Below are positions 1 to 64,000 of a DNA stretch of 64,000 nucleotides, piece after piece. Below the pieces are notes generated by a model, which was not told the origin of the DNA, ran no database searches, and saw only the letters and a list, made by a program, of their open reading frames with translations. Position numbers and translations under genes: made by a program. This stretch comes from an uncultured bacterium (GTDB lineage: Bacteria > Desulfobacterota_D > UBA1144 > Nemesobacterales > UBA2774), in contig CADEFK010000001.1 of assembly GCA_902826595.1 (NCBI GenBank), forward strand, positions 11,148 through 75,147, in the 5' to 3' direction. Each line of letters begins with the position of its first letter. Position 1 is the stretch's first letter.

Positions 1-2
1 TT

Positions 3-190
3 GGGGATTCGGTCACCTGTGTCGACGAGGAAGGGGTCGAGGTCGCGAGGGGTCTCACGTCATATGGTTCCGACGAAATCCGCCGAATAATGGGTATGAG
101 CACGAAGGACGTGGAGAGAGAGCTCGGATATAAATACAGCGACGAAGTCATACACAGGGACGATCTGGCGGTAATCGAGAAACGCTCTTA
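3..190 (+). CDS. proB: Glutamate 5-kinase, C-terminal PUA domain (5'-truncated by window edge)
   Basis: Frame 3 reads GDSVTCVDEEGVEVARGLTSYGSDEIRRIMGMSTKDVERELGYKYSDEVIHRDDLAVIEKRS*. This closely parallels the E. coli ProB C-terminus (GDVVRVVD..ELARGLVNYSS.E.ERI.G....EIE.VLGY....EAVHRDDLVL). Confidence 0.75.
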
Positions 191-206
191 GATTGGAAGT
201 TCTGAA

Positions 207-1208
207 ATGGGTTCCGGAAGATTAAAGATTATATCGATCGCAGTCCTGATAATCCTGATCCTGGGCGCTTCCACGCTCTTGGGTGTTTACTACTACGTCA
301 ATAATATCCCGACGGTTTCGGAAGATAGCATCGTCGATATCCCGAAGGGCAGTGGCCTGAGGAAAATATCGGCGTTACTCGAGGATGAGGGAGTAGTCGG
401 CAACCGCAGTCTCTTCATGATCTACGTTATCGTAAAGGGGTGGCAGGACAGGCTCAAAGCCGGGGAGTATGGGTTCAAACGGGGCGATACGATGGCGAAA
501 GTGGCCCTGAAACTCTCCTCGGGGGACGTTATTGTCCACAAAGTCACCGTTCCCGAGGGACTTAATGTCAGGGAGACTGCGGCGCTCCTGGGCAGAAGCG
601 GCGTGCTCGATCCGGACGAGTTCCTTACCGCCGCCCGGGACCCGAAGATACTGGATAGCCTGCCAGCACGCTCTGTAACGGGTATCGAGGGGTACCTCTT
701 CCCCGATACATATTCCTATGCCAAAGGGGTTACGGCCGCCGAATTCGTCCGGATGATGGTGAGCAGGTTCAGAACAGTATATGGCTCGCTCGGTGGTTTG
801 AAAAACAGGGTAAACCTCACCGACAACGAAATAATAACGCTTGCCTCCATTATTGAGAAGGAAACAGGCGCCCCTGCGGAGAGGCAGCTCGTTTCGGCCG
901 TTTTTCATAACCGTCTCAGGCTGGGGATGAGGCTCGAGAGCGATCCGACCGTTATTTACGGATTGGGGGAGGATTTCGACGGAAACCTCACGCGAGGGGA
1001 TTTGGATACGATGACGGAGTACAACACCTATCTGATACAAGGGCTTCCGCCGGGACCCATATCGAATCCGGGCAAGGAATCAATAATCGCGGCCTTGAAC
1101 CCGGCCCCCGTAGAATATATCTACTTCGTGTCACGCGGGGACGGAACTCATTATTTCTCGGAGAATTATAAAGACCACCAGAGGGCCGTGTCCGAATATC
1201 AGAGGTAA
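207..1208 (+). CDS. mltG: Endolytic murein transglycosylase MltG (YceG-like family)
   Basis: N-terminal membrane anchor. YceG-like fold with conserved ...YGLGEDFDGNLTRGDLD...YNTYLIQGLPPGPISNPG... block typical of MltG. Confidence 0.85.
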   Translation: MGSGRLKIISIAVLIILILGASTLLGVYYYVNNIPTVSEDSIVDIPKGSGLRKISALLEDEGVVGNRSLFMIYVIVKGWQDRLKAGEYGFKRGDTMAKVALKLSSGDVIVHKVTVPEGLNVRETAALLGRSGVLDPDEFLTAARDPKILDSLPARSVTGIEGYLFPDTYSYAKGVTAAEFVRMMVSRFRTVYGSLGGLKNRVNLTDNEIITLASIIEKETGAPAERQLVSAVFHNRLRLGMRLESDPTVIYGLGEDFDGNLTRGDLDTMTEYNTYLIQGLPPGPISNPGKESIIAALNPAPVEYIYFVSRGDGTHYFSENYKDHQRAVSEYQR

Positions 1209-1212
1209 ATAC

Positions 1213-2193
1213 TTACGCGAATACCTGTCCGAAGGGGTCGACCTGCGACTTGTCTTCGTGTATGGGGGCGAGGAGTTTTTTGTCCCGCCTCTCGATCCTG
1301 ATAGTCCCGTCCTTTCTCCGAGTGGCTATGAACTGTGTCCCGCTCGTCTCGCCCGAGATTTTCTGGAGTATCCTTGGATAATTCTTGGAACCGATGAAAA
1401 TCGAGTGTATGCAGACGCCTAATTTTTTGGCCCTCGTCCTTTCGTCGAGCACATCGCAGTCGCCCGAGGTGGGGATACCGTCAGTGATGAAGAGTATATG
1501 CTTGTTCCTGAGCCCCCGCCCCCTGAACTCCGTCAGAGCGTCCTTGAGCGCGTCTTCGTAATTGGTGTTCCCTGAGCATTCCGTCTTGGAGGCAAGCTCC
1601 AGCATCCACTGGTAGTCCCTCGTGAAGAATTTGGAGTTCCTCTTGTACTTGTAAGAGCGGTGGTTGAATTCCACGTATCCGACCCTCATCTTTTTCGACC
1701 TGGCGAGCTCTACCACGCCCCTGACGACGGACGAGGACCATTCGCTGTAAACGCCCATCATCGAGGTGCTAACGTCCCTTAGGATAGCGATCTCGCCGCC
1801 CATCATCTCCTTTTCGCGCTTATGCACCCTCGGGAGTGTGGGCGTGGTGTATTCCGACCAGAACATGGCCTCGTAGGGATCGACGTCCTCGATCTCGTCG
1901 AAATAGTTCATCCTCTTCCATTTCCTCGGCAGCCCGCCGGGGTGAGGCGCGCGGAGCGCGATACTCCTCTGGAAATTCCCTTCGAGGACCTTCATTATCA
2001 CTTTTACGTTATCGGCCGATTCGAGATTCTTTTTGCCCCCTATCCAGTAATCCTCTTCGTCGCCGGGGTCCGGGGACTTGCTGGCGAATACTTTAGTGGT
2101 CTTCGGGGGCTGTTTTTCGTTCCTCTTGCCGCCGTCGTCCGAGAGCTGGCCCTCCGGGTCAGAAGGAATATTCATATCCTCGGGCGGAGCCAT
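1213..2193 (-). CDS. von Willebrand factor type A (VWA) domain protein, ViaA/YehP-like partner of the adjacent AAA+ ATPase
   Basis: VWA/MIDAS-type block (ILRDVSTSMMG ... HILFITDGIPTSGD). ATG at 2193 is preceded by AAGGAG. Frame stays open upstream to 2469 (see findings). Confidence 0.6.
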   Translation of the reverse strand: MAPPEDMNIPSDPEGQLSDDGGKRNEKQPPKTTKVFASKSPDPGDEEDYWIGGKKNLESADNVKVIMKVLEGNFQRSIALRAPHPGGLPRKWKRMNYFDEIEDVDPYEAMFWSEYTTPTLPRVHKREKEMMGGEIAILRDVSTSMMGVYSEWSSSVVRGVVELARSKKMRVGYVEFNHRSYKYKRNSKFFTRDYQWMLELASKTECSGNTNYEDALKDALTEFRGRGLRNKHILFITDGIPTSGDCDVLDERTRAKKLGVCIHSIFIGSKNYPRILQKISGETSGTQFIATRRKDGTIRIERRDKKLLAPIHEDKSQVDPFGQVFA

Positions 2194-2360
2194 GGAGCTC
2201 TCCTTCTGGATATTTTCCTTGAGTTCTTTTAAGGCCTGAAAGAAGGTCTTGCGGGCTTCGGTGAGCTGGTCCTGGGACTCTTTTTTCCCCTGTTCGTCGG
2301 GGGAATCCTGCTTTTGCTCTTGGGGGGCGTCCTTGTCAAACTCCGAGGACTGCTGCGGCT

Positions 2361-3323
2361 CTAGCTCGCTCCCCCTGTCCCTGTCTTTTTTTTTTTGGAG
2401 GTGAGGTCCTCGATAATTTGGTCGAGCTGCAGGAACACCTCTTCCGGGATCCTGAAAACGGTCATGTATTTAAGAGCGTTCAGGTCCTGGAGCGTGCACG
2501 CGTCCCTCCCGTGGAGAAGCGCGTGCGCCCTCATTATCTTGAGAGACTTTACGAAGAACGTCCTGTCGGATATGAGGGAATTCGTTTCATTGCATCCGTA
2601 GTCTTCTATCAGCGTCGCCACGAAATTCGCGAGCCCTTCCTGGACTTCGTGAGGTATGTCGAGGCTTCCGAGCCTCTTGTAGTATTCATCGAACACTTCC
2701 CTGCTGACCCTGGCCGGCACGTGATATTCAAGCGGCCTCTGCGTGTAGAGCTTTATGACTTCCCTCGCCTGGTCCCATCTCTTCCCGTAAGACAGGCCCT
2801 GAGCGTTTATTTGGAGGACGAACCTGTCGAGGTTGGCCGGATCGAGGGGCTCGTTATAATACTCGTCCGCTGTCGGGTTGCTTGTCGCAATCGCCGTCAG
2901 AAGGGGTATTTCCTCGTCGAAGAACTTTCTTTCGTTAAGGATTCTGAGGAGCACGTTCAGCGATTCGCCCGGCGCCCTGGAAATATCGTCTAGCAGGCAT
3001 ATCTCCGCAGTCAGAATTCCGCCCTTCACTACCTTCTGTTTTATTACCTCGCCCGTGTCTGTGGTCTCTTTTGAAATTACAAGGTCTCCGATCAGCTCCG
3101 AGAGCCTCGTGTCCCTGTGGAGCTGGTAGAAGAAGAATTTAAGCTGCGCGGCCCCGGATATGATCTCGGCCAGCATGGTTTTAGCCGTTCCGGGCGGACC
3201 TTCGACGTATATGTGCTCCCTGGCTATGATACCGAGAAGGAGTGAAATCTTCACCTCCTCGTGCCCTATAACCAGCTTATCCATTTCTTCTTTCAAAGCT
3301 ATAAATGGATTCTGTGATGTCAT
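2361..3323 (-). CDS. MoxR-class AAA+ ATPase (RavA/YehL-like, AAA_5)
   Basis: Walker A GPPGTAKT and Walker B LLDDISRA. Aligns along its length with E. coli RavA AAA core (LLGPPGIAKS...VFLDEIWKA...LLTAINER...). ORF track starts at 3374 (MYNYP...), but Met18 (MTSQNPF, 3323) gives the RavA-like N-terminal length. Confidence 0.7.
   Translation of the reverse strand: MTSQNPFIALKEEMDKLVIGHEEVKISLLLGIIAREHIYVEGPPGTAKTMLAEIISGAAQLKFFFYQLHRDTRLSELIGDLVISKETTDTGEVIKQKVVKGGILTAEICLLDDISRAPGESLNVLLRILNERKFFDEEIPLLTAIATSNPTADEYYNEPLDPANLDRFVLQINAQGLSYGKRWDQAREVIKLYTQRPLEYHVPARVSREVFDEYYKRLGSLDIPHEVQEGLANFVATLIEDYGCNETNSLISDRTFFVKSLKIMRAHALLHGRDACTLQDLNALKYMTVFRIPEEVFLQLDQIIEDLTSKKKKTGTGGAS
2386..2396. repeat. 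Homopolymeric T11/A11 tract at ATPase 3' end / VWA upstream junction
   Basis: 11 consecutive T on + strand. Encodes the KKKK at the ATPase C-terminus. A second T9 tract (3382-3390) sits immediately 5' of the ATPase ORF. Confidence 0.9.
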
Positions 3324-3524
3324 TATAAGGTATTGCCTCCGTAGTAGTCCTTGAGCTATGGGATAATTGTACATAAGGGTCTTTTTTTTTGCAATAATCG
3401 CCGTTTACTCCCCATGGGTGTTCTTTATACAGGAAGTTTGTCCCGCCGCTGTTTCCGGCCGTTTTCAATAATCCGAGAAATGTGATAGGTTTCTAACCTT
3501 AAAATCTAAGGACGGGTAACATAA

Positions 3525-4877
3525 ATGCAGGAAACAATCACATCGTTCCTTTCCGAAGTAAGCGGCATAGTCTGGGGTGTACCTTTGATTACGCTGCTCC
3601 TGGGGACCGGTATCTACCTGACAATCATATTAAGAGGGATCCAGTTCCGCGCTCTCATGCCCGCCCTATATCTGGCGTTTGTAAAGCGGCACGAGGAAGG
3701 CGAAGGGGACATATCCCATTTTCAGGCCCTTATGACGGCGCTGTCCGCGACCGTGGGCGTGGGGAATATAGCCGGCGTCGCGACAGCGATCGCCGTGGGA
3801 GGGCCGGGGGCGATGTTCTGGATGTGGGTAACCGGGCTCTTGGGCATGGCCACGAAATACTCCGAGGCCGTGCTTGCCGTCAAATACAGGGAAGTCGACA
3901 AGTTCGGCACGATGAGCGGCGGCCCGATGTACTACATATCGAAAGGGCTCGGGCTCAGGTGGCTCGGAATGCTTTTTGCCGTATTCGCGGCGTTAGCCGC
4001 TTTCGGAATAGGGAACATGGTGCAGTCGAATTCCGTGGCCGACGCCATGCAGACCGCTTTCGGCGTGCCCCCCTGGATTTCCGGTCTTGTGATGTGTGTC
4101 GCCACCGGGCTCGTGATCGTAGGCGGGATCAAGAGCATAGCGAAAGCGACAAGCGCAATAGTGCCTTTCATGCTGATATTTTACGTACTCGGTGCTTCGA
4201 TAGTCCTTTTTGTTTACAGGGAGAACATACCACACGCTTTCTACCTGATTTTTTCCCACGCCTTTTCGCCTTCGGCTGCAGCGGGGGGGTTTCTAGGCTC
4301 GACGATAAGCCAGACTATCAGGATAGGGGTCGCAAGGGGCATCTTTTCTAACGAATCCGGTCTCGGCAGCTCGCCTATTGCCGCAGCCGCGGCGAAGACC
4401 CAAAACCCCGTCGGTCAGGCCCTCGTATCCATGACCCAGACATTTATCGATACGATAATTATCTGCACCTTTACCGGGATCGTGATAATTTCGAGCGGCT
4501 TCTGGACGAGCGGAGAAACCGGCGCTGCGCTCACGGCACTCGCATTTGAAAGCAGGATACCCGCGGGGGCAGGGGCGGCCATTCTCGGAATCAGCCTCGC
4601 CTTCTTCGCATACTCCACACTCCTCGGCTGGTGTTACTACGGCGAGAAGGCCATAGAATATATTTTTAAAGAGAGGGCCGTACGACCCTACAGGCTCGTA
4701 TTTACGGTGGCCGTGCTAGTGGGTGCCGTGGTGAAGCTCGAGCTCGTCTGGACATTCGCAGACGTAATGAACGGGCTCATGGCGTTCCCTAATCTCGTGG
4801 GTCTCCTGGGGTTGTCGAGAGTTGTAGTCGACGAGACTAAAAAATATCTCGACCACGAGATTGCCCGCGCAAGATAG
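3525..4877 (+). CDS. Alanine/glycine:cation symporter (AGCS family, TC 2.A.25)
   Basis: 450 aa polytopic. N-terminus [34 protein letters not shown] and overall AGCS architecture. Confidence 0.85.
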
Positions 4878-4989
4878 AACCTTCGACACCATTCTCCGGC
4901 CGGGTGCTAAATATTACGGAAATTCCGGTTTTATCATGACTCATTTTAATACTCCAGATATTTAGCTAGAATATAGAACTCAGAATAAT

Positions 4990-5421
4990 ATGAAAGCGTT
5001 TCTTCTCGGGCTCTTAGTGACAGGAACAGCCGTTTTATTCACGGCATCGGTGGCGGATGCTGTCGTATGGCAGCCAATAGGGTTCGGTACGATGGGGGAC
5101 TCTACCAGGTTCAGGGTCTTCGTCGACACGGAAACCATACAGAGTTACGGAGGGAAGGTCCGGTTCTGGCAGGGGCACGTGTTCTATGAAAAGCAGTCTC
5201 TCCCATCCGGCGCCTCGTTCGTCCGTGTTTCTATATCGCGTGTAGTAGACTGCGATGAAAGGGCCGATTCCAATCTCGAAGCGGTATTCTACGGACCGGG
5301 AGGGGAAATCGTCGACAAATACGGGACCCGGGGCGCGATGCAGTTCAGTCCCGTAAAACCGGATACATTGAGCGAAGCGGTTTTAAATTATGTCTGTGAC
5401 TACGTAAAGAAGAACGGTTAG
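4990..5421 (+). CDS. Small secreted protein of unknown function (signal peptide), paralog of the next gene
   Basis: Signal peptide MKAFLLGLLVTGTAVLFTASVADA. Shares W..I....GD...R..V.VF[VL]DT..I....G...FW ... [VI]DC.[DE]R motif with 5431..5865. Confidence 0.5.
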   Translation: MKAFLLGLLVTGTAVLFTASVADAVVWQPIGFGTMGDSTRFRVFVDTETIQSYGGKVRFWQGHVFYEKQSLPSGASFVRVSISRVVDCDERADSNLEAVFYGPGGEIVDKYGTRGAMQFSPVKPDTLSEAVLNYVCDYVKKNG

Positions 5422-5430
5422 GAGCGATTA

Positions 5431-5865
5431 ATGGCTAAAAGGTCCGTCTTGTTTCTATTGATGCTTTTTTCAGTGTTCCTGGTGCTCGCTTCATGCCGGG
5501 GTGAAAAAACCGAACGCGACGGTTGGAAATATGTCAGTGTCATAGGCGACGAAAAGGGCAGAAAGGTAACTGTGTTCCTGGATACGAATAATATCGAGAT
5601 AGACGGGAATAAAAGGAAATTCTGGATCAAATACGTAGCCACAAAAACGGGAGAAGCGGGCAAAGAGGGGGAATATATACGTCAGACCGGCTATTGGGAG
5701 ATCGACTGCTACGACAGGTCGCTCTACAGGTTGGGGGAGGAATACTTCAGCCAGAGCGGGAAGCTCCTGGGCAAAACCGAAAAGAGGGTGCGTGAAGAAT
5801 ACAGCTCGTATTCCTCTCTCGGGGCTAAAATGTCGGACATAGCCTGCAGATACGCGGGGAAATAG
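5431..5865 (+). CDS. Small lipoprotein of unknown function, paralog of the preceding gene
   Basis: Lipobox LVLASC. Same conserved motif set as 4990..5421. Starts 10 nt after the previous stop. Confidence 0.5.
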   Translation: MAKRSVLFLLMLFSVFLVLASCRGEKTERDGWKYVSVIGDEKGRKVTVFLDTNNIEIDGNKRKFWIKYVATKTGEAGKEGEYIRQTGYWEIDCYDRSLYRLGEEYFSQSGKLLGKTEKRVREEYSSYSSLGAKMSDIACRYAGK

Positions 5866-5949
5866 CGGGCATTAAGCGCCATATCATCTTAATCCATCAA
5901 TACCATCCCGGTTAATGCCTGTTTGACTAAATTGCCCGAAATCGCATCC

Positions 5950-6180
5950 TCAATGCTTCACGTCGCTCGGCAAGAGCACCATTTCCCATATCGAGATCAT
6001 TACTTCCTCTTTTTCCGTTAGCTCCGGCTTCTTTCCGGTCATCATCTCCCTGGCGTACCTGTTGGCGAACTCGTTCAGGTCGCTTATACTGAGCTCAAGC
6101 TCTTCCGGGTTATCGTAAAGCATGACCCGGAATCCGGTCTCTGTCTGTGTCGCTGTGAATCCGTTTAGTTCTCTATTCAT
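5950..6180 (-). CDS. Hypothetical small protein (76 aa)
   Basis: ORF with GGAG 8 nt upstream of ATG. No recognisable domain. Lies in a lower-GC stretch. Confidence 0.3.
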   Translation of the reverse strand: MNRELNGFTATQTETGFRVMLYDNPEELELSISDLNEFANRYAREMMTGKKPELTEKEEVMISIWEMVLLPSDVKH

Positions 6181-6431
6181 TCTTTATCTCCGGTTTGTAT
6201 CCTGCGTATCCGCTTTAATGAAAATATAGTCACGGGATTGTTGTTTTAAAGGGGTGAATTTCAGAATGCCGTCAGGCGCCGCCTCCCCCGCGAATCGTTC
6301 TTCTGCAAGCCTGTCTAACCGACTGATATCAGGCGAGTTTTATATCTACTTTTGCGTTCGTTGCGAGGAGGCCGCATCCCCTCCGCTGCCGGAATAATGT
6401 AAAATTAATAATATCGGATTCGGGAGTAGAA

Positions 6432-6710
6432 ATGGGCGGCACTTACCTCGAGGGAGAAAAGGCGCTTGAGCGGCTGGGAGACCTGACCGAGCTTATCTGC
6501 AGGATTGCCGAGGGCGGCGGTATCGGTCAGGAGGACGAAACGCTCCTCGAAGAGCTCCTCCGGGGAATGGGCTCAGCCCTGAGGGATAGGGACCTTCCGA
6601 GGGCGAAGAAGCTCGTGATGCGGATGCTTTCGGATGTACTCGGATACGATCAGGTCCGCGCCAGATTCGTCATGCAGAACCACCTGAATAAGAACGCCGG
6701 ATGGGATTAA
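6432..6710 (+). CDS. Hypothetical small acidic protein (92 aa)
   Basis: ORF preceded by GGGAG. No recognisable domain. Confidence 0.3.
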   Translation: MGGTYLEGEKALERLGDLTELICRIAEGGGIGQEDETLLEELLRGMGSALRDRDLPRAKKLVMRMLSDVLGYDQVRARFVMQNHLNKNAGWD

Positions 6711-6736
6711 AGCATTTCCGGCTGGCCGCCCGCCCG

Positions 6737-6862
6737 TCATCTTCGATGAGATGTCCCTTTGGTATCCTGGCCCTGGTTCGTTACGACAAAGAGCTGGAAT
6801 CCGCTCTCCGTCAATATCCTGAGCGCTTCGATATAGCTTTCCGGGATGAAGAAGTCTTCCAC
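6737..6862 (-). pseudogene. Possible 5'-truncated remnant of a HAD-superfamily phosphatase (GmhB/HisB-N-like motif region)
   Basis: Minus-strand frame reads VEDFFIPESYIEALRILTESGFQLFVVTNQGQDTKGTSHRR*. This resembles HAD motif-II region (..G.rlvvvTNQsG..) but lacks the N-terminal DxD motif and any ATG. Confidence 0.25.
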
Positions 6863-6881
6863 AATATATAAAACCGGAATT

Positions 6882-7115
6882 TTATTTGGACGGGGTCTTG
6901 AAATACTTGTCTCTGGCTTCCTTTGGGAGGTGTTTCTTTAGATACTCCGTTACCGCTTCCCTCACGATCTGCGCGGGCCTCATCTGGAGGTGCCACTGAG
7001 ACTCATTCAGCATGTCCACGAACTCCTGCGAGGCTTTGACGTAGATAGCTTTTTCCAGGGGTTCTTTCTTAGTTTTCTCTTTCTTTCTTGTAACCATATT
7101 GTAAATATATAACAT
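6882..7115 (-). CDS. Ribbon-helix-helix (CopG/Arc/MetJ-like) DNA-binding protein
   Basis: Lys-rich N-terminus, then predicted beta-strand KAIYVKASQEFVDML and two helices (RPAQIVREAVTEYLKKHL). This is RHH-like topology. No cognate toxin ORF adjacent. Confidence 0.4.
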   Translation of the reverse strand: MLYIYNMVTRKKEKTKKEPLEKAIYVKASQEFVDMLNESQWHLQMRPAQIVREAVTEYLKKHLPKEARDKYFKTPSK

Positions 7116-7468
7116 AGGCGAGATATAAAATGAATAGACGATTTTTTTGCCGCATCCTTACTCCGTTCTGAATCAAATGCAGGCGAAGAATCCGCATGAG
7201 AAAATATGTAGTGTTCTATGTGCATTATCCTGTTACGTCCTGAGCGCAGGAACCCCCGGGATTCTTGGCCCAGGAACCCTGTTTACTTTTTTCCCGTTTC
7301 TCTTCGGCCGATGCCTTGAGTAAGTTCTTAATATAATATCAGGCGAAAGGCGTCCGATCCGGTACACTTATTTACCTTGTACCGGTCGTCTGCCGGACCG
7401 GTCGGAGGACCGCATAGGACGGTATGACGACTGAATGAATAGAAGGGTAGCTAGAGAGGGAACACGCA

Positions 7469-8557
7469 ATGAAGTGGTCTTGGAAGATAGGTGAGTTCGC
7501 GGGCATCGGAGTTTATATGCACGCGACGTTTTTACTTATTATCGCCTGGGTCGTACTTATACACTGGAGCGAGGGGCACGACCTTGCGACAATAGTATCG
7601 GGGGTCGTGTTCGTCCTGGCCCTGTTCCTCTGCGTCGTGCTGCACGAATTCGGACATGCCCTCACCGCCATGAGATACGGTATAAAGACCCGCGATATTA
7701 CCCTCCTGCCCATAGGCGGGGTCGCCCGTCTCGAGCGCATGCCCGATGACCCGATGCAGGAGTTCTGGGTGGCTCTTGCAGGACCCGCGGTGACCGCGGT
7801 TATAGCGCTGATTCTGTTTTTCTGGCTCCAGATAACGAACGGCTATGTGCCCGTCGACACTATCACCATGACTCAGGGCTCTTTTATCGAGCGCCTCATG
7901 CTGGTGAACGTATTCCTCCTCGTATTCAATTTGATCCCCGCATTCCCCATGGACGGCGGCAGGGTGCTGAGGGCGATCCTCGCGCACCGCGGCGATTATA
8001 CGAAGGCCACTCAGACGGCGGCAAATATAGGGCAGGCGATCGCCCTTATCTTCGGCTTTATAGGTCTCTTCACGAATCCGTTCCTCATCTTCATTGCGCT
8101 CTTCGTCTGGATAGGCGCCGCCCAGGAAGCGAGCATGGTAAAGATAAAGTCCGCCCTCGGCGGAATTCCCGTTTATAAGGCTATGCTCTCGGATTACAAA
8201 ACTGCGGCCCCCGGGGACAAGCTCAGGTATCTCGTCGATCTGACCATGTCGGGCTCCCAGCAGGATTTTCCCGTCGTAGATAACGGCAGGGTCGTAGGCG
8301 TCGTCCCGCACTCGGACCTTGTCAAGGGACTTGCGGAAAAGGGCGACTCTGTTTCAGTGGGAGAGATAATGAGGCGTGAATTCGAGGTCGTCGACCCCGG
8401 AGAGATGCTCGAATACGCGTTCGAGAGGCTCCAGACGGCTGATTTCTATACGATGCCCGTCGTCAAGAACGGGAACCTCGTCGGTCTCCTGACCATGGAC
8501 AACGTGGGGGAATTCATGAGGATACAGTCAGCCATGTCCGGCGCACGCACACGGTAA
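7469..8557 (+). CDS. Site-2 protease family (M50) zinc metalloprotease with C-terminal CBS domain pair
   Basis: HEFGHAL (HExxH) in TM helix. LIPAFPMDGG (LDG motif). C-terminal tandem CBS-like segments (..VVDNGRVVGVV.. / ..PVVKNGNLVGLLT..). Confidence 0.8.
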   Translation: MKWSWKIGEFAGIGVYMHATFLLIIAWVVLIHWSEGHDLATIVSGVVFVLALFLCVVLHEFGHALTAMRYGIKTRDITLLPIGGVARLERMPDDPMQEFWVALAGPAVTAVIALILFFWLQITNGYVPVDTITMTQGSFIERLMLVNVFLLVFNLIPAFPMDGGRVLRAILAHRGDYTKATQTAANIGQAIALIFGFIGLFTNPFLIFIALFVWIGAAQEASMVKIKSALGGIPVYKAMLSDYKTAAPGDKLRYLVDLTMSGSQQDFPVVDNGRVVGVVPHSDLVKGLAEKGDSVSVGEIMRREFEVVDPGEMLEYAFERLQTADFYTMPVVKNGNLVGLLTMDNVGEFMRIQSAMSGARTR

Positions 8558-8680
8558 TACGAAAAGCAGGAATTATAAAATCGCTCAATCGCGCTGACCT
8601 CATTCAATAACAGCGTTAGTAAGGTGGTACTATATCCGGGGTGAAGGGAAACCCCTTAGGTCGAGAATATTGGTGCGGAC

Positions 8681-10924
8681 ATGAAGGAAAAAACAGGAAC
8701 CGGCCCTAAGACGACTCAGCGTCTGCACGTATTGGACATGAGCTGCGCCGGCTGCGTCGAAACGGTGGAAAGAACACTGAAGTCCGCCCCGGGGGTGTCT
8801 GACGATGAGGTCAATTTCGCCGAGAAGACAGCGGCCGTCACAGGCGATGTTTCCCCGGAGACACTCGTGAAGGCGGTCGGAAAGGCGGGTTATACGGCCT
8901 CGCTTCTCGAAGACGAGGAAGCCGAATCCGACAAGGAGAGCGCGGAGCTCACGCATTACAGGATGCTCCTGCGCCAGACGGTCGTTACTGGCGTAATAAG
9001 TGCAATAATATTCGCTGTAAGCATGTTTCACCTCCTGCCTTCGCTCGATTCGCCGGGCGGGCGCATCTCATGGGGAGTGGTTTCTCTTCTCACACTGTTT
9101 GTTCTCGCGTATGGCGGGGGCCGTTTCTTCACGGGCGCTCTAAAATCCTTCAGGAACCATAACGCCAACATGGATACGCTGATCGCCATCGGCACGGGGG
9201 TCGCCTGGGTCTATTCGACATTCGTCGTCCTCTTTCCTGACTCGGTGGGCGGGATCGCTCAACACCTTTATTTCGAGACGGCGGCCCTGATAATCGCATT
9301 TATAAATTTAGGCTCGGCGCTGGAGATGAGGGCGCGCGGCAAGACCTCTCAGGCGATAAAACGCCTCATAGGTCTTCAGCCCAGGACGGCGCGGGTCGTG
9401 AGAGCCGGTCAGGAGGTCGATATCCCGATCGGGCTCGTCGTGCCGGGTGATATCGTGCGCGTCAGGCCCGGCGAGAAGATACCCGTTGACGGCGAGGTGA
9501 CGGAGGGGTCCTCTCACATAGACGAATCCATGCTTACGGGCGAGCCTATCCCCGTCGAGAAGAAGAAGGGGGACGCGGTGGTCGGAGGGACATTAAATAA
9601 AACGGGGAGCTTTTTATTCAGGGCAAGCCGTGTAGGCAAAGATACCGCGCTCGCACGGATTATAGACATGGTCAGGAGGGCCCAGAACACGAAGCCCGAG
9701 ATCGGGAGGCTTGCGGACAGGGTGTCCGGGATTTTCGTCCCTACCGTTCTCATCATAGCGGTGATTACTATGCTCGCATGGTTTAATTTCGGCCCCGCTC
9801 CGCGCATCACGTATATGCTGGTCACGACAATGGCCGTGCTTATAATAGCCTGCCCCTGTGCGCTTGGTCTAGCTACCCCTATATCGGTGATGGTCGGCGT
9901 GGGCAAGGCGGCCGAATACGGGGTGCTGATCAGGAAGGGGGACGCGCTCCAGCAGGCGGGGCAGCTTACGACCATAGTGCTCGACAAGACGGGGACTATT
10001 ACAGTGGGTAAGCCCGTATTGACGTCGGTCGAGCCTGTCCCGGGCGTATCGGGCGGCGACGAATTATTGGCGCTTGCCGCAGGCGCGGAAAGCGGCTCCG
10101 AGCATCCCCTCGCAGAGGCTATTGTCGAAGCGGCAAGACTGAAAAACATAGAAATGAAATCCATGGAATCGTTTGAGGCCTTATCGGGTCACGGCGTGAG
10201 GGCCGTTTACGGCGGAAACACGGTGCTGCTCGGCAACAGGAAGCTCATGGAGGACAACGGTATCGATACCGTTTTCATTAACGAAGCGGCGGAGCGGCTG
10301 TCTATGAAGGGGCAGACGGCGGTATACGCGGCGCTGAACGGCATCGCGGCAGGCGTGCTAGGGATTTCCGACCCCGTCAAACCCGATTCGAGGGAAGCCG
10401 TCGGGAGGCTCCGTAAGCAGGGGATAAGGGTGATAATGCTCACCGGTGACAACAGGCTCACAGCGCAATCCGTGGCAGAGCAGGTAGGGGTGGATGATTT
10501 CATAGCCGAGGTGCTGCCGGAGGACAAGGCCAGGGAAATTTCCAGGCTCCGGGAAATGGGCGAGAGGGTCGGCATGGTAGGGGACGGTATTAACGATGCG
10601 CCCGCCCTGGCGGGAGCGGATGTCGGGTTCGCTATCGGGACCGGGACCGACGTAGCCATAGAAAGCGCGGATATTACACTCATGCGGGGATCGCTACACG
10701 GAGTGGCCGACGCCGTTTCTATCTCGAAAGCGACGATGAAAAACATTAAGGAGAACCTGGTCGGGGCTTTTGCTTACAATACTTTAGCTATACCCGTGGC
10801 AGCCGGGATATTGTTCCCGTTTATGGGTCTGCTGCTCAATCCCGTCATAGCCGGAGCCGCGATGGCCCTCTCCTCTGTCACTGTGGTAACGAACGCGAAC
10901 AGGCTCAGGTGGTTTAAACCGTAG
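8681..10924 (+). CDS. copA: Copper-translocating P1B-type ATPase
   Basis: N-terminal HMA domain with MSCAGC. CPC in TM6 ([13 protein letters not shown]). DKTGTIT phosphorylation site. [10 protein letters not shown] hinge. Confidence 0.9.
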
Positions 10925-10936
10925 CATGGAGAGAAC

Positions 10937-11311
10937 ATGAATATCGCCGTCAACATACTCGGGATTTTTGTGGCCGCATTCATAGTATGGTGGTTCTGGA
11001 TTTCAAAAAGGGGGAGCGAGGCGCGTACGGATGGTGATGCGGTTAGTATTCTAGTCGACGGCGGCGTATACACGCCTTCCGTAATCCACGTCCCGGCGGG
11101 AAAGCCCGTTACCCTGCGTTTCCTACGGAAGGACCAGAGCCCGTGCGCGGAAAAGGTGATATTCAGCGGCCTCGATATAAGCGCCGATCTTCCGGTCGGA
11201 AGACCCCATGACCTTAGCTTCATTCCCGAGAAAGCGGGTGAATACGATTTCACATGCCAGATGGCGATGTACCGAGGCAGGCTGGTAGTGGAAGGGAAGA
11301 CGAAACCCTGA
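10937..11311 (+). CDS. Membrane-anchored cupredoxin-like (Cupredoxin_1-type) putative copper-binding protein
   Basis: N-terminal TM helix plus small beta domain ending ...GEYDFTCQMAMYRGRLVV (Cys/Met-rich site). Immediately follows copA (13-nt gap). Confidence 0.5.
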   Translation: MNIAVNILGIFVAAFIVWWFWISKRGSEARTDGDAVSILVDGGVYTPSVIHVPAGKPVTLRFLRKDQSPCAEKVIFSGLDISADLPVGRPHDLSFIPEKAGEYDFTCQMAMYRGRLVVEGKTKP

Positions 11312-11473
11312 CAGGGACGGACTCTTTCTAAAAAAGCCGCTCTATCACCGGGAATCCGGTACACCCTTCCCGGGCCCGGCCTTCAATACCAATCCCGAAT
11401 GCGTGTGCCGGGAAGCGCTGGTTCTTTAATCTGGTGAATAGGAGAGCTCCCCGGGATACCGCGCGGGTAAGAC

Positions 11474-11677
11474 CTACTGGGAAACCTTGTTGACCTTGCT
11501 GGCTTGAAGTCCCTTGGGGCTTTCGACTACTTCGAACTCAACTTCATCACCTTCGGCCAGGGTTCTGAACCCGGAACCTTCGATGGCGCTGTAATGAACG
11601 AATACGTCTTTACCGTTGTCCTGCTCGATGAATCCGAAACCCTTGGACTCGTTGAACCATTTAACCTTACCTTTCAA
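11474..11677 (-). CDS. cspA: Cold-shock protein (CspA family)
   Basis: [16 protein letters not shown] and [11 protein letters not shown] motifs. Likely TTG start (MKGKVKWFN) 8 nt after GGAGGAA. ORF track extends to 11692. Confidence 0.85.
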
Positions 11678-11870
11678 AATTAATTCCTCCAAAAATAAGA
11701 TTTATGCAAGAGTACATACTTTTATTTTTTAGTCAACAGGATGCAAATTATTTTTATTCCCGCCGAGCTCTTGCAGCACTGTATTTGACATTAAAATATT
11801 ATCTATATAGCCTAAATCCGGTTGAAAAAACAAGACGGAAAATCGTAGAAGCACAGGAGGTATCAATATA

Positions 11871-12389
11871 ATGTCGATCGAAAGACCGAATGTTGTGAAG
11901 ATGAAAGGTAATCCGGTGACTCTGCTCGGGAATGAAGTGAAAGTCGGAGACAAAGCGCCTGATTTTACTGCGGTAGCGGGTCTCGGAGCGCCTGTCGGGC
12001 TCAGCGACCTGAAGGACAAGGTCAAGGTATTCAACGTCGTCCTTTCGGTGGATACGCCTGTTTGCGACGTTCAGACGAAGAGGTTTAACAAAGAGGCCGC
12101 CGGCCTCGGGGACGGTGTCGAGATCGTAACTTTGAGCATGGACCTTCCGTTCGCGCTCAAGCGTTACTGCGCGGCCGAGGGTATAGACAGGGTGAAGACC
12201 TTATCCGATTACCAGAACGCGTCCTTCGGAGAAGCATACGGCGTGCTCATAAAGGAAAACAGACTGCTGGCAAGGTCGATTTTCGTCGTGGACAAAAACG
12301 ACAAAGTCAGACACGCGGAAATCGTCGGGGAAATAACTCAAGAGCCGAATTACGAAGCCGCGCTGAAAGCGGTAAGAGAATCGATTTGA
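11871..12389 (+). CDS. tpx: Thiol peroxidase (atypical 2-Cys peroxiredoxin)
   Basis: SVDTPVCDVQTKRFN active-site block and resolving-Cys region (LKRYCAAEG). Strong SD (AGGAGG) upstream. Confidence 0.9.
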   Translation: MSIERPNVVKMKGNPVTLLGNEVKVGDKAPDFTAVAGLGAPVGLSDLKDKVKVFNVVLSVDTPVCDVQTKRFNKEAAGLGDGVEIVTLSMDLPFALKRYCAAEGIDRVKTLSDYQNASFGEAYGVLIKENRLLARSIFVVDKNDKVRHAEIVGEITQEPNYEAALKAVRESI

Positions 12390-12563
12390 GTTTGAAAGAA
12401 CTGTGAATTCTGAAAAAGTTTGGCCCTCATCGTCTGCGGAGCCTGGGACGAAGTCCGCGCGGTCAGGACAGCGGAAACTCTCCGCCTGCGTTAATGCCTT
12501 TAAAATCACTCCCTGAATATGTATCCTTATAAAGTAGGGCAATTTAGTCAAGGAGGCTCGATT

Positions 12564-13118
12564 ATGGGGCTTGGCACAATGCTTGCGGGTTTTTTTAAGA
12601 AGGATGGGGCGGAAGCGGTCCCGTCGGAAAGGAAGAACTCCGGCGATCACCCCTCCGATGGTGTGGAGAAGGGGAATATTAATTCAACCGCAGTTGGCGG
12701 GGATTCCGGATCTGTCGAAAGCGCGGGCCTTCGTGATGTGACCGTGCATGAGCGTGAAAACCTAACTCCCCCCGACGGAGACGCCGGGAAAGAGGCTTCG
12801 CCCGATCAGGCGCAGGCTGAGGTCACCGAGAGTAAAATTCTGGAAGTCCTGGGCAATGTCTACGATCCCGAGATACCCATCGATATTGTGAATCTCGGCC
12901 TGATATACGGCATTGATATTGCGGAGGGGAACGTACGAATAACCATGACAATGACGGCCCCCGGATGTCCGGCTTCGACGCAGATAGCGGGTGAATCGAA
13001 GATACTGGTCGAGGAGATTCCCGGCGTCCGAAGCGTCGAAATAGATTTGGTTTGGGATCCGCCCTGGGACCCGAGCAAGATGAGCGATGATGCGCAGCAG
13101 AGCATGGGGATATTCTGA
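12564..13118 (+). CDS. DUF59/MIP18-family (SufT-like) Fe-S cluster assembly protein with long disordered N-terminal extension
   Basis: C-terminal ~95 aa ILEVLGNVYDPEIPIDIVNLGLIYGI...TMTAPGCPA...VWDPPW matches DUF59. Start moved to Met16 (12564), which has AAGGAGG 7 nt upstream. Track start 12519. Confidence 0.65.
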   Translation: MGLGTMLAGFFKKDGAEAVPSERKNSGDHPSDGVEKGNINSTAVGGDSGSVESAGLRDVTVHERENLTPPDGDAGKEASPDQAQAEVTESKILEVLGNVYDPEIPIDIVNLGLIYGIDIAEGNVRITMTMTAPGCPASTQIAGESKILVEEIPGVRSVEIDLVWDPPWDPSKMSDDAQQSMGIF

Positions 13119-13166
13119 TCTGGGTGTCATGCCGTCCTGTCTGCCCCGAAACGGCTCAATAAGCAT

Positions 13167-13904
13167 ATGCCCTCCCTCGCTAAAGGTGTTTTCATTACCG
13201 GTACCGATACCGGCATTGGCAAAACTGTGATAACCGCCGCTTTGGCCTGGACCATGACTCAGGCGGGCGGGAAGGTGGCGGTAATGAAACCGGTGCAGAC
13301 AGGCACCGGGCTTCCGGGACTCACGGATATCGAATTTGTAGAACGGGTTCTCGATACTAAATACGGTCTCGATGATGTATGTCCTTATAGATTCCGGGAG
13401 CCGCTTTCTCCGTTGTCGGCTTCAAAAATTTCCGGAATACAAATTGATATCGGAAAAATCAAGACGGCTTTTCAAAGACTCCGTTCGACCTTCGACATCG
13501 TCATTGTCGAAGGCGCGGGAGGGCTCCTCGTCCCGATAAGGGAGGGTTACCTGATGGCCGACCTCGCTTCCGAGCTGGATCTACCCCTGCTTATTGTCAC
13601 ACGCCCCGGCCTAGGCACATTGAACCACACGGCCCTTACGGTCGAGTCCGCGGGAAGGAGAGGCCTCGAGGTGACGGGGATTGTAATCAACCGTTTTCCC
13701 GCATCTCCGGGGCTTGCCGAACGCTCAAACCCCGAGATTATCGCGCGGATGACCGGAGCGCCTATCGCCGGGGTCTTTCCGCATGACCCCTCACTGTCCG
13801 TCGAGGAGGGTCTGATAGGCGGCATAATGGAGCTGGCCCGCCCTTCTTTCGCTCCCTCACTGGGCGGAGTATTCGACCTTCAGGAATTTTTGAGCCTGCT
13901 GTGA
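13167..13904 (+). CDS. bioD: ATP-dependent dethiobiotin synthetase
   Basis: ITGTDTGIGKT P-loop. Overall BioD length and architecture. Confidence 0.85.
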   Translation: MPSLAKGVFITGTDTGIGKTVITAALAWTMTQAGGKVAVMKPVQTGTGLPGLTDIEFVERVLDTKYGLDDVCPYRFREPLSPLSASKISGIQIDIGKIKTAFQRLRSTFDIVIVEGAGGLLVPIREGYLMADLASELDLPLLIVTRPGLGTLNHTALTVESAGRRGLEVTGIVINRFPASPGLAERSNPEIIARMTGAPIAGVFPHDPSLSVEEGLIGGIMELARPSFAPSLGGVFDLQEFLSLL

Positions 13905-14005
13905 TAGGCACGGCTTTTTCCCGCTAAAAAACCGAAAATTTTACCGTATTGCCTGTCTTCATATGTGTCCGCAGGGATTCGCATTTTAAGTGCGCGCGGC
14001 GGAAC

Positions 14006-14033
14006 TTGACAGATTGCCTTGGTATGATATACA
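14006..14033 (+). promoter_or_regulatory. Candidate sigma70-type promoter for the act (ACIII) operon
   Basis: TTGACA (14006-14011), 16-bp spacer, TGaTATACA extended -10 (14025-14033), ~70 nt upstream of actA. Confidence 0.35.
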
Positions 14034-14103
14034 TACTAGGCGTTTTTTGAGTACTTTGATGTAACTTTCCAAATGGACACACTCCAGAGCTAAGGTAAAT
14101 AGG

Positions 14104-14679
14104 ATGAGAAAATGGATTACATTGCTTTCAGTGCCCCTGCTGTCGCTGGCTATTTTTCTGGGCTTGTATTTTTTCGATAACGCTGAAAGCAGCAACAAAG
14201 GACCTGTTCAGCCGGTCAGGTTCAGCCATAAAATCCACGCCGGCGCCGAAAACGATCAGATACCTTGTCAGTACTGCCACAGTTTTGTAGACGTATCCCC
14301 GAATCCCGGGATTCCGTCGGTCCAAAAATGCATGGGCTGTCATACCCATATAGCGGGGCGCGACGTCGAGTACGATTTCGGCGGCACTACCATTAATTTA
14401 CAGCAGGAGATAGCCAAGGTCAGGGAGTATTGGGCGAAGAAAGAGCCCATACCCTGGAACAAGGTCAATACGATGCCGGGCTATGTCCACTTCAATCACA
14501 AGAGGCACATAAAGCGCGGCTTCGAATGCGCTACCTGTCACGGCGACGTTGCAAACATGGATCAGGTCTATCAGGTAACCAGGCTCAACATGGGATTCTG
14601 TATCACATGTCATACGGAGAATGCCAAGGATCACGAGGAATTGGCTCGTTTGAAAGACTGTCTCTCGTGTCATTATTAA
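14104..14679 (+). CDS. actA: Alternative Complex III subunit ActA (pentaheme cytochrome c)
   Basis: Five CxxCH motifs (CQYCH, CMGCH, CATCH, CITCH, CLSCH). N-terminal membrane anchor. First gene of actABCDEF-like cluster. Confidence 0.8.
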   Translation: MRKWITLLSVPLLSLAIFLGLYFFDNAESSNKGPVQPVRFSHKIHAGAENDQIPCQYCHSFVDVSPNPGIPSVQKCMGCHTHIAGRDVEYDFGGTTINLQQEIAKVREYWAKKEPIPWNKVNTMPGYVHFNHKRHIKRGFECATCHGDVANMDQVYQVTRLNMGFCITCHTENAKDHEELARLKDCLSCHY

Positions 14680-14691
14680 TTGGAGGAGGAA

Positions 14692-17628
14692 ATGTCTCAA
14701 GATAAAAAGGGCGGATTAAAGAGAAGGGATTTCCTGAAGATCATAGGAGTGGCCGGAGGTACGGCCGCGGTAGCGGGCGGGTGCTCCAATCCGGCCGAGC
14801 AGATCATCCCTTACGTCATACCGCCCGAAGGGATAATCCCCGGGGTCCCCAATTGGTATGCGAGCACCTGCCGCGAGTGTCCGGCTGGCTGCGGCATCAT
14901 CGTCAAGAACCGCGAGGGGCGGGCGATCAAGGTCGAGGGTAATCCTAAAAACCCGATAAACATGGGCGGGAGCTGTGCTGAGGGACAGGCCATGCTTCAG
15001 GGGCTTTATAATCCCGACCGCATAAGGTCCCCGCTCAGCAGGAGCGACCTCGGAAGGCTCGAGCCTCAAGGGTGGGACAATGCCCAGAAGATGCTCACGG
15101 AAAAGATTGAAGAGGTCAGGAAGAAGGGCGGGAACGGAAGAATAGTGTTCCTGTCCGACCACAATGAAGGGACATTGGGGAACCTGATTGGAGACTGGAT
15201 GTCGGCTCTGGGGGGAAAACACCTCACTTATGAAGCCTACTCGTACGAGCCGCTGAAAGAAGCGAACCGTATAGTATTCGGAATAGATAAGATACCTACA
15301 TATAATATCGATAAAACCAAGTACCTCCTGTCGTTCGGGGCTGATTTTATTGAGACATGGCTGTCCCCTACCCTCTACGCGAGGCAGTTCAGCGAGATGC
15401 ACGGGTATAAGGACAAATCCATGGGGAAGTTCGTCCACGTGGAGCCGAGGGCGTCGCTCACGGGCGTAAACGCGGACGAATGGGTCTCAATAAAGCCCGG
15501 GACTGAAGCGGTCCTCGCACTCGGAATAGCGAACGTCATAGTGAGCGAGGGCATGTCCGCTAACGGAGGGGGCGGATTCGCCGGCCTGCTCGGCGCGTAT
15601 ACGCCGGAAAAGGTTTCATCGGTTACTGACGTGCCGGTCGATACGATAAAGGAGATAGCCGGGGAATTCTCTTCCATGCAGCCGAGCCTGGCCATCGGAG
15701 GCGGCATCGCGAATACGTCGACGAATGCCACTGAAACCCTGGTCGCTATAAATATTCTTAATTACGTCGCCGGGAACGTCGGCCAGACGATTGATTTCGG
15801 GAACGCTCTTACGCTTTCCGGGGTAAGCACCTTTAAGGAAATTTCATCCCTCGTGGATTCGATGTCCAAAGGCGAGGTTGACCTATTATTTATATATAAT
15901 GTAAATCCGGTATTTACACTTCCGAGGTCCCTCGGGTTTGAAGACGCGCTCGGCAAGGTCCCTTACGTCGTGAGCTTCTCTAGCTTCATGGACGAGACGA
16001 CTGAGAAGGCAAACCTCATACTTCCCGACAGCACTACGCTCGAATCCTGGGGTGATTTCATCCCCGACGCAAGGGTACACGGGCTGATACAGCCTGTGAT
16101 GACCCCGGTCTTCAATACCAGAAGCACTGGGGACGTGATACTTTCCGTGACTGCGCAGCTCGAAGGCCTGAAGGGCAGGTATACGCAGGTTTCTTATTAC
16201 GATTATCTCAGGGATTCATGGAAGCGGGTCTGGACCAGCGTCACGGGGGGCGGTGATTTCGAGATGTTCTGGAACACCGCGCTCGAGAACGGCGGTATCT
16301 ACAGGGACGTTACTCCCGTGCAGGTATCGGCGTCGGGCAATATATCAGGCGTAAGCTTCGGAGAACCCGAGTTCACGGGAGACGGGGATTTCTATTTCAT
16401 GGCTTATCCGTCCTACAAATACTACGACGGGAGAGGCGCGAACAAGCCCTGGCTCCAGGAGCTGCCTGACGCGATAACAACCGGCGTCTGGGACTCCTGG
16501 GTCGAGATGCACCCTGATACGGCCAAAAGGCTCGGGGTTAAGCTCGGGGATTTCGTGAAGATAGAATCGCCCTACGGAACGATAGAAACGCAGGCTTACG
16601 TATATGAGGGGATAAGGCCGGATACCCTCGCCGTGATGATCGGACAAGGGCATACGAGTTACGGCAGGTATGCGAAAGACAGGGGCGTCAATCCCCTTTC
16701 TATTCTGCCTGTGTCCACCGATAAAATAACAGGAAGCTTCGCGTGGCTCACTACGAAGGTAAAGGCCTCCGGAACCGGCAGGAACGCGCAGTTCGTACAA
16801 ACTCAGTACACGACAACGCAGCATGACAGGGACGTGGCGCAGATGGTCACTCTCACGGAGCTTGAGCACGGGCTCCATCACGAAGAGCACGAGGAGCCGG
16901 ATTTCTATCCTCCTATCGAGTACGACAGGTATCACTGGGGCATGTCGATTGACCTCCAGAAGTGCACGGGATGCGGCGCGTGTATCACAGCCTGCTACGC
17001 CGAGAACAATATCCCCTTCGTCGGCAAGGAGCTTGTAGCGAAAAGACGTGATATGGCATGGCTCAGGATCGACAGGTTCTTCGAGAAATCGGACAATAAG
17101 GCCGGGTTCGAGACGAGGTTCCTCCCTATGCTCTGCCAGCAGTGCAATAATGCGCCTTGCGAGCCCGTATGCCCCGTATTTGCTACATACCACAACCCGG
17201 AAGGGCTTAACGGAATGATATACAACAGGTGCGTGGGAACGAGGTACTGCTCCAACAACTGCACTTACAGCGTAAGGAAATTCAACTGGTTCTCCTACAA
17301 GATCCCCGACCCCCTCAATTGGCAGTACAACCCGGACGTCACCGTGAGGGACAAAGGGGTCATGGAGAAATGCACGTTCTGCGTACAGAGGATCATTTAC
17401 GCCAAGGACCAGGCTAAGGACAAGGGCAGGGACGTGCTCGACGGGGAGTTTCAGGTAGCGTGTCAGCAGTCATGCGCCTCGGGCGCGATCGAGTTCGGGA
17501 ATTTAAAAGACCCTGAATCCAGGGTATCGAAGCTTTCACACGACGAGAGGGGATATAGAGTGCTCAATCAGCTTAACACGCAGCCGAACATCACGTATCT
17601 AAAAAAAGTCAAATGGGATAAGGCATAA
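14692..17628 (+). CDS. actB: Alternative Complex III subunit ActB (molybdopterin-oxidoreductase-like domain fused to 4Fe-4S ferredoxin domain)
   Basis: Tat motif RRDFLK with AGGC lipobox. C-terminal Cys clusters (CTGCGACITAC, CQQCNNAPCEPVCP, CTFCVQRI). ATG at 14692 follows GGAGGAGG. Track start is TTG at 14680. Confidence 0.85.
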   Translation: MSQDKKGGLKRRDFLKIIGVAGGTAAVAGGCSNPAEQIIPYVIPPEGIIPGVPNWYASTCRECPAGCGIIVKNREGRAIKVEGNPKNPINMGGSCAEGQAMLQGLYNPDRIRSPLSRSDLGRLEPQGWDNAQKMLTEKIEEVRKKGGNGRIVFLSDHNEGTLGNLIGDWMSALGGKHLTYEAYSYEPLKEANRIVFGIDKIPTYNIDKTKYLLSFGADFIETWLSPTLYARQFSEMHGYKDKSMGKFVHVEPRASLTGVNADEWVSIKPGTEAVLALGIANVIVSEGMSANGGGGFAGLLGAYTPEKVSSVTDVPVDTIKEIAGEFSSMQPSLAIGGGIANTSTNATETLVAINILNYVAGNVGQTIDFGNALTLSGVSTFKEISSLVDSMSKGEVDLLFIYNVNPVFTLPRSLGFEDALGKVPYVVSFSSFMDETTEKANLILPDSTTLESWGDFIPDARVHGLIQPVMTPVFNTRSTGDVILSVTAQLEGLKGRYTQVSYYDYLRDSWKRVWTSVTGGGDFEMFWNTALENGGIYRDVTPVQVSASGNISGVSFGEPEFTGDGDFYFMAYPSYKYYDGRGANKPWLQELPDAITTGVWDSWVEMHPDTAKRLGVKLGDFVKIESPYGTIETQAYVYEGIRPDTLAVMIGQGHTSYGRYAKDRGVNPLSILPVSTDKITGSFAWLTTKVKASGTGRNAQFVQTQYTTTQHDRDVAQMVTLTELEHGLHHEEHEEPDFYPPIEYDRYHWGMSIDLQKCTGCGACITACYAENNIPFVGKELVAKRRDMAWLRIDRFFEKSDNKAGFETRFLPMLCQQCNNAPCEPVCPVFATYHNPEGLNGMIYNRCVGTRYCSNNCTYSVRKFNWFSYKIPDPLNWQYNPDVTVRDKGVMEKCTFCVQRIIYAKDQAKDKGRDVLDGEFQVACQQSCASGAIEFGNLKDPESRVSKLSHDERGYRVLNQLNTQPNITYLKKVKWDKA

Positions 17629-18965
17629 TGAGTGAACAGAATTCATTAACTTATGCGAAAGTTAACGAAGATGTAATACGGATGCTCGATAAGCCGACCG
17701 TCAAGTGGCTTGCGCTCTTCCTCCCTGTCCTGGGGTTCGTCGGCTTCGGTATGTTCTGCTTCCTGTATCAGGTATATACCGGGCTGGGTGTGGCCGGATA
17801 CAGGCACCCTGTTTTCTGGGGCGTATACATTACGGACTTCGTTTTTTGGGTCGGTATCGCCCACTCGGGAACGCTGATTTCGGCAATACTTTACCTATTC
17901 AGGGCCAGTTTCAGGGTTTCAATATACAGGATCGCGGAAGCGATGACTGTTTTCGCCGTTCTGACCGCCGGGCTTTTTCCCATCATACACCTGGGGCGGC
18001 CGTGGTTTTTCTACTGGCTCTTCCCCTATCCGAACCAGCGGGAGCTGTGGGTGAATTTTAAATCACCGCTCCTGTGGGACGTATTCGCGGTCAGCACGTA
18101 TCTTACCGTGAGCTCAGTGTTTTTCTTTGTTGGAATGATCCCCGACATAGCCGCGATAAGGGACAAGGTGAAAGAGGTCCCCCGGAAGATCGCATACACC
18201 ATACTCTCGCTCGGATGGAAGGGTTCGAACTGGGAGTGGCTCCATTATTCGAGGGCCTATCTCTACTTTGCGGCGTTCGCCACACCGCTTGTTCTTTCTG
18301 TGCACAGCGTCGTGTCGTGGGACTTCGCCATGGCGAATCTCCCAGGTTGGCACACTACGATTTTCGCCCCTTATTTCGTGGCCGGAGCGATATTCTCGGG
18401 TCTCGGCATGGTGATAACCCTCACCATTCCGATAAGAAAAATCTTCGCGCTCGAGGATTACATCACACTCGACAATTACGACGGCATGGCGAAGATGATA
18501 ATACTGACTTCGCTTATAGTCGGGTACGCGTACGGAGTCGAATTCTTCATGGCATGGTACAGTGGTAGCCCTGCCGAATGGGGACAGTTTTATTACAGGG
18601 TGACCGGCGAGTATGCGCTCTTTTACTGGATCATGGTAGTGTGCAACGTACTGATACCGATCCCCCTCTGGTTCAAGAGCGTCAGGAGGAATATCAAGGC
18701 TCTATTCATTATATCGATCTTCATTAACATAGGAATGTGGTTCGAGAGGTTCAATATCATCGTGATCTCGCTTTCTCAGGGGTTCGAGCCGGGCGCCTGG
18801 GGAATATATAAAGTGTCCTGGGTTGAGATGGGCATCACCGTTGGAAGTTTCGCCTGGTTCTTCATGTTCTTCCTCATATTTATTAAAACGCTGCCAGCTA
18901 TTTCGATCGCCGAGCTGAAGGAAATTTTGCCTGTACCGAAGAAGGAGGCAAAACACCATGGATAA
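17628..18965 (+). CDS. actC: Alternative Complex III subunit ActC (NrfD/PsrC-like polytopic membrane subunit)
   Basis: 445 aa polytopic membrane protein. Start overlaps actB stop (TAATG). Operon position. Confidence 0.8.
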   Translation: MSEQNSLTYAKVNEDVIRMLDKPTVKWLALFLPVLGFVGFGMFCFLYQVYTGLGVAGYRHPVFWGVYITDFVFWVGIAHSGTLISAILYLFRASFRVSIYRIAEAMTVFAVLTAGLFPIIHLGRPWFFYWLFPYPNQRELWVNFKSPLLWDVFAVSTYLTVSSVFFFVGMIPDIAAIRDKVKEVPRKIAYTILSLGWKGSNWEWLHYSRAYLYFAAFATPLVLSVHSVVSWDFAMANLPGWHTTIFAPYFVAGAIFSGLGMVITLTIPIRKIFALEDYITLDNYDGMAKMIILTSLIVGYAYGVEFFMAWYSGSPAEWGQFYYRVTGEYALFYWIMVVCNVLIPIPLWFKSVRRNIKALFIISIFINIGMWFERFNIIVISLSQGFEPGAWGIYKVSWVEMGITVGSFAWFFMFFLIFIKTLPAISIAELKEILPVPKKEAKHHG

Positions 18966-19467
18966 TCAGGGAGTTCTGGGAATATTTTCCTATGTTGACC
19001 TCACCGTCAACGCGGTCAGGAAGCTTAAGGACGCGGGGTTCAAGAACCTCCGTGTTTTTTCCCCCGTGCCTAACCACGAGATAGAAGACGCGGTTGGAGA
19101 GCCCGAGAGCATAGTGCGGTTCTTTACATTGTTCGGCGCCATGCTTGGTACCGCGTGCGGCATCGGTTTTACCGTTCTTACCTCCTCGGACTGGCCGATT
19201 CAGGTGAGCGCCAAGCCGATAGTTTCGATACCGCCTTTCATCGTAATCATCTTCGAGCTCACGATTCTCATGGGTTCGCTCTCCACGCTTCTGGGACTAC
19301 TCATAAATTCCCGTCTCAGAAGGAACGCCCCGAGGAACATGTACGATCCGAGGTTCACGGATGATAAATTCGGCGTAATGGTTACATGCGGCAAGGATAA
19401 TGTGAAGAAGGTCGAAGATATACTAAATTCCCAGGGGGCCGAAGAAGTAAAATTCGACGGCGTTTAG
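18958..19467 (+). CDS. actD: Alternative Complex III subunit ActD
   Basis: 169 aa with central TM segments. 8-nt overlap with actC. Position between actC and cytochrome ActE. Confidence 0.6.
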   Translation: MDNQGVLGIFSYVDLTVNAVRKLKDAGFKNLRVFSPVPNHEIEDAVGEPESIVRFFTLFGAMLGTACGIGFTVLTSSDWPIQVSAKPIVSIPPFIVIIFELTILMGSLSTLLGLLINSRLRRNAPRNMYDPRFTDDKFGVMVTCGKDNVKKVEDILNSQGAEEVKFDGV

Positions 19468-19499
19468 TTGGACAGGCTGTCTCAGGAGGTACTACGGGA

Positions 19500-20063
19500 T
19501 TGTCGGTTAAGAATATGAAATATTATGCGATGTTAATAGTGGTATCGAGCTTCATGGGAGCCGCCGGGGCGCATGCATTCCCCTGGAATTTCGATATGTG
19601 GCTTCAGCCCTCGATACAGCCCTATGAGGAGCCTATAGCCTACCCTGATCTCTCGGTCACGACGACGGGTCTGCGGATCGAGCCCCTCCCGAGAGAGCAG
19701 TACGAGAGCATGACTGCGAACCCCGTACCGGCCACGGCGGAATCGCTCAAGAACGGGGAGCATCTCTATAATACGTACTGCTTCGTGTGTCACGGCAAAG
19801 AGGGCAAGGGGGACGGGCCAGTAATTAAGAGGGGGTTCTACCCCATGAACCTGACGACTTCTGCTGTAGTGGCCAGGACCAACGGCTACATATACGCCTA
19901 TATAAGATACGGCGGCAAGGTGATGATGCCGAGCTACCGCGAGAGCATAACCTCCGATGGCGCGTGGGACGTCGTGAATTATGTCAGGAAACTCCAGGGA
20001 AATCCGAATACCGTACCGGTTAAACCCCAGAACGGGAATACAGCAGAGGAGACCGCTCAGTAA
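19500..20063 (+). CDS. actE: Alternative Complex III subunit ActE (monoheme cytochrome c)
   Basis: Signal peptide plus single CFVCHG heme motif. Start may instead be ATG at 19515. Confidence 0.75.
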   Translation: MSVKNMKYYAMLIVVSSFMGAAGAHAFPWNFDMWLQPSIQPYEEPIAYPDLSVTTTGLRIEPLPREQYESMTANPVPATAESLKNGEHLYNTYCFVCHGKEGKGDGPVIKRGFYPMNLTTSAVVARTNGYIYAYIRYGGKVMMPSYRESITSDGAWDVVNYVRKLQGNPNTVPVKPQNGNTAEETAQ

Positions 20064-20064
20064 T

Positions 20065-21309
20065 ATGGATCAGCATATAAGAGACGAAATACTCGCTAAA
20101 AGATCGAACATACCGATTCTGGGCATATACATTTTTCTTGTCATTGCCGTAGTCGGTTTCGGGACGTTCGTATCTCAGGTCATAGGGTCCGATCCCAGGG
20201 GCGCCTGGGAGGTATTCCTGATCAATTTCCTATTCTGGACCGGTATAGCCCAGGCGGGGGTTGTGTTTTCGTGCATACTCCGCATCACGAATGCGAGGTG
20301 GGCGAGGCCGCTTCTCCGCGTGAGCGAGGGTTTGGGCTCGTTTCTGCCAATATCCCTCATTCTGCTCCTCGTCGTATTCGCCGGGCGCGATTACCTGCTG
20401 CCGTATGCCACGGAACATTATCACCATCCGAAGGACGTATGGCTCAATATGAAGTTCGTTTTCGGCCGGGATGTCATCGGGTTCATCGTGCTTCTGATCG
20501 TGACTTCCTTTTATCTCTACTATTCCCTCAGGCAGGACCTGGGCGGCGTGAGCCAGAAGCTGAGCGGGATTGCAGGATGGATATCGTCGGGATGGACCGG
20601 AGAGGATGAGAGGAAGAGGGTGTGGGTCAAGATAGGCAAGTTCGCCCCTGCAGTAATAATTTTATACGCCCTTGTTTTCAGCTCTTTCGCCTGGGACTTC
20701 ATGATGTCGCTCGACCCCCATTGGCTCAGCACTCTGTTCGGCCCGTTTTACTTCATGGGGAGCTTCGTCGCGGCTATAGGGACTACTATAATTTTCTCGA
20801 TACTAATGAGGAGAAGGCTCGGTCTCGAGGATTATCTGAACGACAATCAATATCACGACATCGGGAAGCTCCTTCAGGGTTTTTCGCTCTTCTGGGTCTA
20901 CCTGTTCTTCTCGCAGTTTCTCCCGATATGGTACGCGAACATGCCGGAAGAAACAGCGTTCGTAATCAAGAGGCTGCAGGATGAGCCTTTCAGGTCACTG
21001 GCATGGGCTGTGCTGACCTGCTGCTTCATTTTCCCCTTCGTTTCGCTGCTCCCGAGGACGAACAAGGTGGTGAAGCCGATAGTCGTATTCATCGCTTCGG
21101 TATCCCTGACCGGGTTCTGGCTGGAAAAGTATGTTCTAATTATTCCGTCGCTGTCCAATACCGTAGGATTAAGCCTGATACAGATACTTATAACGCTGGG
21201 CTTCCTCGGCGCATTCGTAATGACTTTCCTGATATTTATGAGGGCGTTTCCGTCAATTCCCGTCGGTGACCCGTTTTTCGGCGGGAAATCCGGTTCCGGA
21301 GGACACTAA
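20065..21309 (+). CDS. actF: Alternative Complex III subunit ActF (second NrfD-like membrane subunit)
   Basis: Polytopic membrane protein paralogous in architecture to ActC. Start taken at MDQHIR immediately after actE stop. Track ORF from 19981 overlaps actE. Confidence 0.75.
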   Translation: MDQHIRDEILAKRSNIPILGIYIFLVIAVVGFGTFVSQVIGSDPRGAWEVFLINFLFWTGIAQAGVVFSCILRITNARWARPLLRVSEGLGSFLPISLILLLVVFAGRDYLLPYATEHYHHPKDVWLNMKFVFGRDVIGFIVLLIVTSFYLYYSLRQDLGGVSQKLSGIAGWISSGWTGEDERKRVWVKIGKFAPAVIILYALVFSSFAWDFMMSLDPHWLSTLFGPFYFMGSFVAAIGTTIIFSILMRRRLGLEDYLNDNQYHDIGKLLQGFSLFWVYLFFSQFLPIWYANMPEETAFVIKRLQDEPFRSLAWAVLTCCFIFPFVSLLPRTNKVVKPIVVFIASVSLTGFWLEKYVLIIPSLSNTVGLSLIQILITLGFLGAFVMTFLIFMRAFPSIPVGDPFFGGKSGSGGH

Positions 21310-21452
21310 TGGACGAAAGACGATTGGATATGATATGCCAGGTGGCCGTCGCGGCTCTGTGTCTTGGCGTTGCGGGGTTTATATCGCTCATAGCGACTGT
21401 GGCCCTGTTCGGACCCCGGATCGCGCCCCTGATGAACAAGCTCCCCTGGTAG
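21309..21452 (+). CDS. Small hydrophobic ORF (47 aa) overlapping actF stop; possible ActG-like accessory subunit
   Basis: MDERRLDMICQVAVAALCLGVAGFISLIATVALFGPRIAPLMNKLPW has a single TM helix. ATG overlaps actF TAA (TAATGG). Below the ORF-track length cutoff. Confidence 0.3.
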   Translation: MDERRLDMICQVAVAALCLGVAGFISLIATVALFGPRIAPLMNKLPW

Positions 21453-21617
21453 CGGGGGGGGAAGGCGCGGGCTCTCCCGTGCGGGTTTGGTTATCGGATA
21501 GCATCGTGTCCAGTCTGATTTATCCCGCCCTTTTTTCAGAAACAAACCATTTGACAGACCGCATTATAAGATGCAAAAATCATAAGTAGCAAATCCGAAT
21601 AACGTGAGGGGTGCAGC

Positions 21618-22469
21618 ATGGCCAAGAAACCGTCGGCCTCGGCAAAAACGAATAACGGGTCCAAACCCGCTAAAAAGAAAACCGGCCTTAAATTGACCAA
21701 TGTTCTATACGAAAAAAAGGACAGAGTAGCGCGCGTGACGATCAACCGCCCGGAGGTGCGTAACGCCCTCAATACCGAGGTGCGTGAGGAGCTTGCAATC
21801 GCCATCGAGGACGCGTGGCTCGATGATGAGATAGGGGTAATCGTCCTTACCGGCGCGGGCGGCAAGGCGTTTTCAGCCGGAGGGGACCTCTCCTGGATAG
21901 TCGATCCCAAGAAAAAGGTCGACGCGAAGTACATGCTCGTTCATTACAGGCTCGCGACCGCAATGAGGTGCTGCGGGAAGCCCATTATCGCGCGGGTCGA
22001 CGGCTACTGCGTCGGCGGCGGGAACGAGCTCAACATGCTCTGCGACCTGACGATAGCCTCCGATACGTCGATTTTCGCGCAGGCAGGGCCCCTCGTCGGC
22101 AGCGCGCCCATATGGTACGGCCTCCAGCAGCTCCAGCATTCGGTCGGGGACAAGAAGGCGAGGGAGATAGTTTACCTCTGCAACAGATACACGGCACAGG
22201 AAGCGATGAACATGGGGTGGGTCAATAAAGTAGTGCCCCAGGATAAGCTCGACGAGGAAGTGGACGCCTGGTGCCGGAGCCTTCTGGAGAAGAGCCGGCA
22301 GTCGCTCAGGATCGCGAAGCTGCAGATAAATTTCATATCCGACATGGCCCACCCGCAGATTACGCACGGGCTCGAGCTCGCGAGGTTTTTCATGAAAGCG
22401 CCTGAGATGGTCGAAGGAGCGACAGCGTTTCTGGAAAAGAGGAAGCCCGATTTCTGGGGTGTGGATTAA
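21618..22469 (+). CDS. Enoyl-CoA hydratase/isomerase (crotonase) superfamily protein, MenB-like (1,4-dihydroxy-2-naphthoyl-CoA synthase family)
   Basis: GGKAFSAGGDL oxyanion-hole block. ...CVGGGNELNMLCDLTIASDTSIFAQAGPLVGS...KKAREIVYLCNRYTAQEAMNMGWVNKVVP parallels MenB. Unusual Lys/Ala/Pro-rich N-terminal 30 aa. Confidence 0.7.
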   Translation: MAKKPSASAKTNNGSKPAKKKTGLKLTNVLYEKKDRVARVTINRPEVRNALNTEVREELAIAIEDAWLDDEIGVIVLTGAGGKAFSAGGDLSWIVDPKKKVDAKYMLVHYRLATAMRCCGKPIIARVDGYCVGGGNELNMLCDLTIASDTSIFAQAGPLVGSAPIWYGLQQLQHSVGDKKAREIVYLCNRYTAQEAMNMGWVNKVVPQDKLDEEVDAWCRSLLEKSRQSLRIAKLQINFISDMAHPQITHGLELARFFMKAPEMVEGATAFLEKRKPDFWGVD

Positions 22470-22489
22470 ATACCTGAAGGCTGGGGGAA

Positions 22490-22837
22490 TTGATGTCCAG
22501 AGAGGCGGAAATAAAGTTTCTGATAAAGCTCGACGATAAGGGCGCGCCAGAGGAGATTTACTGGAGCGCGAGCGATTCCGGCCTCGACGGCTACGTGCCC
22601 TGTGATTCGCTCATGATATCGGTGTGGGACCGGTCCGAGAAGAATACGATGAGCGTCGATCTCTGGACGAACGAAATGCAGGTGGGCGAGATGAACGCGC
22701 ACTATTATTTCACGCTGATGAAGATGGCCGATACCTACTCTAGGGCTACGAGCAACCAGGAGCTCTCGGAGATGATACGCAAATTCGCGGGCGAGTTCGC
22801 CAAGAAAGTCGAGGACTTCGCCGTGAAGCCCGGCTGA
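22490..22837 (+). CDS. Conserved hypothetical cytoplasmic protein (115 aa)
   Basis: ORF 20 nt after the crotonase gene. No motif I can assign with confidence. Confidence 0.4.
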   Translation: MMSREAEIKFLIKLDDKGAPEEIYWSASDSGLDGYVPCDSLMISVWDRSEKNTMSVDLWTNEMQVGEMNAHYYFTLMKMADTYSRATSNQELSEMIRKFAGEFAKKVEDFAVKPG

Positions 22838-22851
22838 GATCCGGCTTTTTC

Positions 22852-23781
22852 TCAAAAAGCCGATAACACCTCGCGCGCGAAGAATTTGAGTGTCGCGTGG
22901 TTCATTATGTCCGAGAAAAAAACGGTATATTTCGTAATCCCTTTCTTCTCGTTTTCTTCTATTTTTCTTATGCACTGCTCGGGCGTACCCACTATGCCCA
23001 GTTTTTCCACGTCCCCGAAAAACCCGTATCTCATCTGAGCCTTGGGGAGCTTTTCGGCAAGCTCTGCCTTGTCTTTAGCTAGAACGCAGACCGTCTGCTG
23101 GGATATCTTGATATCGCGTGGGTTCCTGCCGACCTCTCTGCAGTGGCCCACGAGAGCCTCCATCTTGGTATCGAATGACAGGGAGTGGTTGGCCGGGCAG
23201 TTCCATTCGTCCGCAAGCTCCGCCACGGCTCTCAGGAGATGCTTTTCTCCGGCTCCTCCTATGATGACCGGAGGGTGGGGCTTCTGTACGGGTTTAGGGT
23301 TACAGTAGGCGTCTTTAATGCTGTAGTACTTACCGTCGATGCTTGGCTTGTCCTCAGTCCATAGGGCTCTTATGATTTTTACGGATTCTGAGAGTTGTTT
23401 TATTCTTGTTACGGCGTCCGGGAAATCGTATCCGTAGGCCCTGTATTCGGACTCGGACCAGCCGGCGCCTATCGCGAACTCGAGCCTGCCCCCGCTGATC
23501 ACGTCGAGTGTGGCCGCCATTTTTGCGAGCAGGGAGGGCGGCCTGAACGAATTGCAGAGCACCATCGTGCCGAGCCTCACGTTCGAAGTAGCGGTTGAGA
23601 GGGCGGACATTAGAGTCCACGATTCGAAGATGTCGAGGTCGAGGCCCCCCATGCCGAGTATGTGGTCGTAAAACCAGACGGAGTGGTATCCGAGCTCGTC
23701 GCACAGCTCCGCCGTTTTCCTTATATCCGCGAATTCGATCTTCTGCTGGCGCAGCATTACGCCGAACTCTATTCTGGGCAT
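22852..23781 (-). CDS. Luciferase-like monooxygenase (LLM-class flavin/F420-dependent oxidoreductase)
   Basis: TIM-barrel LLM motifs (GYHSVWFYDH..., LGTMVLCNSFRPP, EFAIGAGW). Start chosen at MPRIEFGV (23781). Track ORF extends to 23862. Confidence 0.75.
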   Translation of the reverse strand: MPRIEFGVMLRQQKIEFADIRKTAELCDELGYHSVWFYDHILGMGGLDLDIFESWTLMSALSTATSNVRLGTMVLCNSFRPPSLLAKMAATLDVISGGRLEFAIGAGWSESEYRAYGYDFPDAVTRIKQLSESVKIIRALWTEDKPSIDGKYYSIKDAYCNPKPVQKPHPPVIIGGAGEKHLLRAVAELADEWNCPANHSLSFDTKMEALVGHCREVGRNPRDIKISQQTVCVLAKDKAELAEKLPKAQMRYGFFGDVEKLGIVGTPEQCIRKIEENEKKGITKYTVFFSDIMNHATLKFFAREVLSAF

Positions 23782-23938
23782 TATTATTCCCCCCGCGTTT
23801 TGGAAAATTTCCGGAAGAATCACTTTAACAGAACGCCGCCGGGGATTCAAATATTTCTTCACGCGTATTTCCCGGGTTTGACACGGTGTTTGAAATGCTA
23901 TAATTTTAGTTGCCGAAAAAGCAGGAGGACCATCATAT

Positions 23939-24613
23939 ATGAAAACAGGATTCTTAAATTTATTATCTGCCAGGAAATTCGTTCAGTCCAACCCGGCGGC
24001 GGTTCTGTTTTTGGCCGTTCTGCTGATTCCGTCGCTGATTCTTATGGCGGGGTGCAAGCAGGCGGGTTCGGAGCAGGGACAGACTGAAACGAAAAAAAGC
24101 GAAGCGGAAGGAGGCAATCCCATGGTTATAATGTCGACCTCGAAAGGGGATATCAAGATCGAGCTTTTTAAAGACAAGGCTCCGATAACAGTCGAGAACT
24201 TTCTCTCATACGCTAATGACGGTTTCTACGACGGGACCATCTTTCATCGTGTTATACCGAATTTCATGATTCAGTGCGGAGGGTTCACGCCCGACTTCAA
24301 TCAGAAGGCCGTGAAATCCCCGATCAAGAACGAGGCCAAGAACGGGCTCAAGAACGAAAGGGGCACGCTCGCGATGGCGAGGACTCAGGTCGTGGACAGC
24401 GCCACGTCTCAGTTCTTTATCAACCTCGTCGACAACAGCTTCCTCGATAACGGAGTGAGGGATTACGGGTACGCCGTATTCGGCAAGGTGATCGACGGCA
24501 TGGACGTGGTGGATAAGATCGCCGCGGTCGAGACCGGCAACAACGGCATGTACGGGGACGTCCCCAAGGAAGTCATAGTCGTTAATTCCGTCAAAGTCGT
24601 GGAAGAAAAGTAG
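23939..24613 (+). CDS. ppi: Peptidyl-prolyl cis-trans isomerase, cyclophilin type (lipoprotein)
   Basis: Lipobox LMAGC. Cyclophilin core [15 protein letters not shown]...GTLAMAR. Confidence 0.85.
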
Positions 24614-24632
24614 AAAAAAGCTTCACAGGGAT

Positions 24633-25244
24633 TTACTTTACTTCGGTCACGAGCACTCCCCTGAAGCTCTTTCTGTGGATGGGGCAGGGGCCGTGCTTCC
24701 TTATAGCTTCCAGGTGCTCTGGCGTGGGGTACCCCTTATGCGACCTGAAATTGTATTCAGGGTAGATCTCGTGGTATTTGTCCATAATCTCGTCCCTTCT
24801 GACCTTTGCCACAATCGAAGCCGCCGCGATGGAGCAGCACTTGGAGTCCCCTTTGATTACAGTTTTCTGAGGGATGTGGAGCGACGTCCTCTGGTTGCCG
24901 TCGATGAGGAGGAAGTCGGGCTTCCTTACGAGATTGCCGACCGCGATCTCCATTGCCCGGAGGGAGGCCTTCAGTATGTTTAGGCTGTCGATAGCCTCGT
25001 GGTCCACTACGCCGACCGCAAGATCCACCGCATGGATTATTATCATCTCCAGGATGCGCACCCTTTGCGGGTGCGTTAATTTCTTCGAATCGTCGAGACC
25101 GTCGATCGCAAAGGTTTCCGGAAGGATCACGGCCGCCGCAACGACGGGTCCGGCGAGCGGCCCTCTCCCGGCCTCATCGACCCCGGCGGGTATTCTCCCC
25201 TCGGCCCAAATTCGTTTTTCCATCTCGTGATCCGGGGGGCTCAT
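24633..25244 (-). CDS. rnhB: Ribonuclease HII
   Basis: AGVDEAGRGPLAGPVVAAAVIL catalytic block and conserved downstream motifs. Confidence 0.85.
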   Translation of the reverse strand: MSPPDHEMEKRIWAEGRIPAGVDEAGRGPLAGPVVAAAVILPETFAIDGLDDSKKLTHPQRVRILEMIIIHAVDLAVGVVDHEAIDSLNILKASLRAMEIAVGNLVRKPDFLLIDGNQRTSLHIPQKTVIKGDSKCCSIAAASIVAKVRRDEIMDKYHEIYPEYNFRSHKGYPTPEHLEAIRKHGPCPIHRKSFRGVLVTEVK

Positions 25245-25328
25245 ATCCTCCTTGGTTTGACCCCGATCCCCGTTGTTTAGGTTATGTCGGCGATACTTGA
25301 TATTCTCACTGTCTGAGAAATGATTTTT

Positions 25329-26207
25329 TCAATTAATGATCCCGTAATCCGTGAGCGCTTTCTTGAGCTCAAGGTAATTATTTCCCGACATTTGGCAGAG
25401 CGGGTACCTGTATTCGTAGGCGATTTTATCCATCATGCTGAGCGCGGCCTTGACCGGGATAGGGTTCGTTTCGATAAAGAGCGCGTCGTTTAGCGGCAGG
25501 AGCCTGTAATGCAGGTCTCTTGCCTTGTCGATCTCTCCCTTGATATAGTGCTCGTAGAGGTCCGCCACGTCTCTCGGGGCGACGTTTGCTGTTACCGTAA
25601 TGAAACCCCGCGCGCCTATTGCGAGCAGCGGAAAGTTGAGTGCGTCCTCTCCCGAGTAGAGTAAAAAGTCTCTTCCGCACAGATAAAGTATCTTGCTTGC
25701 CTGCATGAGCGAACCCGAGGCCTCCTTCACCCCGATTATATTCTTACAATCCTGCGCGAGTCTCAGGATCGTCTCGGGGTTCATATTGACGCCCGAGCGT
25801 CCCGGTATGTTGTAGAGAATGAGCGGGATGCGGACCTGTGTGGCTATCTGCTTGAAGTGGAGATAAAGCCCTTCCTGCGTAGGCTTGTTGTAATAAGGTA
25901 CCACGAGCAGGGCCGCGTCCGCCCCTATCTGCTCCGCGAAGCGAGTCAGCCTGATCGCTTCTTTCGTGCTGTTCGATCCCGTCCCGGCTATAACAGGCAC
26001 GCGTTTCCTGACTGCCTTGACCGTGAGCTCTATGACGCATTCGTGCTCTTCGTGCGAAAGGGTCGGGGATTCACCCGTCGTACCGCAGGGCACGATACCG
26101 TGCGTGCCGTTCTCGATTTGAAATTCGATGAGCTTTTTGAACGCGTCTTCGTCGATCTTGCCGTTTTTAAACGGTGTAACAATTGCGACTAGTGAGCCGT
26201 GAATCAT
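25329..26207 (-). CDS. dapA: 4-hydroxy-tetrahydrodipicolinate synthase
   Basis: MIHGSLVAIVTPF...GTTGESPTLSHEEH. Active-site Lys region. Start at 26207 preceded by AAGGAGG. Track start 26234. Confidence 0.9.
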   Translation of the reverse strand: MIHGSLVAIVTPFKNGKIDEDAFKKLIEFQIENGTHGIVPCGTTGESPTLSHEEHECVIELTVKAVRKRVPVIAGTGSNSTKEAIRLTRFAEQIGADAALLVVPYYNKPTQEGLYLHFKQIATQVRIPLILYNIPGRSGVNMNPETILRLAQDCKNIIGVKEASGSLMQASKILYLCGRDFLLYSGEDALNFPLLAIGARGFITVTANVAPRDVADLYEHYIKGEIDKARDLHYRLLPLNDALFIETNPIPVKAALSMMDKIAYEYRYPLCQMSGNNYLELKKALTDYGIIN

Positions 26208-26330
26208 TGAAAAGCCTCCTTCTGCTGGCTGCATTTCATTATATTGTAGCTGCGGTGTAAATCAAGGAATCGGCCTCTTGGACTGATCGGGTACTTTGGG
26301 AACCGGGCTTTATCCGGTGTTCGGCTGTTG

Positions 26331-26879
26331 TTAAGTATAGTGTAGTTTCGCTCCGCATTCCGAACAATAATGGCTTCCGCCGAGGATACGGCCACCGCAT
26401 GCGCTGCAGTGAATGTATCCGCCTTCCGGTGAATCCCCGAGCATAACTCTCGCGTTCCCGATCGCTTCGTTTATTAATTCTTCGAGGCCCGCGCAGTGGG
26501 GTGAAGCTTGTTTCGGGAATTCTATAATATCTTCATGGCCGGGAGAGGTGATAGTGATTCTGAGCTTTGAATAATCAAGCTCGTAAAATATCTGCGAAAT
26601 GCCTGACAACGGTATGTCCCTGAACCTCTTGAACTCCGACGAGTTCCTGGCGATTATTATCCTGTGGTTCGTTAGAATGAACCAGGTATGAAAGTACGTA
26701 TTGCTGTCGATGAATTTGGGAGCCTTATATATAACCCTCCAGTTTAGGAGAGTAACGAGTATGCTCTCTTCTTCCTTTATGTACTTCTCGACGCCTTTTC
26801 TTATCCCTTGAGGGAGCTCGGAACATTTTTTCGCATCTAACATCCCCATGATGTTTTTCACTGCGCTGACGATCGCCAT
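26331..26879 (-). CDS. Uncharacterised protein with bacterial PH-like domain and C-terminal double-CxxC zinc ribbon
   Basis: Start ATG overlaps asd stop (TGATG). C-terminus ...HCSACGGRILGGSHYCSECGAKL. Track ORF extends upstream to 27017, antisense into asd. Confidence 0.45.
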   Translation of the reverse strand: MAIVSAVKNIMGMLDAKKCSELPQGIRKGVEKYIKEEESILVTLLNWRVIYKAPKFIDSNTYFHTWFILTNHRIIIARNSSEFKRFRDIPLSGISQIFYELDYSKLRITITSPGHEDIIEFPKQASPHCAGLEELINEAIGNARVMLGDSPEGGYIHCSACGGRILGGSHYCSECGAKLHYT

Positions 26880-27901
26880 CAAATGTAGTCCCGTATAAGA
26901 AGCTCCGCAATCTGTATCGCGTTTAATGCCGCCCCCTTTCTGAGCTGGTCTCCCACGACCCAGAAACTGAGCCCCGCCGGTACAGTATAATCCTCCCTTA
27001 TCCTCCCCACAAGACATTCGTCCCTGCCGGCGGCATCGATCGGCATCGGGTATTTGAGGTTCTGCGGCTCGTCGACCACCTTGACCCCCGGGAACTTACG
27101 GAGCGCCTCTCTCGCTTCCCCGACCGTTATCCTCTTCTCCGTCTCGATGTTGACGGAAACCGAGTGCGCCCTGAATACGGGCACCCTGACGGTCGTAGCG
27201 GTTACGGCTATTGTGTCGTCCTCGAGGATCTTACGGGTCTCGTTATGGAGCTTCATCTCCTCCTTCGTATACCCGTTCTCGAGGAAGCTGTCGATGTGCG
27301 GGAGGAGGTTGAACGCGATCTGGTGCGGGAACGTCCGGGCTGTAATTTCCCGGGAATCGGCCCATGCCAGCGTCTGGCTGCGGAGCTCTTCTATGGCCTG
27401 GGCCCCTGCGCCCGAGACGGCCTGGTAGCTCGACGCGACGACCCTCTTTATTCTGCCCAGGTCGTGAAGGGGCTTGAGCGCCATGATTGTAACCGCTGTT
27501 GTGCAGTTGGGGTTCGCAATAATGCCTCTTTTCTTGTATCCGGCGACCGCGCGGGGATTTATTTCCGGCACTACGAGCGGTATGTCTGCTTCCATGCGGA
27601 ACGCGGAGCTGTTGTCGATGACGACTGCCCCAGCGTCCACGGCGGCAGGGGCGAATTCCTTGCTCCTCGACCCTCCTGCGGAAAAGAGCGCTATATCAAT
27701 GCCGCCGAATGAGTTCTCGTCGAGCTTTTTTATTTTTACGGCGCCGCCGTTGTATTCGATTTCCTTCCCCTCCGACCTCTCGGACGCAAGGAGCCTTAGC
27801 TCCCCGACGGGGAAATTCCTTTCCTTCAGAATGCTCATCATTTCCTGTCCTACTGCTCCCGTCGCTCCTACAATTGCGACATTGTAACCGCCACTCTTCA
27901 T
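26879..27901 (-). CDS. asd: Aspartate-semialdehyde dehydrogenase
   Basis: NVAIVGATGAVGQ Rossmann motif. Catalytic Cys/His regions. Start MKSGGYN preceded by GGAGGAAG. Track start 27949. Confidence 0.9.
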   Translation of the reverse strand: MKSGGYNVAIVGATGAVGQEMMSILKERNFPVGELRLLASERSEGKEIEYNGGAVKIKKLDENSFGGIDIALFSAGGSRSKEFAPAAVDAGAVVIDNSSAFRMEADIPLVVPEINPRAVAGYKKRGIIANPNCTTAVTIMALKPLHDLGRIKRVVASSYQAVSGAGAQAIEELRSQTLAWADSREITARTFPHQIAFNLLPHIDSFLENGYTKEEMKLHNETRKILEDDTIAVTATTVRVPVFRAHSVSVNIETEKRITVGEAREALRKFPGVKVVDEPQNLKYPMPIDAAGRDECLVGRIREDYTVPAGLSFWVVGDQLRKGAALNAIQIAELLIRDYI

Positions 27902-27915
27902 TTCTTCCTCCGGAT

Positions 27916-28383
27916 TTAATCGCGTAATACCGGTGCAGGCCGCCGGCAATATTTTTTTTCGATCCCGCTTACTTTATCGATGTTATTTCTTTCATTCTCA
28001 TCGGGGCCCGAGGAGAACCAGGCATCCAGTATCTCTCCGGCAACGACCGTGGAAGTGGCCCTCAAGCTCATGGCGAGAACGTTGGCGTCGTTCCATTTCC
28101 TTGCCCCTTCCGCTGTCCTTGCGTCCGTGCAGAGGGCGGCTCTTATTCCGGGCACTTTGTTTGCAGCGATACTGACCCCGGTCCCTGTCCAGCAGAGGAG
28201 TATACCCTGATCGCAGGCCCCCTCCCTGACCCTTTCCGATACACTCTGGGCTACATCCGCCCACCCGAGCTTCTCGCCTTTGAGCGGCCCGTGGAGCTCG
28301 ACTTCGACACCCTTTTTCCTGAGCTCCTCTATTACAAAGTCAGTCAGATATGTTTTCTCGTCGCTGCCGACCGCTATCTTCAT
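27916..28383 (-). CDS. rpiB: Ribose-5-phosphate isomerase B (RpiB/LacAB family)
   Basis: MKIAVGSDEKTY...; RpiB fold length (155 aa) and motifs. Confidence 0.85.
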   Translation of the reverse strand: MKIAVGSDEKTYLTDFVIEELRKKGVEVELHGPLKGEKLGWADVAQSVSERVREGACDQGILLCWTGTGVSIAANKVPGIRAALCTDARTAEGARKWNDANVLAMSLRATSTVVAGEILDAWFSSGPDENERNNIDKVSGIEKKYCRRPAPVLRD

Positions 28384-28584
28384 GAAATTGGCCTTATGTC
28401 ACTCATTCTCAAGTATTTTAAATGCGTTGCATCAAGTCTTCAAGCTCCGGAGGAAGAACTCCTTGCCTGCCGCAAATAAAATCCTGTCCTGCGGGCCCAT
28501 TCCGAGCATTAATTGTACCGGTATTCTGCACGGACACGGTGCACTTCCTTGCGGTTTCTTCGGGGCAACGGCAATAACGGCGTC

Positions 28585-28971
28585 CTACTTCATTATTGCG
28601 AACAGGTATCTCGTGGCCGTATATCCCAGAACCAGCATGGCGATGCCTATTATATTGCTCCCGAGGACATTCAGCAGCACGTACCCGAGTTCATTTTCTC
28701 TCAGCAGATTAAATGTCTCGAGTCCGTACGCAGAGAACGTCGTATAGGCGCCCAGTACCCCAATGAACAGGAACGACCTGAAATGATGGGGAAGAGAAAG
28801 GTTCTCGACCATCTGCCAGAGGACTCCGATCACCAGGCATCCGGAAATGTTCACGACGAAGGTCCCCCAGGGGAATGTCCCGTCGACGCGGTAATAAATG
28901 TAGCTCGTTACCGTAAATCTGAGCAGCGCTCCGACCGCTCCCCCTATCGCGATTAATATTAAAGTAGTCAT
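28585..28971 (-). CDS. crcB: Fluoride ion channel CrcB/Fluc
   Basis: 128 aa, 4 TM helices, conserved GGAVGALLRF and GAYTTFSA motifs. Confidence 0.85.
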   Translation of the reverse strand: MTTLILIAIGGAVGALLRFTVTSYIYYRVDGTFPWGTFVVNISGCLVIGVLWQMVENLSLPHHFRSFLFIGVLGAYTTFSAYGLETFNLLRENELGYVLLNVLGSNIIGIAMLVLGYTATRYLFAIMK

Positions 28972-29105
28972 GGTTACTGCGGACTATTATATCTGTTTAA
29001 GTAGTTTACGGGCATGATAGAATATTATGCGACATTTCTACATTATGGAATTTGTCGTTTACTGGAAGTAAATTTAACGGAATGAATCGGCGGTGTGATT
29101 AGAAG

Positions 29106-29876
29106 ATGTCCTGGAACCCGGAGCTCTATCATAAATTTCGGTCCGAGAGGTTCGCACCTTTCGAAGACCTCATAGGGCTGATAGCAGTCAGGGAAGGGCT
29201 CTCGGTCATAGATCTAGGTTGCGGCACGGGCGAGCTGACGTCCATGCTTGCGGACCGCCTGCCCGGCAGCGACGTGCTCGGAATCGATTCCTCTCCAGAG
29301 ATGCTCGAGCATGCCAAGTCAAAAGAGAAGGAGAGACTAAGGTTCGAGTTGAGGACGATAGAGGATGTATCCGGGGAATGGGACCTGGTTTTCTCAAATG
29401 CCGCCATACAATGGGTCGAGGACCACGCCATGCTGATCCCGTCGCTGTTTGCCCTGGTAAGTCCCGGGGGACAGATTGCGGTTCAGCTCCCTTCCAACCA
29501 CCCCCACGAAACTCAGATGCTGGTGCCAGAGGTCGCTAAGGAACCCCCGTTCGCGGATGCGCTCAAAGGATGGTCGCGGAAATCCCCCGTACTGTCTATA
29601 AACGCTTATGCGGAGCTCCTGTTTCAAGCCGGGGGAATGAACATTAATGTATTCGAGAAGGTCTTCCCGCACGTGATGAGGGATACCGATGCCGTTACCG
29701 ACTGGCTTTCAGGTACTATGCTGAGGCCTTATTTCGATCGTCTGCCCGAGGAGCTGCACGGCCGGTTCCTGGATAGATACAGGGAGAGGCTCCGGGAGAT
29801 CTATCCGTCCGATCCGGTGTTCTATCCGTTCAGGCGAATATTCTTCTCGGCGATGAAAACGAATTTGCACGGATAG
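29106..29876 (+). CDS. tam: Trans-aconitate 2-methyltransferase-like SAM-dependent methyltransferase
   Basis: MSWNPELYHKFRSERFAPFEDL... and DLGCGTGELT SAM motif. Confidence 0.8.
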   Translation: MSWNPELYHKFRSERFAPFEDLIGLIAVREGLSVIDLGCGTGELTSMLADRLPGSDVLGIDSSPEMLEHAKSKEKERLRFELRTIEDVSGEWDLVFSNAAIQWVEDHAMLIPSLFALVSPGGQIAVQLPSNHPHETQMLVPEVAKEPPFADALKGWSRKSPVLSINAYAELLFQAGGMNINVFEKVFPHVMRDTDAVTDWLSGTMLRPYFDRLPEELHGRFLDRYRERLREIYPSDPVFYPFRRIFFSAMKTNLHG

Positions 29877-29914
29877 GAAGACAAGCGGCGCACTATAGGC
29901 GTAAGGAGGCGTAA

Positions 29915-30583
29915 ATGCCTGAAAAGAGATTCTCGAAAAGAGAGGCCGTCGAGTTCGGATGGCGGACGATGAGGGCGAACTTGCCTGTTTTTCTTATATA
30001 CCTCGTCGTTTCGATGCTTGCGGGTTTTTTCTTCAGCGGGTTTGCCGGACTATTTGAAAAACGCCTGCCCGTGCTGTCCCTCATTTTCAACCTCGGGTAC
30101 ATCCTCCTGACGATTGCGATAAACATCGTCGGGATCAAAATTGCGCTCAAGTTCTGTGATAATGACCAGAGGGCTATAGAGCAGGTAATATCGTTTACCC
30201 CTTCCCAGTTCTTAAAGTTCGCCGCCGGGTATATACTCTACAGTCTCCTCGTCGCGGCGGGCTTGATATTGCTCATAGTCCCGGGCCTGTTCTTTATGGT
30301 CAAGTACCAATATGCCGTCTATTTCCTTGCCGACAAGGATACGGGCATAAGCGAAGCGTTTCAAATGAGCTCCGCTATAACCGGAGGCATCAAGTGGGAG
30401 CTCTTCGTGTTCCTGATATTGTTGTCGTTGATCAACATGGCGGGCGTCATATGTTTCTTTGTGGGTCTAATCGTCACCATACCCGTAACCATGGTCGCAA
30501 TGGCGTACGTTTATAGAAAGCTGTCGGGCTTCCCTGCGGCGGAAACACTAAATCCGTTTCAGGCACCTCGTCGTGCGGTCTGA
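29915..30583 (+). CDS. Integral membrane protein (DUF975-like)
   Basis: 222 aa, ~5 TM segments. N-terminus KREAVEFGWRTMRANL resembles DUF975 membrane proteins. Confidence 0.4.
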   Translation: MPEKRFSKREAVEFGWRTMRANLPVFLIYLVVSMLAGFFFSGFAGLFEKRLPVLSLIFNLGYILLTIAINIVGIKIALKFCDNDQRAIEQVISFTPSQFLKFAAGYILYSLLVAAGLILLIVPGLFFMVKYQYAVYFLADKDTGISEAFQMSSAITGGIKWELFVFLILLSLINMAGVICFFVGLIVTIPVTMVAMAYVYRKLSGFPAAETLNPFQAPRRAV

Positions 30584-30613
30584 GTCTAATCTATAAAGAG
30601 GTCGGTCCGGGAA

Positions 30614-31066
30614 TTGAGCAAGGTCTACAAGCACACGCAAATCGGGTACCTGATGATTGTTATTATAGGGACCGGGCTATACTTATTGCTGAACTTCTTC
30701 TATCTCCATGGTTTCAATACGCTCCTCGTCGCGGTCTTTGCGGTGCTCGCTGTCTGCCTGGTCTTATTTGCCGCGTTGACGGTCAAAGTCGACAGCCGGG
30801 AGGTGTCCCTGCGTTTCGGGATAGGGTTAATACGAAAGAAATTCCCCGTAACCGGGATCGAAGCGGCGGGGATTGTCAGGAACCCCTGGTATTACGGATG
30901 GGGGATCAGGAAGACACCCGACGGCTGGCTCTATAACGTATCCGGCCTGCTGGCGGTGGAACTCCGTATGAAAAGCGGAGAGAAATACCGGATCGGGACG
31001 GACGATCCCGTAGGGCTCCTGAAAGAGATCGAAGCGGTTATGGGCGAAAAAAGTCGCGAACAGTAG
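30614..31066 (+). CDS. Membrane-anchored hypothetical protein (two N-terminal TM helices + small soluble domain)
   Basis: ORF only. No motif assigned. Confidence 0.35.
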   Translation: MSKVYKHTQIGYLMIVIIGTGLYLLLNFFYLHGFNTLLVAVFAVLAVCLVLFAALTVKVDSREVSLRFGIGLIRKKFPVTGIEAAGIVRNPWYYGWGIRKTPDGWLYNVSGLLAVELRMKSGEKYRIGTDDPVGLLKEIEAVMGEKSREQ

Positions 31067-31073
31067 TCTTCTT

Positions 31074-31631
31074 ATGGAAGATCAATTCAAACTCAGGGTG
31101 GAAACCAATCTGGATCTCGAGCTTCTCGAGGAAGGGCACGCCGGGGAGCTATTCGCCCTGACTGACAGGAACAGGGCATATCTGCGTAAGTGGCTCCCCT
31201 GGCTCGACAGCAACAAATACCTTCAGAATACTGTTGATTTCATTCAATACAGCAGAAAACAATATGTAGAGAACAACAGCCTGCAGCTATGCATCAGGTA
31301 CGACGGCGATCTGGCCGGGCTGATAGGCTTTCACAAGGTCGATTGGCTGAATCATTCGACGAGTATCGGTTACTGGCTTGCTGAGGATTGTCAGGGCAAG
31401 GGTATTATGACCGCCTCCTGCCGGTGTCTTTTGGACTATGCCTGCGGCAACCTCGGCATGAACCGTGTCGAAATCAGGTGCGCGAGCGAGAACATACGGA
31501 GCAGGGCCGTTCCTGTAAGGCTTGGGTTCACGGAAGAGGGATTGATACGACAGGCCGAGTGGCTCTACGACCATTATGTGGATCATGTCGTTTACGGCCT
31601 GCTGAGATCGGAATGGGAGCGCGGGCGGTGA
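31074..31631 (+). CDS. GNAT-family N-acetyltransferase (RimJ/RimL-like)
   Basis: Acetyl-CoA binding segment QGKGIMTASCRCLLDYAC...LGMNRVEIRCASENIRSRAVPVRLGF. Confidence 0.7.
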   Translation: MEDQFKLRVETNLDLELLEEGHAGELFALTDRNRAYLRKWLPWLDSNKYLQNTVDFIQYSRKQYVENNSLQLCIRYDGDLAGLIGFHKVDWLNHSTSIGYWLAEDCQGKGIMTASCRCLLDYACGNLGMNRVEIRCASENIRSRAVPVRLGFTEEGLIRQAEWLYDHYVDHVVYGLLRSEWERGR

Positions 31632-32175
31632 ATTGTAGCCGGGACGCATCGCGCCTCACATGTGCCATACGAAAAACCCTCCCAAATCCTGTGAAGGAAG
31701 CGGGAGGGTTTAAGAGAAGCAAAAGGCAAGATGTAGTTAAGCTAGGAAAAAAGTACTATTATCAAACCCGCGAATATAGTTGAATATAACGCCAGATCTG
31801 CGAACCCGTATGTATTATTCATTCACTATCCTCTCCACAAATCATATTCTATTAAGACATATCCCATCAAGGTTTAATTTCTGATATTTTAAAAGATTGA
31901 TTGCGAGGGCGATCTTCATACTTTAGTCTTAATGCTTAAGTAGGTGTTGACCGTACGATTGCCAGCGTGGCGGGTCTGCGTATGTCCGGTTTTAGAGGTA
32001 AAGCATGTTATCCGGACGGGTGTATCGGAGGAATCAGGGTTTTTTCGAGATGATGAGGTGGTTGGCTGCCTTGCCTTCGTCGATAAGCCGCAGGTATGTG
32101 TCGAAATACTCTATGTGATAATCGGTATTCTCCCTGCCCTGCTTACGATTATAAAGGACTAATTTTAGTAATATG

Positions 32176-32940
32176 TTATTTCGCGCTCATCCCTCCGTCC
32201 ACCGAGAGCATGGTCCCCGTTATGAATTTGATCCTATCGTCGCAGAGATACAATACCGCGTATGCTATTTCCTCGGGTTGAGCCAGTCGGCCTATGGGGT
32301 GTACCGATATATAGCGCTTTTCACCGAGATCCCTGTTTCCCCACTCCTCGAACAGCTCGTCCATCATGGGTGTGTATATGGTCCCGGGGCAGACGGCGTT
32401 TACCCTGATCCCTTTATCCGCGTACTCTAGAGCCATGCTCCTCGTGAGCTGGTTCACGGCGCCCTTTGAAGCGCTGTATGCGGCGAATCCCGCGGGGGAC
32501 GCCTTGAGACCCAGTATCGACGAGTTATTCACGATCGAGCCGTCGCCCTGCCTGATCATGTGGGGGACCGTATGCTTGGACATTAGATAAACGCCTTTAA
32601 CATTCACATCGAAAGTCTCGTCCCACATATCGGTATCCGTCTCGTGCGTGTTGGATTTGTAGCAAACCCCGGCGTTATTGAAAAGGATGTCTATGCGTCC
32701 GTACTTGCCGAGCGTGCTTTCTACGGTCTTTATGCAGTCAGACTCGCTTGAGACGTCGCTCACCCGGCAACTTATCTCCGCCCCGGCGCCGCTTATCTCA
32801 TCGGCCGTTTCTAATAGCGTTTCTTCCGTTCTCCCAGTGATGACGACGTTAGCCCCCTCCCGGGCGAAAAGCCGGGCTGTCGCCTTTCCGATCCCCGTCC
32901 CGCCCCCAGTGATTATGGCCGTCTTGCCTTTTAGTTTCAT
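32176..32940 (-). CDS. Short-chain dehydrogenase/reductase (FabG-like)
   Basis: TGGGTGIGKA cofactor motif, NNAG, catalytic YSASK. Confidence 0.8.
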   Translation of the reverse strand: MKLKGKTAIITGGGTGIGKATARLFAREGANVVITGRTEETLLETADEISGAGAEISCRVSDVSSESDCIKTVESTLGKYGRIDILFNNAGVCYKSNTHETDTDMWDETFDVNVKGVYLMSKHTVPHMIRQGDGSIVNNSSILGLKASPAGFAAYSASKGAVNQLTRSMALEYADKGIRVNAVCPGTIYTPMMDELFEEWGNRDLGEKRYISVHPIGRLAQPEEIAYAVLYLCDDRIKFITGTMLSVDGGMSAK

Positions 32941-33162
32941 GTCGTCTGCTTATTGCGGCTGATGATAAGTATGTATGAGTCGGGTGTTTTATCAATACGG
33001 ATACCGTTCGCCATACCGGCGGGCGATGTAATCCTGTGTCTTTCGGCTCCCCCGCTATTTAGTTTTTTTCCCGTTGTTTTATAATCTCTTATCTTAATTT
33101 GCCCGGAAGGGATTTATAATTGGTAATATCCGGAATCCCAGTTAAGAAGAGAGGATGATAAT

Positions 33163-36100
33163 ATGACAAATTCTTCCGAAAATAAGTCCCGTTTCAGTGA
33201 CCCGAAAAACATAGCTATAGCGCTACTTGTCCTGATAGTCCTCGTAATGGGGCTCCTTCTGGCCAAGAACAACCTCCCGCTCACGGGGGCGAAGAAGGTA
33301 TTGACCGAGGTTAGCGGCGGAGTCTCGGTCGTCGAGGTCAAATTCGATACACAGGACAACACTTTTGTCGACATCATATTCAACAAGCCCATTGGGAAGA
33401 GCGAGGAGGGGGAGATACTGGGACGGGATCCGGCCGTCATCAATCCCCCGGTGAACGGCTCCTGGACCTGGAAGACGCCCAACGTGCTGAGCTTTCAGGC
33501 GTCATACAGGTTCAATATGGCCACGGACTATACGATAACTCTCAAGCCCGGCAATTTTCTGAAGCCGGGCCAGTCGCTCGGGGGAAAGACCGTATTCGAG
33601 ATACGCACGGACAAGTTCAAGATCGAGCAGGCCACGGTCGAGGAAGACCCCGTACCTGACAAGAAGAATACGGTGACGCTCGTCGGCACGCTCGATTTCA
33701 ACTACACGGTCGACCCTACGGTGGTGGCCAGAAAAATCAGCCTGGTCGAGCTCCCCGCGGAGAAAGGCGGAGAGGAAAAGCTTATTCCGGTCAAGCTGAT
33801 CACCGACTACTGGAACACGACTATCAAGTGGAGTAGCGATCCGATAGAAAAGATGGCTCAGGAAAGGGAGCTCAGGCTCATCATAGTGGGCGACCTCACG
33901 CCCGCCGAAGGCAACGTGGCGCTCGGGGACGATTATGTCGAGAAGATAATGCTCGGATCGAAAGACAAGCTGGCGGTGAGGAGTGTCGAGCCCAAGTCCG
34001 AATACCCCAGGTCATCGCTCGAGCTGGGTTTCTCTTCCTCGGTGAGTCCCGACATAGCGGCAGATTACATTTCGGTCGACCCCAAGGTGAAATATACCGT
34101 GAAAAGGGTACAGAACGATCTTATACTGACCGGGGATTTCGTGCCCGGGACCAAATACCAGCTCGCTATAGCCAAGGGGCTGCCCGCCCTCGACGACGCC
34201 GTGCTGAGGGAGGACTACAAGAAGGAGATCCAGTTCTCGGATCTGGCCCCGAAGCTCGAATTTGAGAGCCCGGGGATGTTTCTCGACTCAAAGGGCACCC
34301 ATGCCGTGGTGCTGAAATCGATAAATATGGAAAGCGTCGAGCTGACGGTAGACCGCGTGTATCTGAACAACATCTTCTTCCTCTTCCAATCCTACGGATA
34401 CTCGGTCTGGAGGGACGAATTTTACCAGGGCACAGTAGGGGATTTCATGGGCGGCCGCGTCTCCGAAGAGCTCGATTATAAAATAGCCAACAAGAAGAAC
34501 CAGGAAGTATCGACAGTCCTCGATCTCAAGAAGTACATACCTGCGGACGAACCAGGTCTCTATCAGGTCGGCGTCCTGCCATCGGGGGAGTACCAGGGGG
34601 TGCAAAAGTGGGTGCTCATCACCGACATAGGAATCGTAGCCAAGAAGGGTAAGGACGATTTCCTTGTTTGGACCTCGTCGTTTTCGAATCTCGCGCCCGT
34701 TGCGGGAGCGGATGTCAGGGTGATCAGCAGCCAGAACCAGCTTATCGCGAGGGGGGCGACGGACAGCAAGGGCATATTCAGGGCGGCAGGCCTCACGCAG
34801 AAATTCATGGATAACAAACCATACATGGTGACCGTTCAGAATGGGGCCGATTTCAGCTTTTTAATTCTCGACAACATGGGAATTGACACGTCGGGACTCG
34901 ACGTAGGGGGGGCAGTGCCTTCAGCGCAGGGATACACCGCCTACGTGTACGGAGAGAGGGATATATACCGCCCCGGCGAGACCGTGGAGGGTGTCGCGAT
35001 AGTGAGGGACTCCAACCTCAATACGCCTTCCCCGATGCCGATCGTGCTCAAGCAGAAAGACGCAAGGGGGCGGGAGGTAAAGACGATAAAGGAAACTTTA
35101 AACGAAGCGGGGCTCGTATCGTTTTCAATACCGATACCGGAGTTCGCCCCGACGGGGAACAATACGATCGAGGTGCTCGTCGGCGAGGAGCTCGTAGGGC
35201 AGTACCTCTTTCAGGTGGAAGAGTTCATCCCGGACCGCATAAAAGTTAAGGTCGAGACTGAAGAGGACAACGTCCCTCTGGGAAAAGAGCTCGACTACGA
35301 CGTAAGGAGCTCCTATCTCTTCGGTCCCCCCGCTTCGGGACTCTCCGTCCAGACGCTCGTAGACCTTGTGGAGAATCCGTTCCTTCCGGAGGGTTATGAC
35401 GGGTATGTCTTTACCAACCCGGACAGGAAATACGATTCCAAGGAGATCTTCCGCGCGGAAAGCTATCTCGACGCGGAGGGCGCAAAAAAATTCACCGTGA
35501 AGATACCCGAAGGTCTCAGGCCTGCCTCGTCCCTTCAGGCGCAGATATCGGCGCGCGTCCAGGAAACCGGGGGCCGCGGTGTAAACTCGCTCAGGCGTGT
35601 CAATGTCGATCCGTATCCCTATTACCTGGGGCTCAAGCGGAAGACCCCTGACGAATATGCTGAGCCCGGCAAGGAAATAGAGTTCGAATACGTCGCTCTC
35701 GCTCCGAAAGGCGAAGGCACGGAAGAGGTAAAAACCGGGGGGTTGAAGGCCGAGTTCTATAAGGACGTGTGGAACACGGTGCTGAGGAGGACGTCTACGG
35801 GGAATTACAATTACGAATCAAAGCGCGATTCCGTGCTGTTGAATTCCATGACAATCGACAGCGGGGCGTCCAAAGGCAGCTTCGTTTTTACTGCCCCCGA
35901 ATTCGGGAGCTACAGGGTGGTCCTGACCGACCCGAAGGGAGGGGCCTCAACGCAAGTTCAATTCTACGCGAGCGGATGGGGCTTTTCGCCCTGGGCGGTC
36001 GAGAACCCGGCGCGCATAGACCTCGGGCTCGAGAAGACTGAGTACATGCCCGGCGAAAAGGCGAGGCTTCAGGTGCGCGCGCCGTTCTCGGGGAAACTGC

Positions 36101-38682
36101 TCATTACAGTCGAGCGGGAAGGTGTGTACTACACCGAGACGCATACACTCGACGGCAACACCGCGACAATAGAAGTCCCGGTCAGTGAGAAATACAGGCC
36201 AAATTCGTACGTCACGGCCACGCTTGTCAGGGGCGTAAAGGAGCTCGAGCCCGGCTCGGCGGGCAGGGCGTTCGGAGCCATTCCCATAAACGTGGACCGC
36301 ACGGCGAACAAGATAGACGTCAAAATCACGGCGCCCGAGGAAATCAGGCCCCTCACTCCCTTGGAGATAGGGGTCAATACACTTCCGGGCGCGACAGTAA
36401 CGATTGCGGTGGTGGACGAGGGGATACTGCAGCTGATAGACCAGAAAACCGCCGACCCGTTCACGTACTTTTACAGGAAGCTCGCGCTCGAAGTGGCAGC
36501 TTACGACACGTTCTCTCTCCTTTTACCGGACGTGTCACTCGGCTTGTCCCCTCCGGGAGGCGGGTTCGGAGCGAGGAAGGAGATGCAGTTCCTCAGCACC
36601 CAGGGCATAAGGAGGGTAGAGCCGGTAGCCTTCTGGTCGGGCGTGCTGAAAACGGACGCCCAGGGGAAGGCCGTGTTCAAATTCGATACGCCGCAGTTTC
36701 AAGGGGCTGTACGCATTATGGCGGTAGCCGTAAGGGGCGAGGAATTCGGATCGTCCGAGAAATTCACCCGCGTGAAATCCCCTATAGTCCTGCTCCCGAC
36801 AGCGCCGAGGTTCTTTTCGCTGAACGAAAGCGTCGTCATTCCGGTCTCCGTCAGGAACGATACGAAGAAGGACGGCGTATTCACCGTAAATACGGCTATA
36901 ACCGGGCCGGGCTCCGTCGCTCAAATGAAAAGCGGTACCGATGCGGAGAAGCCGACGGAAAATGCAAAGGAGGCAAAAATAGAAGCCGAGATTCCTGACG
37001 GGGGAGAGAAGACACTTTACTTCGTCGTGGATACGGCTGACGAAACAGGGGCGATAAGTCTAAATATCACCGCGTCGGGTAACGACGAATCGACTAGTTC
37101 CGAAATGGATGTTCCGGTTCTCCCCGACCTCCCCATGAACAGGTCGGAGAACATCGGCAGCATAAAAAATGCCGATACGGAGCTCGCAATCGACAATGCA
37201 GAATCTTACCGCGCCGGGACTGTAAACAGGGAACTCTATATAAGCAAGCTCCCTCTTATACAGTTCTCCGGGAAGCTCGAATACCTGCTTCAGTACCCGT
37301 ACGGCTGTCTCGAGCAGGTCACCTCCCGGGTATTCCCGCTCATATACCTGTCCGACATAGTGAAGGAGATCGACCCGGATGTCTTTAAGAAAGCCGACCC
37401 TGCCGCTATGGTGCAGGAAGGGATAAGGCAGATAGGCACGATGCAGGTGGCTGGGGGGGGCTTTTCGCTCTGGCCCGGCGGTGTCGAGCCCGAGCCGTGG
37501 GTGAGCATATACGCCGCGCATTTCCTCGTCGAAGCCCGCAAGGCAGGATATTTCGTCGACGACTCCCTCTATTCGGGAATGATCGAATATCTCAAGAACG
37601 TAGCCAGGGCAAAGCCCGATTACAGCACAGGGGAGCTCGAGAGGGCTGTCTACGCGTTATACGTCTTGAGCCGAGACGGCAAGCCCGATATGAGCACCAT
37701 GGATTTCATCAGGGACCGACACATGGGCGAGCTCACAGTAGAATCGAAGGCGCTCCTGGGCGGCGCATACGCCGCGGCGGGGAACGCGGCCGCGCTCGAA
37801 GAGCTGCTCAAGGGCTTAAACGACGTGGAAGAGGTCGCGAGGCAGACGGGCGGGAATTTCAATTCCACTATCAGGAATCGCGCCATACTTCTTCTCGCGA
37901 TACTCGACGTCAACCCCGAGGACCCGAGGGTCCCCGCTCTCGTCGAACGGTTGTCGAGGGACGCACAGCTGAACGCGTGGTGGACGACACAGGAGAGCTC
38001 TTTCGCTCTCCTGGCAATAGGCCAGTTCGTAAAGAGACAGAGTGAGACCCCGCCATACACAGGGAAGGTGTATGTGGGCGGCGAGGAAAAAGCGACGTTC
38101 AGCAGCGAAGCGATCTTGAGTATCACTGACATTACGGGAGACAAACCAGTTAGCATCAAGATGAACGACGGGTTTAAGGAAGGGAGCGCATTCTATACCT
38201 TAGTTACGAGCGGTTTCCCGACCAGAAAAGGGTTCAAGCCCGTACAGGACGGGCTCCTCGTGGAAAGGGAATTCCTCACGAGGGACGGCGCTCCGCTCGA
38301 TCCGAATAACATTGTGCAGGGCGACCTGGTCGTGGTCAGGACAAAGATACAGAGCGCGTCCGGAAGTCTCCAGAACGTGGTCATAGAGAATCTGCTGCCT
38401 TCCGGGTTCGAGGTGGAAAACCCGAGGCTCAAAACGACGGAGACGCTCTCGTGGGCGACCGGGGACAGCGTAGAGCCTGCATACCTCGACATAAGGGACG
38501 ACCGGATACTCATTTTCACGGACCTGCCGGACGCCAAATGGTACAACTACTACGCTCTCTTGCGAGTCGTCAATCCCGGAACGTTCACGGTCCCGCCCAT
38601 CCAGGCCGAGGCGATGTATTCGCCGAATGTCAGGTACACGGGAAAGCTCGAGAACCCGTTTGTGGTCAAGATGAGACAGTAG
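33163..38682 (+). CDS. yfhM: Bacterial alpha-2-macroglobulin family protein (YfhM-like), 1839 aa, thioester-containing
   Basis: N-terminal signal-anchor. Multi-MG-domain length. Thioester motif YPYGCLEQ (CLEQ at 37306-37317). Followed by pbpC as in the E. coli yfhM-pbpC pair. Confidence 0.85.
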   Translation: MTNSSENKSRFSDPKNIAIALLVLIVLVMGLLLAKNNLPLTGAKKVLTEVSGGVSVVEVKFDTQDNTFVDIIFNKPIGKSEEGEILGRDPAVINPPVNGSWTWKTPNVLSFQASYRFNMATDYTITLKPGNFLKPGQSLGGKTVFEIRTDKFKIEQATVEEDPVPDKKNTVTLVGTLDFNYTVDPTVVARKISLVELPAEKGGEEKLIPVKLITDYWNTTIKWSSDPIEKMAQERELRLIIVGDLTPAEGNVALGDDYVEKIMLGSKDKLAVRSVEPKSEYPRSSLELGFSSSVSPDIAADYISVDPKVKYTVKRVQNDLILTGDFVPGTKYQLAIAKGLPALDDAVLREDYKKEIQFSDLAPKLEFESPGMFLDSKGTHAVVLKSINMESVELTVDRVYLNNIFFLFQSYGYSVWRDEFYQGTVGDFMGGRVSEELDYKIANKKNQEVSTVLDLKKYIPADEPGLYQVGVLPSGEYQGVQKWVLITDIGIVAKKGKDDFLVWTSSFSNLAPVAGADVRVISSQNQLIARGATDSKGIFRAAGLTQKFMDNKPYMVTVQNGADFSFLILDNMGIDTSGLDVGGAVPSAQGYTAYVYGERDIYRPGETVEGVAIVRDSNLNTPSPMPIVLKQKDARGREVKTIKETLNEAGLVSFSIPIPEFAPTGNNTIEVLVGEELVGQYLFQVEEFIPDRIKVKVETEEDNVPLGKELDYDVRSSYLFGPPASGLSVQTLVDLVENPFLPEGYDGYVFTNPDRKYDSKEIFRAESYLDAEGAKKFTVKIPEGLRPASSLQAQISARVQETGGRGVNSLRRVNVDPYPYYLGLKRKTPDEYAEPGKEIEFEYVALAPKGEGTEEVKTGGLKAEFYKDVWNTVLRRTSTGNYNYESKRDSVLLNSMTIDSGASKGSFVFTAPEFGSYRVVLTDPKGGASTQVQFYASGWGFSPWAVENPARIDLGLEKTEYMPGEKARLQVRAPFSGKLLITVEREGVYYTETHTLDGNTATIEVPVSEKYRPNSYVTATLVRGVKELEPGSAGRAFGAIPINVDRTANKIDVKITAPEEIRPLTPLEIGVNTLPGATVTIAVVDEGILQLIDQKTADPFTYFYRKLALEVAAYDTFSLLLPDVSLGLSPPGGGFGARKEMQFLSTQGIRRVEPVAFWSGVLKTDAQGKAVFKFDTPQFQGAVRIMAVAVRGEEFGSSEKFTRVKSPIVLLPTAPRFFSLNESVVIPVSVRNDTKKDGVFTVNTAITGPGSVAQMKSGTDAEKPTENAKEAKIEAEIPDGGEKTLYFVVDTADETGAISLNITASGNDESTSSEMDVPVLPDLPMNRSENIGSIKNADTELAIDNAESYRAGTVNRELYISKLPLIQFSGKLEYLLQYPYGCLEQVTSRVFPLIYLSDIVKEIDPDVFKKADPAAMVQEGIRQIGTMQVAGGGFSLWPGGVEPEPWVSIYAAHFLVEARKAGYFVDDSLYSGMIEYLKNVARAKPDYSTGELERAVYALYVLSRDGKPDMSTMDFIRDRHMGELTVESKALLGGAYAAAGNAAALEELLKGLNDVEEVARQTGGNFNSTIRNRAILLLAILDVNPEDPRVPALVERLSRDAQLNAWWTTQESSFALLAIGQFVKRQSETPPYTGKVYVGGEEKATFSSEAILSITDITGDKPVSIKMNDGFKEGSAFYTLVTSGFPTRKGFKPVQDGLLVEREFLTRDGAPLDPNNIVQGDLVVVRTKIQSASGSLQNVVIENLLPSGFEVENPRLKTTETLSWATGDSVEPAYLDIRDDRILIFTDLPDAKWYNYYALLRVVNPGTFTVPPIQAEAMYSPNVRYTGKLENPFVVKMRQ

Positions 38683-38730
38683 CTGCGCGTATAGCGGGCA
38701 CGTCGGATTACCATACGGAGATGTGAAGAT

Positions 38731-41106
38731 ATGCAGAGAGATGCCGGGCGATTAAAAAAAATTGCAGCGATAGTTGTTCTGTCGTCGTCCGCATCCGTTC
38801 TCTCGGCGCTGCTCCTTTTTTTCGCGCTCGATTTCATTATGCCGTTTCCTGTGGAAACCCTGCGAAGGGAGCCGACCGCCGTGATCACGGACAAGGACGG
38901 CAGGCCGCTAAGGTTCTTTCTGCCCGCGGACAAGCGATGGCGCTTCCCCGTGAAGCTCGCGGAGGTTTCCCCGAGGCTTGTAGAAGCCGTGATTGCCTCG
39001 GAGGACAGGTGGTTCCGCAGTCATCCGGGCGTAAACCCTTTGGCTCTTATCAGGGCCCTTTACAGCAATTTAAAAGAAGGAAGGGTCGTATCGGGCGCAT
39101 CGACCATCCCCATGCAGATCGCCCGTATGTCCGACCCCAAGCCGAGGAATATCTTTTCCAAAGCCTTAGAGGCCTTCCGCGCACTTCAATTAAAACGCAT
39201 ATTCAATGATGACGAGCTCCTTGAAATCTACCTCAACCTGGCCCCGTACGGCGGCAATATAGAAGGGGTTGGGGCGGCGTCATATTTTTACTTCGGGAAA
39301 AACCCGCGCGCGCTCACACCGGGCGAGGTTGCGCTGCTCACGGCGCTGCCGCGCTCTCCCGCGGCTTTCGACCCGGTCCGGAACCCGAAGGACTCGGAGA
39401 GAGAAAGGAACAAGGTCCTGGGTCAGCTTGCTGTGAGGGGGGTTATCTCGCCCGGCGAGGCGGCTGAGGGCCGGAAAGAGCCGGTGCCTCGGACAAGGAA
39501 ACCCCAGCCGTTCTCAGCGCCGCACTTCTCGGAATTCGTCTATAGAAACGTTTCGAAAGGCGGCAGCCTCAGGTCTGCGCTCGACCCGTCGATACAAAAG
39601 ATAGCGGAGGAGGTTGCCAGGCGTCATATCGGGCTTTTGAGAAGCGACGGCATAGACAACCTGGCGATAGTCGTTGTAGAGAACGAAACGAGGAAATTGC
39701 GGGCCATGGTGGGGTCGGCGGATTACTTCGATAAAGAGCACTCGGGGCAGGTCAACTACACGCTGGCCAGACGATCCCCGGGATCCGCGCTCAAACCGTT
39801 TCTGTATGCGATGGCCCTCGATGAGGGCATCGCGGTGCCAGGCACCTACGTGCTCGACGTGCCGACCGACTTCTCGGGATATGTGGCGGAGAATTACGAC
39901 AGTAAATACAGGGGCAAGATAACTCTCGAGAACGCGCTGATACTTTCACTGAACGCCCCGGCCGTGAGAATGCTGTCCCAGGTGGGCCTCAAGGATTTCC
40001 ACGATCTCCTTCTAGGGGCCGGCCTCTCGACCCTCGACAGACCGTCTGGCAAATACGGTCTTCCTCTGATATTGGGGGCGGGAGAGGTGAGGCTCCTGGA
40101 CCTGACGAACCTCTACGCGACGCTCGCGGTCGGGGGCGGTCACGGGCCCGTAGTCGTCGCTGAAGAAGGAGCCCATGAGTCTCCTCCTGCCGAATTATTC
40201 TCTCCCGAGGCATCTTACCTTATTACGGAAATACTTACAGGCCTCAAACGCCCCGATATGCCGGCCAACACCTGGGCGCTCACAGAAGACGTCCCCGAGG
40301 TGGCCTGGAAGACGGGCACGTCGTACGGACACCGTGACGCGTGGTCCCTCGGGTTTTCCAGCAAGTACACTGTAGGCGTCTGGGTTGGCAATCCGGACGG
40401 CAGGGGACAGAAAGGCATTTCGGGCTCGGAGCACGCGGCGCCGATTCTATTCGATGTCTTCAGGGGCGTGGAGGGGGACGGCTCGAGGATAAGCAGTCCC
40501 GAAGGGCTCAGGCTCGGCACCATCGAAGTCTGCAGGGAGAGCCACATGCTCCCGACGCCATACTGCGGGGAGAGGGACAGGATCTCGTATATAAAGGGTG
40601 TATCCAGAATACCGAGGGACAACTACTCTAAGAAGATATTTGTAGATTCGGAGACCGGAGATTTGCTTCTTGGCGATTGCATCGGGGAGCGCCCTCACGA
40701 ATCGCGCATCATCACGACCTATCCCCCCGAGCTCGTCGCCTGGTGGATGGCCGAGGGCAAAAAGAGGGATGCCATCCCTCCCCTTAGCGCATACTGTAAC
40801 GACGTTTCTTCCGAGCGCCCGCCCCAAATATTATCGCCCGACAAGGCGACCCCCTACCGCGTGCTCAAGGGCATGCCCGCCGAATATCAGAGGGTCGAGC
40901 TTATAGCCGGCGTAAGCGAGGAGGTTAGTGAGCTCTACTGGTATCAGGACGGGAAGCTCGTTGCCACCACTAGGCCTTACAAGAAAACGTTCATACCTCT
41001 AACGGCCGGCGCACACCGCCTCGTAGTGGTGGATTCCTCGGGGCGTTCCGACAGCATCATGTATAAGGTCGAGAGCCGGGACAGCGTCAAAGTAGTTGAG
41101 AGATAG
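38731..41106 (+). CDS. pbpC: Penicillin-binding protein 1C (bifunctional glycosyltransferase/transpeptidase)
   Basis: GT51 motifs (EDRWFRSHPGVNP, GASTIPMQIAR). Transpeptidase SxxK region. C-terminal PBP1C-type domain. Confidence 0.85.
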   Translation: MQRDAGRLKKIAAIVVLSSSASVLSALLLFFALDFIMPFPVETLRREPTAVITDKDGRPLRFFLPADKRWRFPVKLAEVSPRLVEAVIASEDRWFRSHPGVNPLALIRALYSNLKEGRVVSGASTIPMQIARMSDPKPRNIFSKALEAFRALQLKRIFNDDELLEIYLNLAPYGGNIEGVGAASYFYFGKNPRALTPGEVALLTALPRSPAAFDPVRNPKDSERERNKVLGQLAVRGVISPGEAAEGRKEPVPRTRKPQPFSAPHFSEFVYRNVSKGGSLRSALDPSIQKIAEEVARRHIGLLRSDGIDNLAIVVVENETRKLRAMVGSADYFDKEHSGQVNYTLARRSPGSALKPFLYAMALDEGIAVPGTYVLDVPTDFSGYVAENYDSKYRGKITLENALILSLNAPAVRMLSQVGLKDFHDLLLGAGLSTLDRPSGKYGLPLILGAGEVRLLDLTNLYATLAVGGGHGPVVVAEEGAHESPPAELFSPEASYLITEILTGLKRPDMPANTWALTEDVPEVAWKTGTSYGHRDAWSLGFSSKYTVGVWVGNPDGRGQKGISGSEHAAPILFDVFRGVEGDGSRISSPEGLRLGTIEVCRESHMLPTPYCGERDRISYIKGVSRIPRDNYSKKIFVDSETGDLLLGDCIGERPHESRIITTYPPELVAWWMAEGKKRDAIPPLSAYCNDVSSERPPQILSPDKATPYRVLKGMPAEYQRVELIAGVSEEVSELYWYQDGKLVATTRPYKKTFIPLTAGAHRLVVVDSSGRSDSIMYKVESRDSVKVVER

Positions 41107-41537
41107 GGAATTCGCAAGGGGAGAAATTGAACGAGAGGGCGAAACTCAATAAACTCATCCCGATATTATCGATTTCCCTCGCTATTTTTTTATTCTCTGC
41201 ATCCGTCCGATTTTCCCGTTCCACCGAGTGTCGTTACACACCGCTCTGAATATATGATCAAGGAATTTATAACGCACCCCTCCGCCCTCCTTTCCTCTAT
41301 GAGTCTGTAAATCAAGTTGTCGAGCCGGCTCGCTGCAAGTAAACCGCGTTTATTCCCCGGGAGGGATCGTCAGTTTTTTGAGCCGATATCCTTTATTGAC
41401 GGTTTCCATTCTTTTCTCAAGAATATGGAATCACGGAATAGGCGTCAACAACCCTCCTGACCTTAATCCGCCCTTAACCGGGATTCTTGTAATCGATCTG
41501 CCATCTGGTGTAAATTAGTCTTGAAGAGGAGACGGTT

Positions 41538-43312
<1,775 letters not shown>

Positions 43313-43366
43313 CTCGTGTTAGTGTCGGAGAAGTTTTTCGGACGAACCGCATAAGATAAAATTCTC

Positions 43367-44269
43367 ATGGAAAAAGGCATGAAGACAGGTATCGCGCTCG
43401 GCGGGGGAGGGGCGAAAGGGTTCGCCCATATAGGCGTCCTCGAGGCGCTCGGGCATGCGGGCATCGAGTTCGACATGGTTGCGGGCACGAGCATAGGGGC
43501 GCTCGTAGGCGCCGTATATGTCGCGGGTAAGCTCCCGGAGCTCGAGCGGATCTCGAGACGGTACGGGATGAAGGATCTTCCCTTTCTGTTAGGCCCTACA
43601 TGGCCGCGTAAAGGTCTTTTCAGCGGGAATTATATAGAGCGACTCCTCGACGATATTGTTCACGTGGAGAATATCGAGGATTTGGGTAAGCCGTTCGCCG
43701 TTGTCGCTGTGGACCTGAATAAAGCCGAAGTCGTCACATTCACAAGCGGGAATCTGTGTCAGGCGATACACGCGAGCATGTCCATTCCGGGCCTCTTCAA
43801 GCCCGTTGTGGACGGGGGCAGGGTACTCGTCGACGGCGGGGTACTCGAGCCTGTCCCTGTGAGCGCCCTCAGGGGCCTGGGTGCGGACGTAGTCGTAGCG
43901 GTAGACCTCCTGAGCAATCTGTCCCCGGTCATCGGCGACGCGAAGGCGAGGCCCGCTTTCGTCGACTATATCCGCTCCCTTGCCGGGAAGTTCTACATGG
44001 AGGGTTTGACCGCGGCCAACGACCGGGAGGGCGAGACCGCCATGTCCCTCGTCGATATCATACAGAGGAGCTCTATCGTCGCTCAAAGAAAGCTTACGGA
44101 ATATCATTTCAGGGACGACCAGCCTGATCTCGTCATCGATCCCCCGCTCTCCGACATCAAGGTCTTCGATTTCCACAGGGGCGGGTCAATAATCGAAACA
44201 GGCAGACAGACCGCGGAAAAGGCCGTTCCCCGGCTGCGTGACCTTCTTACAAAATCCCGCTCCCGATAG
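43367..44269 (+). CDS. Patatin-like phospholipase (RssA-like)
   Basis: GGGGAKGFAHIGVLEAL oxyanion/Gly-rich motif. GTSIG nucleophile elbow. DGG motif. Confidence 0.85.
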   Translation: MEKGMKTGIALGGGGAKGFAHIGVLEALGHAGIEFDMVAGTSIGALVGAVYVAGKLPELERISRRYGMKDLPFLLGPTWPRKGLFSGNYIERLLDDIVHVENIEDLGKPFAVVAVDLNKAEVVTFTSGNLCQAIHASMSIPGLFKPVVDGGRVLVDGGVLEPVPVSALRGLGADVVVAVDLLSNLSPVIGDAKARPAFVDYIRSLAGKFYMEGLTAANDREGETAMSLVDIIQRSSIVAQRKLTEYHFRDDQPDLVIDPPLSDIKVFDFHRGGSIIETGRQTAEKAVPRLRDLLTKSRSR

Positions 44270-45695
44270 ATTCCCTTTTTCCCCTCTTCCATTCTAAAAA
44301 GAGCAATACCCAGACCGGCGCGAATTCAATCCAGACGATTACATTTGTGAATATGTCCAGCCCCCCACGGGGCTCGAAATAATACCTCAAATAATAGAGC
44401 GGGAGTAAGGCTGTCAAGGCGAGAAGAGAGAATCTCGGCTGAACTGCCAGAAATGGTAGGAGCCACGTGTAATACCACGGGAACTCGGTCGGGCCTACGA
44501 GGAAAACGAACGCGATTATGTAGAGGCCTTTTTTGAAGAAGTCAGCCCCGGCGGGTTTCCTGTAAGATATATACGCGATCCATAAGACAATGAGAGAGGC
44601 CGCGATCACACGCGCCAGGGCGTATTTGTGATAGGTTTGGAATCCAAGAATACCGAGGGAGAAATCCGAGATAAAAATTAATATCCGGAAAATCGAATCG
44701 TTGTTCTCCCAGCTCCTGCCGTAAGCGATCAGGCCCGAGGACTGGTCGGGCCCGGAAAGATATAGCGGCAGGAAGAGAACACAGAGGACGAGCAGTAACG
44801 TAATGGCCGCCCGCAGTATCCTCCATGGGCTGGATAGAATCGGGCGCAGGACTAGCGGTATCAGGAATGCGGGCCACAGCTTTAGGCCTATGCCCGCCGC
44901 GAGGCTCATGATAGAAGCCGTGTATCTTGCCCTTGAAGCGAGGAGAACGCCGCCGATCGCGAAGGGAAAGACGAGTGCGTCCATGTGGCCCGAGTTGTAT
45001 ATTTCCTTGACGAGAAGCGGGTTCCACCAGTAGATCGCCGCGTAGACGAGCGGCAGCCGTAGTAGGTTGAGTGAATAAAGGATGAGGGCGAGCGCCGCGG
45101 CGTCGAAAACCAGAAGGATCGTTCTCCACGGCAGCAGGCTCCAGGGCTTGATGATGTAGGAGAGCGCAAAAAGGGCCTGGGTGACGGGAGGATAAATAGT
45201 GCGTATGTGGGGATGATTGATACGGTGAATTATGTCGCCCGATTCCCCTGCGAGCCCGCTCAGCTTTTCGGGTACGTCGCGGTTTTGAATGACCTGTTCA
45301 GGCGAATATCTATACGGGTTTATTCCGTTCGCCGTTACCGCCCCGTCCCACAGGTATCTGAAATAATCATCTTCGAGGATCGGGGTCGAGAAAAACATCA
45401 CAAGCCTGAGCGTGAGGCCTATAAAGAAAACGAAGCCCAGCATCGCGCCGGCGTTAAACGACTTGAGCGCCTTGAAAACTGTAAATATGTAAAGAACGCC
45501 CGAGAGGGTAAGCAGCAGGACGAACAGGATCACGGGCCTGTCCATGAGAGGGGTCTCGGGGGAGAAATAATTAGAGAGAAAAGACAGAATGAGAAAGAGG
45601 CCCGCAAGCGTCAGACCGCTCAATGCGATAAGCCATCTCGCATCCAGAGAACGCGCGCGTTTTTCCTCCCGGTCAGCTCCGAAGAGCAAGCTCAT
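44247..45695 (-). CDS. Polytopic membrane protein, putative GT-C-fold glycosyltransferase (DUF2029-like)
   Basis: 482 aa, >10 TM segments. Periplasmic-loop acidic motif ILEDDYFRYLWDG. 3' end overlaps patatin gene 3' end by 23 nt (convergent). Confidence 0.35.
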   Translation of the reverse strand: MSLLFGADREEKRARSLDARWLIALSGLTLAGLFLILSFLSNYFSPETPLMDRPVILFVLLLTLSGVLYIFTVFKALKSFNAGAMLGFVFFIGLTLRLVMFFSTPILEDDYFRYLWDGAVTANGINPYRYSPEQVIQNRDVPEKLSGLAGESGDIIHRINHPHIRTIYPPVTQALFALSYIIKPWSLLPWRTILLVFDAAALALILYSLNLLRLPLVYAAIYWWNPLLVKEIYNSGHMDALVFPFAIGGVLLASRARYTASIMSLAAGIGLKLWPAFLIPLVLRPILSSPWRILRAAITLLLVLCVLFLPLYLSGPDQSSGLIAYGRSWENNDSIFRILIFISDFSLGILGFQTYHKYALARVIAASLIVLWIAYISYRKPAGADFFKKGLYIIAFVFLVGPTEFPWYYTWLLPFLAVQPRFSLLALTALLPLYYLRYYFEPRGGLDIFTNVIVWIEFAPVWVLLFLEWKRGKRESIGSGIL

Positions 45696-45812
45696 AGTGA
45701 CACCCCGCCGTATCCGGCTCCTCGTATCAATATACGCTGTTGCCGCGGCGCCCGGAAGTGGCCATCCGGTTGTGGATGTGTTGGTATGAGGCGCTTATCG
45801 CCGGACGGGGTC

Positions 45813-46772
45813 TCACGCGTGCACGGAGTGCTCTTCGAGATACCTCTCGGCGTCGATCGCCGCCATGCACCCCGACCCCGCCGCCGTGATAGCCTGCCTG
45901 TATTTGCTGTCTCTCACGTCGCCCGCGGCGAATACGCCGGGTATGCTCGTCTCGGTGCTCCCGGTTTTCGTTATAAGGTATCCGAGCGCGTCCATCTCGA
46001 GCATGCCTTTGAAGAGCTTCGTGTTCGGGTTGTGACCTATGGCGATGAATACGCCCTGGACCGCCATTTCCGTAACTTCGCCCGTCTTCGTGTCCCTGAG
46101 CCTCACCCCTCTCACACCACTTTCCTGGTCTCCCAGTATCTCCTCCACTTCCGCGTTCCAGATGAATTCTACCTTGGGGTTTTTCTGCGCCCTGTCCCGG
46201 AGAATCTTTGATGCGCGGAGCTCCGCTCTCCTGTGGACGATGCTCACCCTGGATGCGAACTTCGTAAGGAACGTGGCTTCTTCGAGAGCGCTGTCCCCGC
46301 CCCCTACGACTATCAATTCCTTGTCCTTGAAGAAAAAGCCGTCACAGGTGGCGCAGGTCGAAACCCCGCGTCCCAGCAATAGTCTTTCCGACTCTATGCC
46401 CAGCATCTTGGCGGACGCCCCCGAAGCGATGATGAATGAATCGGCTTCGATGACCGTATCCCCGGCGGTGATTTTAAAGGGCAGCTTCGAGAAATCGACG
46501 GCGGTTATCGCTTTCATCACGCACTTCGCCCCGAACTTCTCTGCCTGCTTCCTCATCGAATCCATCAGCTCGGGCCCGAGTATCCCCTGTGGGAACCCGG
46601 GGAAATTCTCCACCTCGGTCGTGAGCGTCAGCTGGCCGCCCGCCTCCATCCCCTCGAACACCACCGGCTCGAGATTGGCCCTGGCCGTGTATAGTGCCGC
46701 GGTTAATCCGGCCGGTCCCGAACCCATGATCACGACATTGTGTCTTCGTTTCAAGTCCTTTTTATCGGTCAT
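45813..46772 (-). CDS. trxB: Thioredoxin-disulfide reductase
   Basis: VVIMGSGPAGLTAALY FAD motif. Redox-active CATCDG. NADPH motif VVGGGDSALEEA. Confidence 0.9.
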   Translation of the reverse strand: MTDKKDLKRRHNVVIMGSGPAGLTAALYTARANLEPVVFEGMEAGGQLTLTTEVENFPGFPQGILGPELMDSMRKQAEKFGAKCVMKAITAVDFSKLPFKITAGDTVIEADSFIIASGASAKMLGIESERLLLGRGVSTCATCDGFFFKDKELIVVGGGDSALEEATFLTKFASRVSIVHRRAELRASKILRDRAQKNPKVEFIWNAEVEEILGDQESGVRGVRLRDTKTGEVTEMAVQGVFIAIGHNPNTKLFKGMLEMDALGYLITKTGSTETSIPGVFAAGDVRDSKYRQAITAAGSGCMAAIDAERYLEEHSVHA

Positions 46773-46985
46773 TTCCGCTCCTGAAGCATATGCCTCTTCC
46801 GTAAACTCCGCTTTATACTACACCCGGGAAGCGGTATTTCAAGTTACCCCGCCCCGCAAAAATACCGTTTAATTTTAGATAGCCGGGGGCAAGGGAAAGA
46901 TTCAAATCGGTATTTCGCCGAAGGGCCCGGCGCATCTGGTAGAATAATGATGCTGCGGGTTGGTTCCCGGAGCTTAAGGAATCTC

Positions 46986-48098
46986 ATGATTATAAAGAAA
47001 CTGCCTCTGCATGATTTACACGAGTCGCTGGGTGCTGTGTTCCGAGAGTCCGGAGAATGGCTCGTGCCCGAGAGCTACGGCGATATGCCGGCTGAATACG
47101 AGTCCTTACGGGAACGGGTCGGCATAGCGGATCTGTCAGACCGCGGGAAGCTCCGTCTCGGCGGCAAAGATCATCTGAAATTTCTTCAGGGCATGCTCAC
47201 GAACGACGTAATAAAGCTCGAAGAGGGTAAGGGGATGTACGCCGTGATTCTCACGGTGAAGGGCAGGATGGTTTCGGATATGCGGGTCTACCGGGAAAAG
47301 GATTCGGTGCTGCTGGATCTCGAGCCCGGTCTGAATGCGAAAGTCGGCGAGCTCCTGAAAAAGTTCAGGCTGTCATATAAAGCGGGAATAGATGATCTGA
47401 CTGAAAGCATGGGATTGATTTCCGTTCACGGCCCGCTCGCGCCCGGTTTGCTGGGAGAAATTATCGCAAGGGAAACTTTGCCGGTGAACGGTCTCGATCA
47501 TGTCCTAACATCCGCAGCAGGCCGCGAGGTGACTGTCGTTAAAGTTAACCGGGCCGGCGGAGAGGGCTATGATATCTACGCTGGCACAGAGGGGCTCACT
47601 GACGTCTGGTGGCTCTTGATGGAAAAGGGTAAAGAGCACGGGATAAAACCTGTAGGCAGGGCCGCGCTCGAAGTGCTCAGAATCGAAGCCGGCATTCCCG
47701 TTTACGGTATGGACATGGATGAAGAGACTATACCCATCGAGGCCGGTATCTGGGACGCGCTCAATTTCGAGAAGGGGTGTTACGTCGGTCAGGAAGTGAT
47801 AGCCAGGATAAAGTGGAGGGGCCATGTCAACCGGCATCTCTCGGGTCTGATCCCGGCAGGCGGAAGGGTTCCCGAAAGAGGCGCGGATGTGATATCGGGA
47901 GGGAAGAAGATAGGGCGCGTTACTAGCGGCGCCTTCTCGCCCGCCCTCGGAAAGCCGATAGCCCTCGGGTACGTGAGAAGGGAATTTATCGAGCCTGGCA
48001 CAGGGGTTGAGATAATATTCCAGGACGGGTCCATCGAACATGCCGAAGTCGCTTCGCTGCCGTTCCCGGGCGGTCAAGCCTTTCAAAAAACGGAATAA
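46986..48098 (+). CDS. Glycine-cleavage T-protein family folate-binding protein (aminomethyltransferase-like)
   Basis: N-terminus MIIKKLPLHDLHESLGAVF..GEWLVPESYG parallels GcvT (KKTPLYDLH..LGAKMV.FAGW.MPVQY). No gcvH/gcvP nearby. Track start 46947. Confidence 0.65.
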   Translation: MIIKKLPLHDLHESLGAVFRESGEWLVPESYGDMPAEYESLRERVGIADLSDRGKLRLGGKDHLKFLQGMLTNDVIKLEEGKGMYAVILTVKGRMVSDMRVYREKDSVLLDLEPGLNAKVGELLKKFRLSYKAGIDDLTESMGLISVHGPLAPGLLGEIIARETLPVNGLDHVLTSAAGREVTVVKVNRAGGEGYDIYAGTEGLTDVWWLLMEKGKEHGIKPVGRAALEVLRIEAGIPVYGMDMDEETIPIEAGIWDALNFEKGCYVGQEVIARIKWRGHVNRHLSGLIPAGGRVPERGADVISGGKKIGRVTSGAFSPALGKPIALGYVRREFIEPGTGVEIIFQDGSIEHAEVASLPFPGGQAFQKTE

Positions 48099-48246
48099 TC
48101 GCCTTTGGTTCAAAATTACCGCCCGTAATCCTTGATTTTATTTCCCCCTCTATTATAGTATGAGTAAGGTGTATTTTGTCTGGCCAAGAGCCAGTTAAGA
48201 AACAGGGTTGGGTATCTTTTATAAATCACTAATAACATTTTATTAA

Positions 48247-49326
<1,080 letters not shown>

Positions 49327-49379
49327 AAATCAGCCGCGGTTTCTATGCGTCATGGTTCTTTTGCTGATATGATATAGAC

Positions 49380-50207
49380 ATGGGTTTCTTCAAGCGCCGC
49401 ACCATACTAATCGTCCTCGTTCTTTTCTTTATAGCGATACAGCTCTTTTCACTCGATCTCAGGGAAAGGAACAGTAAGAACCCGGTATCCAAATTTGTCC
49501 TTACACTCACGTATTATCCGCAAAAGCTGGTATCCACTGTTACCGATGGAGTCGTAGGTACCTGGCGGGATTATATCCACCTCGTTCATGTGAACGAAGA
49601 GAACAAGAGGCTCAGGGAGGAGCTGAACACGCTCAGACAGGAAAAGTTCGGGTCAGCGGAGATCAAGGCGCAGAACGCGAGGCTTAAAAAGCTTCTTGAT
49701 TTTAAGGACGTGTCCCTATACCCGGTCGTGTCCGTGAACGTCATAGGAGCGAGTCCTTCCATTCTCCGCTCACAGGTAGTGATTGTCGACAAGGGCGGCG
49801 CGGACGGTATAACCGAAGGCATGCCCGTCGCATCTTACGACGGCATAGTCGGAAGGATATTGCTTGTGGGGGAGAGGAGCTCGGAGGTCCTCCTTATCAC
49901 CGACCCGGTGAGCGCTGTCGATGCTTACATTCACAGGACCCGGGCGAGGGGCATCGTCAAAGGGACGGGCAGCGGGTGCGTCATGGAATACATCGAGAAC
50001 AAATCGGATGTCAGCGTCGGGGACAAGGTCATTTCATCGGGCAAGGACGGTTTTTTCCCCAAAGGGGTCATCATCGGAACGGTTACCGACATAAGCCCCA
50101 ACGGGAGCTTTATCAGCGCGGGGGTTTCGCCCCACGTCGATCTGAACTCGCTCGAAGAGGTCGTAATAATACAAAAATCCGTGAACAACATGGTTCTGAA
50201 TGAATAA
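49380..50207 (+). CDS. mreC: Rod shape-determining protein MreC
   Basis: N-terminal TM, coiled coil, beta-rich C-domain. Directly downstream of mreB. Confidence 0.75.
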   Translation: MGFFKRRTILIVLVLFFIAIQLFSLDLRERNSKNPVSKFVLTLTYYPQKLVSTVTDGVVGTWRDYIHLVHVNEENKRLREELNTLRQEKFGSAEIKAQNARLKKLLDFKDVSLYPVVSVNVIGASPSILRSQVVIVDKGGADGITEGMPVASYDGIVGRILLVGERSSEVLLITDPVSAVDAYIHRTRARGIVKGTGSGCVMEYIENKSDVSVGDKVISSGKDGFFPKGVIIGTVTDISPNGSFISAGVSPHVDLNSLEEVVIIQKSVNNMVLNE

Positions 50208-50691
50208 GACCATTACGTTCATATCGCTCCTTATAGTCTCGATCCTCTTAATTACGGTGCAGTCTACTCTCCTGTCTCCGAGGAACGCCGGGTATCTCTT
50301 TCCGGACCTGAATCTGATCTTCATAGTTTTTCTGGCCGTTTATTCGGAAACGAGGGGGAGCTTCCTCCTGGCGGCCGGGAACGGATATATGATGGACGTC
50401 CTTTCGGGAAACCTGCCCGGGACTTTCACTATCTCCCGACTTAGCGCCTACATGCTCGTGCGCACCAGCTCCAATCACGTATATCTCAAGAAATCACTGG
50501 TCCTGGGGCTTGTCATCTTCGTGACGACTGTTTTTACGTGGACATTTATCCTTACTATAATTAGAATAAAGAGTGACGCGGGCTTTCAGCTTTCTTTCAG
50601 CGATATCATACTTCAGGGACTGGTAAATTCGGCAGTCGGCGTGCCGCTTTTCTGGGCGGCGGGCAGGATATATGCAAGATTTCAGAAATAG
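50200..50691 (+). CDS. mreD: Rod shape-determining protein MreD
   Basis: 163-aa polytopic membrane protein overlapping mreC end. Operon position. Confidence 0.6.
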   Translation: MNKTITFISLLIVSILLITVQSTLLSPRNAGYLFPDLNLIFIVFLAVYSETRGSFLLAAGNGYMMDVLSGNLPGTFTISRLSAYMLVRTSSNHVYLKKSLVLGLVIFVTTVFTWTFILTIIRIKSDAGFQLSFSDIILQGLVNSAVGVPLFWAAGRIYARFQK

Positions 50692-52480
50692 GCTCGTAAT
50701 CGTAACTGTGATTCTCGGAATCGCGTTTCTCGGTCTCGTGTCGAGACTCTGGTTCCTCCAGGTCTTGAAGGGGGACGAGTTCGAGGCATTTTCGCGGGAC
50801 AACAGGATAAGAATAGAAAGGGTGCCGGCTTCGAGGGGCAGGATACTTGACAGGTACGGCCGCGAGCTCGTCGTAAACAGGCCTTCCTTCGATGTGTACG
50901 TCCTGCCCAAGGACGCGTCCGACGTCTCCGCCTTGAGCGTCAATCTATCGAGGGTGCTCAGCGAGGACCCACAAAAGATCGAGCAGAAAATAAAACTGGC
51001 GTCAAAAAAGAACCGCTTTAAACCCGTACTGCTGGCGCAGGATATCGACCGCGATCAGCTGGCTTACATAGAAGCGCGCAGGAGCTCCCTCCCCGGACTG
51101 ACAATAGAGGTCAATAATTTAAGACAGTACCCCCACGGTGTGCTGGGCGCATCGTTCCTAGGGTATATAGGGAAGGTGAGCGAGGCGGATCTCCTGGCGA
51201 CCCCCGAGCTCAACAGCAACGGCCTCGTGGGCAAGACGGGCGTAGAGAAGACATGGGAAGGATCGCTCCGCGGTCAGGACGGTTTTTTGCAAAAAGTTAC
51301 CGATGCGCTCGGCAGAGAGGTGAATTCGAACCTCTTCCAGAAAGACCTGGTAAACAGGCAGAGCGTCCCCGGTAACGACGTCGTGATGTCTATAGACATC
51401 GATCTTCAGAAGGCCGCTGAAGACGTACTCGGCGAAGAGTTCGGCGCGATTATCGCTGTTAACGTCAGGAACGGCGAAGTGCTCGCTCTCGCGAGCAAGC
51501 CTTCTTTCGATCCGGCGGATTTCGTCAAAGGTATAGACTCTAAAACTTGGTCAAAGCTGATAAACGATAAGGACTTCCCTCTCGTAAGCCGCGCGACTCA
51601 GGGTCTGTATGCCCCTGGATCCGTCTTCAAGATGGTTCCGAGCGCGGCTGCTATGAAAGAAGGGGTAATGCATCCCGATACGCTCGTCCATTGTCCGGGA
51701 TACTACAGATTGGGCTCCCATGTCTACAGGTGCTGGAAGAGGGGAGGGCACGGCTGGATGAACATGAGGGAAGCTATAGTGCAGTCCTGTGACGTTTACT
51801 TCTACAGGCTCGCGGAAAAGCTCGGGATAGACCGTATGTCCAGCTACATGAATTTCTTCGGATTCGGATCGCCGACGGGAATTGGGATCGAAGAGCGGGC
51901 GGGTGTCGCACCGAGCAGGGAATGGAAGCTCGAGAAGTTTAAGAAGCCTTGGTATAAAGGAGAAACGATTGTTTCCGCGATAGGGCAGGGCTACGTCAGC
52001 GTAACTCCGCTCCAGATCGCGATGATGACGGCCGCGATAGCGAACGACGGTACGCTCCTGACCCCGAATCTCGTCATTAAGGAGGTGGCTTTCAGCGGAC
52101 AAACGAGGATGAATATTCTGCCCCCCCGGGGAGAGCTGCCGGTCGGTAAGGATGCGCTGGCCCTGATCAGGGATGCAATGACCGGGGTCGTAAACGGTCC
52201 CGGAGGCACGGGCCGCGGCGCCGGGATCGAGAATATATCGGTTGCCGGGAAAACCGGCACGGCGCAGGTAGTATCGCTCGATTTTCAGAGCAGCGACAAA
52301 GCGCACAAAGACCACGCCTGGTTCACATCCTTTGCCCCTTCTGAAGCCCCGGAGATCGCCGTCACCGTGCTGATCGAGCACGGAGGGAAAGGCGGCGCCG
52401 TGGCCGCCCCGCTGGCGAAAAAGATTATAGAAACCTATTTCCATTTAAAGAAAGAGAGAAAAGCAAATGATAATGTTTGA
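50672..52480 (+). CDS. mrdA: Penicillin-binding protein 2 (elongasome transpeptidase)
   Basis: N-terminal TM plus PBP dimerisation domain. Transpeptidase with SxxK, SxN and KTGT (AGKTGTAQ) motifs. Confidence 0.85.
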   Translation: MQDFRNRLVIVTVILGIAFLGLVSRLWFLQVLKGDEFEAFSRDNRIRIERVPASRGRILDRYGRELVVNRPSFDVYVLPKDASDVSALSVNLSRVLSEDPQKIEQKIKLASKKNRFKPVLLAQDIDRDQLAYIEARRSSLPGLTIEVNNLRQYPHGVLGASFLGYIGKVSEADLLATPELNSNGLVGKTGVEKTWEGSLRGQDGFLQKVTDALGREVNSNLFQKDLVNRQSVPGNDVVMSIDIDLQKAAEDVLGEEFGAIIAVNVRNGEVLALASKPSFDPADFVKGIDSKTWSKLINDKDFPLVSRATQGLYAPGSVFKMVPSAAAMKEGVMHPDTLVHCPGYYRLGSHVYRCWKRGGHGWMNMREAIVQSCDVYFYRLAEKLGIDRMSSYMNFFGFGSPTGIGIEERAGVAPSREWKLEKFKKPWYKGETIVSAIGQGYVSVTPLQIAMMTAAIANDGTLLTPNLVIKEVAFSGQTRMNILPPRGELPVGKDALALIRDAMTGVVNGPGGTGRGAGIENISVAGKTGTAQVVSLDFQSSDKAHKDHAWFTSFAPSEAPEIAVTVLIEHGGKGGAVAAPLAKKIIETYFHLKKERKANDNV

Positions 52481-53591
52481 CAGGAGACTGCTCCAGAGCT
52501 TCGGGTGGTCTCTGTTCCTGATGACGCTTGCATTTACGGCTCTCTCGCTGATGAACCTCTACAGCGCGTCTTACCAGATAGGGCTGGGATATTTTAAGAA
52601 ACAGGCGATGTGGGTATGCATCGGCATCTTCGCCATGCTCTTCATCTCTTTCGTAAACAATAAGCTGATAAAACAGTACGCCCTGTATATTTACGGCTTC
52701 TCTCTGCTGTTACTCGTGCTCGTCCTTGTTTTCGGCAAGGAGGTTTCGGGGTCGAAGAGCTGGATCACGATAGGCTCATTCGCCACCATACAGCCCTCCG
52801 AGCTCGCCAAGATACCGATTATACTCGCCATAGCGAGATTCTACGACAACGATTACGAAGGGGTGCCGTACGGTTTTCTGGACCTCATAAAACCCATGCT
52901 CCTGACCGTGCTGCCGCTCGGTCTGGTTATGCTCCAGCCTGACCTGGGCACGGCGCTCACGATGATACTCATATCGGGAAGCATGATTCTCTTTATGGGT
53001 GTCGAGAAAAAGCTGATTTTTCTTATTCTCGCGGTAGTTTTAGGATTTTCATATCCGGCGTGGCATTTCTTGCTAAAACCTTATCAGAAGGACAGGATCA
53101 AAACGTTCCTCGAGCCCTCGAAGGACCCCCTAGATTCCGGCTACAATGCGATTCAGTCCCAGATCGCGGTCGGCTCCGGCAGGTTCATGGGCAAGGGCTT
53201 CATGTCGGGCTCCCAGACACAGCTCAGGTTCATTCCCGCCCAGCAGACCGATTTCGCCTTCTCGGTGCTTGCCGAGGAGTGGGGTTTCATGGGGGGGTTC
53301 ATGGCGCTCCTTCTATATTTTATGATTATTCTCTGGATTCTCGACACAGCAAGCCGATCGAGAGACAAGTTCTCGGTGCTCACGTGCTTCGGCATTGCGG
53401 CCATGTACTTCTGGCACATAGTCGTCAACGTGGGTATGGTCATCGGTCTCCTCCCGATCACCGGGGTGCCGCTCATGCTCCTTAGCTACGGAGGGTCCTC
53501 GACACTGACTGCGCTCATAGGTATCGGCATCGTGCTCGGCATCAGGATGAGGAAATTCCCCATCCAGGGTCAGGCTGTCGAACTCAAGTAA
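52467..53591 (+). CDS. rodA: Rod shape-determining protein RodA (SEDS family)
   Basis: FtsW/RodA/SpoVE family polytopic protein. Overlaps mrdA stop. Conserved ...GSGRFMGKGF... region. Confidence 0.85.
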   Translation: MIMFDRRLLQSFGWSLFLMTLAFTALSLMNLYSASYQIGLGYFKKQAMWVCIGIFAMLFISFVNNKLIKQYALYIYGFSLLLLVLVLVFGKEVSGSKSWITIGSFATIQPSELAKIPIILAIARFYDNDYEGVPYGFLDLIKPMLLTVLPLGLVMLQPDLGTALTMILISGSMILFMGVEKKLIFLILAVVLGFSYPAWHFLLKPYQKDRIKTFLEPSKDPLDSGYNAIQSQIAVGSGRFMGKGFMSGSQTQLRFIPAQQTDFAFSVLAEEWGFMGGFMALLLYFMIILWILDTASRSRDKFSVLTCFGIAAMYFWHIVVNVGMVIGLLPITGVPLMLLSYGGSSTLTALIGIGIVLGIRMRKFPIQGQAVELK

Positions 53592-54561
53592 TCTCCTCTG
53601 CCTTCAGATCTGACGCGCTCGGGATCCCCCCCATGCTTTTTGCGTGACGGAGCGCGCGGAGGATCGCGTTCGATGTCAGTTCCGCGGATACGACGCCGAT
53701 CAGGTTTGCGTCCCCCGCTGCCTCGCCGCACGATACCGCTATAACCACGTCCCCGTCTGCGATCGTATGAACGGGTGAAATTACCCTCGCGAGCCCGGTC
53801 TGGGCGATGTTGGCTATCCTGCCGAGCTCGGATTTGGAGAACCGTGCGTTGGTCGCCACTACGGCGAGCGTGGTGTTCTGGGATTTATCCTCCCTAAAAG
53901 TAATTCCCTGCTTCAGAAGGTTCACCGTGCCGGCGAATTCGTTTCCGTGAGGCGTAGACCTGACGCCCGCGATAATTTCCCCGTTTTTCTGTGACAACAC
54001 GTCTCCGAAGGCGTTCACGACAACGAGCACGGCGACGATGACGCCGTTTTCGAATTTGTAGCCTGAAGCCCCTATCCCGCCCTTGGTCGCATGGTCCAGT
54101 CCCAGGAGCTTCCCTACGGTCGCCCCGGTCCCGGCGCCGATGCTCCCTTCCTCGACACCCGGGGACCCGGCGTTGAGGCACGCTTCGTAGCCCATGCGGG
54201 CGTCAGGCCTTATCCTCCCGTTCCCTATCCCGAGGTCGAATATCACCGCGGTCGGCACGGACGGAACGACCATGCCGTACCCTACGCTAAGCCCTTTATT
54301 CCTTTCCTCGAGAAATCTCATGACGCCGCCCGATGCGTCGAGCCCGTAGGCGCTCCCCCCTGTGAGCAGGATTGCATGAACCTTGCCGAATGTATTGTGG
54401 GACAGGAGCGAGTCTATCTGTCTCGTGCTCGTGCCGCCCCCTCTTAGATCTATCGCGCCTATGGCGGGGTTGTCGAAGAGGATTACCGTGCATCCGGTCA
54501 CGCCGCTGAAATCGGAAGCATGTCCGACGCTGACACCTTTAATATCGTTTATAGAGATCAT
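53584..54561 (-). CDS. Peptidase family S58 / DmpA-like (L-aminopeptidase D-Ala-esterase/amidase family)
   Basis: N-terminus MISINDIKGVSVGHASDFSGVTGCTVILF and Gly-rich internal segments typical of DmpA/ArgJ-fold Ntn hydrolases. Confidence 0.6.
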   Translation of the reverse strand: MISINDIKGVSVGHASDFSGVTGCTVILFDNPAIGAIDLRGGGTSTRQIDSLLSHNTFGKVHAILLTGGSAYGLDASGGVMRFLEERNKGLSVGYGMVVPSVPTAVIFDLGIGNGRIRPDARMGYEACLNAGSPGVEEGSIGAGTGATVGKLLGLDHATKGGIGASGYKFENGVIVAVLVVVNAFGDVLSQKNGEIIAGVRSTPHGNEFAGTVNLLKQGITFREDKSQNTTLAVVATNARFSKSELGRIANIAQTGLARVISPVHTIADGDVVIAVSCGEAAGDANLIGVVSAELTSNAILRALRHAKSMGGIPSASDLKAEEIT

Positions 54562-54629
54562 GCAGACTATTGTAGAATCATTATTTTTTATTTCAAAGTA
54601 TTCCCCCTTGACCCCTCCCTGCCCTTAAC

Positions 54630-54657
54630 TTGACAGGATATGATAATAGGATAAAAT
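54630..54657 (+). promoter_or_regulatory. Candidate sigma70-type promoter upstream of sco1-cox operon
   Basis: TTGACA (54630-54635), 16-bp spacer, TAAAAT (54652-54657). ~180 nt before sco1 ATG. Confidence 0.3.
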
Positions 54658-54835
54658 CTTCCACGATTTAAGGTTATTAGGGTTCGAGAAATTGAGAATC
54701 TATAACCTGCTTTTATTTCAATAAAATATCCTGTGTTTACCCCAAATGATGACAAAGAACGCGCGCGGTTTCGGGAATAAACGGTTTAGTGTGACGGTAT
54801 ATTTGTTCGGGCGTGACGTGGAGCAGGCATGAAAT

Positions 54836-55648
54836 ATGCGTAACATCAGACTGCTGTTAACAATACCGGTGCTCCTGTTGTTATTTTCGGCAAACCATGT
54901 ATTTGGTATATCCGATACGCGGGATGTGAAGGAAATCGGTATTGACGAAAAGACCGGACAAACCGTGCCCGGAGACATCAGGTTCAAGACTGAAAACAAT
55001 GAGGATGTAGAGTTAAAGAACTTTTTCAATCCGGCTAGGCCTGTATTATTGAACCTCGTCTATTTCGGTTGTCCGAAGCTGTGCAATTATGCAACGGACG
55101 GACTTGTTCAAGTAATGAACGAGCAGAAGTCGCTTGAGATCGGAAAGGATTTCGAGGTTCTCACTGTAAGCTTTGACCCAACGGACACGCCGGAGCTGGC
55201 GGGCGCGAAGGCTTCAAAGTACCGTGAGATGGTTAAACGCGGGGATCCGGGAACTGAAAATTGGGTGTTTCTCACGTCGGATTCCGAGAATATACGAAGG
55301 CTGACGGAAGCCGTGGGCTTCAGGTATAAAGTGGACGGAGACGATTTCGCGCACGCGTCGGCACTGATTGTTCTCACTCCGGAAGGGAAGATTTCGAGAT
55401 ACCTCCCCGGCATACAATACGAGCCCAATGATTTCAAGATGTCATTGCTCGAAGCGTCCAAGGGGAGAATAGGCTCGTCCGAAATGTTGAACAAGCTTCT
55501 TCTTTTCTGCTACGAATTCGATCCGGTCGGTAAAAAATATGCGCTCAAGGCTTTGAACGTTGTCAAAGCGGGCGGTGTCGTTACGCTGCTATCGATATGC
55601 GGTGTGCTGACATACTTTTGGAGAAGAGAGAAGAAGGGACCCGAATAG
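54836..55648 (+). CDS. sco1: SCO1/SenC copper chaperone for cytochrome c oxidase CuA assembly
   Basis: Signal peptide. Thioredoxin-like fold with CPKLC (CxxxC) and downstream conserved His (DDFAHAS). Confidence 0.75.
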   Translation: MRNIRLLLTIPVLLLLFSANHVFGISDTRDVKEIGIDEKTGQTVPGDIRFKTENNEDVELKNFFNPARPVLLNLVYFGCPKLCNYATDGLVQVMNEQKSLEIGKDFEVLTVSFDPTDTPELAGAKASKYREMVKRGDPGTENWVFLTSDSENIRRLTEAVGFRYKVDGDDFAHASALIVLTPEGKISRYLPGIQYEPNDFKMSLLEASKGRIGSSEMLNKLLLFCYEFDPVGKKYALKALNVVKAGGVVTLLSICGVLTYFWRREKKGPE

Positions 55649-55673
55649 GAGAATGGAGGTTTAGAAGAGACAC

Positions 55674-56612
55674 ATGACTTGGATTCCCGAAGTGGCATCG
55701 AATCTCGCAAGCAAGGTCGACGGATTATTGATACTGATCACTCTACTGTCGCTTGTATTCTTCATACTCATTACGGTTGTGCTCGTATACTTCGCTATTA
55801 AATACAGAAGAAAGAGAGAGGATGAGGAAACACCTTATATCACGGGAAACGAGCCCCTCGAGATAATCTGGACCGTCATCCCCTCCATACTTCTCATTAT
55901 CCTTTTCGTATATGGTTATGTGGTTTTCAAGGATATGAGAACACCGCCTGAGGACGCGCTCGAAGTTACCGTGGAGGGAAAACAGTGGCTCTGGACGTTC
56001 GATTATTACAACGGCAAGAAGACGATAAACGAACTTTACGTGCAGCACAACAGGCCCGTCAGGCTCGTTATGGAGGCTCCTGACGTGCTCCACAGCTTCT
56101 TCGTCCCCGCGTTCCGCGTGAAGCAGGACCTGGTGCCCGGCAGATACACTCAGCTCTGGTTTACTCCCACTAAAATCGGGACATTCGATATCTTCTGCGC
56201 CGAGTATTGCGGTACGGGACATTCGGCGATGCTCGGGAAGGTCATAGTGCTAAGCCCTGAGGCATACGAGATCTGGGAAAAGGGCGTAAAGGCCGACGAG
56301 GGCGCCGGCGTGGCGTCTCTCCCTCCCGCCGAGCTTGGTGAGAAGATTTACAAGGAGAAGGGGTGTAACGCATGCCACAGCGTGGACGGCTCCGTACTCG
56401 TGGGACCTTCATTCAAAGGCATTTTCGGTCATGCGGCGGTAATGCAGGATGGTTCATCGGTTAACGTCGATGAGAACTATATAAAGCAGTCGATAATCGA
56501 GCCTCAGGCGCACGTGGTAAAAGGCTTTCAGCCGGTTATGCCGTCATTCAAAGGCATACTGAGCGATGAAGAAGTTACGGCTTTAGTCGCGTATATAAAG
56601 ACATTAAAATAG
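55674..56612 (+). CDS. coxB: Cytochrome c oxidase subunit II with fused C-terminal cytochrome c domain (caa3-type)
   Basis: Two N-terminal TM helices. CuA site H..CAEYCGTGHSAM. C-terminal CNACH heme c motif. Confidence 0.85.
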   Translation: MTWIPEVASNLASKVDGLLILITLLSLVFFILITVVLVYFAIKYRRKREDEETPYITGNEPLEIIWTVIPSILLIILFVYGYVVFKDMRTPPEDALEVTVEGKQWLWTFDYYNGKKTINELYVQHNRPVRLVMEAPDVLHSFFVPAFRVKQDLVPGRYTQLWFTPTKIGTFDIFCAEYCGTGHSAMLGKVIVLSPEAYEIWEKGVKADEGAGVASLPPAELGEKIYKEKGCNACHSVDGSVLVGPSFKGIFGHAAVMQDGSSVNVDENYIKQSIIEPQAHVVKGFQPVMPSFKGILSDEEVTALVAYIKTLK

Positions 56613-56639
56613 CTGTTCGTAGTTTAAGGAGGCTGATTT

Positions 56640-58241
56640 ATGGCAAATCATACAATTGCCCATAATGTATATGTTCCCTTTCTCGAGAAGAAGGGAATAT
56701 TGTCATGGATTCTTAGCACCGACCACAAGCGTATTGGGATAATGTATCTGATATCGATCTCGTTTTTCTTCCTCGTTGCGGGCGTGTTCGCCCTCCTCCT
56801 CAGATATGAGCTGCTGACCCCTGCATCGGATTTTGTTCAGCCGCATACGTATAACGTGCTATTCACTCTCCACGGCTCTATAATGGTCTTCTTCTTTATC
56901 GTCCCCGGCCTCGCCGCGAGCTTCGGCAACTTCCTGATACCCCTTATGATAGGGGCCCCGGACGTCGCGTTCCCGAAGCTCAACCTCGGAAGTTACTGGA
57001 TTTACCTGCTGGGCACCGTCATAGTGCTTATCGCGCTCGCCAAGCCGGCCGATACGGGGTGGACGTTCTATACGCCCTACAGCGCGACGACGGATACCGA
57101 CGTGGTGCTGATAACCTTTGGCGTTTTCGTCCTAGGGTTCTCGTCGATCCTCACCGGGCTTAACTTCATAGTCACGATTCACAAGATGAGGGCCCCCGGC
57201 ATGACATGGCACAGGCTCCCGCTCTTTATCTGGGCTTCTTACGCTACCGCCGTACTGCAGCTTCTGGCTACTCCGGTCGTGGGTATCACACTGCTCCTCC
57301 TTATTACCGAAAGGACCCTGGGAGTAGGCTTTTTCGACCCGGCTAAGGGGGGCGACCCCGTGCTGTTTCAGAACTTTTTCTGGTTCTATTCTCACCCGGC
57401 GGTCTATATAATGATCATTCCGGCCATGGGTGTAATATCCGAAATAATCCCGGTTTTCGCGAGAAAGCCGATATTTGGATATAAGGCTATTGCGTATTCG
57501 AGTCTCGGCATCGCGTTCATCAGCTTCCTCGTCTGGGCTCACCATATGTTCACGAGCGGAATTTCAGACCTCGCCGCGACTATATTCTCGTTCCTTACTT
57601 TCCTGGTCGCGATCCCGACGGCGATCAAGGTATTTAACTGGACGGCGACGCTCTATAAGGGTTCGATACACCTGCACTCGGCGATGTTGTACGCCCTCGC
57701 GTTCGTATTCCTTTTCACGATCGGCGGTCTCACGGGCCTCTTCCTGGGCGCCCTCGCAGCGGACATCCACCTTCACGATACGTATTTCGTGGTGGCCCAT
57801 ATGCACTACGTGATGATCGGCGGGACGGTCATGGGTTTCTTCGGTGCTCTCCATTTTTGGTATCCGAAGTGGTTCGGCAGAATGTTTAACGAAACCGTCG
57901 CAAAGATCGCATGGTTCTTGATATTCATTGGCTTCAACGTCACATTCTTCCCGCAGTTCTTCATGGGGATTCAGGGGATGCCGAGGAGATACGCCACATA
58001 CCCAGCCGAGTTCGAGTCGCTCATGGCGCTTTCCACATACGGCTCCTGGATACTCGGGTTAGGCATATTCATAATGACCATAAACCTCATTGCGGGTCTT
58101 ATAAACGGAGAGAAAGCCCCCCAGAACCCCTACGGGTCGCTTTCCCTCGAGTGGCAGGTGCCTTCACCCCCGCCGCTTGAGAATTTTGAGGAAATACCGC
58201 ACGTGACCGACTGGACGTACGGTTACGGAAAAAAGAAATAA
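56640..58241 (+). CDS. coxA: Cytochrome c oxidase subunit I
   Basis: 533 aa, 12 TM. Conserved haem/CuB ligand blocks ([19 protein letters not shown]...). Confidence 0.9.
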
Positions 58242-58253
58242 TCGGAGGCCCAC

Positions 58254-58859
58254 ATGGGAGATGCTAGCCTAGAACATTCACACGGACACCACATGGACCC
58301 GGCTGTCGAGTACAGCTCTTCCAAGCTCGGCATGTGGCTGTTCCTCGGGACTGAAATACTGCTCTTCGGGGGGCTGTTTGCGGCATACGCTATTTTCCGC
58401 GCCAAGTATCCCGAGATGTTTTTCGAGCAGCACGTGGAGCTGAATAAGAAGATGGGCGCTGTTAACACGTGCATACTGATATTCAGCAGTTTGACCATGG
58501 CCATGGGCGTTTCGGCTATTCAGCGCGGGAAACAGAAAGCAACTGCTATCCTGATCCTTATAACGATACTGTGCGGCCTCGGGTTCGGCGTCGTTAAATA
58601 TTTCGAGTACAGCGCCAAGTTCCATCACCACATATACCCGGACACGAGCATCTTCTTCTCTCTTTATTTTCTTATGACGGGGCTTCACATGCTGCACGTC
58701 TTCATAGGGCTTGCGATACTCGGGGTTTTATTCGTCCTTACGCTCAAAGGGAAGTTCACGGCCAAGTACAATACTCCCGTCGAAGTCGGGGGGCTTTACT
58801 GGCACCTCGTGGACTTGATATGGATATATCTTTTCCCATTACTGTATCTCATAGGCTGA
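58254..58859 (+). CDS. coxC: Cytochrome c oxidase subunit III
   Basis: 201 aa polytopic. Operon position after coxA. Subunit III-like His-rich N-terminus. Confidence 0.75.
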   Translation: MGDASLEHSHGHHMDPAVEYSSSKLGMWLFLGTEILLFGGLFAAYAIFRAKYPEMFFEQHVELNKKMGAVNTCILIFSSLTMAMGVSAIQRGKQKATAILILITILCGLGFGVVKYFEYSAKFHHHIYPDTSIFFSLYFLMTGLHMLHVFIGLAILGVLFVLTLKGKFTAKYNTPVEVGGLYWHLVDLIWIYLFPLLYLIG

Positions 58860-58875
58860 ACGGAGGAAATGAAAG

Positions 58876-59184
58876 ATGTCTACGCATTCACATACGGAAG
58901 AACGCCATATAACGGGCAACAAGACATATATTATCGTATGGGCGGCGCTCATGGTCATGACGGTCGTCACGGTATATGTGTCGTATATAAATTTCGGGAT
59001 GCTCAACATCGTCATAGCTCTCGTGGTCGCCTCGGTAAAAGCGTCCATAGTGGCCCTTTATTTCATGCACCTGAAGTTCGAGGACTCGATCACGTGGGTA
59101 TTCGCGCTATTCCCGCTGAGCCTGCTGGCGTTACTCATCGGCATGACGATTACGGACACGTTCACGAGGACTATAGTCCCGTAG
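58876..59184 (+). CDS. coxD: Cytochrome c oxidase subunit IV (bacterial caa3-type small subunit)
   Basis: 102 aa, 3 TM helices. Position between coxC and ctaA. Confidence 0.55.
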   Translation: MSTHSHTEERHITGNKTYIIVWAALMVMTVVTVYVSYINFGMLNIVIALVVASVKASIVALYFMHLKFEDSITWVFALFPLSLLALLIGMTITDTFTRTIVP

Positions 59185-59196
59185 AATCAATAATTC

Positions 59197-60051
59197 ATGA
59201 TTGCTAAAATTACCCTTTTTCTTCTTTTTCTTCTCTTAATCTGGGGTAATCTGGTAGCCGGTCTTCAAGCGGGACTTGCATGTCCGGATTGGCCGCTCTG
59301 TCACGGGACGGTCCTCCCCCCCTTCAGGTGGGATATCTATATGGAGTTCACGCACCGGGTCATAGGGGGCGTGACCTCGCTTTTCCTCGTCGTCTTATCT
59401 TACCGGAGGTTCCGGGACTATACAGGCTGCGTAAAACTGGTCCCCGTAATCACTCTGCTCCTTCTTTTGGCGCAGATCGTTCTCGGCGGCATCGTCGTGC
59501 TCCTAGAGCTTCCCGTAGACCTTACGACATACCATTTTGCAAACGCGATCGTAATTTTTGCACTCACACTCTATATATCATTCTATGACGGAAATAAGCG
59601 GAAACCGCGTTTCAGCATCGGCGGCTATAAGGGCGTATTCTTCTTCCTGGGAATACTTGTATTCGCTCAGGCAGTGCTGGGTGCTTATGTGAGGCATTCA
59701 GGATCGGGTCTCGCCTGCCCGGATTTCCCGACCTGCTTGGGTTACTGGATTCCGCCGGAGTTATCGGGAATTATACTCAACCACTACGTTCACAGGCTTC
59801 TGGCTTATGTAATAACGCTTACAGTCTTCATACTGCTTCTGTCTTCATACATGTCCAAAGGACTCCGGCTGTTTCGAAAGGAACTCTGGATACTCCTCTG
59901 CCTCATAGCTCTCCAGATCGCCCTCGGGGTCGGGGTGGTTCTTACGAAGCTCAGCTTCGCAGTTACGGCCCTCCATTTAGCTATTGCCCTGTTAATACTC
60001 ACTCTGCTGCTTTATACTTGGTTCACGGGCATGGAGAAAAGCAATAGATAA
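59197..60051 (+). CDS. ctaA: Heme A synthase
   Basis: Conserved CPDWPLCHG and second CPDFPTC Cys pair in polytopic membrane protein. Confidence 0.75.
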   Translation: MIAKITLFLLFLLLIWGNLVAGLQAGLACPDWPLCHGTVLPPFRWDIYMEFTHRVIGGVTSLFLVVLSYRRFRDYTGCVKLVPVITLLLLLAQIVLGGIVVLLELPVDLTTYHFANAIVIFALTLYISFYDGNKRKPRFSIGGYKGVFFFLGILVFAQAVLGAYVRHSGSGLACPDFPTCLGYWIPPELSGIILNHYVHRLLAYVITLTVFILLLSSYMSKGLRLFRKELWILLCLIALQIALGVGVVLTKLSFAVTALHLAIALLILTLLLYTWFTGMEKSNR

Positions 60052-60054
60052 ACT

Positions 60055-60984
60055 GTGCTTGGGGAATATATGAATACGATCGGGCACGTGGGCAGGGCGC
60101 CCTCTAAGATAGTTGTTTCGACAATACTGCTCTCGAAACCCGGAATCATATTAAGTGTTGCGTTCACAGGCGTTGCAGGCATGGTTCTCGCCAACCGCGG
60201 TATACCGCCTCTCGGCTTGACCCTTCTGACAGTAGTCGCGCTGCTCTTGAGCGCGGCCGGCTCTGCCATACTCAATAACGTCCTCGACAAGCAGATCGAT
60301 ACGCTAATGAGCAGGCTCAGCAAGCGCGTGGATGCGCTCGAGGTGGTCGGCGAGAAGACCGCCACGCTCATATCCCTGGTCTTCATAGCCGTATCGCTGT
60401 TTATTTCGTTTTATTATCTGAACGCGGTGAACGGCGCGCTCATCATTGCGGCTATTCTGAGCTATACGCTCCTTTATACACTCTACCTCAAGAGGAGCTC
60501 CCCCTACGGTACAATCCTCGGCGGCCTCCCCGGGGCGCTGCCCGTGCTCGTCGGATACACCGCAGTGAACTCCCATATCGGCGTCGACGGGATTATACTT
60601 TTCGTGTTCATGATGCTCTGGCAGCCCCCTCATTTCTGGGCCCTCGCCCAGAAATACAAGCTCGATTACAAGAGAGCGGGCGTGCCTGTCATGCCCGTGG
60701 CCCTGGGCTCGAAGTTTACGAACGTCATGATACTCCTCTATTCTATCGCGCTTCTGCCCCTGTCTCTTTCGCTCTGGATTCTGCATTACTGCTCCGACTA
60801 CTACGCGGTCTTCGCTATAATTTCTGGCCTGTATTTTGAATATGTGATGATACGGAGCGCGGTAAAGAATACGGATTACGGAAAGGCCTTCGGTACTTCG
60901 ATCATATACATGCTTATCATCATGGTTTCCCTGATCCTCGACCTTTCGCTCCGCTCCGCGAATGTTCCGATAGGCGGGTTCTAG
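60055..60984 (+). CDS. ctaB: Protoheme IX farnesyltransferase (heme O synthase)
   Basis: UbiA-family prenyltransferase. Polytopic. Asp-rich NNVLDKQID motif. Confidence 0.85.
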   Translation: MLGEYMNTIGHVGRAPSKIVVSTILLSKPGIILSVAFTGVAGMVLANRGIPPLGLTLLTVVALLLSAAGSAILNNVLDKQIDTLMSRLSKRVDALEVVGEKTATLISLVFIAVSLFISFYYLNAVNGALIIAAILSYTLLYTLYLKRSSPYGTILGGLPGALPVLVGYTAVNSHIGVDGIILFVFMMLWQPPHFWALAQKYKLDYKRAGVPVMPVALGSKFTNVMILLYSIALLPLSLSLWILHYCSDYYAVFAIISGLYFEYVMIRSAVKNTDYGKAFGTSIIYMLIIMVSLILDLSLRSANVPIGGF

Positions 60985-61001
60985 TCCGGTATCCTGTTTT
61001 A

Positions 61002-62822
61002 TTAATACTTCAGATTCTTAAGAAGCCCCTTCAAGCGCGAAAGCGGCTCATTCAGCGAGTTGATGGATTCTGCCCAGAAATCGGGCGATTCGAGGTCCCT
61101 GCCGATGCTCCTCCTTGCGACGTTCTCGGCGGTGTCCGAGCCCGAGAGCCTGAGGAACGCTTCGTATTTCGGGAGGAACTCCTTCCCCTCTCTTTTGAAC
61201 ATTGAAAAAAGACCCCGGCTGAGCAGGTACCCGAACGTATACGGGAAGTTGTAAAACGTTATCCCCGTTATGTAGAAATGGAGCTTCGACGCCCAGAAAT
61301 AGGGGTCCTCGCCTCCCTCTTCGAGCAAGTCGCCGAATATCCTCCGCTGGGTCTGAACCATTAGCTCTTTAAGCCTGCTGACGCTAACTTCGCCCTTTTG
61401 CCTTTCCTCGTAGAATGCCTTCTCGAATTCATAGCGGACGGGTATGTCCATGAGATATATCGCCCCGTGGTTTATTTCCATGTCGAGAGTGAGGGCTTTC
61501 TGCGCATCACTTATGGACGGGTCTTCGAGGACGCCTTCGGTCAGTATCATCTCCCCGAACGTGGACGCCGACTCCGCAAGGGTCATGGGATAGAAATGAG
61601 AATAAGGACGGATATCGCTCATGACGTGGCTGTGAAAAGCGTGTCCGGCCTCGTGCGCAAGGGTCAGCACGTCCCCGAGCGTCTCGTTGTATGTCATGAA
61701 TATCCTAGACTCTTTCGTTGTGAGCGAGCCCGTGCAGAAACCCCCGGGACGTTTCCCCTCACGAGGCTCCCAGTCTATCCACTCTTTTCTGTAGACGGTG
61801 TCCATGAATTTTCCGAGCCTGGGATACGACGCGGCGAATGAGTTCTTGACCATTTTCTTTGCACGGCTCCAGCTCAGCTTCTGTCCCGCTTTCAAGTCGA
61901 GCGGCGCTCCGAGGTCGTACCATGCGATCTTGTCACGATTCATCGTCTCGGCCTTTAACCGGAGTATGGTCCGCGGCAGCTCTAGCTCAGAGTATATCGC
62001 TTCGAACATCGCATCGAGGGTCTTCCCGCTTATCGAGGATTGAAATAGCGCCACATCGAGGAAATGGTCTATCCCCCTGTATTTATTGAGCGTCAGGCGT
62101 GTACCCGCAATTGCGTTAAGCGCCGCCGCCGCCGTATCCTCTATGCTCTGCCACGCCCTGTTGCCCCCTTCGAACGCGGCTTTCCTGACGGCCCTCTCGG
62201 GTTTTTCCATAAGCGACCTTCTCTGCGAGATGGGCAGCGTCTTAACCGTGCCGTCCGGATACGTCATCTCGAACTCGAGCTTCCCGGATATCGTATCGTA
62301 AAGCCGTCCCCATGCGCTGATGCCGTCCACTCCCAGGTCGGCCGCGAGCACTTCGCGCTCGGGGTTCATCTTCTTTTGTGCGTCTTCCCTCAGCCTGCCT
62401 AGATAGTATTTTGAGCTCTTTAATTCTTCACTCTCCCTGAGCGGCTCGAAATTCTCTCCGGAGGCGTCCCTCACGCCCCTCATGAGCTCCACTTTAAGCT
62501 TCGAGAATTCGGCCCCCAGCGCAGACATCTCGGCCTCTTCCCTGAGATAGTCCTCGTTGAGCCCGTCGGCCGCGGACAGACATCCGACATAGGAATCGAT
62601 GTGGGTGTAGCGCGCTATGAGGTCCTCGTTTTTGAGGAAGACGTCCACCCATTCGCTGCCATTAGTATCGTCGAGCGGTGCGAGAGCGGAGGCTTTTTTC
62701 TTCACGGTCTCTATGTCCGTTTTCAGTCTCTCCTTGAACTCCTTCATGTCCTGCCCGTTGAATTCAGGGAAATAGCTCGTCAGGTCCCAGTTCATTTTCG
62801 CAGTCGAATCATTTATAGCCAT
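61002..62822 (-). CDS. pepF: Oligoendopeptidase F (M3B family)
   Basis: HEAGHAFHS zinc-binding HExxH and M3B length (606 aa). Confidence 0.85.
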   Translation of the reverse strand: MAINDSTAKMNWDLTSYFPEFNGQDMKEFKERLKTDIETVKKKASALAPLDDTNGSEWVDVFLKNEDLIARYTHIDSYVGCLSAADGLNEDYLREEAEMSALGAEFSKLKVELMRGVRDASGENFEPLRESEELKSSKYYLGRLREDAQKKMNPEREVLAADLGVDGISAWGRLYDTISGKLEFEMTYPDGTVKTLPISQRRSLMEKPERAVRKAAFEGGNRAWQSIEDTAAAALNAIAGTRLTLNKYRGIDHFLDVALFQSSISGKTLDAMFEAIYSELELPRTILRLKAETMNRDKIAWYDLGAPLDLKAGQKLSWSRAKKMVKNSFAASYPRLGKFMDTVYRKEWIDWEPREGKRPGGFCTGSLTTKESRIFMTYNETLGDVLTLAHEAGHAFHSHVMSDIRPYSHFYPMTLAESASTFGEMILTEGVLEDPSISDAQKALTLDMEINHGAIYLMDIPVRYEFEKAFYEERQKGEVSVSRLKELMVQTQRRIFGDLLEEGGEDPYFWASKLHFYITGITFYNFPYTFGYLLSRGLFSMFKREGKEFLPKYEAFLRLSGSDTAENVARRSIGRDLESPDFWAESINSLNEPLSRLKGLLKNLKY

Positions 62823-63001
62823 TGTTCCTCCGTAGTCATTTTGCTCATTGAGAAATAATTGATACAGGGATGAAATATATCATAATGCAGAACGGTTTGA
62901 AGCTCACCCTGAGTTGAAGATTCGGTTCCACCTTCCCCCAGCTCCTCCTGGGTGGAGTATCTCGTGCTTAAGTGTTTATCGGTGAAATAATTCCAGCTTG
63001 A

Positions 63002-63889
63002 CTATTGCCCGTTGAGATGCCAGTCATAACCGAGCCACCCCATATCGAAGTCGTTTCGTTTTAGAAAGTCCTTTTTATTGTCGTCAGCCAGATAGATTAA
63101 AGCGAAATTCAGAATGGCGTTCTCCTTTTCGCTCCGGCCCTCAAACTCATACTGTCCGCCGTATTTATCAACGAAATCCTCTCCGAACCACTTGAAAATT
63201 TTGGAGAACCGGACCCTACCGTCGTGCTCGTCGATTTCGAGCCCCTTTACGCCGTTATTAATGAAGCCGGCCGAGGCTTGGGACAACTGCTCCTCGAGTT
63301 TGTCGCGGGTATATGCCACTCCCCTCAGGTCGGGACACCCTATGGACGCGCAGTTTATCGCGGCATGTATCCTGGGTTCGTCGAATTCCTTCCTCAGTAT
63401 CTCATGCTCGATCTCCCCGAGGGTTAACGTTTTTCCTGCGGCTTTCCACTTGAGCCCGTCCCACACGCCCTTTATCTGTAGTATGCTGTTCGACGGCACG
63501 AACAAGCCGATCAGGCTGAAGCGCCTGCTAATCGGGTAATTCTCAAGTATCGCGTCGATCGTGAACGCGTTGTACGCATTTATCCAGAATGCGAGCTTCT
63601 CCGGTTCGGTCCACGCCTGATACTCTTCCTCCCGGACTCTGCCCAGCGAGTCAAGGAATTTTTCAAGCTCAGCCTTGGACGATATGAACCCCTTGTAATC
63701 GACACGGGCGTCACGGACGTATTTCCGGAGGAGCGAGCCGTAAAGCGCGTACGTGTGATCGAAGGACTCTGCCTCGGGTGATTCAGACGGATCGCCAACG
63801 GCTGCCGCGTCATGCGCGCTCATGATGACGCTCATGTTGATCAATGCCGATATCACCGCTATTAAGATTATCAGTAAGCTCGTTTTCAT
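63002..63889 (-). CDS. DUF547 domain-containing secreted protein
   Basis: Signal peptide MKTSLLIILIAVISALINMSV. DUF547 core EKLAFWINAYNAFTIDAILENYP...AINCASIGCP. Track ORF extends to 63994. Confidence 0.6.
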   Translation of the reverse strand: MKTSLLIILIAVISALINMSVIMSAHDAAAVGDPSESPEAESFDHTYALYGSLLRKYVRDARVDYKGFISSKAELEKFLDSLGRVREEEYQAWTEPEKLAFWINAYNAFTIDAILENYPISRRFSLIGLFVPSNSILQIKGVWDGLKWKAAGKTLTLGEIEHEILRKEFDEPRIHAAINCASIGCPDLRGVAYTRDKLEEQLSQASAGFINNGVKGLEIDEHDGRVRFSKIFKWFGEDFVDKYGGQYEFEGRSEKENAILNFALIYLADDNKKDFLKRNDFDMGWLGYDWHLNGQ

Positions 63890-64000
63890 TCTCATTAACC
63901 AGATACGGCCGGCAATACGATCCGGTTTTAACATTATATTGAGATTCAATTTATGTTGCCGGCGCTTGTCATTAGCCGGGATACTCTCCTTCATTAGAAC

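Follow-up and report, generated by a model that had tools for sequence, protein, structure and literature searches.

Two open reading frames follow each other on the minus strand at this locus, one for a MoxR-type AAA+ ATPase and the other for a VWA-domain protein, and a run of 11 A stands close to the end of the former. Are they two genes, or one gene that is read in two frames? The initial annotation offered three options: a sequencing or assembly error that hides a fused protein, a phase-variable fusion, and coincidence beside an independent VWA gene. We favor a fourth one. The conserved A11 is probably a programmed slip site, by which one gene would yield both the ATPase alone and an ATPase–VWA fusion, and from the sequence comparisons below we put the probability of this reading at about three in four.

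The A run and its reading frames

The window is the whole stretch of DNA analyzed, 64 kb long with a GC content of 53.7%. Its two longest homopolymers are both at this locus, where the initial annotation had placed them: the A11 run and an A9 tract at 3390–3382 of the minus strand, eight bases 5′ of an ATG at 3374. Under a model of independent bases, 0.01 A/T runs of at least 11 and 0.19 of at least 9 would be expected in the 64-kb window.

On the minus strand, the A11 run (2396–2386) is read as TCC AAA AAA AAA AAG for SKKKK, its bases making up KKK and the first two bases of the fourth Lys codon. At this point the AAA+ lid domain gives way to the linker. The ATPase frame then runs for seven codons (TGTGGAS) to a TAG at 2363–2361.

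The VWA frame is open from 2469 through A11 to ATG 2193 over 92 codons, and no ATG, GTG or TTG occurs in it between 2469 and 2193, the ORF listing starting at 2193. One extra A or a −1 shift would give a conceptual fusion of ...TSKKKK-DRDRGSELEPQQSS...SSMAPPEDM. Both the startless open frame and the fusion by a one-nucleotide tract change had been pointed out before, and they hold, including the junction sequence. The features are collected in Table 1.

Table 1. Features of the locus and their positions in the window
Feature	Position	Strand	Basis
A11 homopolymer, proposed slip site	2386..2396	minus	sequence; same-junction run in relatives
A_AAA_AAG heptamer (AAAAAAG) in ATPase frame	2385..2391	minus	codons AAA AAA AAA AAG
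Sigma-70-like promoter: TTGCAA 3394–3389, 17-nt spacer, TACAAT 3371–3366	3366..3394	minus	promoter scan, 9/12 matches
GGAGG Shine-Dalgarno, 12 nt upstream of ATG 3323	3336..3340	minus	fixed distance in 24/24 aligned upstream regions
MoxR-type AAA+ ATPase ORF, 320 aa, standard-decoding product	2361..3323	minus	Pfam, PDB, orthologue alignment
Linker, 64 codons, −1 frame relative to ATPase, without own start	2194..2385	minus	alignment with fused orthologues
VWA-domain part, listed as separate 326-aa ORF	1213..2193	minus	Pfam VWA 1.8e-9, VWA_3, VWA_2, VWA_CoxE
Whole putative recoded gene, 703-aa MoxR-linker-VWA fusion	1213..3323	minus	−1 shift (or one extra mRNA A) at 2385/2386

Parts of the gene

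The ATPase starts at ATG 3323 (MTSQNPF...), as set by the orthologue alignment. ATG 3374, which falls within a conserved promoter, is not the real start, and the orthologues use ATG 3323. The A9 tract had been described as immediately 5′ of the ATPase ATG; the tract is real, but it precedes the true start by about 59 nt.

In Pfam, the ATPase matches bpMoxR (E-value 2e-21; 76.5 bits, cut-off 27), AAA_5 (2e-19; 70.2 bits, cut-off 22), AAA_3 (4e-12; 46.6 bits, cut-off 27) and AAA_lid_8 (31.5 bits, cut-off 22.8). Mg_chelatase scores 19.4 bits versus its cut-off of 20.3, and covers only the 39 residues of 35–73. With the profile of the family alignment, the sole PDB matches at E ≤ 1e-3 are MoxR 2r44 (1.5e-23) and RavA (2.6e-12), and no BchI or ChlI chain is among them. 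Walker A is present as GPPGTAKT (3200–3177). Walker B (2996–2985) is LLDD throughout the family, where Asp replaces the catalytic Glu of the usual hhhhDE.

The linker is acidic and predicted to be disordered with one conserved helix (LTEARKTFFQALKELKENI), and its peptides include DRDRGSELEPQQSSEFDK and TFFQALK. A structure prediction of the fusion, which has a mean pLDDT of 58 and served for domain boundaries only, gives low confidence over 311–507 and a helix at 353–377.

The VWA part scores 38.5 bits (cut-off 23.8) and ends with TAA at 1215–1213. Its DVSTS (1776–1762) and ITDG are invariant in the alignment, so the MIDAS of DxSxS...T...D is intact. In public records this half stands as an ORF of its own, 326 aa long, and its 90% cluster counts 73 members that are called either 'vWA domain-containing protein' or 'hypothetical protein'.

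Conservation of the run

Whether relatives have a fused gene or two genes, and whether the 2194–2469 frame has homologues, were questions raised with the initial annotation, and both can be answered. More than 100 single proteins, 630–715 aa long, align to 95–100% of the conceptual fusion, the top one at 81% identity, so the fused AAA–VWA protein does exist in relatives. The stretch in the −1 frame aligns with the linker of these fused orthologues, being homologous to it over 64 codons.

At the junction, 70 of the 80 species-level loci have a pure run of A9–A12, among them loci of remote groups, for instance Entotheonella (59% identity) and Poribacteria (52%). For 46 of these 70 the VWA half is read in the −1 frame, as in the window, and for 22 it is in frame. 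The run is never shorter than 9 A in the family, and all 35 sequences of the alignment share KKK at the junction.

The run is encoded at the nucleotide level. Its Lys codons are always AAA, whereas elsewhere in the same genes Lys is encoded by AAA in 49.5% of cases, and in Entotheonella in 19%. Taken naively, the joint probability of all the run codons being AAA is 1e-71. The slip motif is thus conserved beyond the need of the protein, and it has the same site and direction at the 46 species-level loci and the window.

The length of the run is not constant. Among 24 related metagenome contigs, 19 have A11, two A12, two A9 and one A10, and the length variants come from distinct lineages with different flanking sequences. 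On the tree, the in-frame and −1 states switch at least five times, each through a change in run length, and the run is kept in both states. Such switches separate the sister pairs of L002 (A12, in frame) and L040 (A11, −1), and of L074 (A11, in frame) and L037 (A10, −1).

Two loci were set aside as probable assembly errors or rare variants, namely L059 with its error-ridden look and L035, whose A10 is at odds with the A11 of its clade. Homopolymer counts from long-read assemblies can be wrong, and this touches some single loci.

The 0-frame stop comes seven codons past the run in clade A and four in clade B, and the in-frame loci have short tails in the shifted frames. This uncounted pattern could reflect selection for prompt termination, and equally a constraint from the overlapping −1 frame or chance.

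Coding selection beyond the run

The linker evolves as a coding sequence. Its diversity at codon positions 1, 2 and 3 is 0.21, 0.13 and 0.47 in clade A and 0.066, 0.043 and 0.33 in clade B, and all its indels preserve the frame. This pattern matches that of the rest of the VWA part, where the diversity is 0.12, 0.07 and 0.52. Moreover, the −1 ORF is open for 386–415 codons in every −1 locus.

Promoter and neighborhood

In the predicted promoter, the A9 tract covers the last bases of the −35 hexamer and the beginning of the spacer. The block of TTATTGCAAAAAAAA..CTTATGTACAATTA is kept in 24 aligned sequences while its flanks diverge. Among them, the promoter has 5 to 9 A, the number varying by substitution at a constant total length. 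The A9 tract is thus part of a conserved promoter and unrelated to the proposed A11 slip site, and the earlier suggestion that the two tracts bracket the ATPase gene as a pair finds no support.

The neighbors of the locus are YceG/MltG, a Na:Ala symporter and Adhesin_E-like proteins, and the synteny with mltG is conserved in 58 loci. No beta-propeller gene, as in the MoxR–vWA–beta-propeller ternary system of the bpMoxR context, flanks the locus. The 64-kb window has no tRNA gene. As to a role in defense, PADLOC yields only a marginal match to IetA, which we dismiss.

Relatives without the run

All nine run-less loci have a fused ATPase–VWA gene and, 200–470 nt downstream, a separate gene for a stand-alone ATPase. 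No second ATPase gene is found within the 3-kb flanks of the 71 loci with the run, or anywhere in the 64-kb window. The two arrangements are thus complementary, one gene with the run versus two genes without it, and the contrast counts as about one evolutionary event, the run-less loci being one clade. Judged from gene content, the second ATPase gene of that clade points to a need for two products over an on/off switch.

Alternative explanations

DNA-level phase variation would have slipped-strand mispairing at replication flip the gene between a split (OFF) and a fused (ON) form, with assemblies showing the majority allele. Homopolymers of 9–12 bases are hypermutable (PMC3711429), and the four tract lengths among the metagenome contigs and the repeated switches of frame state on the tree are what it would produce. 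However, whole clades have the same 'OFF' length fixed despite divergence to 60–98% amino-acid identity (46 species), with the downstream ORF under purifying selection, and the length variants represent distinct lineages rather than one population. The 22 in-frame species keep the run too, the run-less clade has its second ATPase gene, and the product is a cytoplasmic AAA+/VWA protein beside mltG, not that of a surface or host-interaction gene. What stands of the phase-variable option is that tract length sets the frame, with A9, A10 and A12 variants existing, but on/off switching in the DNA is disfavored and we consider it unlikely. A plain fused gene, with a real A12 (or A9) miscounted in the window, is very improbable. 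Homopolymers are error-prone on several platforms and close in-frame relatives with A12 and A9 exist, but the A11, −1 form recurs in seven species-level genomes at 91–98% identity and about 14 more of the same clade, under contig names that suggest both short-read (k141_, NODE_, RIFCS) and long-read (OZ..., MFD contig_) assemblers. A second clade is uniformly A10, −1 in short- and long-read assemblies. With the same −1 arrangement in 46 other species-level genomes and 19 of the 24 independent metagenome contigs, and 73 members in the cluster of the 326-aa VWA ORF, we reject the error that the initial annotation had considered.

The other two alternatives accept the sequence and dispute its expression. 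An ancestral fusion may have split into an operon of MoxR and VWA genes, the VWA protein starting from ATG 2193 and the linker being left untranslated. MoxR ATPases are commonly encoded beside separate VWA genes, public annotation gives such a 326-aa protein, and in the window an AAGGAG lies seven bases upstream of ATG 2193. This Shine-Dalgarno and ATG, which had been called good, are indeed there, but AAGGAG is not conserved among relatives: an SD-like motif precedes the Met in only 9 of 42 −1 loci. The Met residue is equally conserved in the in-frame genes (9/12) and missing in 4 of the 46 −1 loci, two of which were inspected and have no start codon there (GGT in L037, TTA in L052). By this comparison, the Met and the SD are not a conserved start of the VWA part, while in the window species some independent initiation of a VWA-only protein may occur from them. 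Fission also disagrees with a linker that is constrained as coding, with its third codon position the most variable, and stop-free in all 46 −1 species, and it gives no reason for the run to stay pure AAA. We find it quite unlikely, and for the same coding pattern and homology of the upstream 64 codons, mere coincidence with an independent VWA gene is rejected. The frameshift might instead have inactivated a VWA half that is no longer expressed, a frameshift within a homopolymer being a common inactivating lesion. A decaying pseudogene is hardly credible, though, for a VWA half that retains its MIDAS, stays open over hundreds of codons and is under strong purifying selection in 46 species.

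Possible routes of slippage

Under programmed slippage, the two annotated ORFs would be one gene for a MoxR-type AAA+ ATPase, a long acidic linker and a VWA domain. Standard decoding would end seven codons past the run with the 320-aa ATPase, and a fraction of the expression events would shift by one base to make the 703-aa fusion. That slippage occurs, with what efficiency and at which level, transcription or translation, we infer from the sequences. The purpose would be that one gene supplies both proteins at a fixed ratio, the same pair for which the run-less relatives use two genes.

Two routes may lead to the fusion. In one, RNA polymerase would stutter on the A run and add one A to the mRNA. 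In the other, the ribosome would slip by −1 on A_AAA_AAG, the classic −1 slippery motif of E. coli dnaX, with a role in dnaX and chlD (PMC5009743, PMC3711429). We favor polymerase slippage as the main route because all the runs of the family have at least 9 A, in keeping with the RNA:DNA hybrid length, and no stimulatory RNA structure is conserved 3′ of them. The ribosome may add to it by slipping or sliding on the same run.

A 3′ stimulatory structure is typical of efficient −1 ribosomal frameshifting and is not required for polymerase slippage. RNAalifold finds no conserved pair 3′ of the run in 13 clade-A junctions; for 10 clade-B junctions, its sole yield is a weak hairpin of 7 bp (−2.6 kcal/mol). 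The local fold of the window's single sequence is not significant (z = −1.45), and it has no Rfam match.

Two candidate elements on the 5′ side were dropped. The window has a small GAGG/CCUC hairpin directly 5′ of the run, but relatives do not conserve it. A GAGG about 15 nt from the heptamer, a possible SD-like stimulator, derives from conserved E-D codons and carries no independent weight.

Unless slippage is near 50%, one would expect the in-frame and −1 loci to differ greatly in their ratio of products, and the tolerance of both states counts against this reading. A more far-reaching idea, which we hold possible but doubtful, is that ratio control by a slip site arose independently in two AAA+ clades, the ChlI/ChlD chelatases and MoxR–VWA, where one-base moves of the tract tune the ratio and the homopolymer acts as an evolutionary, perhaps population-level, dial of stoichiometry. 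If so, a run with the VWA half in frame would give mostly the fusion and a run one base shorter mostly the ATPase. Many 'MoxR + VWA' pairs annotated as separate or frameshifted could then be misannotated recoded genes.

Comparison with known systems

A fusion of ~78 kDa, probably the main functional product, goes unrecognized by gene callers in Dadabacteria and related Thermodesulfobacteriota. Programmed slippage here would add a large and deeply conserved family, of ~70 species-level loci in several candidate phyla, to the few cellular, non-mobile bacterial genes with poly-A slippage. In the searchable literature, we found no paper that ties MoxR or VWA to transcriptional slippage or realignment, which is not proof of novelty.

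The in-gene homopolymer whose length sets the frame, with variants among relatives, resembles the contingency loci of Neisseria, Haemophilus and Campylobacter. Unlike them, the out-of-frame length is fixed over dozens of species, the in-frame lineages keep the tract, and the gene is cytoplasmic and housekeeping-like.

From the single dnaX gene, too, a poly-A site yields two products with a common N-terminal AAA+ ATPase module (PMC5009743, PMC3711429). In both systems, the long product is either in frame or shift-dependent, and stop codons are close by in the alternative frames. The dnaX variants include the −1 shift on A_AAA_AAG in E. coli, slippage on A9 in Thermus thermophilus and the Chlorobi-type two-ORF form with A7–A10 (PMC5009743, PMC3711429). 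Polymerase slippage is efficient on runs of 9 A or T, and it is such a run that Thermus dnaX exploits (PMC5009743). However, dnaX is unrelated and encodes a clamp-loader subunit, while the extension here is a VWA domain, and the E. coli gene has a 5′ SD-like and a 3′ hairpin stimulator, neither of which is conserved here.

The closest precedent is the poly-A frameshift of chlD, although the present protein is, by its profile matches, of the MoxR family. The frameshifted chlD genes also combine AAA+ module, linker and VWA domain in one gene, and need a −1 shift at a poly-A (7–11 A; A_AAA_AAR) between AAA+ and VWA (PMC3711429, PMC9227772). They have fused in-frame homologues in other species, and the signal is absent where a lineage has a separate gene for the small subunit. 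They have been proposed to supply two subunits from one gene, the small (AAA+ only) and the medium (AAA+–VWA). In the fs-gene cluster of 'magnesium chelatase' (chlD), 7, 9 and 11 A give 10, 40 and 63% frameshifting in E. coli, and these genes are likewise annotated as two genes of ~1000 nt (PMC3711429).

The two systems differ in several ways. The AAA+ module here is of the MoxR/RavA type, by bpMoxR, AAA_5, AAA_3, 2r44 and RavA, and not of the ChlI/BchI type. No cobN or chlH is among the immediate neighbors, mltG and the Na:Ala symporter being there instead. The chlD signals usually come with a downstream stimulatory structure, none of which is conserved here, and the runs here are never below 9 A.

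As to the proteins, the known pairs of RavA–ViaA, CbbQ–CbbO, NorQ–NorD and CoxD–CoxE also combine a MoxR-type ATPase and a VWA protein with an intact MIDAS DxSxS. They are encoded by separate genes, whereas one gene, fused or slip-joined, serves here with LLDD in place of the usual hhhhDE and no linked operon. In such pairs a hexamer of the ATPase works with a smaller number of VWA adaptor subunits, and by analogy a low-ratio fusion product would fit this scheme. The architecture of the frameshifted chlD in a different AAA+ clade suggests a shared logic of an AAA+ ring made of plain subunits and a few VWA-adaptor subunits, for which one gene with the run versus two genes without it would serve as a natural experiment.

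Results

The A11 and A9 runs are the two longest homopolymers of the 64-kb window (GC 53.7%), where 0.01 A/T runs of at least 11 are expected under an independent-base model. Five more homopolymers reach 8 nt, namely the G/C runs at 21454-21461, 37453-37460 and 41783-41790 and the A/T runs at 27952-27959 and 38754-38761. Sequence and ORF checks recovered all the tracts and open frames of the initial annotation. From 2469 the VWA frame runs 92 codons without a stop to the ATG at 2193, and upstream of that ATG, where the ORF listing starts, it holds no ATG, GTG or TTG.

Features at the ATPase-VWA junction and upstream of the ATPase
Feature	Position	Strand	Detail
ATPase ORF 3' end		minus	ACC TCC AAA AAA AAA AAG ACA GGG ACA GGG GGA GCG AGC TAG
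A11 run	2396-2386	minus	sequence read directly
ATPase stop (TAG)	2363-2361	minus	sequence read directly
A9 run	3390-3382	minus	sequence read directly
Predicted promoter	3366-3394	minus	TTGCAA, 17-nt spacer, TACAAT

In conceptual translation, a -1 shift, equivalent to one extra A, links ...TSKKKK to DRDRGSELE...SSMAPPEDM in a product of 703 aa. A structure model of moderate confidence (pLDDT 58) places the KKKK directly after the last AAA+ lid helix (300-308), where a low-confidence linker (311-507) begins, with the VWA fold C-terminal to it. With this fusion as query, over 100 single proteins, 630-715 aa long, match 95-100% of its length, the best being 81% identical; their sources are Dadabacteria/Thermodesulfobacteriota, Entotheonella/Tectomicrobia and other metagenome-assembled genomes. 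When the fusion is aligned with 34 of the fused proteins, the junction KKK is invariant and the 2194-2385 stretch matches their linker residue for residue, including the conserved helix LSEARKTFFQALKELKEN. The 2194-2469 frame, whose homology had been left for checking, is thus homologous in its portion downstream of the run. These alignments show the MoxR-VWA family to be natively fused.

Scanning a single genome for each species gave 80 loci, in each of which the ATPase and VWA halves were placed by tblastn and their frames compared. The 46 loci in the -1 state have a zero-frame tail of 2-8 codons and a -1 ORF open for 386-415 codons. At the 22 in-frame loci, a one-base shift in either direction meets a stop within 0-24 codons. 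The shortest run in any locus is 9 A.

Frame states and run lengths in the surveyed loci
State	Loci	Run
VWA half in -1 frame, as in the window	46	A11 in 21, A10 in 23, A9 in 2
VWA half in frame	22	A9 in 6, A10 in 13, A11 in 2, A12 in 1
With run, matching neither state cleanly	2 (L035, L059)	A10, A9
Truncated contig, ending before the junction	1 (L057)	not scored
Junction without run	9	second ATPase gene present

Contigs L035 (position 2408) and L099 carry A10 though within the A11 clade; either two added A's or a +1/-2 shift would be required for fusion there. They may be genuine variants or the product of assembly error.

Lys codons outside the run are 49.5% AAA in these genes (1734 AAA vs 1771 AAG) and 6 AAA vs 25 AAG in Entotheonella, and the three invariant junction Lys codons are AAA in 68/68 loci analysed. 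The naive joint probability of the all-AAA junction, which ignores shared ancestry, is 1e-71. The codon usage argues that the run is selected at the nucleotide level, not merely as lysines.

In 20 A11-clade sequences, the 64 linker codons have a nucleotide diversity of 0.21/0.13/0.47 at codon positions 1/2/3, and the remaining VWA part one of 0.12/0.07/0.52. The corresponding values in the A10 clade are 0.066/0.043/0.33 and 0.061/0.052/0.34. Linkers range from 64 to 73 codons and differ by whole codons only. This pattern points to translation of the linker in the -1 frame and, since the linker has no start codon, such translation would enter solely from the ATPase frame.

The stop that ends the zero frame lies at a fixed distance from the run in each clade, 7 codons in the A11 clade and 4 in the A10 clade, while its codon varies (TAG, TAA, TGA). 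In the A11 clade the -1-frame Leu codon overlapping this stop is CTA or TTA without exception, a rare pair that together accounts for about 15% of the Leu codons of these genes.

The A9 tract, proposed earlier as a partner in frame switching, sits in the block TTATTGCAAAAAAAA(A)nnnnCTTATGTACAATTA, conserved in 24 aligned sequences with diverged flanks. The longest A run in the block varies from 5 to 9 with the overall length constant, so the differences in A count are substitutions, not slippage. The tract is therefore a promoter spacer element without a role in frame switching. The ATG at 3374 lies within the predicted promoter, and the real ATPase start is the ATG at 3323, which has a conserved GGAGG ahead of it and agrees with the orthologue N-termini. 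Annotations starting at 3374 would be wrong; the mechanically called ORF (2361-3374, minus strand, 337 aa) runs 17 codons too far, into its own promoter.

The promoter block TTATTGCA-A-rich spacer-CTTATGTACAATTA and the GGAGG, fixed at 12 nt from the start codon, are kept despite diverged flanks in the upstream regions of the window and the related loci L012-L028, L036, L038-L040, L001 and L002. Conservation this tight is unusual for a promoter and could mean that a regulator binds over the A-tract.

Nine loci lack the run (SAR324, Lambdaproteobacteria and others; L045, L047-L050, L055, L056, L058, L060). In each of the nine, a fused ATPase-VWA gene, whose junction is acidic and lacks KKK, is followed 200-470 nt downstream by a stand-alone ATPase gene. 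Identity to the window ATPase is 52-65% for the stand-alone copy and 41-43% for the fused one. The stand-alone Walker A is GPPGMAKT, like GPPGTAKT of the window; that of the fused copy is GEPGCAKT. A second ATPase was found neither in the 3-kb flanks of the 71 run-bearing loci (0/71) nor within the 64-kb window.

The Walker B motif is LLDD (window 2985-2996, minus strand), not the canonical hhhhDE, and Asp for the catalytic Glu is invariant family-wide, including both paralogues of the two-gene lineages. Judging from this motif, the ATPase may be slow or reliant on another catalytic residue.

Discussion

The best reading of the A11 tract is a programmed slip site that has been conserved. The earlier interpretation is partly right, in that the tract does govern the joining of the ATPase and VWA frames. 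Sequencing or assembly error may apply to the A10 of L035 and L099. The same -1 state recurs in 46 loci, of which seven are 91-98% identical to the window with the same context TCC-A11-GACAGGGAC, and the contig names, from which the assembler platform was inferred, are of both short-read-assembler (k141_, NODE_, RIFCS) and long-read (OZ chromosomes, MFD contig_) styles. An exact-pattern scan found 24 further related metagenome contigs, A11 in 19, A12 in 2, A9 in 2 and A10 in 1, those with A12 and A9 being in frame (n=2 each). The 326-aa VWA ORF falls in a 90% cluster with 73 members, named 'vWA domain-containing protein' or 'hypothetical protein' at source. An artefact could not yield such a pattern across the -1 loci, the metagenome contigs and the cluster; the frameshift is conserved and therefore not an error.

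Coincidence, with the VWA gene starting independently at 2193, draws on the AAGGAG of the window, from which some internal initiation may occur. That motif is a local feature, because the Met is kept as a residue in in-frame genes (9/12) as well as in -1 loci (42/46), only 9 of those 42 -1 loci have an SD-like motif upstream of it, and the start-codon position is GGT in L037 and TTA in L052. It does not account for the conservation; given also the homologous linker with its coding-type diversity, coincidence was rejected. Sister pairs lie exactly one A apart, L002 (A12, in frame) vs L040 (A11, -1) and L074 (A11, in frame) vs L037 (A10, -1). In the neighbour-joining tree, Poribacteria-like and Entotheonella lineages branch deep and are in frame with A10-A11; the two states must have switched at least five times, and the run is retained through every switch. 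Such retention is expected if the run itself mixes the frames at expression, each DNA state then giving both products. Classical phase variation is unlikely.

The cell seems to require both the ATPase alone and the ATPase-VWA protein, from two genes or from one gene with a slip site, because the run-less loci carry two genes and the run-bearing loci one. This contrast amounts roughly to a single evolutionary event, the run-less lineages being one clade.

We infer the occurrence of slippage, its efficiency and its level, RNA or ribosome, from sequence. RNA polymerase slippage on the A-run would be the common denominator across the family, and is favoured because all runs have at least 9 A, occur in more than one phase of the frame (0, 1 or 2) and are not followed by conserved structure. 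RNAalifold gave 0 pairs downstream of the run in the A11 clade and a marginal hairpin in the A10 clade, and the window junction has a local fold z of -1.45 and no Rfam match. The window run is phased A_AAA_AAG, a dnaX-type heptamer, on which tandem -1 ribosomal slippage would be possible. Ribosome sliding on poly(A) is a possible third contributor. The two added A's for L035 and L099 would be within reach of polymerase stuttering, not of a -1 ribosomal shift, although this argument is anecdotal. The minimum run of 9 A equals the RNA:DNA hybrid length. Slippage is efficient at 9 A or T and is exploited by Thermus dnaX (PMC5009743), and in E. coli the frameshifting of chlD cassettes was 10% with 7 A, 40% with 9 A and 63% with 11 A (PMC3711429).

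Next to the gene lie mltG, a Na:Ala symporter and two Adhesin_E-like genes; cobN, chlH and beta-propeller genes are absent from this neighbourhood. The YceG/MltG gene (207-1208, plus strand) is convergent to the ATPase-VWA gene in a neighbourhood kept in 58 related loci, and no functional link between the two is evident. The tandem ORFs 4990-5421 and 5431-5865 (plus strand; 143 and 144 aa), both matching Pfam Adhesin_E (surface-adhesin protein E), are a paralogue pair adjoining the symporter.

Full-text searches of one library turned up no paper that connects MoxR or VWA to transcriptional slippage or realignment. Among known systems the nearest is the frameshifted chlD, or 'magnesium chelatase', cluster (PMC3711429, PMC5009743, PMC9227772), which shares the AAA+-linker-VWA order, the poly-A -1 site, the annotation as two ~1-kb genes and the fused homologues elsewhere. 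The proposed purpose is also the same, small and medium subunits out of one gene. Unlike chlD, the ATPase here is of the MoxR/RavA type (Pfam bpMoxR, AAA_5, AAA_3 and AAA_lid_8; PDB 2r44 and RavA). The Pfam Mg_chelatase model matches it below cut-off in the Walker A region only, and no BchI or ChlI chain is among the PDB matches; on these grounds its identity as chlD was rejected. The MoxR-VWA slip site is thus best read as an addition to the poly-A recoding already known from dnaX and chlD.
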